The notes under the pieces were generated by a model, which was not told the DNA's origin, ran no database searches, and was given only the letters and a program-made list of their open reading frames with translations. This document shows, one piece after another, positions 1-64,000 of a stretch of DNA of 64,000 nucleotides. The first letter of the stretch is position 1. Each line of letters starts with the position of its first letter. The translations under genes were made by a program, and so were the position numbers. This stretch comes from Perna viridis (taxonomy: Eukaryota), in contig CM074511.1 of NCBI GenBank assembly GCA_037379345.1, positions 17,794,001 through 17,858,000 on the forward strand, written 5' to 3'.

Positions 1-399
1 ATCATTGTGTGTAGATGTTTGACTCAGTTCAATGACTTTTTTAAAGATTCCCTACATAACATTCTGTGTAATAGTTCTACTAGCTTTGTCAATACTCTAG
101 ATTTCAATTATATATGTTACTTTGGTCTAGTCAAGAAGGATAAAAATATAAACTTATACTTTGTAAATACAGTTTTATGTGCTAGAAGATTCTGTGTAGT
201 AAAGAGGAGAAATATCTCTATGAAGGATGATCATTTGATAGACATAGTGCCATATTTTAAAAATGTTCTGCAAAAACATGTGAGTTATGCATACTTGTAT
301 TATAAACAGAAGAAGTGCATGTATTTATTTGAAAAGTATTATTTTAAAAAAAATCCTGTATTAAGGATAAGTAATGATGAAGTACATATTGAGTTTTAA
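1..399 (+). CDS. C-terminal fragment of retrotransposon ORF2 (E1), 5'-truncated by the window edge
   Basis: Open frame from base 1 (IIVCRCLTQFNDFFKD...NPVLRISNDEVHIEF) that aligns with the ends of ORF2 in E2 and E3. Confidence 0.9.
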   Translation: MIVCRCLTQFNDFFKDSLHNILCNSSTSFVNTLDFNYICYFGLVKKDKNINLYFVNTVLCARRFCVVKRRNISMKDDHLIDIVPYFKNVLQKHVSYAYLYYKQKKCMYLFEKYYFKKNPVLRISNDEVHIEF

Positions 400-530
400 T
401 TGAGATCTGTTGTTAAAAATTGTTACAATTCTAACCAACACTGTGATAATATGAATTAATGGGAGACTAGCCCAATAATTCTTTTATGAATGTATTTATT
501 TGAATAAAATTTTATCAAAATAAAAAAAAA
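1..530 (+). mobile_element. Tx1/L1-clade non-LTR retrotransposon, copy E1 (3' part only), inserted in 5S rDNA
   Basis: ORF2 C-terminus homologous to E2/E3, 3'UTR stem-loop at 453-481, AATAAA, and an A-tail abutting 5S nt 28 at position 531. Confidence 0.92.
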
Positions 531-622
531 CCGGTTCTCGTCCGATCACCGAAGTTAAGCAGCGTCGAGTCCGGTTAGTACTTGGATGGGTGACCGCCTG
601 GGAATACCGGATGCCGTACACA
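531..622 (+). rRNA. 5S rRNA: 5S rRNA gene, 3' part (nt 28-119), interrupted by E1
   Basis: CCGGTTCTCGTCCGATCACCGAAGTTAAGC...GGTTAGTACTTGGATGGGTGACCGCCTGGGAATACCGG is canonical metazoan 5S containing the A box, intermediate element and C box. Confidence 0.97.
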
Positions 623-632
623 TTTCCTTTTT
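623..632 (+). terminator. Pol III T-run terminator of 5S (equivalents at 7322-7329 and 13996-14004)
   Basis: TTTCCTTTTT immediately after the 5S 3' end. Confidence 0.8.
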
Positions 633-1253
633 AGTTTCCTTCTCTTTTTATTTTATCACATAATTTTTCACAGGTTGATATTAGAGTATCCGTTCTTTGT
701 ATTAGAGTAAGCATTTAATGAAAATCTAAAATTGCAAAGCTAGTTATAAGTTTTTTAAAAGTACGAAACGAATAAGGGGGCGGGAGTATACACATTGCAT
801 GACTTGGGGACGACTTCCATCTTGCAATTGTGACTAGAATTTGGACGTCGCATGGCGACAGGCAGATGAAAAAGAGGCACGTTTGGAAGCGGCCGGTGAG
901 TAAATTTCTCTAGTCTATTTAAAACCAATTTGACAGGTTACATTACCAATATTGGATCAATTGAGTCAAAAATTAGCGCGCGCACGGACTCTTCGTGCGC
1001 GGACTGCTCAAGACAAATGAACCCCCCTCTTTGGACACAACCAGAAAAGGGAAAGGAAAGTAAGAATAAACCTGCATTTGTTATCTGCTTGTGGTTATGC
1101 GTCGGTTTGGAATTCATTTTGGAATTTTATGATATTTTTTTTGTGTAAAAACGTTTTATTTGAAATCATTATTTTCGTCACTCTGTTCATACTCGATTTA
1201 CACGACGGGACCATATTTCATGAAACTTCAGTTTGTTAAGGTACCAGAAAGTT

Positions 1254-1258
1254 TATAA
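1254..1258 (+). promoter_or_regulatory. TATA-like element at -28 of 5S (also 7951-7955)
   Basis: TATAA at the same -28 offset before both 5S starts. Upstream TATA-like boxes are typical of invertebrate 5S genes. It is lost in the terminal copy. Confidence 0.65.
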
Positions 1259-1281
1259 GGCAATATTTGACAGTATTTACT

Positions 1282-1335
1282 GTCTACGACCATATCACGC
1301 TGAAAGCACCGGTTCTCGTCCGATCACCGAAGTTA
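1282..1335 (+). rRNA. 5S rRNA: 5S rRNA gene, 5' part (nt 1-54), interrupted by E2
   Basis: GTCTACGACCATATCACGCTGAAAGCACCGGTTCTCGTCCGATCACCGAAGTTA followed by non-5S sequence. Confidence 0.96.
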
Positions 1336-1590
1336 GGTCGGTTTTTGGATGCATCATATGTAGGATGTAAACATTGTGTCGTCCGAGAATTTTTCTTTGT
1401 TTGGTGAGTTCTTCGCCGTATTTTTGTGTGTAAACATTTCCTGAACATTGTTAGATGATATTTGCTTTAAGGTGATAATAGTTTCCATATAAATATTCGT
1501 TTTATATCCCCTTTTCCTGCTTTTTCGTAGCAGGAAAAAGGGGGAGGAAAGGTGCGCTCGATTCTTTTCTGGAGATCCATCTAAGAACTA

Positions 1591-3189
1591 ATGGCGAACT
1601 TTGAAAGAAGTGGATCAGAAAGGTCCAATAGAAAGTCTTTTAATGTTGAAAATGAATTTTCAAAGGAGAAAACTGTTTTAATTTCATGTGTACTTGTAGG
1701 TTTTGGGAAAGTAGAACCTGATTCAGTAATTGATGAAATTGAATCGAAATGTGGTAGAGGAAGTGTTATAGCATGTGTGCCAAAGACCGGCAATGGATAT
1801 GAAGTTGTATTTAGAGAGAGGCAGATGATGGAACCAATTCTTGGTGATTTATCAGTCAGTGGTAAAACATTTAAAGTGACTGAATTAGAATCCAGCTTCA
1901 GATATGTTTCAATACTCAACTTGAGTATGTATGTTACTGATGCTGAAATCATTGAAAGATTTTCAAAAATTGGAGTTGAAGTGGTGTCACCAATTAAAAA
2001 ACATAAGATGAAGTCGAAAAACTATACTTATGATGGAACAAGAGTATTTAAGGCAAAACTTCCGCCTAATATGAAATTCATCCCCTACTCGATGAAGTTC
2101 TCAGTGAATGAAAAAGAAACTGCATACTATCGTGTGATCCACAATCATCAAGTTAGAGTGTGCCATGGGTGTTTTAGCCCGGACCACATATATAAAGATT
2201 GTCCTGATTTCAAGTGTTTTGAGTGTGGCGAGCAAGATCATATTAGTAGGAAATGCTTGAAAAATAAGTGTTCTTTCTGCTTTTACAAGAAGGAGAACTG
2301 TAAGTGTGAAACCTTGAGGAAGACAGACGTGGGTAATTCATGTACAGAATTCCAAACTGATTCCTACTCAGACATTTTGAAGGATCATGACATTCAACAT
2401 TCAAGTGACAGAATGTTTCATACAGAAAATGATGATTCAAGTGATGTTTCTGAAGATGATGAATGGGCACAGAACACTAGAAGATGTGAAAATGTTGTCA
2501 GTAGTGTTCATTCCCGTTGTCGTGATGATGTCAGTCATGTTGACACTAATGGCGATGCTATCCATACAACTGTGGAGGCGGTTGTTGAGCCGATAGCAAA
2601 TGGTGATAATGGTGTTGCTAGCCATATCACAGATGATGTTCCAAATGGTGTTGCTAGCCAGTGTATTGATGAATGTGACGGTGCTAGTCACGATGGAGAG
2701 AATCATGAAGTGGATGGTGATGACGTTTCTGAGGTGTTAGATGATGTTTGTGACATGGTTCATGGTGTTGAAGATATTGTAAGTGGTAAAGATAAAGAAA
2801 AAGTAGAATCAGAAATTGATCATGACAATCTTACTAATAATATAGATGTTAGCCATGTTAATTTGGTTGAATTTAATGATGTCTCTGGTGTATCTGAGAA
2901 TAATGTTAAAGATATTGATCATATATCTAATATAGAAAATACTGTCTCCTCTCAGGATAAAATCAAAAGCCAGGGAGGAGTCAGCCATAGTACTTGTGAT
3001 ACTTTGGATGATTTTGAAATGGACACTCATTCATTGACAAGTGATTGTCAGTTGACGAGTATTGATGAGTTTACTGTTGTGGGTAAGAAAAAATCCTACT
3101 TGGGTATCAAAAGGCGAAATAAATTTCAGATTAAACCTAATTTAAAGGCAGCTAGATTGTCAAATGTTAAAAATAAGTTAATGAAGTAA
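1591..3189 (+). CDS. Retrotransposon ORF1 (gag-like nucleic-acid-binding protein with CCHC zinc knuckles), 532 aa
   Basis: CHGCFSPDHIYKDC and CFECGEQDHISRKC knuckles, a further Cys cluster, an acidic low-complexity region and a basic C-terminus; layout typical of Tx1 ORF1. Confidence 0.92.
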   Translation: MANFERSGSERSNRKSFNVENEFSKEKTVLISCVLVGFGKVEPDSVIDEIESKCGRGSVIACVPKTGNGYEVVFRERQMMEPILGDLSVSGKTFKVTELESSFRYVSILNLSMYVTDAEIIERFSKIGVEVVSPIKKHKMKSKNYTYDGTRVFKAKLPPNMKFIPYSMKFSVNEKETAYYRVIHNHQVRVCHGCFSPDHIYKDCPDFKCFECGEQDHISRKCLKNKCSFCFYKKENCKCETLRKTDVGNSCTEFQTDSYSDILKDHDIQHSSDRMFHTENDDSSDVSEDDEWAQNTRRCENVVSSVHSRCRDDVSHVDTNGDAIHTTVEAVVEPIANGDNGVASHITDDVPNGVASQCIDECDGASHDGENHEVDGDDVSEVLDDVCDMVHGVEDIVSGKDKEKVESEIDHDNLTNNIDVSHVNLVEFNDVSGVSENNVKDIDHISNIENTVSSQDKIKSQGGVSHSTCDTLDDFEMDTHSLTSDCQLTSIDEFTVVGKKKSYLGIKRRNKFQIKPNLKAARLSNVKNKLMK

Positions 3190-3191
3190 CA

Positions 3192-6100
3192 ATGGAGTGG
3201 AATGTGTCATTAGTTATGAACTTTTGTTTTGTGATGGCTACTTTTAACTTCATTAGCCTTAATTGTAATGGTTTGTGTGACAAAAATAAAAGGGATTGTA
3301 TTTTTGCATTATGTATTGAAAGAAAATATGACATTGTTTGTTTACAGGAAACATTTTGGACTGATAAATTGTATGATGATATTCAAATTGATAAAACTGT
3401 ATGGGATGGTGAGATTTGTGCCAGTAATAGCATTTGTAATAGGAAAGGGGTTGCCATTCTTGTAAGTAAAAGGTTGAAAAATGTTTTTAAAGTTTGTGAG
3501 AGTGTATGTGGAAGATTAGTTCATATACAAGGTAAAATTCTTGACAAAAGTTTGGACATAATTAATTTGTATGCTCCAAATAATGTTAGTGAAAAGTGTA
3601 ATTTTTTCAATGATTGTAAAAGTAAAATATATGGAGATGAATTTATTATAATAGCAGGTGATTATAATACCATTCTTTCCCCTTTAGACAAAAGTGGGAA
3701 AACTGTTTTTTATGCTGACAGATCTTTAAAATGTCTGACTGAATTGATAAATGAAAAAGGTTTATCTGATGTATGGAGAGATAGAAATGTAGGTATTAAA
3801 ATGTTTTCAAGAAAACAAGTTGTACAAAGATTTTTAACTCAAAGTAGAATTGATTATTTTTTAGTTTCTTGTAATTTGAAACCATTTATAAAGAATGTTT
3901 TTTACAATGATACATCTTTCAGTGATCATTCTATTGTTAGTATGAAATTAGATTTTTCTGAAGTTGAAAAAGGACCTGGTGTTTGGATTTTTAACAAGTC
4001 CTTATTGAGTGATGATTTTTTTGTTGAAAAAATTAGAAATATCATACTGGATGAAATTGGTTTAGATTTTTATTTTTCACATCCATTAATTTGGTGGGAT
4101 AATTTGAAATATAAAATCAAGAAAACAAGTCAACTCTATGGTAAAGAAAAACAGAGAGAGTTATATAGATATTATAGAATACAGAATAAGTTACAAGAAT
4201 TGTCAATAAAGGCTGGTTGTGGTAATGATATAGATCATGTCAAATATTTAGAGTTGAAAGAGGAACTTGAAAGTTTAGAAAAACATAGATGTAATGGTGC
4301 TGTTATAAGATCCAAATGTCAATATTCATTAGAAAGTGATAAAAATACAGCCTATTTTTTGAATTTAGAGAAACAAAGACAGAATAGAAATATGATAAAT
4401 GGTTTAAAATATTGTGATGGTAATGTTGTCAGTGAAACTGCTGAAATTTTAGATGTTATTTATAGTTTTTATAAAAGGCTATTTTCTTGTGTACTAACTG
4501 ATTATGAAGCAATTGATAAAATGTTAGATTGTATTAACGTCAATGTTGACGTTTGTGATGTTGAAAAATGTGATGAGGATATTAATATTGAAGAAATAAA
4601 AACCTCTATAAAAGGTATGAAACAAGGAAAAACACCTGGTCCTGATGGACTTACGGTGGAGTTTTATTTATATTTTTTTAATGAGTTGAAAGATGTTTTG
4701 AAATATATTTATGATACAGTTGAAGATAATAAAGTTTTATCTAGGTCTATGAGGTATGGAATGATTAACCTAATTTATAAAAATAGAGGTGACAAAACTG
4801 ACTTGAAAAATTTTAGACCTATCAGTTTATTGAATGTAGATTATAAAATATTAGCAAGAGTCATGGCAAATAGGTTTAAATTTGTACTTCCAAAGATTAT
4901 TTCACCAACTCAGAGTTGTTGTATAATAGGTAAAGACATCTCTGATACTACTGTTACTGTAAGAGACATAATTGACTTGGTTGAAATGGATAATCTAGAA
5001 TGTTATTTGTTAAAGTTAGATCAGGAAAAGGCTTTTGACAGGGTTGGGCATGAATATCTTTTCTCGGTTTTACAAAAATTTGGTTTTGGGGAGAGATTTA
5101 TATCTTGGATAAAAGTTTTTTATACAGATATTTTTAGTACTGTCAAGTGCAATGGTTTCCTATCCAAATATTTTCCATTGGCAAACTCTGTTAAACAAGG
5201 TTGCCCAATATCTGCTTTATTGTATGTTTTAGCTGCTGAACCTTTAAGTATAATGATCAAAAAGAATGATAGAATTCAAGGTATTAACATTCCTGTTGTG
5301 AATATTGAAGAAAAAATATTTTCACATGCTGATGACACTACATTGATATTGTCTGACAAAAATTCAGTAACTGAATCCTTTAATGTTTTACAATTGTATG
5401 AACAAGCATCTGGGGCAAAATTAAATAAAGATAAATCTGACATTTTGGCATTGGGTACTGGAAAAATATCAAAAAATGATTTAGATGCTTGGAAAATTAA
5501 AGAGTGTGATGGGGTTTTACAGCTTTTAGGCATATGGATTGGCAAGAATAAAAAGTTATGTGATAATCTGAATTGGGAATGCAAAGTGCAGTCTATTTCA
5601 AAAATACTGAATCTTTGGAAAATGAGACAATTGTCAATACATGGTAGAGTAACTGTGATAAATACTCTTTTAATGAGCAAACTTTGGTATACTCTGATGG
5701 TAGTTAATATACCAGAAAAATACTATTTAGATATAAAGAAATTGTGCATCGGGTTTTTGTGGAATGATAAACCATCTTTGGTTGCTTATGATGTTGTTAT
5801 TAATAGAATACTAGATGGAGGTTTGAATTTTTCAGAAATTTTACATAAGATGTATGCGTTTAGACTTAAATTTTTAAGTCGTTTGTTAGATGTAGAGTAC
5901 AGTGCTGTTTGGAAACATCTTTGTACTTATTTCTTTTCCAAAGTACAAGTTATGAAACTTGGTATTGAGATTTTGTTCTGTGAATTTAAGCAGAGACAGT
6001 TGGGGAGTTTACCTGATTTTTATAAATGTATGCTGTTTGCTTGGGGAAAGATACGTGATTATATTGAAATTGATATCAATTTGAATAATGTATTTGACCT

Positions 6101-7091
6101 GCCTTTGGTCAATAATCCTTTAATTACTAATAATGGTAATATGCTGTATATCAAGACTTTTATAGATGCAGGCATTATTAAAGTCAAACATTTAGCATTT
6201 GAATGTAAAAAGGGATTCATGAGAGATGAGTTTGTTCAAGATATTGTTTCTAAAAAGTTTCCACAGGTATCTGCTGCTAAGATTATTAAGGTAGTACAAT
6301 GTATAAAACAATGTATTCCTGATGAATGTAAAGTTTTAGTAGAAAATAAAGAAAATGTTCGTAGAAATCTCAGTTTGAATATAGAATGTAATGTTAATAA
6401 TAGAAAATACTCTTTTCCTAGTACAACAAAGTTTTTTTATTCTATGTTGTTGAAATCATTATCAAAAGAACCGAATGCTGTCAAATATTGGTGTGAGATA
6501 TTTTCTGATTTTGATACTCAAAAAGTCCAAACAATTTTGAACTTTCCATTTTTACCAAGTGATTGGATTGAGTTATCATTTAAAATATTTCATAGAGTTT
6601 TATTTACTAAGGAGAGGTTATTGAGATGTCGCATTACTGATGATTCATTGTGTCCAGTTTGTGACGATATACATGAGGACTTAGAACATTTTATAATTTC
6701 GTGTAGATGTTTGACTCAATTCAATGACTTTTTTAAAGATTTTTTACATAATATATTGTGTAATAGTTCAGCTACCTTTATCAATATGTTAGACTTTGAT
6801 TATCTATGTTATTTCGGTCTACTCAAGAAAGATAAAAAAGTTAACTTTTATTTTGTTAATACTGCTTTATCTGTTAGAAGGTTTTATGTTGTAAAGAGAA
6901 GAAATTTAGTCATGAAAGAGGAGAAAGTTTTGCACATTATTTCTTATTTTAAATCTGTTCTTCAAAAGCATGTTAATTATGCTTACATGTATTATATACA
7001 GAAAAAGAACTTTTCTTTGTTTCAAAAATATTACTTGAATGACAATCCTGTTCTGCGCATCTCTGATGATAATGTTGTGATAGACTTTTAA
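3192..7091 (+). CDS. Retrotransposon ORF2: APE endonuclease, reverse transcriptase and C-terminal CCHC finger, 1299 aa
   Basis: APE motifs LNCNGL, LQET, YAPN, GDYN, SRIDY, SDH. RT motifs PGPDG, RPISLLNVDYKI, LDQEKAFD, KQGCPIS, HADD. Zinc finger CPVCx8Hx4C. Confidence 0.97.
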   Translation: MEWNVSLVMNFCFVMATFNFISLNCNGLCDKNKRDCIFALCIERKYDIVCLQETFWTDKLYDDIQIDKTVWDGEICASNSICNRKGVAILVSKRLKNVFKVCESVCGRLVHIQGKILDKSLDIINLYAPNNVSEKCNFFNDCKSKIYGDEFIIIAGDYNTILSPLDKSGKTVFYADRSLKCLTELINEKGLSDVWRDRNVGIKMFSRKQVVQRFLTQSRIDYFLVSCNLKPFIKNVFYNDTSFSDHSIVSMKLDFSEVEKGPGVWIFNKSLLSDDFFVEKIRNIILDEIGLDFYFSHPLIWWDNLKYKIKKTSQLYGKEKQRELYRYYRIQNKLQELSIKAGCGNDIDHVKYLELKEELESLEKHRCNGAVIRSKCQYSLESDKNTAYFLNLEKQRQNRNMINGLKYCDGNVVSETAEILDVIYSFYKRLFSCVLTDYEAIDKMLDCINVNVDVCDVEKCDEDINIEEIKTSIKGMKQGKTPGPDGLTVEFYLYFFNELKDVLKYIYDTVEDNKVLSRSMRYGMINLIYKNRGDKTDLKNFRPISLLNVDYKILARVMANRFKFVLPKIISPTQSCCIIGKDISDTTVTVRDIIDLVEMDNLECYLLKLDQEKAFDRVGHEYLFSVLQKFGFGERFISWIKVFYTDIFSTVKCNGFLSKYFPLANSVKQGCPISALLYVLAAEPLSIMIKKNDRIQGINIPVVNIEEKIFSHADDTTLILSDKNSVTESFNVLQLYEQASGAKLNKDKSDILALGTGKISKNDLDAWKIKECDGVLQLLGIWIGKNKKLCDNLNWECKVQSISKILNLWKMRQLSIHGRVTVINTLLMSKLWYTLMVVNIPEKYYLDIKKLCIGFLWNDKPSLVAYDVVINRILDGGLNFSEILHKMYAFRLKFLSRLLDVEYSAVWKHLCTYFFSKVQVMKLGIEILFCEFKQRQLGSLPDFYKCMLFAWGKIRDYIEIDINLNNVFDLPLVNNPLITNNGNMLYIKTFIDAGIIKVKHLAFECKKGFMRDEFVQDIVSKKFPQVSAAKIIKVVQCIKQCIPDECKVLVENKENVRRNLSLNIECNVNNRKYSFPSTTKFFYSMLLKSLSKEPNAVKYWCEIFSDFDTQKVQTILNFPFLPSDWIELSFKIFHRVLFTKERLLRCRITDDSLCPVCDDIHEDLEHFIISCRCLTQFNDFFKDFLHNILCNSSATFINMLDFDYLCYFGLLKKDKKVNFYFVNTALSVRRFYVVKRRNLVMKEEKVLHIISYFKSVLQKHVNYAYMYYIQKKNFSLFQKYYLNDNPVLRISDDNVVIDF

Positions 7092-7229
7092 ATATACTTA
7101 TTCATATATACTGTCAATGTAATTTAGGAAAATTTGTGATCTGTGATATGTGAATTATTGGGAGACTAGCCCAATAATTCTTTTATATGATGTTTTACTG
7201 TGAATAAAATTTTATCAAGATAAAAAAAA

Positions 7230-7321
7230 CCGGTTCTCGTCCGATCACCGAAGTTAAGCAGCGTCGAGTCCGGTTAGTACTTGGATGGGTGACCGCCTGG
7301 GAATACCGGATGCCGTAGACA
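7230..7321 (+). rRNA. 5S rRNA: 5S rRNA gene, 3' part (nt 28-119) downstream of E2
   Basis: Same 5S sequence as 531-622, but ends in GTAGAC, which pairs with the 5' GTCTAC. Confidence 0.97.
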
Positions 7322-7978
7322 TTTCTTTTAGTTTCCTTCTCTTTTTATTTTATCACATAATTTTTCACAGGTTGATATTAGAGTATCCGTTCTTTGTATT
7401 AGAGTAAGCATTTAATGAAAATCTAAAATTGCAAAGCTAGTTATTAGTTTTTTAAAAGTACGAAACGAATAAGGGGGCGGGAGTATACACATTGCATGAC
7501 TTGGGGACGACTTCCATCTTGCAATTGTGACTAGAATTTGGACGTCGCATGGCGACAGGCAGATGAAAAAGAGGCACGTTTGGAAGCGGCCGGTGAGTAA
7601 ATTTCTCTAGTCTATTTAAAACCAATTTGACAGGTTACATTACCAATATTGGATCAATTGAGTCAGAAATTAGCGCGCGCACGGACTCCTCGTGGGCGGA
7701 CTGCTCAAGACAAATGAACCCCCTTCTTTGGACACAACCAGAAAAAGGAAAGAAAACTAAGAATAAACCTGCATTTGTTATCTGCTTGTGGTTATGCGTC
7801 GGTTTGGAATTCGTTTTGGAATTTTATGATATTTTTTTGGTGTAAAAACGTTTTATTTGAAATTATTATTTTCGTCACTCTGTTCGTACTCGATTTACAC
7901 GACGGGACTATATTTCATGAAACTTCAGTTTGTTAAGGTACCAGAAAGTTTATAAGGCAATACTTGACAGTATTTACT
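7322..7978. repeat. 5S rDNA non-transcribed spacer, copy 2
   Basis: Nearly identical to spacer 1; unit length 776 bp. Confidence 0.93.
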
Positions 7979-8018
7979 GTCTACGACCATATCACGCTGA
8001 AAGCACCGGTTCTCATCC
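7979..8018 (+). rRNA. 5S rRNA: 5S rRNA gene, 5' part (nt 1-36, or to nt 40 with one mismatch), interrupted by E3
   Basis: GTCTACGACCATATCACGCTGAAAGCACCGGTTCTCaTCC followed by element sequence. Confidence 0.93.
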
Positions 8019-8277
8019 TGGAAGATGGTTTTTGGATGTACCATATGTGAAATGTAAACATCGTGTCGTCCGGAGATTTTTCATTGTTTGGTGAGTTCAT
8101 CGCCTTATCTATGTTCATAAACATTTTCTGAAGATTGCTATTTAATTATTGATTGAATGTGACCACAGTTTGCTTAGAAACAATTGTTTGTTTGCCCCTT
8201 TTCCTGCAATTTCGGTGCAGGAAAAAGGGGGAGGAAGGGTGTGTTTGATTACTATTTGGAGATCTTACTAAAAACCA

Positions 8278-9851
8278 ATGGCTAACTTTGACGGAAGTGG
8301 ACCAGACAGGTCCAATGGAAAGTCGGCTAATTATGATAGCAAATTTTCTAAGGAGAAAACTGTGTTAATTGCTTGTGCTCTGGAGGGTTTTGGAAAACTA
8401 GAGTCTGATTTGTTGATAGATGACAATGAATCGAAATGTGGTATAGGAAGTGTAATTGCATGTGTGCCAAAAACTGGTTACGGCTATGAAATTGTGTTTC
8501 GAGAAAGGCAGATGATGGAACCAGTACTCGGTGATCTGACTGTGGATGGAAAAAGATGCAAAGTGAGTGAATTGCAATCTAGCTTTAGATTAGTTTCGAT
8601 ACTTAATTTGAGTATGTATGTGACTGATGAGGAAATTGTGGATAGATTTAATAAAATTGGTGTTGAAATTGTTTCTGTTATTAAGAAGCATAAGATGAAA
8701 TCAAAGAACAATATTTATGATGGAACAAGAATTTTCAAAGCCAAACTTCCCCCGAATATGAAGTCCATCCCATATTCAATGAAGTTTTCAGTCAATGAGA
8801 AAGAGACTGCATATTACCGCGTGATTCATAATCACCAGGTAAAAGTCTGTAATGGTTGCTTTAGTCCTGACCACATGTATAAGGACTGTCCTGAATTCAA
8901 ATGTTTTGAATGTGGAGAGCAAGGTCATGTCAGCAAGAAATGCTTTAAGAATAAGTGCTCTAAGTGTTTGCATAAGAAAGTTAGCTGTAAGTGTAGTACT
9001 CCAAAGAAAACACACGTAGACAATTCTTTTGCTGAATTCCAAGGAACATTTACACGAGATGACGATGTATGGCCATGTAGCAGAATAATGGATGATGACC
9101 ATACCAATGGTGAGAGTAATATAACTGTTAATGCTCATCTTGATGATGTAAATGATGTCAGTGATAGCGGAAAGAATGATGTTTCGAATCATTCCACTGT
9201 TGAGCGTGGTGGTCAGTCTTCGGCTTGTAGTGATAATGGCGTTGCTAGTCATATCACTGAAGATGATGAGAATATTGATTTAGATGTTATTTCAAGTGTC
9301 GTTGCTAGCCATTGCAGTGATGAGGGTGATGGTAATGGTGATCTGAATGGTGCCGTTTTGGTCAATGATGATGAAGCTGAGATGGTAGATGGTGATGATG
9401 AAGTGTCTGGGGAAGTTGGACAAGATGATAGTATGGTTTATGGTGACCAAGAAAGAAACAAGACAGATAAAGAAGAAAGTAATGTTGATATTGAACTTAA
9501 TGTTAACAATGTTGATTATGTTAAATCTAAAAGTGAATGTGTTATGCCAAAAGAAAATGTTTCAGAAAATGATTGTAAAATAGGTTCTATTTTGAATATA
9601 GAAGCTTCTGTCTCCCCTCTAGAACAAATTAACAGTCAGGGGAAGTCAGTCAGAGTTCATGTGACACTTTAGACGACTTTGAAATGGATACTTTCCTGAT
9701 GACTGATAGTAGTCAAGGGGCAAGTGAAAATGATTTTACTCTTGTAGCTAAGAAAAAAAATGCCTTGGGTGTCAAGAGGCGTAGTAAGATTAATATAAAG
9801 CCTAATCTGAAAGCAGCAAGGTTATCGAATATACATAAAAAATTGAAATAA
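8278..9851 (+). pseudogene. E3 ORF1 with a 1-nt frameshift in a G-run at ~9639-9642; the homologous stop is at 9849-9851
   Basis: The called ORF stops at 9672. The E2-homologous C-terminus (CDTLDDFEMDT...KRRSKINIKPNLKAARLSN) continues in another frame to TAA at 9851. Confidence 0.85.
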
Positions 9852-9857
9852 GGAACA

Positions 9858-12800
9858 ATGGAGTGTTATATGTTTGCTATTTTACATTTTTGTTTTGCGA
9901 TGGCTTCTTTTAATTTTATAAGCCTTAATTATAATGGTCTTTGTGACAAAAATAAAAGAGAGTGTATTTTTGCACTGTGTAATGAAAGGAAATATGATGT
10001 TGTATGTTTACAAGAAACATTCTGGAATGATGATTTATATAAAATTATACAGAATGACAATAGTGTATGGGGTGGTGATATTTTTGCTAGTAATAGTAAT
10101 AGAAAAGGTGTGGCTATTCTTTTAAGTAAAAGATTGAGAAATGTTTATAAAGTTTGTGATAGTATATGTGGAAGATTATTGCATATTCAAGGTAAAGTTG
10201 AAGGTAAAAATGTTGATATAATCAATGTGTATGCTCCTAATAGTATCACTGATAAATGTACTTTTTTTAATGATTGTAAAGACAAAATATATGGAGATGA
10301 ATATTTTATAGTAGTAGGAGATTTCAATACTGCGTTCTGTCCTTTAGATAGAAGTGGAAAAACTACGTTTTATGCAGATAAATCTGTAAAATGTTTAACT
10401 AATTTGATGAATGATAAATGTTTATTTGATGTATGGAGAAATAGAAATATGAATGTCAAAATGTTTTCAAGAAAACAGGTAGTTCAAGGTTTTTTAACAC
10501 AAAGTAGGATTGATTATATTTTGGTATCTAGTAATTTAAAATCATGTATAAGAAATATTTTTTATAGCGACACATGCTTTAGTGATCATAGCATTGTAAA
10601 TATGAAACTTGATTTCTCTGAAGTTGAAAAAGGACCTGGTGTTTGGCTTTTTAATGAAACCTTATTAAATGATGATGTTTATGTTGAAAAGATTAGACAA
10701 ATTTTATTTGATGAAATTGGTTCTGATTTTTATTTGTCAAATCCACTTATTTGGTGGGATAATTTGAAATATAGAGTAAAGAAAGTCAGCCAAATATATG
10801 GAAAAGAGAAACAAAAAGAATTAAATAGAGAGTATTTTAGGTTACAAAATAAGCTGCAAGAAATGTCTGTGAAGTCAGCTTGTGGTATATCAATTGATCA
10901 TGTCAAATATTTAGAATTGAAAGATGAATTAGAAAGTTTAGAAAAACACAAATGTAATGGTGCTATTATTAGATCAAAATGTCAGTATTCAATTGAAAGT
11001 GATAAGAATACAGCTTATTTCTTAAGTTTAGAGAAACATAGACAAAACAGAAATATGATATGTAGTTTAAAAAATTGTGATGGTGTTGTTGTCAATGATT
11101 CTGCTGAAATGTTAGATGTTGTACACAATTTTTATGAGAAACTCTTTTCTTGTGTTCAAACTGATCATGAGGCAATAGAGGAAATGTTAGACTGTGTTAA
11201 CGTTAGTGTTGAAAATTGTGATATTGAAAACTGTGATTGTGAAATTATTAGTGATGAAATTGAAACCTCTATAAAAGGCATGAAAAAGGGTAAAACACCT
11301 GGCCCTGGTGGGCTTACTGTAGAATTTTATTTATACTTTTTTAGTGAGTTGAAACCTGTATTGAAATATATTTATGACTGTATTGGAGAAAATAAAATTT
11401 TGTCAAGATCTATGAGATATGGAATGATTAACCTGATTTATAAGAATAGAGGTGACAAGTCTGACCTGAAAAACTTCAGACCTATAACTTTGTTAAATGT
11501 TGATTATAAAATTTTAGCCAGAGTAATGGCCAACAGATTTAAATTTGTATTACCAAAGATTATATCACCAAATCAGAGTTGTTGTATTATTGGTAAAGAT
11601 ATTTCTGATACTACAGTAAGTATCAGAGATATTATAGAATTAGTAGAAATGGATGATTTGGAATGTTATTTGCTGAAACTTGATCGGGAAAAGGCATTTG
11701 ACAGAGTTGGACATGACTACTTATTTTCTGTATTGCAGAAATTTGGATTTGGGGAGAAATTTATTTCATGGATAAAGATATTTTATACTGACATTTTCAG
11801 CACTGTCAAATTCAATGGTTTTTTGTCCAAGTATTTTCAATTAAAGAACTCTGTAAAACAAGGGTGTCCTATATCAGCTTTGTTATATGTGTTAGTTGCT
11901 GAACCCTTGAGTATTATGATTAAAAGGAATGATAGAATTCATGGTATACAAATTCCCAATGCATCTGGTGAGGAGAAAATATTTTCACATGCAGATGATA
12001 CAACATTGATATTGTCTGACAAAAATTCAGTAAATGAGGCCTTTGGAGTTTTAAATTTGTATGAACAAGCATCTGGGGCAAAATTGAATAAAGATAAATC
12101 TGAAATTTTGGCATTGGGTACCGGAAAGGTATCGAAACAAGAAATAGATGCTTGGAATATTAAAGAGTGTGATGGGGTTCTTCAGCTTTTAGGTATATGG
12201 ATTGGCAAAGACAAAACTGTTTGTGATAATTTAAATTGGGATTGCAAAGCGCAATCTATTTCAAAATTATTGAATTTTTGGAAAATGAGACATTTATCAA
12301 TACAGGGTAGAGTAACGGTTATAAATACCTTGTTGATGAGTAAATTATGGTATACTCTAATGGTGGTTAATATACCTGAGAAATACTATTTAGACATTAA
12401 AAAGATGTGTGTAGATTTTTTGTGGAATAATAAGCCATCATTGGTTGCATATGATGTTATAATAAATAGAGTTTTGAATGGTGGTTTAAATTTTCCAGAT
12501 ATATTTCACAAAATGTATGCTTTTAGACTTAAATTTTTAAGTCGATTGTTAGATAATGATTATAATGCAGTGTGGAAACATACTTGCACTTATTTTTTAT
12601 CAAAAGTTCTAGATATGAATCTTGGTATGGAAATTCTATTTTGTGATCTTAATAATAGACAATTAGGTATTTTACCTGATTTTTTTAAGTGTATGTTATA
12701 TGCTTGGGGAAAGATTCGTACTCATATGGAAATTGATATAAATGTGAATAATGTATTTGATATTCCATTGTTTTATAATCCAATGATAGTAAATGATGGG

Positions 12801-13753
12801 AAAATGTTGTATATTAAACCCTTTGTAGATGCAGGAATAGTTAAAATTAAAGACTTGGCATTTGAATGTAAAAAAGGTTTTTTTTGAAGAACAAATATGT
12901 ACAGGATATAGTCTCTCAAAGGTTTCCTGAGTTAGTTGCTGATAGAATTGTTGATGTAGTTCAGTGTATTAAGCAGTGTATTCCAGAACAGGTAAAACGT
13001 TTAGTCAGAGAAAATGCATATAACTATAATAAACCTGTTTTGAATGTAGTATATAATGATAATGGTAAAAAATATACATTACCTAGAACGGCAAAAATTT
13101 GTTATGGTATGCTCTTAGAAACTAGTACAATAATGCCAAATGCTGTCAGCTACTGGTATGAAGTATTTAGTGATTTTAATGTACAAAAGGTTCAAAATAT
13201 TTTGAATTTTCCATTTTTACCTAGTGACTGTATTGAAACATCGTTTAAAATTTTCCATAGAGTTTTATTTACGAAGGAGAGATTATTCAGATGTCATATT
13301 ACTATTGATTCTTTATGTCCAGTATGTTATGATGTACATGAAGATTTGGAACATCTTATAATTTCATGTAGATGTTTAACTAAATTCAACAACTTTTTGA
13401 AGGATTTCCTACATAATATTTTGTGCAATAGCTCTACAAGATATGTCAATATGCTTGATTTTAATTTTCTATGTTATTTTGGATTAACTGAGAAAGATAA
13501 AAACAGTAACTATTATTTTGTTAATACTGTCTTAGCATTTAGAAAATTTTGTGTTGTGAAAAGGAGAAATGTAGCTGTGAAAGATGAGAAAGTACTAGAT
13601 ATTCTAAATTATTTTAAGTCCGTACTTCAGCGACATGTAAATTATGCTTATATGTATTATAAAAAGAAGAACTTTTCATTGTTTGAAAAATACTACTTGA
13701 AAAGAAATCCTGTTTTACGTATCTGTGACGAAAATGTTGTGATTGACTTTTAG
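9858..13753 (+). pseudogene. E3 ORF2 (APE-RT-CCHC), split by a frameshift in a T8 run at 12878-12885
   Basis: ORFs 9858-12887 and 12884-13753 together align end to end with E2 ORF2. Confidence 0.88.
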
Positions 13754-13903
13754 TATGCAAGCCATTATATAATATGGAAGATTGACTTAACGTACATGAT
13801 ATTAATAACTTTTATCTGTGATATGTGAATTAGTGGGAGATTAGCCCAATAATTCTTTTATATGTAAATATATATCTGTGAATAAACTTTTATCAAGAAA
13901 AAA

Positions 13904-13995
13904 CCGCTTCTCGTCCGATCACCGAAGTTAAGCAGCGTCGAGTCCGGTTAGTACTTGGATGGGTGACCGCCTGGGAATACCGGATGCCGTACACA
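13904..13995 (+). rRNA. 5S rRNA: 5S rRNA gene, 3' part (nt 28-119) downstream of E3
   Basis: 5S sequence with G31C and G116C variants. Confidence 0.96.
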
Positions 13996-14612
13996 TTTCT
14001 TTTTAGTTTCCTTCTCTTTTTATTTTATCACATAATTTTTCACAGGTTGATATTAGAGTATCCGTTCTTTGTATTAGAGTAAGCATTTAATGAAAATCTA
14101 AAATTGCAAAGCTAGTTATTAGTTTTTTAAAAGTACGAAACGAATAAGGGGGCGGGAGTATACACATTGCATGACTTGGGGACGACTTCCATCTTGCAAT
14201 TGTGACTAGAATTTGGACGTCGCATGGCGACAGGCAGATGAAAAAAGAGGCACGTTTGGAAGCGGCCGGTGAGTAAATTTCTCTAGTCTATTTAAAACCA
14301 ATTTGACAGGTTACATTACCAATATTGGATCAATTGAGTCAGAAATTAGCGCGCGCACGGACTCCTCGTGCGCGGACTGCTCAAGACAAATGAACCCCCC
14401 TCTATGGACACAACCAGAAAAAGGAAAGGAAACTAAAAAAAACCTGCATTTGTTATCTGCTTGTGGTTATGCGTCGGTTTGGAATTATTATTTTCGTCAC
14501 TCTGTTCGTACTCGATTTACACGACGGGACCAGATTTCCAGAAAGACAAAATCTTTCCTCAGTTTGTTAATGTACCAGAATATTTAGAAGGCAAATTTTT
14601 ACGCCATTTACT
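13996..14612. repeat. 5S rDNA spacer, copy 3 (terminal), with an internal ~50-bp deletion and a diverged last ~80 bp
   Basis: Near-identical to spacers 1 and 2 up to ~14530, then clearly more diverged. Confidence 0.88.
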
Positions 14613-14657
14613 GTTTACGACCGTATCACGGTTCTCTTCAAGTCCATTAAGTACTTG
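14613..14657 (+). pseudogene. Degenerate terminal 5S pseudogene with internal deletions
   Basis: GTTTACGACCGTATCACG (nt 1-18), then GTTCTC (nt 31-36), then TTCAAGTCCATTAAGTACTTG (similar to nt 61-81). Confidence 0.72.
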
Positions 14658-15744
14658 TTAATGTCCAATTCAATGCCCTAGAGGCACAAGCAACGAGGAA
14701 AAGAAAAAAAAAACTTATTATTGTACCATGATTTATCTAATTCCATAATTGGTCCGATATTTCTGTTCTCCCATAAAACACTGCTGTTGTTAGTTTTATA
14801 AAGCTCGTTTGTCAAGTCAATTTCATTACATATTTGAAAAAAAACCGCCTGTGATACTTGAAATTAAATGCGACGTCTCTTTAGCTTGATGAGCCCTGTA
14901 TACTGAGGTTTCCATTTGGTTGAACTTCATTGCCCCTGACAGGCAAGAATCGCGAAGCTTGGAAAACAAGACTCTCAAAATCATTATATTAATGGTACGG
15001 TGATCGTAGAGGTTTTTCACCACACTTACGTAAGTAAATAATATTGAAAATCTACATTTTACCTTTTCTGTTAATTGCATGGAGGCAAATTAATCACACA
15101 TGTAAACAATTGATAGTAATTTTTGTAGTAAATTACAAATATGATTTAGAGTACACATTCTCAGCTTTATTTTGAATTCTTTTGATCAACATACACACAG
15201 ATTATGCACTTACAAATGTATAGATCTAGGTTCTATGTGTTTTTGGTACAACATAGGCAGTTTGACCTGTAAATGGAACGTGAAACGAACGACTCTTACA
15301 AGGAGGTCAAAGATGGTTAATTTTTTTTTTTTTTTTTTTGCAGTTTCTTGCTTTTATTTTTCGATCATAGCGCATATGGATAAGGTTTTAAGTACCAGGC
15401 CATATATAATTCAGACACTCCCTATGTTAAGGTGATTAATGGTATAGAGAAACCCACAGAACGAACGATGCTTTTTTGTTTTTGTATGCAGCATTTTTAT
15501 GTAACAATGGTCTTCTCAGTATTTAGATCTGTACTTTTGAAAAAACTACACTTCACACTAAAATCAAGCGAATCAAACCAAATCAAGAACGTTAACTCTT
15601 GCAAAGTGCTAATTTCATGTGCAATCTATATAAATTTTATCTCGAAAGCGCAACACACAAGTGAAAAACTAAGACTGGCATTGTGGTCTCTAACTGTTTC
15701 TGAACAGAAAAAAAGTGAATTTGGTGGGTTTTTTAAAGTTAAAA

Positions 15745-16627
15745 ATTAAAGTGAAACTTTGCGAAAGTGTATATATCTATAGTGGGAAGCTCCCTTTAAT
15801 TTGTTTTTACTTTTTTATTATTATTTTATTTTTACTTCTATTTTTTTTTCTTTTTCGAAACATTGAAAATTTATTCATAGAAAAAGCTGTCGTTTTCTAT
15901 AGTTTTTGCAAAATAATTCAAAAACGCTTTCACCTATTATAATGAAACTTCGAGAAAGTGTTTACATCCATTGTGGAATGCCCCTTTAATTTTTTAAGAA
16001 ATATTCCAATTTTTCGTTTTTGAGTTAAGAAAATTTATTCATAAAAGTGGGTGTTTCCAGTTTTCGCGCAATATCTCAAAAAAGTTTCCAACAATGAAAA
16101 TGAATACTGAAAACTGAATATGTCTATAATGGGAAGGTCCCTTTAATTTTTTTAGCAATTCCATTTTTTTTTTTTTTGAGTTACGGGAATTTATACATAA
16201 TACAAAAACGAGGGGTAACAAAAAAAAACGCTAGCAATTATTTAAATGGAACTTTTGGAAAGTTTATATATGTAAAGTGGAAAGTTCCATCCATTTTTTT
16301 TTGTTTTTGTTTTTTGTTTTTTGTTTTTGTTTTTGTTTTTTTTTGGGGGGGGGGATTGCAATTTTTCATTTGAAAACACTTGAGACAACTTGTGGTTTGC
16401 GATGGTATTTGATCCAATTCAACATGATGAAACCAATCCTATTTTTAAGTATAAACCTTTTTAAAGTATGTGTTCTTCTCCATGCACATGCACATGTTTA
16501 TGCAGTATTGGTATAAAATCTACTTAGCAGTTCAGTGAATTATTAATGCGTTGTCCAAGTATCAGTTGACAAATCTTTCATGTGCGGGGCGTCATCTGTG
16601 TCTCCCAGACACAAAGAATTTTCTAGT
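15745..16627 (+). repeat. Degenerate ~150-190-bp tandem repeat inside a probable non-autonomous Helentron/Helitron-type element
   Basis: About four units carrying TGAAACTT..GAAAGTGT.TA.ATC.AT.GTGG.A..CCCTTTAATTT, and a 3' end GTGCGGGGCGTCATCTGTGTCTC..GACACA..TTCTAGT. Related units occur near 31860-32050 and 34950-35190. Confidence 0.55.
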
Positions 16628-17703
16628 GTATTTATATTTTAAGTGTTTTGGCTAAATAGTTGTGACCAAACATGTGGAGTGCGGGGGTACCACTTTGTCT
16701 AATGGTACCACTGACATCAAACATATAAATAAGATGAAGACATGGGGTCCAGATGAGCGATACCAGTCCTATAGGGCCTCTCGTTTTAGGAAAGTTGGTA
16801 TTCAATAACTTTTTTTTGTAATTTGTGTTAACAAGCACAGTCATACTTGTTAATGGTATGCAAAGATAAAAGAGCATGCCCGGCCGCAGGGATGTGACAG
16901 AACTAAGGAGATGCATTCTTTCTGTTCCAACACTGGTATTGATTTAATGCACCTAGACAAATATCCAAATTTTGAAACCCTGCAGGTACAATTCCACCAT
17001 TCCCAGGTAACACAGCCTTTGAAGTTGACATTGTGAACTGGAGAATAAATTGTATCGAAGAAACAAAGGTAACACACCAGAAATAGCACTTCAGCGCGGA
17101 GAATTCAGATTTACGACTTCTTACGTAATAAATTTAAAGTGTTTAAACATATCTATGCAGTGGATTTAGAATATAACAGCACCTTCCGTCTGTAATTATA
17201 CCTATAGATTGTAATGAAGCATTACAATTAGCGCTAAATTGACAGACTTGAAGTGTGCTACATGCCTGCATGTCTCCTATTAAGCATGTTTGAACATAGT
17301 TTGACTAACCGAGATCTGAAAAAAATCAGCAATGCTTAACCGTTTGTGTCGGCTGTAAGTAACCTCAACGTTTATAGCCTTAATAATAAGAAACAGGTGT
17401 AACATATTAGAGGACCAATAGTATATAGCATCTTTGATATGAAAGAAGTGGTTTAATATTTCGACGTGCAAAAATGTTTAGCTTGTATTCTAATATATTA
17501 TAATGCGAAAAAAACAAATGAACTCTCGATCCTGACTCTAATAAAAGCCGAATCACGTAATATCCTGATTACCAGGAGACACGTGCCAGGAGACTCCAAT
17601 TTAAACAGTCCGTTTTCTTTTTGTCTCTTTCCGAACTTAAGTTTTTGCAAAAAATATTAACCATGACTTATTATATTGAACAAGCATCACACTGTGGCAT
17701 TAT

Positions 17704-17857
17704 AGTGGCGGATCCAGATTTTTAGGTAAGGGGGCCCCAAAAAAATTTCTTGACAGGATCACCGGTGAGGATCACGAAGTGAGTGTTTTTCATGATTAAT
17801 TTTTTTTTTTCAAAGCCCCCCCCCCCGCCCCTTCCCCTCTGCATGGATCCGCCGCCG
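17704..17857. mobile_element. Short MITE with GTGGCGGATCCA...TGGATCCGCCGC terminal inverted repeats
   Basis: Visible TIRs and G/C runs; a related copy lies at 28186-28357. Confidence 0.65.
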
Positions 17858-19270
17858 CATTACAAACTTTTGATGAGGACATTTAATAATGCACAGAGTC
17901 ACACGAAAGTGAAAGTAGAAATGGGCTGTTTATAGTTTTTGACTACTTCGTGGACATCCCTTATTTTTGGCAGAAAATTGATTTTCTATTTCTCCCGAGT
18001 GAATCATTCTTTAAAATATGTTTTCAAGTCTTAAAAATTTAATTTTATCATTTACTATATAAGTATTTGGAAAAATATATCCAAGACTGAGACTTACTGT
18101 TATTTATTTGTTATATAAAAATTTGAATTTAGTTATTCAAACGTGTAGTTATAATAACACTTGAGTTGCTGAATTCAAATTTTTAGATAACACATTTATT
18201 GAATTTTAAGCTCTGCTTCACTTCTAGAAAAAGAACCAGTTTGGTCTTTAACTTTCTAGTAGTTTTGAATCTGTTTTAATCCGACAATGTTCATTTATCG
18301 ATGATTTCTTAGATACATTCGATATTATGTATATTTTGTAAGTCAAAATTTATTCTATACCTACAATTGTCGTTAGTTTTTTCAGGTTTTTTTTTTTTGC
18401 AGAAAATATATTTAAAGTTCTTGTCCACATAATATATCAACAAATTAGTCAACAAAAGTTATTTTATGAATTTTTAATCGGCTGAAAAGTTTTGGAAAGT
18501 CGAAATTCAGTTGCCAAGTCTTCAGATAAAGAATTAATGCACGGGTTATTTGATTTCCTTGGTAGATAGAATTTTCATACGCGGGAAATATTTTTTTTGT
18601 TTTCGCTTGCTTAAGAATGTAGACCTACATTATTTTTATGTAGGCTAAGGAACGTAACTCTTGAAGTCAGTGACTTGTTCGCAAATAAATATTCATATTC
18701 ATCAAAACCTGCCAAGTATTCATTTGAAACAGAATAAAATAAATCTAAGTTGCTTAGATGCTTGCATGAGATTTATTTAAAATGGTTTTCACAGACGTAC
18801 CATTGATTTGTAAAAGTTATTCCCCTAAAACCAGGTCTTAAGTTATTCCCCTTACACCAGGTCTATCTCCTGTGCTGAGGGTATATTTGCTATTCCAAAG
18901 TTTTAACACATTTGCCCTACTCCGTTGCTGAAGTCAAGCACTTAATGTAAATCATCAGTACAGTATACCGAAAACAGCTTCGCGTTTTCGTACTTAGTAG
19001 TGAGCTCATTCCCTGTGTATCAGAGCCTATGAGCTAGCGTACTATTACGTAGTTGCTCATGAGGCGGTTATAGGTCCTTAATGAGGCGGATTTTTTTTCA
19101 TATCATGATTAATGCAAAAATATGTGATTTTATTTTAAAGAATTGTGACAAATTTACAGAACTGATAAGTCTAGGCAAAAGTCAAAAAGGAAAGTTTGTA
19201 TAATAAATGGCCATATGAATGTAAAAACCGGAAAGCTGGAAACCACCATAATGGTCCTGACTTTGTACAG

Positions 19271-19791
19271 ATTGATTGATTGTTGGGGTTTAACGCCCGA
19301 GCAGCAATATTTCAGTTATATCCAGGCGAAGAACATGAAATGGATGATAAAATGAACATGAAATGATATATTGAAAAATGGGATGGGACACAAGGATAAT
19401 GGGGTCGACAAATTTTGATTGCATGCCACTGGAAATAGTGAGAGGTGGGTAGGGGTCGGGTAATTTAGCCTACTGTGGCGGAGCCCCATAGTTCCTACTC
19501 CGATAGAATACCACAGAAAGGTTCTTTAACGTGCGAGGAACGTGACATTTTCCCAACACGATGCACCATCATGGTTTGCGGTCAGGTTTTCCGTATTATG
19601 GCCTGACGACCCAAGCATTTAACATGCCAGGGATGCCCCATTCCACCACCTGGGGCACACAACCCAGTTGCTCTGTGGGCAGATCGCCCTAGCCCCCGGT
19701 CAGGGTTCTCAGCACAATTTCAGTCGCCTTTTACGATAAGCTTAGTGCTGCCGCGTGCCTATTTTTTTTAACAACCGGACCCGCATGGGGC
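19271..19791 (-). mobile_element. SINE-like non-autonomous retroelement with a (CAAT)n tail and a 12-bp TSD
   Basis: Flanked by GACTTTGTACAG (19259-19270) and GACTCTGTACAG (19792-19803). ATTGATTGATTG at the left end is the minus-strand tail; the body is GC-rich. Confidence 0.75.
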
Positions 19792-20099
19792 GACTCTGTA
19801 CAGGCAGGTGGGATAAGTCACGTTTTATAGCGCTTTAAATCTCCCGCTTCCATTACGATTAATTATTGCCAGTATATAACATTCATTCCGGGTGCTGGTC
19901 GGACAGTTTTAACCCCATCCTCTTACGCAGGCAAACAGAAATTCCAATGGGCCATGCCTAATTACTTCTCTCAGTTGTGACCATATTGGTCGATAATTGT
20001 TTTCGTAGATCTTTATTGGTGTAGATTATTAATTTTATTTTTGAAACAGCATTACACTGCTCCAAAGGCTAATCTTGAAAAAAAACTCACCTGAACAGA

Positions 20100-20510
20100 T
20101 ATTACTATCAATATGGAGTTGATTTTGAGGGTTAAGGCGTCAACCATTTAGGAATGAGGGGCCAGAAAGTGCCAGAAACAAGCATTTTCCTGATGTCGAG
20201 ACATGAATTTGGCTATAAGAAATGTGATTTTTTTTAATTGAACTCTACCACAAGGTGCCATACCATGAAATGAAGGCTTGGATTAATCGGACCTGTGCTT
20301 TAAACCAATTAGGTGTTAGGGGCCAGAAACAAGTGATTTCCTGATGTCCAGAAATTACTTTAGTATAAAAGTGGATGGATCTCTTCCAAATTTAAATATA
20401 AGATGCCATACCTGAAAAGGAGACTGAGATTGATTTTGGGGTAGTGACATTAGCCAATTTTGAATTGGTGACCAGAAACAAGATTTTTTATTATTTGTGG
20501 ATAACTTTAG
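20100..20510. repeat. Degenerate ~150-160-bp tandem repeat (about three units)
   Basis: GG.G.CCAGAAACAAG...TTT recurs near 20160, 20320 and 20467; (G/A)TGCCATACC recurs in between. Confidence 0.55.
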
Positions 20511-23500
20511 ACAACAAAGCTCCACCAAAAGGAAGGTTGGGTTCGACTGGCTTGGGAGGTAGTGACTGGAACCGTTAAAGGAATAAGGAGGCAAAAGGGT
20601 CGTGTCAAGCTACGTAATATTTTATTGTCTTTATATCAGTTGAAACTAAGATTTTTTTTTCAAAATGTGCATGTTAATGAAGATATATTTTATCACAATG
20701 AATCAGTCTGGAAGCGGATGCAGGTGAAGAGTGCATATTACTTAGCACAATAATTAAAAATAGCACCTGCATTGCTGTTTTCTCGTTTGTGTTCGAGTTT
20801 CTTCTCTTTCTCGGCAAACAATGTAAAAAATAAGCCAACATTACTGTAAAATTATTTCTGTTCAAATTTCTTTTATATCAAATTTCTTCGTCAATTGGTT
20901 CTGCAGACGGTTATGACACCACATTATCTTCTGCTAAACCAATTTCCGCAATTTTTTGTGATATGACAACTCTGTCACTCTGTGTTTTATATTGCCCGAT
21001 ACGTAATACAAACACCAACTGTTTGCTTTGGCAAAACAAGTCAGTTCTATGTGATAATTCGACTATTTCCCAGAGTAGAAACGTTTTTTAACAATAACAA
21101 CCAGTGTGTTCCTCTTGTTAGCGTTTCTTGTTAACCGACAGATTCATTTTCCTTATTTTGTTTGACACTGCTAGAATGCAATGAACGCATTTTCAGAACC
21201 GCTTTTTGTGGATCTATTTCCGCTTCCGGCCTTGGCCTGTCTTAATTTTTTATAGTAATTGAAACTTGCACTCACGTTGATTTTCTGCTTACAGGAAAGA
21301 TGTAATTATTTTATGTGATGTTGGATTTAGTTTGGCGGGAAAATTCAGGATTTTAGCGATCAGTTTTGAAGTTTGCCTTTAATATTTGAAGATTGTCACC
21401 TTGATATGTCGTTCATCTCATAAATCTGTTGAACACAAGTGCACAGTAATGCTATTCATGTGCAGAACATCAGGGTTTCTGGCCTTAGTGTCAGATGTTC
21501 GTGCTTCCCTTACTTTCCATCAGATTACTAAGGTTTGATATTAAATGTTTCTTGTAAATGAGTCACGTCTATAGTTGGTTTGATGAACACCTGAATGATA
21601 TTGTTGTGATTATTTTAGAAGAAATCACACGTGTATTTTTCATTATCTTTTCAGTGAAGACGAATTTTTGGTGATTGAAGCTATTATAAATTCTAGAGAA
21701 AAAGAATAATGCTAATTTAATTCGTATGTCTATACACCCCATTCAAGTTGAAAGAGATGGTTTATTTTGCCAGGTGTGCCAAGTTGTTTCTCCACGATTC
21801 TTCTTTTCTACATCAATGGAAGTGCATACAAATGTAAAAGTTGATAAAACTTGAGTATTTCTTTCTTAAAATCACCGTATGATTTCATGATCGCAAATTC
21901 AACGTATTAACCATGTGTCATGTTTTTTTTTTATGAATTCCAGACTTTTTCATACCGATTTAATATTTTCTTAGTTTTTTGATAGTTTGCTTGATCTTAA
22001 TAAAAATGTTGGCGTTTTAATTTCGTTTCTTTTATTTTGTTTAGTTGTTTGTTTTGTTTTGTTTTGTTTTGTTTTGGGTTTTTGATTTTGATTTTTTTTT
22101 TTTGTTCTCGTGCATTTTTCTTATGAATTACAGTGAATTTAGTTGTAACAAATGTTATGTACTTGTGTTGAAGGTTGGAGGATCTTTAGAACACAGCCTA
22201 CCTTCCTTTTTTACATTATTCACATTTTACTTGCATGTTTCTTACAAAAATTCCTGTTTAAATATAACACAATGGGTGCACCCGCAATACATAATTATAC
22301 AGGATGAGTATTCTGTACTTTTAAAATTCGGTGTCACTAACCAATTAGAGCATTCTCAAACACGAGCTAACACATGTTCCAATCCATCAATAAAGATTGT
22401 AGTCTATAAAAAAAGGTCTCAAGTCAATTCCAAAACTGAAAACGACTTCGACCCTCGCGACTTCTATTGAGAAGAAGTAGAGATTATTTTCTTAACTTAT
22501 GGAAAGTACGTTAATGGATACGGAAAGCTCAATTGTTGGAAGTTTTGAAATAAATCTAAAATTTAAATAAATGCGTAATAAAACAATATGCAATATATTT
22601 CAAAAGGTTTACACAGGTGTTCGAAGGCATGTTTAAAGGTGTGAAGTAGGCTCTCGTCTTTGTCATCAAGAGGTGTTAGATATGGTCAAAGTATTCCAAC
22701 TGTGGATTAAAATTTAAATGTAATACCTCTTCACATTGTTACATTAAAGAAATAAGTTCTGTAGTAATCATTCAGGCCTAGAACTTATACCTATTGTATT
22801 CCAAGTAGTTTGTGATGGAATGTCTAACAAACGTCTTAAAAATGTTATACCTCGAGTTCACAAGAAATTAAATTGTTTCCCTCTGAATTTGGCTATCCAT
22901 CAATTCCATAGAATTGTGAGACCAAGGGTTGTGTTTTACAATAAATGATTGCAAGCTGCCGAATCTCTGATATATTTGCTTATATTCTTGATATCTAATT
23001 TTTCTCTCTCCCTCTACAAACGAATTGTAAGGATACCAAACTTTATTGATAAAGATAGCAAGAGAAGGATGGTCTGGGATATAACAGATACCTGAACCCA
23101 TCCGCAAAATTTAAGAATGTTCTCAGACTAGCATTTTTTTTAAATTGTGAATGCATTAAGACCGGGTGCAACGTCATTTCCTGTTTATACACCTCTGTTG
23201 TTTGCTTATTTTGATCCCCGTATCAATCGTAACTTTAGCGTTTTGTAAGCTTGTCATCATCATATTATCATTTTCTTCTCTGGATATGTAAATACTGTAT
23301 CTCCCTCTCACTTGGCTTCTCATCTTCTTTTCACGTCACTTTTATTCTTATTTGATTTTCGTCTTACTGTAGCATTGATCTTCTATTCATGGGCAAATTC
23401 ACAAGACTTCAACTCTTGAACATGGCGAATTAAATTGTCATGATGTTCAACATCAGTGCGTTATAATTACATAATGCATATCAAATACCGTTTTGCATGA

Positions 23501-24453
23501 TATTGACTTTAATTTCTTTTGTTATGGACCACACAAAATGGACATGAAAGACTTTTTAAATAAAAAATAATCCTTTCCCTACAAGATGATATTGAAATTG
23601 ATATATTTGAAATATGCAGCGACTGTAAATGTTTGAGTGTCTGATCTTATTAAGTTTACATATGTTCTAAAATATTCAAACAATGAATTCGAATGTACAG
23701 TGGTTATACTCCTTTGCTTGCTTGTTATGACCTCTCATTGGCTAAGAATTATGTGATACTCTCAGTTGACATGTGTTTGTTCGTCCGTCTTTCCGTTCAA
23801 ATTCAATTTACAGCATAATAACTTTCTTTGTTTTAATGTTATGTTGGTTTGGTCATTTTTAAAATAAATGCAGATTTGGTTTTCAGCAGTTTCATTTTAG
23901 ATCTCCGTTTGTTGGTCTTTAAACCTTGGTCAAAATTTTCATATGTATAGTTCAGACACTATATACAATATAACACTGATCAAGTATACTCTCAGTTATG
24001 CTTTTGTTAGCCTTTGAACCCCATTTTTTATTTTCGATATGCATAATAAAGAACAAAAAATATTGTCTTAAAGCCTTGTACGGTACCATTAGGTGTCATA
24101 ATTTTATTGAAGCGAATTTAATTTTGAAATTTCCTGTCATAGTCTATTGATCACTTTACTTTCTCCGTAATCCCGGAGTGCTTGATGTGTCTCCCCTGTC
24201 GTGATAGGGTATTCACGTTTAAAGCAATTCACAGAAGGAGCTTGATGCATAGAGAAAACGAGATACAAAACATCAGAACAACATATAAAACCCAAACGTG
24301 AAAACTAAATCTATATGACAATGTAGACTACAAATGTTCAAAAAAGAAGAGACGTAAAATTTTAAATGACTTGTTCTTAGTGGGTAAAATGTTATAAATT
24401 ATCCATTCCATATTTTTTTATTAATGGACTGGTCTATACGTTGACTGGGCACA

Positions 24454-24601
24454 NNNNNNNNNNNNNNNNNNNNNNNNNNNNNNNNNNNNNNNNNNNNNNN
24501 NNNNNNNNNNNNNNNNNNNNNNNNNNNNNNNNNNNNNNNNNNNNNNNNNNNNNNNNNNNNNNNNNNNNNNNNNNNNNNNNNNNNNNNNNNNNNNNNNNNN
24601 N
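24454..24601. other. Assembly gap (148 N)
   Basis: Run of N. Confidence 1.
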
Positions 24602-27600
24602 TGTTTTAATATACACTGAATAAATATAATGTTCTGTATAATAAGGAAAAGAAAACATCCAAACCTATAATTTTTTAACTTTTTTCATTAAACATCTTTC
24701 ATTTTCTTGTAAAAAAAAAGTCGGATATGCCCCTAAGTTGGATACCTTTCAGTCGGTTGCCTTTAGTGCTCAACATATATATTTGCAGAATTATGCTGTA
24801 TCTAAATATTGCAATGTACATTGTATGTGTAGATACTGATTTTACATACTATGTCATTGATATTGCAAGAAAGACGACTATTCAAAGAATTCATAAATCT
24901 CCTGTCAAAAGGATTTGTTAACTACCAGTAAACAAGAAAAAGGTGTATCTTAGAAGATTGACCATATTAGCACGGTGCTGAGAAATAGATACAAACGACT
25001 TGCACCTGTTTCCTCATTTTTCAAAATATTCATTCTGTAGCAATGAAATGAGGTATATAAAATAGTCCATGAGAATTTCCCTCTTCAAATTTTAAAAGCA
25101 CTTGACATATGTACCGACCAAATTGGTTTTTTTCAAACGACTACAAAAAGGTGTAAAGAAACATTTCAAAAAATCGTTTTAACCACGTACATCAAAGTTG
25201 TGAAATATGGCCGATATTGAAATTACTGCAAGTGCAAATAATCTCTTTTGAGCCTTTGTTTACCCTCCTGAATACGTGGATATTGCCCTATTATGCAAGT
25301 TTATATGAAGCGGATTACAAATAAATTCTTCAAGGAAGGATAAAATAGAAAAATAATGTCTTGAATTGTCATAGTTGTTGACAGAAACACTTCTCAATTT
25401 ATTTCATTATATTTGAACTAATTTGTCTATATACAGGAGCTGTCACTGTAAGACAGTTAATTAACCCTGCTTCGTTTGAGTAAAACGAGATGAGGACACT
25501 TTAATATTTCCACTTTTAACTTGATAGATACAGGAAACACACACACACACTAGACCTACAATAAAAATAATGACATTAAAGAAATCCAAGCCAACAGATG
25601 TCTATGCCGAAAAGAGAAGCCAAGCTAAGACATTTACACTAGCAATTGTTATTCCACTTGTAGGGTGTTGTGGTAATTTAGAATGTCTAGCTATACGGAT
25701 AAGATAGTTCGAAGTTCGATAGTTGTAAAAACAAGCAATCCTTTTTGTTCTCGATAATCAATATATCAGCTGACCCTGATTAAAAATCGCAAAGGGAACT
25801 AGTGTCTGCGTCGATATTTATAAAACATGGTATTGTGCATTTTAATAAATAGTCATATAAACGGGCAAACACCGAAATCCAAGGAAGGGGGGTGGGGGGG
25901 GGGTGGTCGGAACCATCCGTGCCTCAAGTGCCTGTAACCCAGTTCTTCAAACAGTAGATGTACTTGAATACTGTTAGTTTGTTCTTTATTATATTTATTG
26001 TAAAGTGTTGCTTTTATATTCATTTTTTAAACAAATGGAAAAGTACGCAGTTGATGCTGTTTAGTCTTTTCGCGAAGCATTCAGATAATGTACCCTAGGA
26101 TAACTAAGTGGTCTAGATCGGCGGTCTAGTAAAAGATTTGAAATTGTCATACATGGTGTCGTATTATCTTTGCCGACTGTAATACTACTATGGATAAAAT
26201 TCTAAGTTGTCATGGCAAATCTAGTTACTTTCTCTATACTTAACATAGATCATAATATGATACTGAAAAGGATTTATTCAAACTAAAACTAAAAAGTATG
26301 TTGGAGAAAACAGGTTATACAGATGATTTTCTTTTGTCCCTCATTTATACAAATTGTATACAAAATGTACCTAGTTTGTATTTGTTTAAGACATTTCATA
26401 TTTCAAGTACTTTTAAACACGTTCCACATTAACAAAAATAGACACTGTCATTGTTTGGCGGCCAAGGAACTTTTGACCCTTTTCGGAAAACTCTTGAGAA
26501 GAATATTCACAGTTGGACAAAAGGGTTACTTCGAATTGGTCATTTTTCCTTTGTTATTCGGGACCACTCAAATTATTCGTATTTGCGTTTTTGATTAATG
26601 GGTGAAAACTCAATTCTTCAAAAACAAATATTTACAGAAAGTTTGGAAGGGATCTTTAGTCAAGAAAAACGCCGTATTCAAAAATTTAAACGATACATCA
26701 AAAAGGAACAAACCTGTTTACTTTATGTTCGCATATTTGCTTGTCCAGTAATGCTGAATCACGCCTTTTTACTGTCCACTCTCAATGGTCTATTAGGAAT
26801 TTTTCGTCTGTAGGTTACCAAAGCTAAAGCCTTTTAAAGATTTTCAGCTAGAAAAGACCATAAACTGTCTTTAAAAATCTAAAACAGTGTTTCAAATTAG
26901 AATGAAAACCTAATATAAGGATAAACTTATATTATATTATAGTCAAACAAAAATATAATACACGTTTTTCATAAATCGATGTATTTTAGATGACATTATT
27001 CAAAACTCGATTTTTAATCGAAGACATATATACTTTAATTTTTGTTATCGCACGTCATGTGATCCATAAGCTAAAGAGACATGCAAGTAGGATTGGTATT
27101 TCTTGACATGCTTTGCATGTACAATACATAGGGTTGAATGCATCTGTACCATGATTTGCAAGTTTGTTGAAAGTATCCAAAAACGCACGTGATACCTTGT
27201 TTCAGACATTGCTATTCAAAGTTCAAAAGCTTTGTTTGATTTGAACTTTTACTAGTGAACAATGCCTTGTAATATCTGCATATCATATTAAGAAAAATTT
27301 TACAAGCTTAAAATTTCCAACTTTTTTTCAAATTACAAGAAAGATCTTTTGATCTTTCTGTGCTATCTAAAGAAATGTACAGGTCTAGATTGACACGTCG
27401 CCTCATTAAAAGAACAAGAAAAGTTTGTTAAAGCACGTTTTATTAAAATTAATGATATCCATTTTAATACATGAAGGTGTAATATTTGTTTGCGGGAGTT
27501 ATGACCTGTGGAGAGAGGTGCCAAATTGATGATTGGACAAGTTGTTTGCGTATCAGTTCTCTATTGATTTTCAGATAAGAAGTATTGAAATCTGACAAAT

Positions 27601-28185
27601 TACCTGGATCTTGACACGTTTTCTGTCTAACTGGAGATTTAAGGGGGATGTATTTTACATGTGAGGTCACCTGTTTTGCACTTCGACGCTTATCAACGAC
27701 GGATTTAAAGCCTTATAGAAACTATTTCATCTTTTATAGTGTTGGCACTTCAACTGTTTTCCTTTTCAAACTTGGTGTACTTACTAAAGGAAGGGATTAC
27801 GACAAACAAGTGGTCCTGTATTTCATTTGTAACTGCAAAGGGTTTTCTTTCATTTGTTTATGATCTCAATGGAATTTGTTTTATTATCGTCATCAATTAA
27901 GAATATTATTTTCATGTTCCTGCCTATAAATGTAAAATATTAATTTACATACATTTGTTACGTATTATCAATTTGTCATATTATTCTTTCTCTCATAACT
28001 GGCGACACTGGCGTTACAGAAAAATGCTAAAATAATTTTTTTCACTCTCCCGAACAGTCAAAATGCTTGATATTTGCTCCATAGAGAAATCATTGATATC
28101 ATACAAAACTGAAATTATGCCTTATCTTCAATTTGATAAGTTTTCTTTTTATAGCTAGAAGTGATGATGACAAATTCCACATGTA

Positions 28186-28357
28186 CAGTGGCGGCCTTAT
28201 AAGGTTTTAAAAAGTGGTCCGATACAGAGATTTTAAAAAGGAAGTTCTATGCTATCATTTGCTCATTTTTGTCCAACTTTTACACACAATTAATGAAGTT
28301 TTTCAACAAAAGGGGAGGGTTTAAGCACTCAGGAACTTTCTCCTGGATCCGACACTG
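28186..28357. mobile_element. MITE related to 17704-17857
   Basis: CAGTGGCGG...GGATCCGACACTG ends. Confidence 0.55.
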
Positions 28358-30459
28358 ATATTTGCATCTCTGTAAAGATTTTTGTGTTGGTGTGATATAG
28401 CTTGCTCAGAATTAAAAGTACAAGTGTAATGTGTTTGAAACAGTATTGCGATTTTTTTGTTGTTGTAAAAACACCAAAATAATTACATAACATTGATATC
28501 AAAAAGGTTAGATTTTGGCATGGTTAACTTAAATGAGATGGTTTATTGTTACATTCATGCATGTCTTTATCCATTATTTTGGGATATCTTTCACCTCTGA
28601 ATTCTTGCATGTGTGACTTTTGGTAGATACCGGATTTTAGTTTCCAGAGCAGCTGTAGGTTTTGAATGCAACATTTCACTAATATACCTGGAGTGAAAGT
28701 ATTTGCTAGAGGTGATTTAAAACGTTTCAATTTTTCACCAGAGACATATTTATCGGAATTCAGGCGACTCGATATGAAATGCTGTCTTTTGGACTTAGCT
28801 GTTCTATGAAGATTGTAAATATTGTAATAAAATTCATAGTGTAAAAATAAACTAATCAGATTGAAAATAAAATACTACCCAAATCTCCAGAAAAGTTACT
28901 ATAAATGCAAAAGTTACGTCTTAAAAAAACAAAGAGTCAAAACATGACCCATTTCCATTGTTTTCGTGATGATGAATAAATCTGGTTCTATATAAATTGT
29001 TTTTTTGTTTTGAATTTGAAATGTTCACACCATTATATTTTGTTTGCAGAGTCATCAATTGAACATAAGTTTATTTAGTTTAATGCCAATACATGCAACG
29101 CCAATTTATTTATATGCAATAAAGGTGCTAATAAAAATTCTTTATTGGATATATGTAGCTAAGAAAAAATGTTTCGACTGCATATGGAGATTGCTACTGT
29201 GGAAAAGTATTGACTATATATAGTCACTACAAATACTGTGTAAAAACCACGATAAAACGTTCTAAAGGTAACAAGGGCTTATATTTACAGCCTTCCCAAG
29301 ATGCATGGAGTAGCCAAGTTACTGTATCATGATTCGGGACCATCGTTCTTTTTTTTCGTTCTAGTAGTTCAACTATCGAAAATATTCCTTATTTCCCGAT
29401 AAAAGTAATAACGATTTATAGTAAGACTTGTTTTCTACTCTCATTTATTACCACATAGACTCCTATATCAGGGTTGTGTATGGGTAGTGGCATGGAAACA
29501 AATGTTCTAAGTATTCGTTATAAAATATTGCTGGTTTTCAAACATTTTACTGTCTGGCATTTGTTCACTTAACAAAAAAATAACCAAATTAAATACTGAA
29601 CAACCACGAAGCACGCAAGGTTATAGCCATCCGTAAAGTATGAAGAACAATTTTCAGAAACCATATATAGGACCACATAACACTAGGTATCCTTTATTCA
29701 AGACAACATTTTTGTTTAACTTTTTGTTAATTTATCAGTTTGTTAACCGGAGATTGTTTAATAAGCTGGTTACATTAGTTTGCTTGAACTTCTATACTCA
29801 AAATGGAAAAAATAGAAATCATGGTACATGGGATTTTAACTGAATCTTTCAATTATCAAAATTAGAACATTCGTTTTGCTTATAAATTTATCGTCTTCAT
29901 GTTGTTTTATTTTATTATTTTTTGTTGTTTTGTTTGTTTGTTTGTATTTGTTTTTTAACTGACATAGCAGTTGCCCGAGCCGAGAGATTTGTTTAATTCG
30001 TTACATATAGCATCCTACGCGAAAAATACTTCTATCGAGTGTCGACTTTCACAAGTTTGGGTCACCGAAGTCCTTGAGATTAATGCAAAATTTTATTCTA
30101 ACTTTCAAACAAGAAATGTGTATAGTTAAGTTCGTGTTGTGAGACTTTTTTCAAATATGTGCATGTGCATTTGCGGATTAATACGCATTCTGATATAATC
30201 GGAACCTCGGTTTCCTTTATTCGGATCTGACTTCTAATCGCAGTGATAATTTCAAATGGACTTCATTACCCGAGTGTAATGAAATGAATGCTTAGGCAAT
30301 CGACGACACTACTGACTAGTCGATTGTTGTTTCTAACTGGTACCTTACAACCATTTTGCTTACTTCTATTTATTTTTCGAATGATGTTATGAAACTGAAG
30401 CATAAGTTTCTCGATCGATATTAGTTGACACAGTACATGAGTACTGATTGTCACTTCCT

Positions 30460-30822
30460 TGATATTCATCATCATGAGCTCGTGGATCGTTACGGTGTAT
30501 CCATCTACACCATGAGAACTGATTTATTCAACGTGTCATTGTTTTCCTTTCCTCTTTCGTCTACCCCGGACTCAACTTTTTATGAGCAAATCGGTGGATG
30601 TTTCTAGATAAGCTGAGGACGCTAACCTTATGGGTGCACCAGATCCATGGTCCCTGTTTTAGTGGAGTTCGAGTTGCCCATTTACTTTTGTTTGTTGTTT
30701 GTATTATTTTGGGTATCCTATGTTCTTTGTTGTGTGTATCTATTTACCCTGTCTGGTCTTTGTACCTGGATTGCGTTGTTTTGATTCTCGCTAGAATCTT
30801 GGTTTTCTTGATTACTCTTTTA
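30460..30822 (+). mobile_element. 3' fragment of a retroelement (RT C-terminal remnant plus 3' region), possibly Penelope-like
   Basis: Translates to HHHELVDRYGVSIYTMRTDLF, resembling the C-terminus of abundant bivalve RT repeats (recalled, not searched). The downstream part is repeated at 32212-32438. Confidence 0.5.
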
Positions 30823-32211
30823 ACTTAAATTTACTTTACTTTGATTGTCATTCAAACTTGATAATTTAAACTAAATGTAAGGTCGCAATATCAGTTTTTT
30901 TGCTTAAAAAAACAGCCAATTGAAAATTAATTAATTGCATAAAAAATATTAAAAGAAACAATATCATGTTATGGATATAATAATGGTAACTAATTTAAAC
31001 TTGTGCATAATAGATATTATATTTTAAAAAATACATATCTGAAAGTGCCACATTGCCCCGTACAAATTGTAAGTATAGCCACCATAAAATCATCAACAAA
31101 ATTTTGAAATATATCTCGGAGTTATGGGATAGACACGTGATTTTTTTAAAGCGTCAAATCATCAGCTATACAATTCAAGAATCAGATATTGGTACCTTCA
31201 GAAAAGGGAGGGTGTTTTGCGACAATGTCATGCGAATTAAGACCTAAAACAAAATAACCGATTAGATTTAATGGTTGGACACAAAATCATTTTCTTTGAA
31301 AATCGGTGAAAACTTATATCTTTGGTAGGTAGCAGGAAATGTTGGCTAAAGTAGTGAATCCTGGTAGTTCGTCATTTTTTTTCAATTATTTTTTATTTGT
31401 GATACCATTCCATCTGATACATTTGCATGGAGTATAAATTACATGTATATTGTTCATTCAATTAATTGTGCATGTGTTACAATTAATCTTGCAGGTCATT
31501 TTGCGGCATGGAGTATCCAGTGAGCAATATACTAACTACCTGTAAGTAATTTCATAAGAATGAAAAAGAAATCACCCAAACGAAACCTGGCTGTTTGGGG
31601 CGATTGCTGAAGAAAATACCCGATGCATAGTTTTGCATTTAAACAGAAACGCGTGCAAAGTTGTATGTCTACTCCCATTGCTCTTAAACAAATAAAAATC
31701 GATCAAAGATAAAACAACAAAAGCAAAACTACAATACAGTTACATGTGTGTACATAAATATTTTTTTATAAACATAAATATATTGTTTTACCCTCGTCCG
31801 TCCTGTACGCAGTTTCTCACAGTAAATAAAAAAAAACGCCTGCACAAATTAAATTGAATTTGAGACCTTGTGTATATCTATAGTGAGAAACTCACTTTGA
31901 TTTTTTGAAAAGTAATTTTTTATTTTCGATTTGTTGAAATTAAATCATAGAAAAAGATTCATGTGTTCGCACAATAACTCAAAAATACGTCATCATTTAT
32001 AATGCGACTTTGTATACATCCATTGTGGAAAGCTCCCTTTAATTTGACAAGTTCCAATGTTTTTAAATTGCGGAAAATCTATAAAATATCATAGATCATT
32101 TATATGTGCTGTCGACAGTTATGAAAAATAGAAAATTACAGAACGAAAGATACATTTATTTGTTTTATAGATTCAAATAATGCATTCGATAATGTGAATC
32201 GGGACATGCTT

Positions 32212-32438
32212 TGAGTGTTCCTAGAAAAGCAGAAGATGCTTACCATACGAATGCACAAGGTCTATGCTCCCAGTTTTTAGTCGAGTTCGAGTTGCTCATT
32301 TACTTTTGTTTCTTTGTACGTATTATTTTGAATATTTATGTTCTTTGTTGTGTGTATCTGTTTTCCTTGTCTGGCCTTTGTCACTGGGTTGCCTTGTCTT
32401 TATTTCCGCTATAATCTTGGTTCTCTTGATTATTTCTT
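32212..32438 (+). repeat. Second, shorter copy of the 30460-30822 repeat
   Basis: Shares GAGTTCGAGTTGC.CATTTACTTTTG, TATGTTCTTTGTTGTGTGTATCT and AATCTTGGTT.TCTTGATTA. Confidence 0.75.
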
Positions 32439-34650
32439 GCCACTTACTGTTGCAAACTGGAAAAAGGGAGCCTTTTCTGTATGCTATTAGTCTTTATATG
32501 ACGCCTCACAAAATGGTGTAAAGTCGGGACAACCAATCACTCATTTATATCTTAAAAATCTTTCAATTCATTAACGTGACAGATATCTTTCCAGTTAAAT
32601 ATGGTGTCAGTGTTACCTACACTATATATACATTAATGACGTGGAAGATGGGATGATATACGCGCTTAATTAATGCTGGTGTTAGTTAAACTTGATGAAC
32701 TTTATTTGTGTTTGTAAGAATCAGGCAAAATGGGAAAAATCAGAAACATGCATGTTAAACCCCACCGATCTGACTTCGTAATGTCACTCACGGATATTTT
32801 CTCAATTTGAAAAGACCATTATTTGATCTCTGCATCACTGGCTTTGCGCAGAAATTTTTAAATGATATTTTTGGCAGAGTCATCTGCCCTTGAAATGTTC
32901 ATTTTCAGTGCATTTCAATGAAATTGTAACTTAATGGTCCAGCATGATATGGAAAATCTGTCTGTTTTCCCTGCTGGTTCTGATGTTGCAAATAGTCAAA
33001 TTACACTATCAAAATGATGTTTTTATATTCATACTATGTTTCACTCACTGCCCGATTCTTACAGAGATTCACATTTGATATATAAATGCCGACGACGTAG
33101 CTCGCATAGCACCCGATGAAGAAAATCTATCCCAAAAATGTTGAAATTCAAGATAAAAACAAAATTGTTCATTTCTGAAGTAAGAACAATTCTAGATCTA
33201 ATTTTGAATTTACATGTGGACAAATATCTGTTGTTTAATGTGTAACCCGGACTCTACTAAGGCGCTGGTCTATGGGATCATACTTACTGACTGCCCAAAC
33301 AACGCTGTCATGTTGCCATCCAAGGAGATATGGGGTGTACTAGCACAAAGACATCTCAAACAATAGAAACAGTACGACTCTTTGGGAGAACGCGATAAAC
33401 TAGATACAAAATTCACATCTGGAGTTAGAACATACCAAGGTCATGGAACAAAAAAATGTATTGAAAAAAAGCTAATAGTCTTAACATTATATGCACTAAT
33501 AAATTCAAATCGACATAAATAACAAAGAATAAAAGATAAACTGTGTTAAATAGAAATGTAGAGTTGGTGAGTAATTTGTTTAACGATCGGAATTAAGCTT
33601 CGAATCTACAGAAAATATAATCAAAGTACTCATGTACTGAATCAATTTATATCGATCGTTTCAATTTTTACGCCTCAAATAATCGTCACATTGCAACAAT
33701 ATGGTATAAAAGAGAAGAATGGGTATCAATTCGGTATTTTTGTAAATGGTCAACATTGAACTCTGATTTATTTTTAAATTCGCCATTCTGAAAACGAAGG
33801 ATATTAAAGCACACACACCAAAATTCATGATATATCGTAGCAGTGCGCCACTTTGCGCAATATTCAGACTAGATGTCGGTTTACATACAGCACAGCCTAG
33901 ATCAATGAACACAAAACTCCGACATACCGTATAATTGAACAAACTCCTAGTTGGCCTTTCCCAGTTTCTATTTTTTTCTACCGAGGCGGTAACTATAACT
34001 CTGGGATGGCTTTGGGGGTTATGCTACCATTTTTTGTTAAAAATTTGGCAAAAACATGAGCGGCAAATAATAGCCAGGAATCCTTTCCTTTATATAAGTT
34101 TCTTGATCGGAACCACTGGCCCCTTTTTGTAAATATTGGATCTGCCAGGGCCTGCATGAACTATCTTCCAACTGGTACTAAGAATTCCTATTTATTTTTC
34201 ATTTCTATGATTGATGACTATTTATAATCTCGCGGTGTTTTCATTTCTAGCTTAACATCGAATGGATTAAAATGTGTCTAAAAATGAATAGGCAACTTGA
34301 GTATATCGACAGTGAACGATTGGTCTATTCGGGTAAACAGGTACCGATAAGAGGTTAGAGGTCAACTATGTTTTAACTGGAACGTTGTTAATAACGTTAT
34401 TGTTATTTATTGGTGTAAATTAAATTTGATATATTAGAGATACCTATAAAGGGGCCTAACTTTCTGCATTTGTCCATTAATGGTGTGTGTGCCAATGGGA
34501 CTATTTTCCTGCGGTAGTGTTAGATAATTGCAGATGCTGTCAGGTTTTACAGATCTGAAGGCTCTTGTGACTGCTATAACAATTCGGATATTCGATCTAA
34601 ATTGATAAAAACCGTTGAACTATATTAGTTTATAGAGACCATTAATCGAA

Positions 34651-34735
34651 GGAAAATGTTTATTTTATAATCAGAATGCTATTGAAGATGAAATTCATTT
34701 TTTATTAGATTGTGACTTTTATTCAGATTTATGTA
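34651..34735 (+). mobile_element. Decayed LINE ORF2 C-terminal zinc-finger remnant
   Basis: Translates to KCLFYNQNAIEDEIHFLLDCDFYSDL, matching the C..C..EDE.HF...C..Y..L motif of non-LTR elements. Confidence 0.55.
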
Positions 34736-37368
34736 ATGTTTTTTAATGATGAATATGTTTTCTTACTGTATAATCAATGTTCTAGATATTTAAAGAAGCA
34801 GTGTCTCATAAGAGTTGGTTGGATACCAATAACTGATTTAACTTGTATTATGCTTTTAAATTAATTCTAAGCATGTTAAATGTTTTATTGGTAGGTTACA
34901 TTATTATAGCAAAATATTCAGTATTTTTGAAAAAAAGGTTGTTTTTTTTTAATTTTCGCACAATAACTCGAAAACCCTTCCTACAATTAAAATGGAACTA
35001 TAGGAAAGTGTATAAATCTGAAGTGTGAACCTCTTATTTTTTTGTCAATTCCAAATTTTACAAAAGTGAGAACACTTGCAGCAACATATATGGTGCGTCA
35101 AAATGTTCGCGATGGTATTAGATCTAAGTCAACGGAGTAAAATCAATGTGCGGGGTCATCATTGTGTCTACTAGACAAAAAAAATGTTTCAGTGGCGTAC
35201 AATTGTCATGTGTTAAATTGCCCCCCCCCCCACCCAATGGAAATTAATGTCCTAGCGCCCCTTTCTCTTAGGAACCCCGGCTGGCATTCCTCCTTTTCAA
35301 ATTGTCTGAATCCGCCCCTGGGGTTGTTTTACATGGAGTCTTTTTGGCTAAACATGTAGCTGTCTCCATATGGAATGTGGGTGCATCATTTTGTCTAGTT
35401 GTATTTTTATCTAAACTAGGGTAGGTCGACATTTTAACCTGGATTTTTCTTCTTTCTTCTTGATTCTGTTCCGACTATTTATTGTCTGGATGGTATTCTA
35501 AATAAGTAGTTCGCCGAAAATGACATTTTTTTTATATATTCTGTTTGTAAATTCAGCCGTGTCCTTTTCGTTAGACCGTTTTCTTTTATTCCAATTTTCT
35601 TAAAACTTTTATCAATGTACTTGTGTTTTTTCTTTTCTTTGAAAATATTCCCGTTTATTTAATTGTAATTTATCAATTCATTTATTTGCTATCATCATGC
35701 TATACAAGAACTAGTCAGTGGTGTCATTCGCAAATGTAGATCAATGATATATAAAATTCTTGTTGTCGTTATAAGTATTTTTCTCCTAAAACATCTATGC
35801 TACACATGGACAGGTCCAAGGGACGCCCCCAATTTTTCCTCGTATAGTTTAGTAAAACTTGAAACCGCTTGAGACTCCCCTCCCCCACCCCACCCCCCCC
35901 CCACCCCCCAAAAAAAAGAAAAAAAATCTTTTCGGGATTCTTGGATCACTGACGCACAAAAAATGTAGATAGAATATATATTTCTTTAATTGAAAAGAGA
36001 GACATTTGAAGGTATATAGGTATTCATAAGCATATAGTCAAATATTTCCAAATTATGAGTTCATAGATTGGATAAATCATAAAGCAGAATTCAAAATGGA
36101 GTGCATGACATTTGCGCTACTACCCACTTGAACAGCCAATTTGCGCGACATTGTTTTAGGTAACTGAAATGTGTGCAAACAAATTTATCATCTGAACTTC
36201 TGTGAACCATTCTTAAGTTATACTTCAATTATTATACCAATTTGTAGTTTAAATCAATTATGACCGAATGCCATTTGAAAGATATTTACAATTTTGAAAA
36301 AAAGTCAAGCAAATGAATAAAAAAAAAAATTCTTTAAATCGCGGGAAAATTCTGATTACTAAAGTTAAAATTATTTAGAAAATTTTGAAAACAGTATATT
36401 AATATGTCTACGATATTTACAGTAATTGTGTCAAACAGATGTATTTTCACGTTTATGATGTCTAGCAAAATTATTCATATTAAGCAATTTTACATTTTTT
36501 TTAGTATAAATTTATTTAAGGTTGATGATCACTTACAATTTATTTGTTCTACTGTATGAATTTGTTCACTGAGATAAAAAAAAAATATTAATTTTCTAGG
36601 AGATGTAGGCCAGAAACGTCTCATCTTTTTCAGGGCCAAATTATTTATTTTTAAAATAATACTGCCAGTCCCCGTCAGAATCCAATGGTCTACAAGTCAC
36701 AAGTATTTGAACTTTCTGTGTCCACTGAACTGTCCGCGGGTTGATTTTTCTTCGTGACAGCATTTTTTACAAAGAACATACGCACGTATACGATATATGC
36801 ATACCCCCGTCGGCTTTTCCACTATATTGTTTATTTCCTTGTGTACTGTCTATTCACAAAAAACTTGCATCTTTGTAATATGATGTCGGCAATGTATGTT
36901 GCCTGACTAAGGCCCATATGAACCATATGCTTGATAATGTCTAAAATGTTTATTGTCTCTGTGTCACTTTAAATTTTACAATCACTCAAAAGTGTTAATT
37001 GCGGCACAAGACGTGTGTACTAATTCAATTAACCAATCAATGACCATTGAATTAACTGTCATTGATAACAATTTTAATTTTGCAGGTTTTACTATAGAAA
37101 TGTCAATAAAAAGTTCACGTGGAAATATTGACCAATCAAAACTTCGTTTACATCCAATGTTCTGGTAGGAGGCGATACTACAATGTAACTTGGTTCAGCA
37201 CAAACAACTTTCATCAAGAACATTTTAGTGAATTGCACACTACCACAGTGACAATGTAGGAATGACAAGGCTTCAAACATGTCTATATTTCATCCTATTT
37301 AACTCTGGAGCCGTTGATCGGCGAGATCGACGTATGTTTTGTGTTGGGCTTTCGAGCCCTGAACCAAT

Positions 37369-37553
37369 ATGGCGATTGTAGTTTTACTTAATGTGTGTAT
37401 CGTGATTATTTTGAGTGGATTTGTAGAGGTTCGAACGGTTGGTGAAAATTTAAGGTGCCCGTCACAATGTGCATGTCTAGGGAACTTTGTAGATTGTTCC
37501 CGACAAGGACTTATTGCAGTTCCAAAGGATTTACCTATTTGGGTTACTCGATT
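37369..37553 (+). CDS. LRIG: LRIG-like exon 1 (signal peptide and LRRNT)
   Basis: MAIVVLLNVCIVIILSG...CPSQCACLGNFVDCSRQGLIAVPKDLPIWVTR, with donor GTAAGT at 37554. Confidence 0.9.
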
Positions 37554-38499
37554 GTAAGTATTCAGTGTGACCCTCTTTCATTTAAATTGTGTTTATTTAA
37601 TAGTTACGAAGATTCCAGCTGAACCATCTGAGGTATATTTTGAACAGTCACATCTGATGCATAATTGTATTCGTTCAATCCAAGATTTTTAGACTAAGGA
37701 GAAAGTTGATAATTTAAACAACACAAACTGTGACAAAGTTGTAAGTCACCTATGAGTTATTGGCCTTGGTTCATGAAAGGATTTGGTGTTAAGTACACAA
37801 TTTGAATAACAGAATGTTTACTGTAGCCTTCAAAGTAACTGCTGTCTTTCAAATTTATGAGTGAAATTTTGAGTTTAATTGTAATTCAATATACACAACA
37901 CATATAATAGAATTTACTTGTTTACTTAACAGTGTGAGATTTTAATGGAAAAATATATCTGACAGCTTGAGAAATTATGGAATTAATTGTGTCCTGATAT
38001 TTACCTTATATCATGAATGCATTCAGTTTCTATGTGTTGTAATTTGTAATGTACATTTTTCCATTTTTCACTATACCAGACTAGGGGACTTTTATTACTT
38101 ACTGTACATGTAACTAATAATCTCTTACTCAAAGAGTATAATGGTACATGCACATGTAACATTGGTAATCTAAAGAAAAGAATAAGGTTATTTCTATAAA
38201 GTCAAGAACTTTTCCTTTACCTGTCAATGTACAAATATATATTTCTAATTTTAATGTATAGTACATGTTCTTGTTTGCAAGAGCTGTTTTTTAGTAAATT
38301 GTTTTTTTTTCTGGATTTGTAATACAGTTCAAGTTCAACTATTTTGTTTAATTTAAATGTACACACATTTATACATTTGATATTCACATGCTCATTTTAT
38401 TTCTTTGCTTTGGATCCTTCAATCAATCATTTCTAATATCATGAGTATGCTGTTTTTTTTTCTGATATTGTTATACAGTAATTATTTTTTTAATTTCAG

Positions 38500-38571
38500 G
38501 GAGGTTCAATATAATGCCATTTCTGGACTAAGAAGAGAAGATTTTAAAGGATTGAAAAATTTAACATATTT
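38500..38571 (+). CDS. LRIG: LRIG-like exon 2 (one LRR)
   Basis: AG acceptor and GTAAGT donor; 72 nt; LEVQYNAISGLRREDFKGLKNLTY. Confidence 0.9.
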
Positions 38572-41500
38572 GTAAGTTTGATAAGTTCAAGTCCTAATCA
38601 AGAAATTTCAGCTACAGAATTCAAAAAATTTAACCTTTTGTTAGGAACATCAAGGATTGTCCATTTCATTTTGTGTGTTTTATTTAAGCACACAAGAAAC
38701 ACTGAAAAAGACCCTAAAAAGATTTAAAATTAAATTTGAGATTTAAATTTACATGCACATTATACATGTAGTTTATTTCTTGGTATAAGTTATTCATATT
38801 GGATTTAATTGTAATACTTCGATATACACGTAGTATCTTATTTAAAGTGGTTTTATGCCTACTTTAAAATACAATTTTGCTGCATCTCACTACGAAATTT
38901 TGACAAAAATATAGAGGGTAATTGAAACTACATGTATAACTTCTAGGTTTTGGGATTTTTAAAGTTTTTTAGTTGAAATACAATGTATGTGTACATAAAT
39001 GTACATGTATTAATCAGATGTATACAACCAATAAATGGATCATTACATCCAAGATTTCCATATTCTTCCCAGTTTTAAGACCAACACAAAATAAAATATA
39101 TTCTGTATGATTTTTATTACTTAACTTGTTACTTGAGTTGTTCAATGTACATGTACAGTACAATTTATATGAACAGCTGTTTAAATAATATTTTGGGTGA
39201 AATACTGTAAGTAGAGTAATTGCCATTGAACTCTATAAATGTTTTTAGTTTTTTTTCCAAAATAATTTAGTATTCTTTTGAATGCCTGCTGTTTACTTGA
39301 TTTGATAAAAGAGCATAAACAAAAATAAAATGGAATTGAAGCACTACAACAGGTTTTAATGTAATCATTACTTCTTAAATTCTCATATATCATTTTTGCA
39401 TTCCATAAAAAACAAATTTGATGAAAAAATGATGATCTAATGTTTTATCAATAGGAAGTGGTCATATCCTCCACTTCGAAGTTAGAGAGACATCTTATGG
39501 TTAAAAATCCATATGCTGTACCTGATAGAAATTTAAATTTAAACCATTTCTTTTACATAAATCTTTCAATTTCACATTCAAAATTAATTTTTAAATACAT
39601 TCATGAAACCCTCAGATAAACATCCATGGTAACCAGGTTTTGTTGGGAATGACAAAAGGATAAGGGGAGAATGTCACTGTGTTTACTCAATACCTGCTAT
39701 GCATATAATGTACCTTATTAACCGTCTTGGCCCCAGTTACATAAGTCAGTTCCTGTGTGTTTGAATATATAAGATGTTATATTAGTAAGTCACAATTTCA
39801 TCTACACATGCTTTTTTTTATCTCCCAGAATATCATGTTGACTTATTCTTGTTAAGGGCTAGTAGAAATTAGGTAATTATTCATTAATGTTTATTTCAAT
39901 GATTGAAATCAAGGGATTGGCTGAGTGATACATGCAACAGTTTTTTGGACAATCTTAAAAAAAAACTCTATTTTGAGTAACACGATTCTTTTTTTTTTTT
40001 TTTTTGCACAACATACATGTACATGTATCCTCTAAGTTGAAATCATGTGATACCCACAATGTACTTCTTTACATGTACATGTTATCCTTTTTGCATTTAT
40101 CATATCTGACAATTAAACAATTTATTGGATGATATAATAATTCCTTCAATAAAAGAATTATTCTCAAAATTGACAAAAATAGAATGAAGAAAAAGAAACT
40201 ATGGGGTATAGTTGGCTAGATACAAAGGACTGAATAAGAAATGTGTTCTTCAGGTTGCATGTTAATGAGACATTGAATAGTAAATGTCAACAACATATTG
40301 TAATAGAAACCTTGTTAAAGTAGAAATTTGGTCAATGCTTGAAAGCAAACCAGTAACCCATGACCTCCCAGAACAATCGACCATCTCTGTAATTTTAATA
40401 CCGAGTTCAGTTGAAAATCAAAGATGCATCAGTGATTTTTTAACAAAGGTTTCTTCCCTATTTTTTCAGTCAACAACTTCATCCATTCTTTAATCAGTTT
40501 TGATGGAATTCATTAAAACTTTTATAGAGATATTTTTGCAGGTATCTGTCGTATTACATTTTGTACATGTACATGTAACATACATTTTTTAATTCATGTG
40601 TACATGAACACATGCATTAATGTTTGTTGCACATTGATAACATTAGTACTAATAAAATTTGATAAACATGTACAGTTATGTATGTATTTCATGATGAAAT
40701 GTAACTTTTATATTTGTTTGGAACCTATATCTACATATTAAACATATAATGTACATTGTTTAATTTATTTTTCATCTAATCAGTTATCGGTAGTAACTTA
40801 CCATATGCACACAATGTGTATTTACATTTGCAAAAAGGGAAAATTTAATATGAAGAGCTTTATACATTGTATAATGAGAAATGTACTTGAATTATTTTCC
40901 TTGTACATGTACAGTGTAATTGTTTTGCTGTCTAAGACTAACTGTATAAATTATTATGAAAATTCAAGAACAAATAAAATATTGGAGGTTAACACATATT
41001 CCTTAGTAATACAGATTGTATTTACATCCAGGTGTTCAAAAGTTAAGCTGACCAGTTTTTAGGTTTAAATTAACTAAGTTTTCACTGAATAGGGATTGAA
41101 ATCCTCCACTAAGTATATTTACATTACCCAAAGCTTTTCCCATTATGTACATATTCACCATATCCATTCTCATTATACATGTATATATTGTTCAAATTCA
41201 GATTTAAGTTTATGTAGATTGAAGATTCAACACAGGTGGCTCAATTAATTAAAACTGCAGCTATCCAGTTTCTAATTAAGACAAGTATTTTGATTATATT
41301 ACACATGTACAATGTAAATGTATAGTATTGTGATTCTTATCAATTAGGAAAAAATTGTAAGCAATAATGCTGTATATATATGAATCTATATTCAAAAGAA
41401 ATAATTTATGTGTATATGAAACTTGTGTATTTGCATTAAAAAAAATTGTCAAGAACTTTTAAGTATGGTACTTTAATAACTTTCACACCTCGGGTGTTAA

Positions 41501-44161
41501 AGAAATAAGCTTTGAATAAAGGTTGGTCATTGTACAAAGCCTCCAGGTTAAGAAGGGATTAATGTGTATTGTATACTTGTCTGTCAATCAAAGGGATTTG
41601 CTTGAAATGGCCACTTGAAATGACATCTCAATATTTTCTTTAGCTAATTGGATCATCAACCAGTTTTGACATGTGAAAAGAAACTGAATTATTTGTGCCA
41701 TTGGAATAGCTTCTCATAATTATTTTTGTGATTTTCATTTTCTTGTACTTGCATGCATGGTATTGTACATGTTCGTGCTTTTCCATTTAAATATTTTGTT
41801 GACTTTACCCTGCAATCTCCTGGAGTTGTCTTTGAAATACAGATCTGTGGTGTACTTGCACTAGGAAACTACATGTACATATTTTATAAAGAACCTTGTT
41901 TCCTTGATCTAGAATCTTACTCTACATTTTCATTGTAAGTTTTATTAAAATGACCCAATTTATTGTCAACAATAGCATTGGTAGAGTTGACCACTTTTTT
42001 CCCAATAACATGCAATGTTGTCTTCAATATTTCTCTTTACTATTTTAATATATCAATTTGCCTGGCTTCAAATCTGATATTTCGCAGCTTATGTTGGCAG
42101 TGTGTAAATGACATATTTGGGTTCGTAATCTGTTTCAAGTCTTATTTGTTGCAGTTATACAAAATAAATGACTTAATAATGATTATTTCAAAGAAATATT
42201 TGTAGTCAAACTGTCTCGCAATGTGTGACTTAGGATATCAGAAACTCATGATGGAAAAATAACAAAATTTAAAAATCAAATGTGTCCTTCTTCAAGCGTT
42301 ATGAGGATCTTTGAAGATTTTATGAATGACCTGTATTGTTATGACAACTAATTGAAATCAAAATCTAATAAAATATCATTTTCATCATAGAGGTCTCCTA
42401 TATTATTTTTTATTTGATTGATTTAAACTTGTACAGCTTAGGAAGAGTATAGAAATGTAGTAGTCAAATCAAATTTCAGAATAATGGTTTATACATGATC
42501 TCAAGATATACAACATGTATGTGATTGTTGGTATAGAAAAGACATGGTCATCAGCATTTTATTGGGGAATTGCATTAATTGTCATCAACACAGGATAATT
42601 CGGTTTTTCAAATCTGCTTTAAATTTAGTTTAAAGTATCCTTTTTTGTACTTTTCAATTTATAATTTTGGATTTTTAACTTTTATGAATGGAATGCATAC
42701 CTTTCAAGACAACATTCTGACCCAATTCCAAAAAAAGTCAGGTTTATTCACTTGTGCTAATCCTAATGCCTAAGACTTTCTCTAATTGGATTTTCATTTA
42801 ATTAAGACCTCTTTACACTCTCTCTGAAAAGTAAGAGGAAAAAAGCTTATTTGTGATGCTTGGCGTATTAAAATATATGTTTGATATTAAATATTGGCAA
42901 AAGCATTAATATTCATTTTGTTTGACCTTATACAAATGATTATTTGTTATTGCCATAGCTCCATGTACCGTAGGGCGGTTACGTGAGTCTATAGTTACAT
43001 GTAAGATTCACAAGTTTGGTTTCTTTCATTGTTAAAATCATTATTAAATTACTAGTTGGCCAGGAAAAAGTAACAAAAAAGTCATTATGAATAGAACTGT
43101 AGGTGAATTTTACAGGATTGCATGTACCCTCCACTAAATTTAGACGGCATCTGCACAAGATCAAATTGACGTAGCTGCTAGTTAAGCACAATTTATTGCG
43201 GAATAACTTTAGAAGTTGTTTTATATTGTTTAATGTTAGTTATGACCAAATGTCCATGAATACTTAATCAGTTCTAAATTGTAGGGTTTGCATTTGCAGC
43301 AATGAAATTTCGTACAAGATTTATGATTAACTTGATAGTCCTTAATAGTAAACTTCAGATCAAGTTATTGTAAAAGGAACAGGTCCTAATCTTTGAAGGG
43401 ACTGTTTTTAGTGGGAAGATTTCATGACAATGTCTATTTATGTAAATTTTAGGTGATTTGTAATGCTGTTTATTTTTTCATTTGAAATAAGATCCGATTT
43501 AAATGCAGAAAAGGATTAACCCTATACCTCAAGGAACTATAGAAGAAAATAAAATACAAATTGACTATCCACTACAAAGTATATCAATTTCTTCTGATTA
43601 AAAGCGAAGTGTATATTTTCTTCAGATGTAGTCTAGAATATCTGTTAAGAGAGCATAGCCCCTGCTAAAGGTTTAGTTCCCATGAGTTCTCTGAATGTGC
43701 CATTATTTAAATCTTGTTCTGTATAAAATGCTGCTGGAGGATTTCTTAATGGTTACAGAATAAATTTCTGTAGTCTGTAGTAAACAAGTTAAAATTTCAA
43801 AATCCAAGTTATGAATTTCTTCCAATAATGATTAATAAGTCCTTAACAATTACATATTGAAGACCATCCTTATAAAAGGTTGTTAATTGATAAGTTTATC
43901 AACTTTTCTACTCCATTTTATTTTCTTTATTTCCAAGACAAGGTGTTTATGTTTCTATAATACATTTTATTTTAAAAATAATACCCTTTCGGTGTTTGCC
44001 TGCATGTACTTACCTACCCACATAATAGGTCTTAAAATAGCAAACAAACAAGTTATGAAGAATGGTTAAAGTTGTCAATTTTTTACGCTAAACAACTATA
44101 TCTACATACACTTATGAATACATATACAAATGTTACAAATATATTTCTATCTTTTTTACAG

Positions 44162-44233
44162 GGATGTCAGTAACAATGAAATAAAGTTTCTAAATGGATC
44201 TGTATTGGAACATCTTACTGGATTACAACATCT
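44162..44233 (+). CDS. LRIG: LRIG-like exon 3 (one LRR)
   Basis: 72 nt; LDVSNNEIKFLNGSVLEHLTGLQH. Confidence 0.9.
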
Positions 44234-45158
44234 GTAAGTCTGTTAGAATTTCATCTGCAAGTCTTGTTGTCTAATGAAATGTTAATATAGTCTTCAAATC
44301 TTTGGTATATGGTTTAGTATCAGTACTACTAAAGGACTGGATATATATATATATTTTTGCACATCTTGTACTTGAGACTGCTTTTTGTATGCCTGTCTTC
44401 TTTATATGGGGCATATTTTCTGTCTGTCTGCTGCTCACATTTCATGTAATATCTCATAACCACTTGAGCCCATTTTCTCGAAACTTTGATAAATAGTTTA
44501 TTTCTGTTGAGGTAACTATAAGATCCCTTTTGATTCTTGAAAAATTCAAATGGTACTTTTATAGGACTATATTCAGATGATTTCCTGTTTTTGTTCTATT
44601 TCTCTAAAGCACTTCAATCAAAATCCTTGAAGCTGTGGTGGATTGTTTATATTAATTTCAGTGTATTTATCATACCCTCCAGGAGCAGTGTGGAGGGTGG
44701 GAGGGGACAATATAGAAATCACATGGTCTGCTTGTCTGTTCATGTGATCTTATATTAAGTCTTAATGTAAGTCTGTGTACATTGTATATAAGTTACTTGA
44801 CCACTTCAGATCTGTTCAAAACCTTATCCTTTGTCAAAAATGTTGTGTCCGTGTCAGGGTTTGACCTATATGGATGTATCAAGCTGCACTCTGTAAGGCA
44901 TTTTGTTTATAACAGGCATGATTTTGATCCGCATTTTAGTGGAAGTCCCCTATTTCAAATCTGGATTTTATGGTTACGATTCTTTTTTTATTGTATATTT
45001 ACTTACAATTTTTGCCGATTTCCACTTTGTTTGTAGACCTCATAAAATCTTCTCTGCTATAAAGATAGACAAAGTTATAACTGTAAGCTGCCCTGCTGCA
45101 GACATTATTTAATTTTATTTAGGTTCATTGTGTTGTAGTTAGTTGCTTTATTTTTCAG

Positions 45159-45230
45159 TAAAATAAATTACAACAAGTTGACAGAAATTCCTCAACTTAA
45201 GGGGCTTTCCTCCCTACTGTCCATTGAAGC
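45159..45230 (+). CDS. LRIG: LRIG-like exon 4 (one LRR)
   Basis: 72 nt; LKINYNKLTEIPQLKGLSSLLSIE. Confidence 0.88.
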
Positions 45231-46813
45231 GTAAGTATCTCATTCCGTTTAAAAAATAGTATCTGGAAGAATTTTTTTAGTTTTAATGATTTTACATATA
45301 AATTGATTATCATTTTACATGTATGTATGATCTATGAAGTTTTTGTAGGTTTTATCTAGTGTCTAACATCATGTGTTCGTGAAATATTTTAAGAAAATAA
45401 AATCTGGTAAAAATTGACTTGAAAGGAGACTGGTATTATTAAAATGGTAATGGAAGATAGTGTCTTAAACTTCACTTCTGTGTTAATATAAATTGATAAT
45501 TACTTCTGCAACTGCAATTTATTGATATACATATATAGACTACTGGGTTTGATAATAAATTTAAAATATTGGCAATAAAAACTTTCTGTGGAACATTTTA
45601 TTTCCCCCAACCAATAAAACTTGGATGAAATATTGTCATAATTTTTACAGGCTATTTAAATTTTTTGTAGAAGAAACTTGACACAGTTTGAAGTGTCTTG
45701 TAAATTTCAACAAATCTTTTGTTGTCAGTGTTTCATGGACAATGTTTGAATATAGATGACCCGCTTGCCCTATGTAAACGTTATAAGGGTAGATTTATCG
45801 GGAAGGATCTGCTTTATCGCAGTTCTACCTGCAAAATGGATCTAGCCCAATAAAAAATGTGACAAGATTAATATGTTATACTCCTGGATGGGTCGCAAAA
45901 TACCCCTTCAAGCATTAGGTAATTACTCAAATAGTCGTCAGGGTGTGTGGTAGAGCTTAGCTACACGAAAATGTGTTTGAAAACTAAATATTGCTTTCCT
46001 ATTTATAATCTTCTTTTATGACAATTATGAATTCTCTGTTTTATGGGCACCTTAAAGCATACATGATCAAAAATGTATTTGAATGATAATGGAATTCATT
46101 CAATATAAAAAATTGTATCTTCTATGAAAACACTTGGATTAAAAAAAAATGGACAAAAATTTTTATCTTGTATCTTGTACTTTTTTTGTTTTTGATTTAT
46201 TTGTTCTTTTTCAATCATTTAAAATGTGACTAATTATTTCAAAGTTTGCTAAATGTACAACTGATAGGTACAAATCATCATAGATGGTATTTTCATATCA
46301 AATCTTGTTTTGCAATTCATTTAAAAATTGTCGAGACAGTTGATAAATTGTCTAGGTGTACTTCTTAGGTTGCAAAAATCTCACTTTGTTTACTTATACA
46401 CCTTAAAATGGCGAAAGAATTTATTTGCAACAGGTAATTCTGTTAAGATAGTTTGTAAGTTTGAATGATCGGCAGCCAAAATATTAAAATGAAGGTGGCA
46501 AAATTGAGATAACTGTATCAAAGGTATATGGGTTTATCTTAAAAACTTGTGAAACTACCACCTTATACAAATTAGATTAAATTTTTGATTTGATAAAAAT
46601 TCACATTGACCAAGTCAAAATTCTTTCTGTGTGATACAATCAGTGTAAATGTCTGTTAAGTGTTATCATTCATTATGCATTATTAATAGTTTATTATTGA
46701 ATATATGAAAATGATCAGCTGAATTTATATTAGGAAACAATTCTTTGTTTTAATACTACTCTAGAAGTATATACGTTACATGTAACTTAGTAGAAATTAT
46801 CAGTAGGCTTCAA

Positions 46814-46911
46814 CAAAACATTCATGGTGTCAGTAGCCAGTGGCCAGCAAAATTAGGCAAAACATTCATGGTGTCAGTAGCCAGTGGCCAGCAAAATTAG
46901 GCAAAACATTC
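46814..46911. repeat. Perfect 44-bp tandem duplication (2.2 copies), intronic
   Basis: CAAAACATTCATGGTGTCAGTAGCCAGTGGCCAGCAAAATTAGG twice, then CAAAACATTC. Confidence 0.95.
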
Positions 46912-47021
46912 TTAAACTTGAAATATAACAAGCCTAATTATTTATAAACAAATATCTTGTTACAGTATAGGGCAATCTTCTCTAATCTAATATGATACTT
47001 ATTTTCCTTCTTTATATTTAG

Positions 47022-47159
47022 AAATTACAACAGAATTACCTATATTGCCCAAGAGTTTTGCCTGTACACACCCCAACTAAAGGAAATACAGATGAATAAC
47101 AACTATGTCACAGATATTTCTCCTGGTGTTTTCTCTGCCAACAATGTCATACAGAAAAT
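47022..47159 (+). CDS. LRIG: LRIG-like exon 5 (two LRRs)
   Basis: 138 nt; ANYNRITYIAQEFCLYTPQLKEIQMNNNYVTDISPGVFSANNVIQK. Confidence 0.88.
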
Positions 47160-50100
47160 GTAAGTTATTAATTGCTTCATTTTTTAAGCCTTTATGGAAC
47201 TTGTCACACCATTGAATATTGAGAAATTCATCAGAATGTAACAATCTTCTTAGGGTAGGTTGGGTTTTTAAAATTGAAAATGAAATTATAAGAAATAGGA
47301 AGAAACCGAACACAGTATCTGATCATGTTACAAAACAAACTAGACTCAAGAATTAGGTTTATGACTTGAAGAGGAGAAATATATGACTACAACTGGATGT
47401 ACAAGTTAATGTCTGTCTAAGGTTACATTTTAATGGATGGTAAAACCACTTCATTTCATAAACTCCAAAGAACTATAGGGAGACTTGTGTTTGTACCTAA
47501 ACCTAAAAAATGCTCATTGTAGTAATAGACAACATTTTTAGAAGAACAGACATATATATTATTTTTTGGAATAATAAATAATTTTTTTCTGTAATTTTGA
47601 GTATTCTGTTATTGTTTTGTAATTATTTAAATTTTCAGAATCTAAAGCACATTGGATAGGTAGTTTCAGTTCACATTTTTGTCACTTAGTTGGCTATGAT
47701 ACCAGTATACATGTACAAACATTTAATGAAGTTGTGTAAAATGAAAAGCAATATCATCACATTCAAAAAATTTAACACCTCATAAAGTTTAGAAGGGTGT
47801 TGTATAATTTAGGAATTTGTTGAAAATGATAAAAAGTGACAGATGTAATAATAAATCTGTGGTGGTGTTGAAAGGTTTGGGGAGACAGGGACAAGTTTTG
47901 GAGACTATTTGTTCCATTTTTGGTTGGTTCTATAGCCCTCTTCTGTCTAATATTGTTGACAATGGCCATTTGATTTTAACCTTGATGAAAACACATTGAA
48001 TTTGATAGGAAGAAAAAGGTTACATGGCATTTTTCAGCTAGACTTGTAGGCTGCAGTGATTTTCTCGCCTGTATAAAAATAAAGTTGCATGTTCCAATTT
48101 GTTTATTTTTCTAATAAATCAAGACAGATCATTCAGTTTAAGTAATGAATTCCATTCACCTCAGTTTTGTGATCATTTATAAAATGTTCAGTTGTTAACA
48201 CTTAGAGGAGCCAGACTTAAGGCTGTGATCCAACAGGGAATCAAATTAATATTATTTTCCATTTCCACACTTGTACAAGGAAGCATTGCTTCCACAAATG
48301 GCCTTGTCCCATTGAAAAATATGTTTTCCATGACATCCTGTCAAATTATTCCTCATATTAGGTCATAAATTTCAATTAGGAAGCTGGTCAAATGTGAGTC
48401 CTGAAGTCTGAACGGAAAATTTATAGTTTAACATGCAATAGCAGGTCATGCTTGATGCAAATTTCAATTATTTATTGTCACCTAAGCATGGATTAATCAC
48501 TTAAATTGCTTTGCTAGTCCAAGTATGTGGCATTTATACAGTTATGGAACTGGAATTCTGTGTTACCAATTCTGGTTTTTACGCAGTTGTTATGTGAAAA
48601 CTGTCATTTCGTCATTGGTATTTCCTATCTTTACTAGAGGATCCAAATTGAATGCTCAGATGAAGTCTTCTATGATAAAAAGTGGCTGAAATTGTGATGA
48701 CTCTATGGAAATAAATTAACTTGAGAATTTATTTTCCAAAAAAAAAAGTTGATGTCTGATGGTTTGTCACCATTCCAATTTAATGTCCTTGAAAAATCAT
48801 GAAAGTATGGAGTACATCTGTGAAGGAATTTGAACTCTATATGACTGTTTGAAATCAAAGAAATATTATCACTTGATGAAGTAAATGTAGACCCCTCACA
48901 TCTGTGTACATGTGTGATTTACATGTCATAATATTTCATACCATCAAACAATTTTCTTTTAATTACAGCTCAAAGGTAAATTTTATCAACATTTTTATGA
49001 CTTTTATTTGTCAGTAAAACTGATAAATACCCAACAGATATGTTTCAGCATGTTGAGTTAATTTCAGTTGCTTGTATGATTAAAATTGTAAGAAATATAC
49101 CTCCCGGAAAAGTTCTATACTAAATGCAGCCCTTTTTATGTTATAGTGCATGACAAGCCCACCTTGCTATGATATGCAAAAACATACACATGTAAAACTA
49201 CATGTATTACATGTTGTACTTAAAAAAAAGGTCTTGTATTAAAATGTACACAATTTTACAAGAAAAAAAGTCTCGAATTGGGGCATATTCAAAATTTGAG
49301 TACAATGTGCACCCATATTTCTTAAAATTTTGTTATTTATTGTAGAAATTAGTAAATTATGGGGAGATTGTTTTGACCCAATTATAACACACCTGTGGCT
49401 AATCCCAGGTAATAGGTCAATGTACTTATGGAACACCTGTCTATTACAGGGTACACACCATTCAACATTCATCCCATTTACATTTTATTCGTAGATATCT
49501 GGTTTTAATCATTTTGTATCTTAGAAAGAATGGCGGCCATTTAAGCCTATTCTAAAATTATAATCATAGCTCAGATTTAGAAATTTGATCCATTCTATCA
49601 AGTTAAAGAAACATTTTCTTTTGCTTGAGTAAGCAGTGGTGGTATACATAGCAGTATTAATTTCAGGGTTTAGACGCAAGGCTGGCTAAGTACCTGACAG
49701 AGGGCCATTACTTTGGATTGTTTTTAAGTTCCCTCTATGGTGTAATGTTTTTGTATGATCAACAGACCTTTGTTTTCAACAGGCAGAGCTATGTTAGAAC
49801 GTTAACATTGAATGAAATTTAAATGTATTTTTATAATGTTTAAGATTCTTATCAAAAACATATAAGATTTTAATCTATAAAGTTCAAATTCAAGTTTTGT
49901 CAAACAAGTTAAAAAATGTTTTAATTGTAGATGTGCATTGATAAAGAACTTCAAATTGTCTTTTCATTTGAATTAAACTCTCTTCACAATGAAATCTGCA
50001 ATTTAAAAGGTCCTGAGTTTAATAGGACAATAGTTGTGTACAGTGATTATTTTGTCAAGGGAAGAACTTATCACTCAAGGGTTGAAATTTTCTTGTCCAA

Positions 50101-50475
50101 GTAGTTCTTGCCACTATGTACCAAGCCTAGTTTTGTGCAAGTCATTGTTACAATAATTTGTGTGGAGTAAAATGTTGAGTAAACATAGCATAACGTGTGC
50201 CTGATTTACAGTGTTTGCAAGTCACGCTACATAGGATAACATTTCTTTGCATTTAGAGAAAGTTCTTCAGATTTCATGTATACAAGGCCAAATTATGGAT
50301 ACTATGTCTGTCTTAATGATATAATACCAATGTATACATCACAATAATTTGATATACTAGTACCCCATAGTAATCTTACCACTGCAGGTTATAAATTCAT
50401 AGGTCTTGCATGCTCCTGTGTTGTGTATGTCTCTTTGATATATTTAGTCAACTTCCGTCAACCATTGCCTTCTTT

Positions 50476-50675
50476 AGGCAAAAAAAGTCTTTTTTCCTGC
50501 TACCAGTAGGAAAAAAATTGGGTTGGTAGGTAGGGAAATTATTTTATATTTCAAAAACATTTTACATTGAGTTAATGGGGAAATAATCTAAATTTTAAAA
50601 GTGCTTGAGGCAAAATGGCCATAAAATGTTTAGGGTAGGTAGAGTAGCAAGAAACAGACATAATTTTTTTGGCCT
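50476..50675. mobile_element. Intronic MITE (AGGC AAAAAAA...TTTTTTGGCCT ends, GGTAGGTAGG motifs); relatives near 52437-52660 and 53307-53390
   Basis: Inverted ends and shared GGTAGGTAGGGAAATT motifs. Confidence 0.5.
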
Positions 50676-51439
50676 TTTTGGCCTCACAGGCTGAGTCCTA
50701 GGATTCTAGTCCACATTTCATTGCCAAAAGACTTAGACAGTCCTAGTGTTATTTTACACAAAAGGATTAGAAAAGAAAGTGTGTGTTTTTGGTTACCTTA
50801 TTGATCCTTACTTTCCTCTCTGAATTTCAAATTTCCTCAAATTTTATTTTAAAAGTATTGCTCTTGATAGCAATATTGTTTTAGTTTGTCCAACTGCTAG
50901 ATCTTCAACAACATAGCAAAAACAAGATTAACAGAACGGTGGCTAATTAGAAATGAAGATTAATTTTATTATAGACTCTTTAGTGGTAAAGTGATGAGCA
51001 TGCTCAATATACACTTTCATTAGGAAGGGTTTGGATAGAACAAAAGAACTTTCCTTGTGGAAGTGTGTATTGAGCCTGCTCCATGCATGCTCATCAACTG
51101 TCTTACAGTTAGCACTAAAGGGTCTATTGGATCCAATTCTGAAATTAAAAATTTCTTCTTCCAGAATTGCAAATGAGGGAAAAAAAGAAAAAGACTTAAT
51201 GACTTACCAATCCTTTATCGTTAATTATATTAAGAGGCATGTTACCGGAAACACAAATATTGTTTTAGGCCTAACCCGAAAGTTACAATTTTTTTCTCAC
51301 TTGCACATTTTTTCTCCAGTAGGAAGGACATTAATTAGCCCTAAGTATTTGTGAAATATAAAAGAAAGCATGCACATGTACAGGGCATTTAAAGTACAAA
51401 TTTTAAATGGAAGTATAAAAAAAATCTTCTCTCTTTCAG

Positions 51440-51583
51440 AAATCTTAATAACAACAGACTAGAGACCCTGGAGCCAGATTGTCTCTCCAACCTAACATCA
51501 ATAGAGATACTGAAGATGAACAAAAACAGGATAAGCAGCATTCCAAAGAAACTGTTTGAAAAGTTGACAAAATTAAAAACTCT
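51440..51583 (+). CDS. LRIG: LRIG-like exon 6 (two LRRs)
   Basis: 144 nt; INLNNNRLETLEPDCLSNLTSIEILKMNKNRISSIPKKLFEKLTKLKT. Confidence 0.92.
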
Positions 51584-52280
51584 GTAAGTTCATTATCAAA
51601 ACAATTTATGTGATAAAACACTACTACTTTAAAGCTTTATCACCTCAAACTGAGAAGATCATGTTCGACTATAATCTTATGGTTCCAACTGAACAAAACT
51701 AATAAAAATAATGGAGTGTGCATGAATCAGAAGATCCAAGGGCTAATGATGGACACTTCCTTGTCCTAGACTACTGGTCAGTAAAAAACACATATCCCTA
51801 TATTTATTTGCATATTTTAGCGAGCAATAAAATGCTTTAGAATTAATTTGGCAATGTCAGCCATTTGTAGTGCATTTATTGTTAGTAAATGTGTTTTCCA
51901 GTTGTTTTATTGGCACCCTGTTATTAATGGTTTCTTCTACATTTATGGCAGTATGAAAATATGATAAAATAGAAAGAGTTGTAATGTTTGCTAAAGTGTT
52001 CCTCTGGGAGATTCTGTCAGTCATACTTGTTCATTGCTTGTGATGATGCATCATGATTTTACAAGGTCTTTATTTGTTAATAATTGTCCTAAACTACCCT
52101 TGGAAGAAGGAAGTGAATAGTCTTAGTTATTTCCTGTGTTGTGTTTCCAGGAAGGCAAGTGAGATCCACGAATAAATTGCATGATTAAGCCAGTGTGGTG
52201 TTATAAATAACACTCAATTTTTTCATGTATTCATTTTTCTTTAAAATGATTATTTCAATTTTGTTAATCTTTGATTTTAG

Positions 52281-52424
52281 AGAGATTTCAAAGAACAAAC
52301 TAAGAAGACTGGAAGGTTTGTCATTCCAGAAACTCAGCCATTTACAGACATTGAAGCTGAGAAAAAACTCAATATCATCAATGGCTACTGCTACCTTCTT
52401 TGGTCTTACTCAACTCCAGAATCT
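52281..52424 (+). CDS. LRIG: LRIG-like exon 7 (two LRRs)
   Basis: 144 nt; LEISKNKLRRLEGLSFQKLSHLQTLKLRKNSISSMATATFFGLTQLQN. Confidence 0.92.
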
Positions 52425-54659
52425 GTAAGTTTTGTGAGGCCAAACAATTAATATGTTAGTTTACTGTTACCCTACCTACCCTTTCTTTTGTACCTATCTA
52501 TAATGGCTATTTTGGCTTAAGCACTGTTGCTAAAAAGTCTTGATTGTTTCCCAATTAACTAGGTGTAAGATGTGTTTGAAAAATATAAAACTTTTCTTGC
52601 TTACATACCCTATTTTTGAATTGCTAGTAGAATGATATGAAACTAATATTTGCCTGACCTATCATAAAAGATGATATGTTTAGGATGGGAAGAGTGGTTC
52701 AGGTTGGTAGGTTTAGTCAGATTAGATGTTAGAAAAGGGTGGAAGGGGGTAGTGAGTTTTGCTATGAAACCCTATGCAAATTATGTCTCAGGCCTCCTTG
52801 CTGTAATATGGTAGAATACTTCATATTTTGGGTTTCATAATTGGTGTGGCCATATATTTCATGATGTTAATGTAGGTTTTCTTTCATCATGTTACAACAT
52901 ATGATGCACTTTTAGAGTGAGGACATATGGCTACTTGTAACACTATTATAATCATTAACTTAGCCAGTTATTATCTTCAGTCTAATGAAAAGCACATTCT
53001 GCAAGAACTTTTTGTGAAAAAGCCAGAATTCCATCATATGGAAGATTTTGTGTGAAGTTTCAAAGAAGAAAGTCTGTGTGTTCTATGATAAAAGTCGGCC
53101 TGCAAACACCTGGTCTGAACGTTTTCTTGTTTAAATTTGTAAAATTAAAGATAAACAGATTGTGAATATTTTGTTAGTAGCTGGGTTTCTCCGTGATATT
53201 TGTGCTTCTGATAATGTTTCCAGCTAATTATAGTGTCAGAAAGAAATTTTTTAACACCTGAATTGGGTGGAGATTGTTGGAGGTCCTGAATCCTCTTACT
53301 TTATTGGGCCAACCTCAACAAAAGATTGTTTTTTGTTGCCTTATCCATACTTTCATATTGGGTAGGCAGGTAGGGAAATTTTATTTTAATACTATTAAAT
53401 CTATAACTAAACAAAAAAAATGCCTTTAGTTATGCTGTCTATGTTGATACAAAAATGTTCAAACATCGACATCAAATAATTGATTAAGCTAATTTTTCTG
53501 GGAAGAGAGGCAAAATTAAACAAGTATAGTTTCATTTAAGGCTTCAATCATATGTTGCCTTTAATATCTAGTGGCATTTGAAATATTGATCAGAACTTTT
53601 AATATCAACAATTTTTAGCTCTTGTACGCAAATTTGATGGATTTTATTGAACATATACATTCTAGTTCCATGAAATAATAGGAAGTTGTTAGTTTAAGTA
53701 TTTGATATTCCCCTATATCCATTAGTAGAGTCAATTTTATTCTGACCAGTTGTACAACATGGGTCTCCTTTCAATTGAATATAGAAGATAATGCATTGTA
53801 ATTTAGTAGATAGATATTTACAGAACATAAGTAAATATGATTATCCGTATATAATCAAAATAAATGATTAAAAGATGGAGCAGTGAGGAAATAAATTAGC
53901 CATTGACACATATCAGATTATTACAAATGATTTTCTTCGAGCACTAAACTTGTCAAAATTGTATCATTACTCTGACAAAAGTTATGAGAACAGAGGTAAA
54001 TAAATGAAGTATTTATCACTGATAACAACAGAAATGTGTAAGAATTTCTCATATGTAATCAATCTCACTTAAACATTCATTCTAATAACTTCACCTTCTG
54101 TTTTTGAAACGGTCATTAGTGTCTTAACTACTTCTGCAGAGCTAAAAGTTTTCTTTTCTATCAGGATACAGGTATTAGATATCCCAGTCTTTGGCTCTGC
54201 CGGCCTTTTGTTTTTGTCATTATTGATCATCTGATCCTTAGTGTACGTAAGATACACCCTGCTTCAATCCGAATCTCTCATTTAGCAACCAAAATAAACC
54301 CACAGAACATGAGGCATTGTCATTATATGACAGGCGGTAGAATCATTTACTTGCCTGACCAGTCTCTCTCTGGAATAGATAAATATCAGTGCAGGTGCTT
54401 CCAATGTAGGTTATATAATTTAACATCTGAATTTCTCTAAAACTATGCTATATCAGTTTTCTTAAATGGAAATGAAGTTTTTTTCTTGTAAACTTTCACA
54501 TTTTTAGGCTATTGAACAAGTCAAGTCAGTGGCAACTTACCTCGTAACAAATGACAAGATATTTTTCATGCTTTGCAATGATTTGTGAATTTTGCACCCA
54601 CATAAAAATGAGTAAAAGTACATGTAGTTTTTTATATATATTTGCTATGTTTCTTGTAG

Positions 54660-54731
54660 GCAACTGGACTATAATAATATGTCAACTGTTTCCCAGACTT
54701 GGCTTTATGGGCTGCATGGACTTAGAGAATT
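54660..54731 (+). CDS. LRIG: LRIG-like exon 8 (one LRR)
   Basis: 72 nt; LQLDYNNMSTVSQTWLYGLHGLRE. Confidence 0.92.
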
Positions 54732-57714
54732 GTAAGTATATAAGGTTTAATGAATCCATTATGGTTATAAGCCTTTTTAGACTCCAGGAATTCAGGCCTT
54801 GTAAAAGCAACTTGTTCATTTCTATTTTGAACTATCTTTAAGATATCTGTATAGCAAGCCTTGGCTCTTTCATAGTTAAAATCAAACTTTCTAATTGTAT
54901 TGGTTGATCAACTTAGTGATGGTTATACTGTAAACAATACAAGACCTTCCAGGAGGGCTATTGTAGGATAGATTTTCACATCTACCAGGTGTGGTTGTCA
55001 CCTGAACATGCTGTATATTTTGCATTCCTATAGCCATCCTTATCCACCTGAATGACTTCCTAATTGAGGCTCTATGACAAAATTGTGCACTGGTCCAAAT
55101 GCAACCAGTTGGAGGTGTTAAATTACCATTTTGTCGACAAAATTTCAATTTCTTACTTATGCAGAGTCACAAGTTGAATATTGTTAACAAATTGGTGCCT
55201 TGTTACAGAATGGGTATCATAATCGTGGCCAATTTTCAACCCAGTGGGTGACTCAGGTAGAATGTATTTGGGTTTTCACTTATACAGTAATGTATTCTAA
55301 ACCCTGTCCTATATTGATTTTATTCCTACATTTTTTTTCTTCTCACAGTTTGTTCATATTGAAATACAGTAATCAAAATTACAAAAGATTTGAGTAACAT
55401 AATAGAATGTCTTTCGTCCTGGATGATTGAATTTAGATTAAGAAATCGTTATTCAGGATGGTGTTTTATTGATGTTCCCTCCTAGTTATTCTGCCACTCA
55501 ACATTTCCCATCTAAGGTACACTGAAGTCTATTCTATTTGATAGGTTAATGTTCTATTTGTGTATTTGATGGAACCATTAGAGAAATAATACTAAATTGG
55601 ATAAAATTACTCTACTTTAATGTTATATTTGTCTGCTCAACAACATTTCCCCATTTAATGGTCATATTTACTCCTTGTAAATTGGCTGTGTAGGGCAATT
55701 TATTGAAATGAAATATCTATTTCACACAACAATAACTGATATTATGTAATTGTGGGTAATTTTAAATTATAAGGATGCTGAAGCTAGGCCCTTGATCTTT
55801 TCCAACTTGAATCATACATGTATCAATATAAATTGGGCAATTTATATTGGTGTTCAGAATTGTAACTGTCAGTTGATGATGTCCACCTTACACAAATCTG
55901 GAAATATCATTGACATTATAAAAAGGAGCCTCACCCTGTCAGTGAAACTTGATTGGTCCTGTCAGTGGAAGATGAAGTCATCAGTTTTCACTGCAAGTGA
56001 TGATAGAAATATGACAGTGAAAGTTTAATTAAGGGTGACCTTAGCATCATTCAACCTTAAAGTCCATTATAGCTTGGTCAACTTTTGTCCTCATCACAAT
56101 AGTGTACAGATTGGAGGAAAAATAAAGTGATATCCTACCAGTGGAAAAAAAATTGAAGTGATGAACAAAATTAGAAATTCTCATTCAATGAAAATTGATC
56201 TGTTGGCAAGTAAAATTGTTCATGTCTTGCTCATGGATGGGAGAGTTCACTATAAGGATGTCGTGAATAATGAAGCCAAGCTTTTTCAATTCTTTTCTAT
56301 AGAAGTGAAAAATCATATGCCTCATCAATTTGTTCATATGGTGAAAAATAAATATAATGCCCTAGCTGTATGCAGATGCAGGGTCCTTAGAAAGAAATTG
56401 ATAAATTGGTTTTGGTGATTAAAATTTTCAATTGAAATGTATTGCGTATGTTATTAATTCAGTAAGAAAGCTACTTATTGTATGCTAGGTTCTGTGCATT
56501 GTTTACAAGGTTAAAAATGAGAAGTCATAAGCTTTCTTCTAAAGGTGTAGTCACATTGAGGTGTCATGATGGTCATCTGTTGAATACATTCTATTCGCTG
56601 AGAACTTGTTAATGAATTCAGTTCCTTTTTTATGTTGTGTCTAACATGAAGATTTAATTTTCTCGCTTGATTTAGCAAACAGTAAAATTTTAACTTTATG
56701 GCTTATCTCCTGACTTCTAAAATCATAATTTTTGAAAATGTCCTTTATGCATATTTATTTCTTTTTTCATACACATTATTAAAGTGTGTAGAAATTTTGT
56801 AATTTGTCATGGAATTTAATTTATGATCAATTTGCTCATTTCTTTAATACATCTGAAAGGTGTGAAAAGAAAGATATAACACGAGTTTTCAAATGCTAGA
56901 TACCATTAGTATTGATGTGAAATTTGATTGAATGGGAATGGAGTATTTATGGAAATATGTAAACAAAAATAGAGATGAACATTTATTGAAATATAAAATA
57001 ACTGCTCACTTTCTCTAGTCATCAAGTAATCTGCCAGCAAGCTATTTATGTAGACCGTTTATTGATATGTACAACCTGCTTAATAGAGGAAGGGGTAGTC
57101 TGGCAAGAATGAGAATTTCTTAGTATTCTATCAGTACATGGTCGTTTGTACTAACATGTATTGACTGTTTTTCATGACCGGCTTTTTCTCTTAGAAAAGT
57201 CTACTTACCGGAAGATTCTGATTCTCATTACTCCTAAACAAAAAGTGTTGAACTCTTTGTTTAAGGTTCTAAATTCCAGTGTTATTTTCTGTCTTTAAAT
57301 ACAAAACTCTAGGTTATTTTATATCTTGGGAGTAATTCTATCTTTTGTTGCTTGTTGTATTCTAGTGATAAGTACATGGAGTTGTATAGAGGCTCATACT
57401 CACAACTATAAACTTTTCTCTAGGGAAGTAATTATTTTATCTCAGTTAATGAAGTATATTTCACAGGGATGTCAGTAGTATTCTAAGGAGCAGGAAAAAA
57501 AAGAGAAAATAGCAGGCAGAGTAATGAAAATTTTGCAAGAGTTCACTCATTTTTGATAATAGAGTAGCTGTTCAATTTTGCTGCTTGACAATTTCTGATA
57601 TCTGTGTTTCAGTTTAGTGATCTGTCAAATTTCAATACTTTTTGCTGAAAGTTGCAGTATTTCCATGCCATAATTTTATAATACTTTTAAGTATTTGTTC
57701 CTTTGTCATTATAG

Positions 57715-57786
57715 GACTCTCCATCACAACAGAATATCAGAGATAGAACCAAAGAGCTGGGATGACTGTCCTGAGCTGGCACAGTT
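57715..57786 (+). CDS. LRIG: LRIG-like exon 9 (one LRR)
   Basis: 72 nt; LTLHHNRISEIEPKSWDDCPELAQ. Confidence 0.9.
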
Positions 57787-59133
57787 GTAAGTAACCAAGC
57801 CAAAATGCAAGTTATCTAAACCATTAAACAATTAGCCAAACATTTTTATTGCCAATTTGTAGAGTTTTCCCAATCAATTTATTGAAAAAAATAGCTGCTT
57901 TATAGCCAATTATGTAAAAATTAGTATTGAAGAGATGAAAGGGCTGAGCTGTACTGCTTTTATGTTCTGTTGGTTGGAAATATTCCGCCTGCACATGTAT
58001 GAATGTTGGCAAATCTGTATCTGTTTAGAAGAAATTAAAATTCAACGGTGAATATCAAAGTAATCAAGAAGTGCATATATTTTTGAAATGGACAGGTGGA
58101 GATGTTTAATTAGCAGGTGTTTAGCTCATTAATTGAAAACTTTAGCCTTAACTTTTATGCCATAAAACAAACAGATGTTGAATCAGATTTCTAATCAAAA
58201 TATGGCATAGATAGAAAGTGTGTGCATGTCTATTTTAATAAAACTATATACTTGAGTGAAAGATGAGTTTAGGTCACAACTTTTGTGAAATATTCTCTCA
58301 AGTAGCCCAACTGTGGTATTGTATGTTATTACTTTTGCTGGTTTAAAGTTCTATAGAATTTACTGATACTTGTTTTAACATTGTGATGTGTTGGTATTCT
58401 TTCAAAAGAAAGAGAGAAAAAACTAAAAAAATAACCCTAATTTATGAAAGGCTGTTCATAAAGTTGCATTGATAAGTTAGTAAAGTTACTACTGGGGATC
58501 GTTTAAAAAACATAAAAACATCAGCGATAAAAATCTCAGCGATTTGATACAATTATCCAACATCTTTATCCTCTATTGTAAAAACTGAAATTCTATTTTA
58601 ATGGCAGTAGCCAACAACGAATAAATGGTGCAACAATTTATTCATAGGATAATGGATTGTTATTTAATACCATATAATGCATTTCTGAAATGTGCTTGTG
58701 TTATCAGATTAAAACCCATGTCATCATGCAAAATTAGCTTTAATGACTGCAACCTGAGTTGACTTATTTCAAAAGAAAACTCAATAATTTTAGAAGGAAT
58801 AACTTTCATTTGAATGCCATATTGATAATTCTATTGTGTGCAGAATTGATTTCGGCTGAAATAACATTTGATAAGGGCTCTTTCTTTTATTCAGCTGTCA
58901 ACAGAATTGAACCAGATGTTAAGACTAAGTGTGAAAATAAGTGTTGGTATAATAGAATGGTGTTTGATTGTATAATGGAAACATTGATCCATATCTATAT
59001 TTCTTATTCATAAAAAATGATTATTGGATGTTGTATTAGAAGTCAGTAATTCAATATTCTGAATAGTATTACTAAATTGTGACACTGAAGGGATAAAGAG
59101 AAAGGATTTCTAAAAGTTCTTTCAAGTTAACTT

Positions 59134-59268
59134 CAGTGATCTTTTTCACAAAAAATCGTAAGTGTAAAATTAGTCTTAAGTTGTGACGTCACAATACTTT
59201 GATTTACTATGATGTCATAACTTGCGACTAATTTTACACTTATGATTTTTTTTTTAAAAGGACCACAG
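59134..59268. repeat. Intronic long inverted repeat (palindromic MITE-like)
   Basis: 44-bp arms at 59150-59193 and 59208-59251 with about six differences, plus weaker outer arms. Confidence 0.85.
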
Positions 59269-62200
59269 GAGCATCAGTGTAATTGCAGTTAATTTTAGTG
59301 TTTATTCATTGATTTGCCCAGAGTGAAACTATTTAGAAAAACAGCCCAAGTTTTTTCCTTAGTAGACCAGAAGATGAAGGTTTTGGTCTTTCTGTCATTA
59401 ATTCCACGTCTTATTGTATATCATGCTGAACTTTTGGAAAAATACTGATAAATCTGACAAGGAACATGGACCCAATCAAAGCTTGATCAAAACTAAGATT
59501 CAGGGAGTTCATCAAAGTAATAACAGCTGGGATTCACTAGAAGCTGAAATTCATCACGGGAAAAATTTCTTTGAGCATCCTTTTACCATGGTTCCACACC
59601 TGCACATATATCTTATTGGTTTCTACTAAGACATTTGTTTGGCCAATAAATTCATATGCTGTTTGAAGTCCTCATAACTCAAAGAGTTTGCTGTGGATCA
59701 AATACAGTATCAGAGTAACATATGTTTACAGCTGTAAATTTGAATGTTCTGCAAATTATACACTAAAGCCAACTGATTGATATGTGTCATATTGTAAGGT
59801 GAATCTTTGCTTCAAATTTATTGGATTCAATGAAATTACACCTTTGACTTAAACCATATGTTTTCAGGGATAATTAGGTGATATACAGGGGAAGATTTTG
59901 GATAAATTCCAGAGTTTATCCTATTACGAGGTGTTAATTAATGATTATGTATTGTGGCCTTCCTTCAGAAGTCTTGTAGGGAAAAAAATTGCTTGAGATA
60001 AATATTTGTTTAAAGTTTTTAATAGATCTTAAAAAGGACCCATAGTCTGCTACAAGGATTAGAAATGATCGTTTGAACTACAAATTAACTTGACAGATGA
60101 GCATTTCATGTAAGGTTGAAATACCAAAATCCGAATTTTGTCACCTGCATGTTCAATTCACCTACTGCTGGATTTGAATGTTGAAACCTGTAAGCCATCT
60201 CAATGTTAGGATAGTAGTAGGTTTAAGATGCCAGAGGTAAACACAAGAAAATTCAGATGTTTCTAGGAAGTTCAAGGAACTCTTGTGTGTATGTTTACAC
60301 TTGAAATACACATTAAATACTTAATGAAAGCATTTCTTTCCATTACATATTATGCACATGTGTAGAACAATAACAGAAATATTTATACCTATTATTTCCA
60401 GATCTCAGGCATTTCTCTTGGAATATTTTCATACTGAGATCTGAGTGAATACAGCATTTTATTTCTATGTCACAGCTTATCGCAATTACTTAATTAAATC
60501 TTTGTTATCACTAACGATATTAATTGTTTGTAAGATATATGTAATTTGGTAATTAGCTGGATTATGTAAATAAGGGTTCAGTTGCCACATTATCTGTTGG
60601 TTATGATTAAAAACGTGCTTTCTCTGACAAACATAGTTCTCTCTAGTGATGCAGAAGCCGTTGCAGTTCATCAAATGAACTTTTAAGAAAGGAGAGTTGA
60701 TATGTTTTTGTTTGATTAAAAAAGTTATGTTATCAAACAGAGGAGCTTTTCTATCTGTTAGAAACATGTGTTAGGTTTGAATAATCTATTCAATTGAAGG
60801 AAAAAAAGACACTTGATATGAAGGAGTCTCACTGTTGTTGTAAATCTAATTTATTCTGAATTTTATTAACGGTAGAATGAAATTAAGGTCTTAAATCAAA
60901 CTTCACCCAGTGTCCCTTCAAAGTGAATTGTTAAAAGATTCAGATAATACTAGGTTTGACTGTACCTATATAATACACATAGTACACTGAACAAAGCGAT
61001 ACAATCTTTATACCCACCTGTATACAATATAAAGGTATGTTTCCTCTATTGACACTCGGCCAATTAAACAGGTGTCGTAAACAGTCAAATTAAACTTCAT
61101 ATCACAAATTGAATTTATCATATTTCCAATATTTAAATGATAAGTGAAGAGTTCTATATTTTTCTGATGTTAAAGATTTGATCTATATGACATGAAAGAC
61201 CAACAGCACACTCCAGAAAAGGAAGCAAGTTTTAAGATGTGTTTGTTGTGTCACATGTTCCTGATGTGGATACTACTTTGGTATCTTTCATAATGAATAA
61301 ACGTCTTAGTCAGGGGACTTTTTAAGACATTTTTTATTATGATTGCAAATTAAAGTAAAAATTTTTTTATTGATGCATGTAGTATTTTTAGAAGAAAAAA
61401 ACCTGTCTTTTATTAACAAGTTTTCTTCTTTTTCAAGAAATTTTATTTTAAGAGATACTATTAAATCATACAATCTTGAAGGGAAGCATGCTTCTACTAA
61501 GTTCTAGGCAGAAATAGGTGTTTAAACATAAGAACACCAAGAAATTTGATCATTTGATGATTGTAATTTATGGAGTGCATCCAGTCAAATTAATTGCTTA
61601 TATCTGTGCTATAATGAGAGAAGAAATTACAATATTGTTTACACATTTGACTGAACATGTGATGTTACTCATGGAAAAGGGAGAAATAGTAAGTGCATTT
61701 CCACCCTTCTCTACTCACATCTGCTGAAAAATACAAATTGATAAAAAAAACCTTTAAGATGAAAATTGATTTATTGTCCTAATAAAATGATTGCCAAAGA
61801 ATAATTAAGATGTATGATTTTAACATGGGTATGTTTTTATCATAATTATTCCAGAAGCTACTTTCTCACTTCTTGGAAGATTTGAAAATGGTTTTATGTA
61901 TTTTAAAGTGTTAAAAATTCAACAAAATTGTTAGTGTTTTAATAGAGGTGTTGATTTTCACAGATGTAAATTTTGATATAAATTTGTTTTGCAAATGGTC
62001 GTCAAGAAACCTAAGTATTGTGAGAATGTTGGCATGGTCTTTCGTTAGTCAAGTCTATTTTAAAGGTTAACAACTTAAACAAACAAGCTGTCATTTTTAT
62101 GGAAGCATCAGACATCCATTTGATTGATTAGATGCTGGCGTTGAAGTTGTTGCCAAGCAGACAAAATACTGTCTATAGTCAAACTTTGAATGAACTTTAA

Positions 62201-62981
62201 GTTATTTTAAATATAGCACCATTTTTGCCTTGCTGGTTTAAGTTGACCTTGCACTGGAACTCCATATCAGTATCATATAATAAAGTGGCTTGTCATTTTG
62301 TTTTTGTATTTTCTGCAATTTTGCTAAGGTATTTTATAGTGGATGTACAAAGTAATTTCATGTTTTGCAGTAATTAAGCCTCTTGCCAAACTATTTATTT
62401 GCAAAATCAAGTTTTTTTTTTATTCAAAGAAATTAACCTACATGTAAGCAGTGGAATCTGCTGCTTCAATTACATGATTATTAAAATGATAGTTCTCTAC
62501 AATTTATTTGTGTGGTATTTACATACCTACATGTAAAGAAGTCTTATTGTGGTACATCTATCAATACCATAATACACGCTTCCACAAAAGACGAGCCTGA
62601 GCCTTGGCTAACGGGTTCGTACAGAGGGAGGATGTCAGGTGCAGTGTCTAATGCATTATGTGATGACTAGAGTGTATGATGATATTTGGAGGGATTTTAT
62701 ACATGTGAGAGACCAATAGATATTAGAGGTCAAGACTTGAAATTATTTGACATAAGAATTAATGAAAAATATTAAATTTGCCTCTAAAAAGGGAATTTCT
62801 TTCATTATTCAGGGATGATTTTTTTTTCAGCTTTTTAGCAGAACTCTGCTATTTCAATTTCAGATCTTACCATTACATATTCATCTTCTTTTTTTACTGT
62901 ATATTTACTTCTCATTTTGCCAATTTCCACTTTGTTTACCTCATATAATCATCCCTGATTATTATAATTTTTTTTCCACAG

Positions 62982-63125
62982 GGACCTTTCTCACAACAGA
63001 ATCAGAGCTATAACGAGGGAGTCCTTCAAGAAGCTGACAAATGCTAAGTTATTACAGCTGAAGAATAACAACATACAGAATATAGAGGAAGGATCATTTC
63101 ATGATCTCATCAGTCTGACAGAACT
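62982..63125 (+). CDS. LRIG: LRIG-like exon 10 (two LRRs)
   Basis: 144 nt; LDLSHNRIRAITRESFKKLTNAKLLQLKNNNIQNIEEGSFHDLISLTE, with donor GTAGGT. Confidence 0.92.
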
Positions 63126-64000
63126 GTAGGTTATCAGCTCATTTAACTGAATATTGACACATTTTTGTACACAATAAGGTCATCATGAAAACTTAAAAAA
63201 CAAAGCCGAAATTGAATCTTTCATCAAAAGATGATTTACACTTCTTAGTTTGGAAAACAATGATGTTAGCCATTCTTTTGTATTTATATAAAAATAAGCA
63301 TCTTTTTAATAGTAAGTACATGTATATTGTAAAAATTGCTAACCTATGGAACATATTAAGTTGACTTTAATCAGTAATTATAATGCATCTGGTTTTACTA
63401 TGGTCATACAAATTGACTTGACGTTTCATTTAATTGATTCATGAAATGATCTGTGAAATATGCCAAATTGTGGAGTACTTCCACATGAAGCAAAATCCAT
63501 GTGACTTTCTAATTATATACACCTTTTGGCATAGGCATTATTTCTCATAGAACTATTGTCTTTGTCAATCAGCTGTGAAAACAATCTTAATAACCAGGAA
63601 TTCCTCATCTTGCAAATATATGCAATAATGACCAAATTTTGTCATATGTAATCTATAACACTCAGATGAAATGTGCATTGATCAGGGGAAATAACTGTGT
63701 AATAACAACGATACTGTTTTGATGGCTTAATTTGTCAATGTGCTTCAACAATCTTGATTAAGATTTGCAAATCTGTCCAAATTGTCTGTGCTAGTTCTGT
63801 CTTTGCACATGTTTTTTGACCAAGCAGAAAGTAACCTGGCATAATGAGTGATCGCATACATGATAATGACACGATAATGACACGTTTAAGAAGCTCCTTA
63901 ATCATTCTTAGTCAATTTCATTATTTTTTGAGAATTCTTCTCAAACATTGAATTGAGTGACATCAGGACATTGGTTGACAGATGATAATTTTTTTGTTCA

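What the first reader, a model, noticed from the sequence alone, without database searches (positions are those of the whole stretch)
1..14657. 5S rDNA array saturated by a site-specific, 5S-targeting Tx1-type retrotransposon in an apparent mollusc
Seen: three consecutive ~777-bp 5S units are each split by an APE-RT element whose A-tail joins 5S at exactly nt 28 (positions 531, 7230, 13904; target GAAAGCA^CCGGTTCTC), always in sense orientation. No intact 5S gene remains in the window. Known: the Tx1 clade contains sequence-specific families (Mutsu in fish 5S rDNA, Keno in U2, Dewa in tRNA arrays). Inference: this is a 5S-specific family, possibly a new lineage or target site in an invertebrate, behaving as a 5S analogue of R1/R2 in 28S rDNA. 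I cannot confirm novelty without a database search.
Basis: partly seen in the sequence, partly recalled or inferred. Interest (0 to 1): 0.92.

Follow-up and report, generated by a model that had tools for sequence, protein, structure and literature searches.

The report
LINEs inserting inside 5S and tRNA genes
Three related jumping genes (LINE retrotransposons) do sit at exactly the same nucleotide of three neighbouring 5S rRNA genes. The same families also sit inside tRNA genes of some twenty kinds across this mussel-like genome, so they appear to home in on RNA polymerase III genes in general and not on 5S.

Summary
Three 5S units (about 779 bp) are each split by an APE+RT element whose A-tail abuts 5S nt 28 (531, 7230, 13904), all in sense.

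I tabulated 51 independent genomic copies sharing the 3' end:
- 8 lie in 5S genes.
- 40 lie inside tRNA genes of about 20 anticodon classes, mostly at nt 22-24.
- 3 lie in a tRNA-like A/B-box unit inside the U6 repeat.
- None lies elsewhere, and all are in sense.

U6 genes in that same repeat were not hit in the copies read. The 5S array is not saturated either. Intact units lie just upstream on the same contig, and at least 47 intact genes form the main array on another contig.

Relatives with only 32-58% ORF2 identity, from Mytilus edulis and other samples, sit at the same places in tRNA genes and at 5S 27/28.

Best reading: an old L1/Tx1-like clade whose first nick is positioned by the type 1/2 Pol III promoter complex (TFIIIC/TFIIIB), not by local sequence. 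The targeting pattern is shown; the tether is inferred.

This scan has already reported the same phenomenon on other DNA of this genome. I found no published description in the papers I could search.

The parts
1..530 (+). 3' end of element E0 (C-type lineage): ORF2 C-terminus, 3' UTR and A-tail. Its 5' junction lies outside the window, at L008:2646.
   Evidence: 98.9% identical to the copy in L033, which sits in a tRNA with anticodon TGG, and 75% identical to E1. The 5' junction is 5S nt 1-63 followed by the element head, as at a tRNA-Tyr copy in L038.
531..623 (+). 5S rRNA gene nt 28-120, the 3' part of the unit hit by E0.
1282..1335 (+). 5S rRNA gene nt 1-54. Positions 1309-1335 are the 27-bp target-site duplication of E1.
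1336..7229 (+). Element E1, full length (5894 bp) with both ORFs open. 5' UTR 1336-1590, with a conserved hairpin at 1508-1543. ORF1 1591-3189 (532 aa, two CCHC knuckles). ORF2 3192-7091 (1299 aa: APE 22-246, RT 535-752, zf-RVT 1122-1175). 3' UTR hairpin 7152-7180, AATAAA at 7203-7208, A-tail to 7229.
7230..7321 (+). 5S rRNA gene nt 28-120, the 3' part of the unit hit by E1.
7979..8018 (+). 5S rRNA gene nt 1-40. Positions 8006-8018 are the 13-bp target-site duplication of E2; its two copies differ at two positions.
8019..13903 (+). Element E2, a second lineage. It is 79% identical to E1 in DNA over 4.3 kb. ORF2 is 77% and ORF1 55% identical in protein. There is one frameshift near the end of ORF1 and one in ORF2 at about residue 1006.
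13904..13996 (+). 5S rRNA gene nt 28-120, the 3' part of the unit hit by E2.
14611..14640 (+). Degenerate 5S 5' remnant that marks the end of the array.
   Evidence: direct reading

Best explanation
The window holds the edge of a minor 5S rDNA array. Three consecutive units have each been hit, independently, by a different lineage of one old clade of L1/Tx1-like LINEs.

The clade is not 5S-specific. Its members integrate, always in the gene's sense, inside genes with internal Pol III promoters:
- 5S rRNA genes, at nt 27/28;
- tRNA genes of nearly any kind, mostly with nt 22-24 as the first retained base, just 3' of the A box;
- a non-tRNA A/B-box unit.

Proposed mechanism:
1. The element is made as a capped, polyadenylated Pol II transcript. 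This is inferred from the AATAAA 21 nt before the tail and from extra G residues at some 5' junctions.
2. Its ORF1p/ORF2p particle docks on the asymmetric TFIIIC/TFIIIB(-Pol III) complex of type 1 and type 2 genes.
3. Docking places the APE endonuclease so that it nicks the template strand about 20-30 nt into the transcribed region.
4. Reverse transcription is primed there from the poly(A) tail.
5. The other strand is then cut at a variable distance downstream. This gives duplications of gene-internal sequence of 11-36 bp (once about 75 bp, up to the terminator), or small deletions.

Shown: the target spectrum, position, orientation, junction structure, domain content and presence in other hosts. 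Inferred: the protein tether and the Pol II origin of the RNA.
For: - Copy number. The 3' UTR motif occurs 162 times in the genome, and 0 times for the reversed control.
- Target census. I tabulated 51 distinct copies, chosen without regard to their flanks. Eight are in 5S, 40 in tRNA genes of about 20 anticodon classes, 3 in a tRNA-like unit of the U6 repeat, and none elsewhere. All are in sense.
- One lineage, many targets. E1-type copies 97-98% identical to the window's copy sit in both 5S and many tRNAs. The E2-type and C-type lineages do too.
- The position follows the 5' side of the gene. The first retained base is nt 15-25 (mode 22-24) even in tRNAs with introns or long variable arms. 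The distance to the B box meanwhile ranges from 24 to 49 nt or more.
- The same tRNA species is hit at different nucleotides: Ala-AGC at 22 and 24, Ile-TAT at 19/20 and 24/25, Tyr at 22/23 and about 24.
- I saw no similarity between the 5S site and the tRNA sites on reading them side by side; no motif search was run.
- A natural control. In the 691-bp U6 repeat the elements hit the A/B-box unit 3-5 nt after its A box. At least 48 U6 genes are intact, and no tail-U6 junction exists for E1- and C-type tails within the tested spacing.
- 5' junctions are variable, as expected for target-primed reverse transcription.
- Relatives from other samples lie at the same sites. At 58, 43, 42, 42, 41 and 38% ORF2 identity they sit in tRNA-Leu, Ile (two kinds), Lys, His (Mytilus edulis assembly), Phe and Lys. 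One at 32% identity sits at 5S 27/28. On the tree they are spread over the whole sampled clade.
- Domains are APE, RT and zf-RVT. The closest solved protein is human L1 ORF2p (9e-75). The endonuclease catalytic motifs are present.
Against: - No protein contact has been tested, so the tether is an inference by analogy with Dictyostelium TRE5-A and yeast Ty3 (my own knowledge of those systems).
- In 5S the site is exact to the nucleotide in 7 of 8 copies and in a 32%-identical relative. That precision would also fit some local sequence or structure cue.
- Most first retained bases are G (36 of 43) and are usually preceded by A in the target, so the nuclease has at least a weak local preference.
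- One Leu-AAG site, present in two copies 4.2 kb apart that may be one duplicated insertion, lies at nt 37, 24 nt from the B box. One His copy is at nt 15.
- tRNA transcription start sites are unknown, so a constant distance from the start site is untested.
- The absence of U6 hits rests on one pattern search, which covered only E1- and C-type tails within a fixed spacing, and on the copies I read.
- A Patella relative (38% identity) has no Pol III gene at its tail.
Confidence: 0.7

Rival explanations
1. One reading: a strictly 5S rDNA-specific Tx1 family that recognises the sequence GAAAGCA^CCGGTTCTC, an analogue of Mutsu or of R1/R2.
For: All 5S-borne copies join at 27/28 (7 of 8 exactly), across three lineages and in a 32%-identical relative.
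Against: 43 of 51 copies of the same lineages lie in tRNA or tRNA-like genes, which lack that sequence.
Confidence: 0.02
2. The endonuclease (or ORF2p) itself reads a degenerate DNA sequence or shape that happens to be shared by the region after the tRNA D arm and by 5S nt 20-35, with no help from Pol III factors.
For: - The 5S site is exact to the nucleotide.
- The first retained base is G in 36 of 43 tRNA sites and usually follows an A.
- Known target-specific relatives such as Tx1L, R1 and TRAS use sequence-specific endonucleases (cited in PMC8869645).
- The endonuclease's beta-hairpin loop matches the Tx1L-loop chimera LTX better than wild-type L1 endonuclease (63 against 56 bits).
Against: - I saw no common motif between the 5S and tRNA sites on reading them side by side; no motif search was run.
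- The nick wanders by 2-5 nt within one tRNA species.
- A degenerate tRNA-like unit that keeps only A and B boxes is hit at the equivalent place.
- Orientation is 51 of 51 in sense.
Confidence: 0.2
3. Targeting uses the transcribing state, not the promoter factors. The particle would recognise single-stranded DNA or an R-loop of an early Pol III elongation complex, or bind nascent tRNA or 5S RNA.
For: The position (about +22 to +28) and the strict orientation are compatible with a polymerase-linked cue. Pol III genes form R-loops in yeast (abstract of PMC4214602).
Against: U6 genes, also transcribed by Pol III, are spared in the same repeat. There is no direct evidence for this reading.
Confidence: 0.07
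4. Insertion is random, and only copies in redundant Pol III genes survive selection. Alternatively, copies spread within arrays by unequal crossing-over.
For: Some copies are clearly duplicated together with their array unit: L016/L017, L039/L040 and the two copies in L042.
Against: Selection cannot produce one nucleotide position and one orientation in 51 of 51 copies. The three window copies are different lineages with different 5' junctions.
Confidence: 0.01

Closest known systems
Mutsu (Tx1-clade LINE of zebrafish, 5S rRNA gene-specific; Kojima and Fujiwara 2004, Locati et al. 2017, PMC5340908)
   Same: A two-ORF APE-type LINE of about 5.5-6 kb inserted inside 5S genes in tandem arrays. 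It has several subfamilies, many with intact ORFs. Its target lies in the 5' half of 5S.
   Different: Mutsu is described as sequence-specific and confined to 5S, with each subfamily tied to its own target sequence. Here the same lineages also hit about 20 kinds of tRNA gene. I could not obtain Mutsu's exact insertion nucleotide or its sequence, so homology is untested.
Dictyostelium TRE5-A/TRE3 (L1-like LINEs) and yeast Ty3/Ty1 (LTR elements), which target Pol III genes (PMC3159450, PMC5006619)
   Same: They recognise the class of Pol III genes, not one sequence, and show position and orientation rules. TRE5-A targets the TFIIIC/TFIIIB complex (abstract of PMC3159450).
   Different: Those elements land outside the gene, so the gene survives: TRE5-A about 50 bp upstream (PMC3159450), and by my own knowledge TRE3 downstream and Ty3 at the start site. 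The elements here land inside the gene and usually destroy it. The hosts are protists and fungi with compact genomes, not animals.
Dada DNA transposons (PMC3706591, PMC8869645)
   Same: They insert inside tRNA genes (around the A box or the anticodon), 5S genes and snRNA genes of animals.
   Different: They are DDE transposons, not retrotransposons. Each family targets one or a few gene kinds through primary sequence, and U6/U1 families exist.
Dewa and other target-specific Tx1 families (Keno, Kibi, Koshi, Tx1L)
   Same: The same broad L1/Tx1 architecture, with target-specific integration.
   Different: Dewa targets the spacer of a tRNA-Leu repeat (PMC3706591). The others target U2, microsatellites or a transposon. 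Each has a single sequence target.

Membership tests
L1 superfamily / Tx1 clade of non-LTR retrotransposons | ORF2 with an N-terminal APE-type endonuclease, a central RT and a C-terminal Cys/His motif | tested here: met
   Pfam Exo_endo_phos 22-246, RVT_1 535-752 and zf-RVT 1122-1175, the last below its curated cut-off. Human L1 ORF2p is the best solved match, 9e-75 over residues 19-882. Endonuclease catalytic motifs are present.
L1 superfamily / Tx1 clade of non-LTR retrotransposons | ORF1 with CCHC zinc knuckles (the non-mammalian type of ORF1p) | tested here: met
   Two C-X2-C-X4-H-X4-C motifs can be read in ORF1 (DNA at about 2160-2260). The Pfam zf-CCHC match is weak, E 0.0097, below its cut-off.
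L1 superfamily / Tx1 clade of non-LTR retrotransposons | The RT groups with Tx1L, Keno and Mutsu reference sequences in a phylogeny | not testable with these tools
   No Repbase or Tx1 reference sequences were available. Indirect support: Tx1 is the only L1-group clade among the 11 LINE clades listed for bivalves (PMC10294476), and the endonuclease matches the Tx1L-loop chimera LTX best.
Mutsu (5S-specific Tx1 family) | Copies confined to 5S rRNA genes | tested here: not met
   8 of 51 copies are in 5S and 43 are in tRNA or tRNA-like genes.
Mutsu (5S-specific Tx1 family) | Sequence relatedness to MutsuDr elements and the same insertion nucleotide | not testable with these tools
   No Mutsu sequence is held. 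The paper's text gives no coordinate and no supplement is held.
R1/R2-type strict rDNA site specificity | One fixed target sequence in one rRNA gene | tested here: not met
   Many unrelated target sequences are used.
Pol III-gene-targeting retrotransposons (TRE5-A/Ty3 type) | Association with Pol III genes of many kinds, with fixed position and orientation | tested here: met
   51 of 51 copies are in sense, at nt 15-25 of tRNA (one site at nt 37, in two copies) or 27/28 of 5S.
Pol III-gene-targeting retrotransposons (TRE5-A/Ty3 type) | Integration outside the transcribed gene (upstream or downstream), leaving the gene intact | tested here: not met
   Insertions are intragenic. The gene is kept whole only when the duplication reaches the terminator, as in L046.
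Pol III-gene-targeting retrotransposons (TRE5-A/Ty3 type) | Physical interaction of an element protein with TFIIIB, TFIIIC or Pol III | not testable with these tools
   No host factor sequences or binding assay were available.

The most novel reading that the evidence does not exclude
An ancient animal LINE clade, spanning ORF2 identities down to about 32% and found in several hosts including Mytilus, uses the assembled type 1/2 Pol III promoter complex as its address. It integrates at a measured point inside the gene. The '5S-specific' Mutsu of fish could then be a narrowed special case of the same mechanism. This would be the first intragenic, factor-guided Pol III gene targeting by a non-LTR retrotransposon in Metazoa.
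Probability: 0.5. Interest if true: 0.85.

Novelty: new variant of a known kind. Interest (0 to 1): 0.75.

Why it matters
Target-specific LINEs are usually explained by sequence-specific endonucleases. Factor-guided targeting of Pol III genes is known from yeast and Dictyostelium, where it spares the gene.

Here an animal LINE clade seems to combine the two. It selects a whole class of genes (tRNA and 5S) but lands inside them, at a position apparently measured from the promoter.

If so, several things follow:
- It gives a natural system for asking how an L1-type ORF2p can be steered by host DNA-bound factors. That question bears on designing targeted gene insertion with LINE machinery.
- It may account for tRNA and 5S gene decay and turnover in bivalve genomes.
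- It warns that '5S-specific' or 'tRNA-specific' labels based on a single locus can mislead.

Tried and rejected
- Genome letters. I did not try to read flanks by another route, so the census covers 51 copies.
- U6 test. A shorter one ran and found nothing.
- RNA families. Rfam at a permissive threshold on the E1 5' UTR found only the 5S fragment and chance miRNA-like hairpins, and no ribozyme.
- RNA evidence. The one true RNA-seq run laid only 10 reads, mostly on the 5S part. Three runs of uncertain kind hold low-depth fragments. Nothing can be said about transcription, the RNA 5' end or activity.
- Mutsu's insertion nucleotide is not in the paper's text, and no supplement is held.
- ESM Atlas returned only generic RT/endonuclease clusters.
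- Three relatives were uninformative. P0001's contig ends at the ORF2 stop. P0009 shows no tail within 1.5 kb. The Paramuricea locus shows no poly(A) run.
- Rest of the window. 14.7-64 kb holds no ORF of 150 aa or more, no tRNA and no large tandem repeat.
- A box as the ruler for both gene types: rejected. By analogy with the Xenopus 5S control region (my own knowledge) the A box lies near nt 50-64, downstream of the nick, whereas in tRNA genes the nick is 3' of the A box.
Full report
**Observation**

The window is G000:C1:17794001-17858000 of a 723-Mb genome. Rfam finds three 5S matches. Direct reading shows that each is a 5S 3' part (nt 28-120) placed right after the A-tail of a retroelement, at 531, 7230 and 13904. 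The 5S 5' parts start at 1282 and 7979. The unit, without its insert, is about 779 bp. No uninterrupted 5S gene lies in the window. Because A27 merges with the tail, the nick could also be at 26/27.

- Upstream of E1, 5S runs to nt 54, giving a 27-bp duplication (1309-1335 and 7230-7256).
- Upstream of E2, 5S runs to nt 40, giving 13 bp with two mismatches.
- The first element's 5' junction lies outside the window at L008:2646, after 5S nt 63, giving 36 bp.

**The elements**

E1 (1336-7229) is full length.
- ORF1 (1591-3189, 532 aa) carries two CCHC knuckles.
- ORF2 (3192-7091, 1299 aa) has Exo_endo_phos (22-246), RVT_1 (535-752) and zf-RVT (1122-1175).
- The best solved homologue is human LINE-1 ORF2p (9e-75, residues 19-882).
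- The endonuclease keeps the catalytic motifs. It matches the L1 endonuclease chimera carrying the Tx1L hairpin loop (LTX) better than wild-type L1 endonuclease, 63 against 56 bits.
- Tx1 is the only L1-group clade among the LINE clades reported in bivalves (PMC10294476).

I therefore file the element as L1 superfamily, probably Tx1 clade. An RT phylogeny with Tx1 references could not be run.

E2 (8019-13903) is a second lineage. It is 79% identical to E1 in DNA. ORF2 is 77% and ORF1 55% identical in protein. Each ORF has one frameshift.

The fragment at 1-530 belongs to a third lineage, the C-type. It is 98.9% identical to a copy at C1:28.27 Mb and 75% identical to E1. The three hits are therefore independent events.

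All lineages share three features:
- a 3' UTR hairpin (7152-7180 in E1), which shows compensatory changes in a 58%-identical relative;
- an AATAAA 21 nt before the tail;
- a 5' UTR hairpin (1508-1543).

**Genome-wide targets**

The last 330 nt of E1 find 289 candidate places. The 40 that were scored are 98-100% identical and lie on many contigs. A 27-nt 3' UTR motif occurs 162 times, against 0 for the reversed control.

They hold 51 distinct insertions:
- 8 in 5S genes on C1, C5 and C9. Seven join exactly at 27/28 and one starts a base later.
- 40 in tRNA genes of about 20 anticodon classes, including Ala, Arg, Cys, Glu, Gly, His, Ile, Leu, Lys, Pro, Ser, Thr and Tyr.
- 3 in a tRNA-like unit with A box, B box and T-run terminator. 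This unit forms part of the 691-bp U6 repeat on C2.
- None anywhere else, and all in the sense of the gene.

Each of the three lineages in the window also has tRNA-borne copies.

**Position**

Matched to intact paralogues, the first retained tRNA base is nt 22-25 in most cases. Single copies lie at 15 and 19/20. One Leu-AAG site, present in two copies 4.2 kb apart that may be one duplicated insertion, lies at 37.

The position stays the same in tRNAs with introns (Tyr, Ile-TAT) or long variable arms (Leu, Ser). The distance to the B box meanwhile varies from 24 to 49 nt or more. The site is therefore set from the 5' side of the gene.

One tRNA species can be hit at different nucleotides: Ala-AGC at 22 and 24, Ile-TAT at 19/20 and 24/25.

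5' junctions vary:
- duplications of 11-36 bp;
- one duplication of about 75 bp that reaches the terminator, so a whole tRNA-Ala gene is regenerated upstream (L046);
- deletions (L031, L032, L036);
- filler DNA (L035).

A precise 3' junction with a loose 5' junction is what target-primed reverse transcription predicts.

**Which Pol III genes**

The U6 array holds at least 48 intact genes. No E1- or C-type tail lies within the tested 5-35 nt of the U6 ACAGAGA box. Yet the A/B-box unit about 330 bp upstream in the same repeat is hit at least three times, 3-5 nt after its A box.

In tRNA genes the nick is 3' of the A box. In 5S, where by analogy with Xenopus (my own knowledge) the A box lies near nt 50-64, the nick is well upstream of it. 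What the two gene types share is the geometry of TFIIIC/TFIIIB around the start site. That geometry is also my own knowledge and was not tested here.

This is why I favour tethering to the type 1/2 promoter complex. The near-exact 5S site and the G-rich first retained base (36 of 43) still leave room for a local nuclease preference.

**State of the 5S arrays**

The main array is on C9 (35.82-35.98 Mb) and has at least 47 full-scoring genes. It also contains insertions, both in 5S and in interspersed tRNA-Arg(CCT) genes.

The C1 array carries a different 5S variant.
- It has at least five insertions, at C1:17773084, 17785546, 17794530, 17801229 and 17807903.
- It also has intact units upstream (L031:1054 and 1865).
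- It ends at about 14.64 kb of the window.

'Saturated' therefore applies only locally.

**Other hosts**

ORF2 relatives from public assemblies sit at the same places.

| Relative | ORF2 identity | Target |
|---|---|---|
| P0005 | 58% | tRNA-Leu |
| P0013 | 43% | tRNA-Ile(TAT) and tRNA-Ile(AAT), in two samples |
| P0033 | 42% | tRNA-Lys |
| P0028 (Mytilus edulis assembly) | 42% | tRNA-His |
| P0042 | 41% | tRNA-Phe |
| P0075 | 38% | tRNA-Lys |
| P0103 | 32% | 5S, with the first retained base at C28 and a 5S 5' part upstream |

A Patella relative (38%) has no Pol III gene at its tail. On a midpoint-rooted tree the Pol III-borne lineages are spread over the whole sampled clade. The habit is old and not peculiar to this genome.

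**Expression**

The one true RNA-seq run gave only ten reads. Other runs are of uncertain kind. Activity is suggested only by E1's intact ORFs and the 97-98% identity among E1-type copies.

**Literature**

- Mutsu is 5S-specific in zebrafish (PMC5340908).
- Dewa targets a tRNA-Leu spacer (PMC3706591).
- Dada DNA transposons insert in tRNA, 5S and snRNA genes by sequence (PMC8869645).
- TRE5-A targets the TFIIIC/TFIIIB complex about 50 bp upstream of tRNA genes (PMC3159450).
- Six full-text searches found no description of LINEs inserting inside tRNA genes of all kinds plus 5S.

Earlier reports of this scan on other DNA of the same genome reached the same reading. I reached it independently, before consulting them. 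New here are the window's junction anatomy, the U6-repeat control and the cross-sample copies.

**Verdict**

The 5S-specific interpretation is not. The real feature is a class-specific, intragenic, Pol III gene-targeting LINE clade: a new variant of known kinds, with an inferred factor-guided mechanism.

Noticed in passing
L042/L043 (G000:C2:52193136-52203265), with the intact form at for example L043 (reverse strand) about 3210-3330: Each 691-bp U6 repeat unit holds, about 330 bp upstream of U6, a tRNA-like unit that ARAGORN does not call. It has an A box (TAGCTGAGGGG), a B box (GGTTCAAATCT) and a T12-16 terminator. It may be an unannotated small Pol III gene linked to U6.
   Followed up: partly
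L046:350-470 (G000:C3, about 46745360-46745480): An E1-type insertion has a target-site duplication of about 75 bp that runs to the Pol III terminator. A complete tRNA-Ala(AGC) gene therefore survives upstream of the element. Long duplications can make the insertion harmless to its target.
   Followed up: partly
window 1508-1543, and the same place in E2, L046 and L051: A 13-bp GC/AT hairpin (CCCCTTTTCCTGC ... GCAGGAAAAAGGGG) in the 5' UTR is nearly invariant. It holds between lineages that are otherwise 79% identical and in an element from another sample. Its function is unknown and it has no Rfam match.
   Followed up: partly
L061:1-560 (ENA contig, host unknown): Two 5S 5' fragments, each followed by element-head sequence, lie in tandem upstream of a 5S-inserted relative with 32% ORF2 identity. 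This suggests repeated hits or rearrangement at one 5S site.
   Followed up: no
G000:C9:35826632-35982375: The main 5S array has units spaced at about 287 and 718 bp. It is interspersed with tRNA-Arg(CCT) genes on the opposite strand, several of which are also hit by the LINEs.
   Followed up: partly
window 24454-24601: A run of 148 N (assembly gap or masked stretch). I left it as it is.
   Followed up: no
window 14660-64000: No ORF of 150 aa or more, no tRNA and no large tandem repeat. Apart from the array edge, the rest of the window looks like ordinary AT-rich non-coding DNA.
   Followed up: partly

Follow-up and report, generated by a model that had tools for sequence, protein, structure and literature searches.

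Independent LINE insertions at one nucleotide of a 5S rRNA gene mini-array in Perna viridis, and their probable recognition of Pol III genes

At the start of a 64,000-nucleotide stretch of the Perna viridis genome (the window), three LINEs, E1, E2 and E3, interrupt neighbouring 5S rRNA genes at the same nucleotide. Were these elements multiplied together with the unit that holds them, or did separate lineages arrive independently, and what do they recognise? We consider it highly probable that at least eight insertions, these three among them, were made independently in an isolated 5S mini-array by an L1/Tx1-like family that recognises Pol III genes.

The window begins within this isolated mini-array on contig C1, which is 41.6 kb long and spans window positions -26970 to 14630. 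Ten of its units can be scored at the target site, of which eight are interrupted and two intact. The insertions comprise E1, E2, E3 and five more just upstream of the window; two array elements, X0 and S, have no LINE coding capacity. Within the window, the array has the following features.

1-530, + strand: 3′ end of E1 (full element, window positions -5267 to 530; ORFs broken, with several frameshifts)
531-622, + strand: 5S nt 28-119, the part of the split unit that lies 3′ of E1 (Rfam; A27 may be tail)
623-1281, + strand: 5S spacer of 659 nt, 96.2-98.5% identical to other spacers of the mini-array
1282-1335, + strand: 5S nt 1-54, the part of the split unit that lies 5′ of E2 (the 27-bp target-site duplication consists of nt 28-54)
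1336-7229, + strand: E2, full length, 5.9 kb (5′ UTR, ORF1, ORF2, 3′ UTR and poly(A) tail)
1591-3189, + strand: E2 ORF1, open, 532 aa
3192-7091, + strand: E2 ORF2, open, 1299 aa, with APE, RT and zf-RVT
7230-7321, + strand: 5S nt 28-119, 3′ of E2 (Rfam)
7322-7978, + strand: 5S spacer between the E2 and E3 units
7979-8018, + strand: 5S nt 1-40, the part of the split unit that lies 5′ of E3 (the 13-bp duplication, with one mismatch per copy, consists of nt 28-40)
8019-13903, + strand: E3, full length (ORF1 ends early; ORF2 has one frameshift)
8278-9672, + strand: E3 ORF1, ending early, 464 aa
9858-12887 and 12884-13753, + strand: E3 ORF2, split over two frames by one frameshift
13904-13995, + strand: 5S nt 28-119, 3′ of E3 (Rfam)
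13996-14612, + strand: last array spacer and the most diverged (96.0-97.2% over aligned sites, plus indels)
14613-14630, + strand: 5S nt 1-18 and no more of the gene, with unique DNA beyond this right array edge

The unique DNA that follows the final 5S fragment places the array edge here. Rfam returns three full-length 5S calls because the A-rich element tails substitute for 5S nt 1-27.

At the 3′ junctions of E1, E2 and E3, poly(A) is followed by CCGGTTCTCG (CCGCTTCTCG in E3), corresponding to 5S nt 27/28, where A27 could belong to the tail or to the target. The same join in sense orientation is found in all eight insertions of the array and in at least 17 places elsewhere in the genome, and the probability that the site coincides by chance is negligible (about (1/778)^7). 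The 5′ junctions are all unlike. E1 begins after 5S nt 1-38, E2 after 1-54, E3 after 1-40 and S after 1-64, and the target-site duplications are unequal (11 bp for E1, 27 bp for E2 and 13 bp for E3), while for Em1, T2 and D the 5′ join falls in the spacer (position 630, 325 and 265, respectively) and target sequence is deleted. Extra Gs are present at the 5′ end of full-length copies. Target-primed reverse transcription (TPRT) would have made each array insertion. Insertion is always in sense orientation relative to the target gene, and the second nick varies in position, so that the target is either duplicated over 11 to about 149 bp or deleted.

An earlier note on this DNA had judged by eye that the three proteins are roughly two-thirds identical in the APE and the C-terminus and closer in the RT, with the intervening 5S and spacer DNA only a few percent apart, and measurement bears out both estimates. 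Amino acid identity of ORF2 is 73.1% between E1 and E2, 74.1% between E1 and E3 and 75.2% between E2 and E3; by region it is 67-70% in the APE, 86-87% in the RT and 67-69% in the C-terminus. For ORF1 the figure is 51-58%, and for whole elements, compared as nucleotides, it is 74-77%, against 96.0-98.8% for the spacers of the array. The comparison of ORF2 dN/dS with spacer divergence that the note proposed gave dN/dS of 0.15-0.17 at dS of 0.93-1.02 for the three pairs (E2-frame codons, gaps and stops excluded), with about 0.25 for ORF1; the value near 1 expected of neutral decay was not seen. The same-subfamily pair Em1 and E2 is 98.3% identical, with dN/dS of 0.5-0.9. The best explanation is that the subfamilies of this family diverged as active elements under purifying selection.

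Closer relatives of each element lie outside the array, with at least 28 copies of E1 (97% identity), at least 29 of E2 (97-98%) and at least 25 of E3 (97-99%) elsewhere, each subfamily numbering at least 25-30 copies at 97-99% on many chromosomes. Tandem duplication of one inserted 5S unit, with the elements decaying while gene conversion kept 5S and spacer homogeneous, would fit the common orientation, the identical 3′ junction and the regular spacing of about 6.7 kb. It is nevertheless refuted by 5′ junctions and duplication lengths that differ between copies, by dN/dS far from the value of about 1 expected under decay, and by dozens of copies on other chromosomes that match each element at 97-99% when its array neighbours match at 74-77%; we give it almost no credence. 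The unequal duplications, the low dN/dS and the close copies on other chromosomes together argue for independent insertions, and the earlier note was right that three long-separated sublineages had struck the same nucleotide of neighbouring 5S units without tandem duplication.

The order E1-E2-E3 is as given in the assembly alone (chromosome-scale, 46 contigs), and both the elements and the 5S units are multi-copy, so an assembly mis-join of repeats could have placed together elements that are not truly adjacent. We regard this as very unlikely given the scale of the assembly and given that the array and its surroundings are free of Ns, the sole N run of the window being 24454-24601. Furthermore, neither the 659-nt spacer (by blastn) nor the 27-nt 5S 5′ end finds a match in the 10 kb left of the array, the spacer after one examined C5-array element matches the C1 spacer only over nt 192-376 (74%), and all junctions are well-formed TPRT junctions.

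The family extends well beyond these three elements. Further groups are E1b, at 90% identity, and those of D, at 97-98%, 95% and 87-89%, with D sharing 48% amino acid identity with E2 in ORF2 and 27% in ORF1. On the best explanation, the family has split in this genome, for which the earlier note had proposed a subfamily count, into two deep lineages with at least seven subfamilies between them: E (E1, E1b, E2 and E3) and D (Da, Db and Dc). ORF2 contains the Pfam domains Exo_endo_phos, RVT_1 and zf-RVT and is colinear with human L1 ORF2p over 864 residues (19-882; phmmer E = 9e-75); for its residues 251-500, Pfam and PDB gave nothing firm. ORF1 had no Pfam match at the default threshold, including to the L1-type Transposase_22 / RRM-CTD domains, and no useful match in PDB; its residues 208-222 gave a weak zinc-knuckle hit (E = 0.0097). 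Judged from these sequence features, the family would be an L1/Tx1-like LINE, having an APE endonuclease, RT, zf-RVT, two ORFs, a poly(A) tail and variable duplications. Among named proteins, the closest are RT proteins of Mytilus that carry no annotation, and no Danio proteins were among the 120 best protein matches.

Occupancy of the mini-array is high. Eight of its 10 5S units are occupied, compared with 12 of 114 in C9 (about 10%) and 5 of 424 in C5 and others (about 1%; Fisher p = 2e-10), as counted from an assembly in which array sizes may be collapsed. An array-edge or orphon setting, as suggested earlier, fits such a bounded and heavily occupied array, and we infer that the mini-array is saturated because interrupted units stay in a small orphon array. 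In 28S rDNA, R1 and R2 present a comparable case, in which several old lineages share one multicopy-gene niche and inserted units build up where homogenisation is weak. The coexistence of old lineages is alike; unlike the present family, R1 and R2 are strictly 28S sequence-specific. Preferential insertion, rather than relaxed removal, might instead explain the high occupancy, through an accessible or transcribed locus or through cis insertion from an active resident such as E2, which has both ORFs open and whose type accounts for three of the eight array insertions; the large contrast with the other arrays also speaks for it. We think this rather unlikely, since the E2-type copies of the array (97-98.3% identical to E2) are no closer than copies on other chromosomes (97-98%), at least five different lineages contributed insertions, and spacer divergence of 1.2-4%, of the order of the insertion ages, fits a static, unhomogenised array.

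To describe targets outside the C1 array, we sampled 89 copies from four lineages. Eighty-three lie in tRNA or tRNA-like genes, five in 5S genes and one in a 140-nt RNA gene with an A box. E2-type copies occupy 27 tRNA or tRNA-like genes and two 5S genes; E3-type copies occupy 16 tRNA or tRNA-like genes, three 5S genes and the A-box RNA, a tandem gene that matched no Rfam family. All 20 E1/E1b copies are in tRNA genes and all 20 D copies in tRNA or tRNA-like genes. The tRNA targets span more than 20 anticodon classes, and a single subfamily strikes at least 15-20 tRNA types plus 5S. Type 3 Pol III genes (U6-like) were not found among the sampled targets.

The position of insertion is similar across these genes. 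The first, bottom-strand nick is precise, falling at nt 27/28 in 5S and just past the D-loop, at about nt 21/22, in tRNA genes, where the first base other than A falls at nt 20-25 in 19 reconstructed targets; in the A-box RNA the site is nt 25/26. Earlier sites occur in tRNA-His (nt 9/10 in M. edulis and about 14/15 in the present genome) and tRNA-Ile-TAT (18/19), so the position is not strictly constant. Every junction lies inside RNA-coding sequence, with none upstream or downstream of the coding region, and the position is fixed relative to many different Pol III genes, whatever the local sequence. Related elements were found inside a tRNA-His array of Mytilus edulis (42% aa identity, 16-bp duplication) and inside tRNA-Leu-CAG on a metagenome contig (58% aa). 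No recognisable tRNA adjoins a Patella relative (39% aa), and a 70% identical Logan contig stops short of both junctions.

These targets bear on whether the family specialises, like Mutsu, in 5S rDNA in a sequence-specific way, with an endonuclease that reads 5S and sublineages sharing a single 5S niche. The nt 27/28 junction is exact in all of at least 25 5S insertions, as such specialists would leave it, and in zebrafish, too, Mutsu subfamilies are found side by side at about 20 nt into 5S genes (PMC5340908). Restriction to 5S is contradicted by the census, which places 83 of 89 copies in tRNA or tRNA-like genes, representing over 20 anticodon classes, and one in another small RNA gene, and tRNA targets share no sequence with the 5S site except the preceding A; we therefore rate specialisation on 5S as highly improbable. 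The earlier claim that the lineages had kept one target holds for the 5S nucleotide within the array and is not supported as a claim of a 5S niche, since all three lineages, together with D, are mostly in tRNA genes. 5S seems to be a minor target of a family aimed at Pol III genes generally.

From the diversity of targets, we infer recognition of Pol III genes rather than of a 5S sequence. The elements would recognise Pol III genes whose promoter is internal (tRNA, 5S and one A-box RNA) and nick about 21-27 nt into the RNA-coding region. Recognition probably proceeds via the Pol III transcription apparatus or promoter geometry. A weak A-box-like string lies 5′ of the 5S site, so degenerate sequence reading may be involved. 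We advance more tentatively, at somewhat short of even odds, that an animal LINE clade (at least seven subfamilies, with Mytilus relatives) finds its targets by docking on the Pol III apparatus instead of reading DNA, and nicks about 21-27 nt inside any internal-promoter gene. The second nick would often fall past the terminator, so that a long duplication restores a complete gene upstream, permitting a gene-sparing life in essential multicopy genes, with the 5S orphon array as a graveyard.

Mutsu elements, reportedly described by Kojima and Fujiwara in 2004 as 5S rRNA gene-specific LINEs of zebrafish, are one point of comparison. The MutsuDr subfamilies belong to the L1/Tx1 clade (Locati et al. 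2017, PMC5340908). Like the present family, Mutsu combines two ORFs, APE, RT and a poly(A) tail in a LINE of about 5.5-6 kb, inserts in sense orientation at a fixed site tens of nucleotides into the 5′ part of the 5S gene, and has several diverged subfamilies sharing 5S arrays. By description, each Mutsu subfamily reads its own 5S target about 20 nt from the 5′ end (PMC5340908), whereas the present family uses nt 27/28 and its subfamilies sit mainly in tRNA genes. The Dictyostelium L1-like LINEs TRE5-A and TRE3 and the yeast LTR elements Ty3 and Ty1 target Pol III genes (PMC5911963, PMC5006619), and they too occupy many tRNA and 5S genes whatever the sequence, at a fixed position relative to the gene. 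However, these elements stay out of the gene, landing about 48 bp before it, 40-150 bp beyond it or at its transcription start site, and do so in microbes with compact genomes, whereas the present family, in an animal genome of 723 Mb, inserts about 21-27 nt inside the coding region. Dada DNA transposons place themselves within genes for tRNA, 5S and snRNA, in many cases close to the A box (PMC3706591, PMC8869645). They resemble the present family in occupying tRNA and 5S genes, but they are DDE DNA transposons, each family being sequence-specific for one or few gene types, whereas one retrotransposon subfamily here takes a wide range of tRNA types as well as 5S.

To our knowledge, Pol III-targeting retrotransposons are understood mechanistically only in yeast and Dictyostelium, where they land beside genes. 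Site-specific animal LINEs (R1, R2, Mutsu and Keno) are thought to read DNA sequence. A LINE family that enters tRNA, 5S and other A-box genes at corresponding positions joins these two ideas, and the array is a clean natural record of one nucleotide struck eight times, in dated and independent events, by at least five lineages. The array also illustrates how small orphon arrays gather interrupted units that are mostly absent from large arrays. The family would provide a natural animal system for protein-guided LINE targeting.

Rfam calls three 5S rRNA genes in the window (502-622, 7202-7321 and 13877-13996); read directly, none of the three is intact. Each call joins a 5.9-kb element's A-rich tail to 5S nt 28-119, and it scores as full length because the element tail stands in for nt 1-27. 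The 5' piece of each split gene lies ~660 bp further downstream, immediately before the next element.

Units at the left end of the window
1-530: 3' end of E1, then 5S nt 28-119, spacer and 5S nt 1-54
1336-7229: E2, then 5S nt 28-119, spacer and 5S nt 1-40
8019-13903: E3, then 5S nt 28-119 and spacer
14613-14630: 5S stub (nt 1-18), with unique DNA beyond

The domains Exo_endo_phos, RVT_1 and zf-RVT are present in E2 ORF2 (1299 aa), which aligns colinearly with human LINE-1 ORF2p along a stretch of 864 residues (E = 9e-75); a weak zinc knuckle is the sole match in ORF1 (532 aa). On this domain set and colinearity, E1, E2 and E3 are classed as L1/Tx1-like LINEs. The tail motif TGAATAAAnTTTTATCAAGA is kept across all three despite an overall identity of only ~75%. 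By analogy with other 5S genes, the internal control region presumably persists in the downstream halves, and Pol III transcripts initiated within the last ~27 nt of an element are conceivable. Positions 14631-64000, which include a single N run (24454-24601), contain neither tRNA genes nor ORFs reaching 200 aa, placing the 5S units outside the tRNA clusters that house most copies.

We extended the analysis 40 kb upstream (L032, L094, L031 and L033) and found that these units belong to an isolated 5S mini-array spanning window positions -26970 to 14630, negative coordinates being upstream of the window; to its left, the stretch examined holds neither 5S nor spacer DNA. The earlier note's impression of heavy occupancy holds, but its figure of three in three becomes eight of ten units with a scorable site across the whole mini-array, two being intact (-26233 and -25422). 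All eight insertions lie at 5S nt 27/28.

Insertions in the mini-array
X0: without LINE ORFs; 5' junction not located
T2: E2-type, 5' truncated; 5' junction in spacer (position 325)
D: deep lineage, 48% (ORF2) and 27% (ORF1) amino acid identity to E2; 5' junction in spacer (position 265)
Em1: E2-type; 5' junction in spacer (position 630)
S: 1.5 kb, without LINE ORFs, E2-like tail; 5' junction 5S 1-64, 37-bp duplication
E1: 5' junction 5S 1-38, 11-bp duplication
E2: 5' junction 5S 1-54, 27-bp duplication
E3: 5' junction 5S 1-40, 13-bp duplication

Element S is a poly(A) retroposon in the same 5S site (window -7640 to -6056; L033:2360-3944). Its final ~60 nt are 85% identical to the 3' tail of E2, and one of its ORFs weakly resembles HVSL/USB1 (PF09749, E = 3e-4); S could be a retrocopy, or else a non-autonomous passenger moved in trans. 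X0, a poly(A) insertion in that site ending at window -26971 (L094:3029), has a D-lineage-like tail (AATAAAGATAAAA); its last 3 kb show no similarity to the LINE proteins of the family.

The 3' junctions of E1, E2 and E3 are identical and their 5' junctions differ, the duplicated 5S stretch being nt 28-38, 28-54 and 28-40, respectively. A duplicated unit would be expected to show a single shared junction, so the three are independent insertions. Each is a member of a young subfamily dispersed over many chromosomes, with at least 29 other E2-type copies (97-98% identical), at least 25 E3-type copies (97-99%) and at least 28 full-length E1-type copies (96-97%) plus a group at 90%. Unequal 5' junctions and dispersed subfamilies bear out the earlier note in preferring independent insertion to tandem duplication, and its observation of divergent elements amid near-identical spacers is likewise confirmed. 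Codons were compared in an alignment of the three elements, all read in the E2 frame; gaps and stops were omitted, and the frames were neither repaired nor replaced by a consensus. Pairwise amino acid identity in ORF2 is 73-75%, compared with 96.0-98.8% identity between the inter-element spacers; identity is 67-70% in the endonuclease (APE) domain, 86-87% in RT, 67-69% in the ORF2 C-terminus and 51-58% in ORF1, and 74-77% at the nucleotide level over whole elements. ORF2 dS is 0.93-1.02 with dN/dS of 0.15-0.17 (~0.25 in ORF1), and the ratio near 1 that the earlier note set as its refutation is absent. Em1, the E2-type copy a short way upstream of the window, serves as a control: it shares 98.3% identity with E2, and the pair's dN/dS of 0.5-0.9 has the look of post-insertion decay.

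Genome-wide, the uninterrupted-site pattern has 527 matches and the junction pattern 24: 7 on C1 (the contig carrying the window; the E3 junction, with two mismatches to the pattern, is left out), 5 on C5 and 12 on C9, where the 5S variant has 102 uninterrupted sites. With array sizes as assembled, occupancy is ~80% in the C1 mini-array versus ~10% in the C9 array and ~1% in C5 and the remaining arrays (Fisher p = 2e-10 for the contrast between arrays). This agrees with the suggestion that inserted units concentrate at an orphon, and the contrast fits relaxed removal and preferential insertion alike.

The 3' flanks of copies outside the mini-array were read for four lineages.

Targets of copies outside the mini-array
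E2-type, 29 sampled: 27 tRNA or tRNA-like, 2 5S, 0 other
E3-type, 20 sampled: 16 tRNA or tRNA-like, 3 5S, 1 other
E1/E1b, 20 sampled: 20 tRNA or tRNA-like, 0 5S, 0 other
D (three subfamilies: 97-98%, 95% and 87-89%), 20 sampled: 20 tRNA or tRNA-like, 0 5S, 0 other

This LINE family is not 5S-specific: tRNA or tRNA-like targets dominate in every lineage sampled, at odds with the idea of lineages sharing one target in a single niche. The tRNA targets include Cys, Tyr, Ile, Ala, Leu, Thr, His, Arg, Glu, Lys, Ser and Gly. The lone other target, of an E3-type copy, is a gene for a strongly folded ~140-nt RNA (predicted -59 kcal/mol) split at nt 25/26 (G000:C11:1438943-1442083, minus strand; L097). 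An A-box-like TAGCGGTGTGG occupies nt 11-21; the gene also has a TATA-like string upstream and a T-run terminator, matches no Rfam family and recurs in tandem (at least 40 copies, 930-bp period, C11:1.40-1.44 Mb). An odd tRNA-like target (…GATGTTTAACTTTAAAATGCGAAGACGTAGGTTCAAATC…, T-run terminator) at G000:C2:52.19-52.39 Mb (L017, L037, L131 and L141) is shared by the E2, E3, Da and Dc lineages; ARAGORN made no tRNA call at the single copy reconstructed (L037).

All insertions are in sense orientation. Nineteen targets could be reconstructed by joining their two flanks; in these, the first base other than A that follows the tail corresponds to tRNA nt 20-25, just past the D-loop; the nick falls at nt 27/28 in 5S and 25/26 in the ~140-nt RNA. 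In tRNA-His it falls earlier than in other tRNAs, at ~nt 14/15 here (L013 and L065) and nt 9/10 in Mytilus edulis (L100:1120-1145 and 7020-7045), and in tRNA-Ile-TAT at nt 18/19, reproduced by two different lineages. Target duplications range from 11 to ~149 bp, and those of 65 to ~149 bp pass through the Pol III terminator (L059/L007, L067/L015, L071/L020, L070/L019 and L060/L008), thus leaving a complete tRNA or 5S gene upstream and the gene undestroyed. The first nick is precise, the second variable and the orientation fixed. At the 5' end of full-length copies, a few extra Gs precede a conserved GGTTTTTGGATG motif; the variable G-rich bases between target and GGTTTTTGGATG (GGGGTC, GAGGTC, GGAGACT and similar) were seen in E2-type and E3-type copies (L054-L093) and at window 1336 and 8019. 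Since untemplated additions occur at the 5' ends of capped LINE RNA, the extra Gs suggest that the template is a capped transcript of the element itself rather than a Pol III co-transcript.

Among named proteins, the best matches come from Mytilus species. In M. edulis, an element with a D-like tail (42% identical) interrupts a single tRNA-His gene within a tandem array, with a 16-bp duplication, and a metagenome contig carries another element (58% identical) that adjoins tRNA-Leu-CAG at the usual site; no recognisable tRNA adjoins a 39%-identical Patella copy. Full-text searches of an incomplete literature collection, Repbase not included, turned up no account of animal LINEs that insert within tRNA genes, and a bivalve transposon survey is silent on tRNA targeting (PMC10294476). 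In zebrafish, the LINE Mutsu is specific to 5S genes; its many subfamilies coexist, and each has a separate target sequence ~20 nt into the 5S gene (PMC5340908), whereas the Perna viridis family is mostly in tRNA genes and enters 5S at nt 27/28. Dada DNA transposons insert sequence-specifically within tRNA and 5S genes (PMC8869645). The Pol III-targeted retrotransposons of yeasts and social amoebae reviewed in PMC5911963 all integrate beside genes; those of P. viridis integrate inside them.

The nick positions are equally compatible with measurement from the transcription start and from the A box. In the former case, the distances from the start to tRNA nt 21/22 and to 5S nt 27/28 would be roughly equal, given an assumed typical pre-tRNA leader; for the latter, tRNA genes and the ~140-nt RNA gene have the nick 2-4 nt past the A box, the 5S site being preceded by a weak A-box-like string only. 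The tRNA-His offset may help to tell the two apart. What the targets have in common is that they are Pol III genes with internal promoters, not a shared sequence, and recognition probably relies on the Pol III machinery or on the geometry of the promoter.
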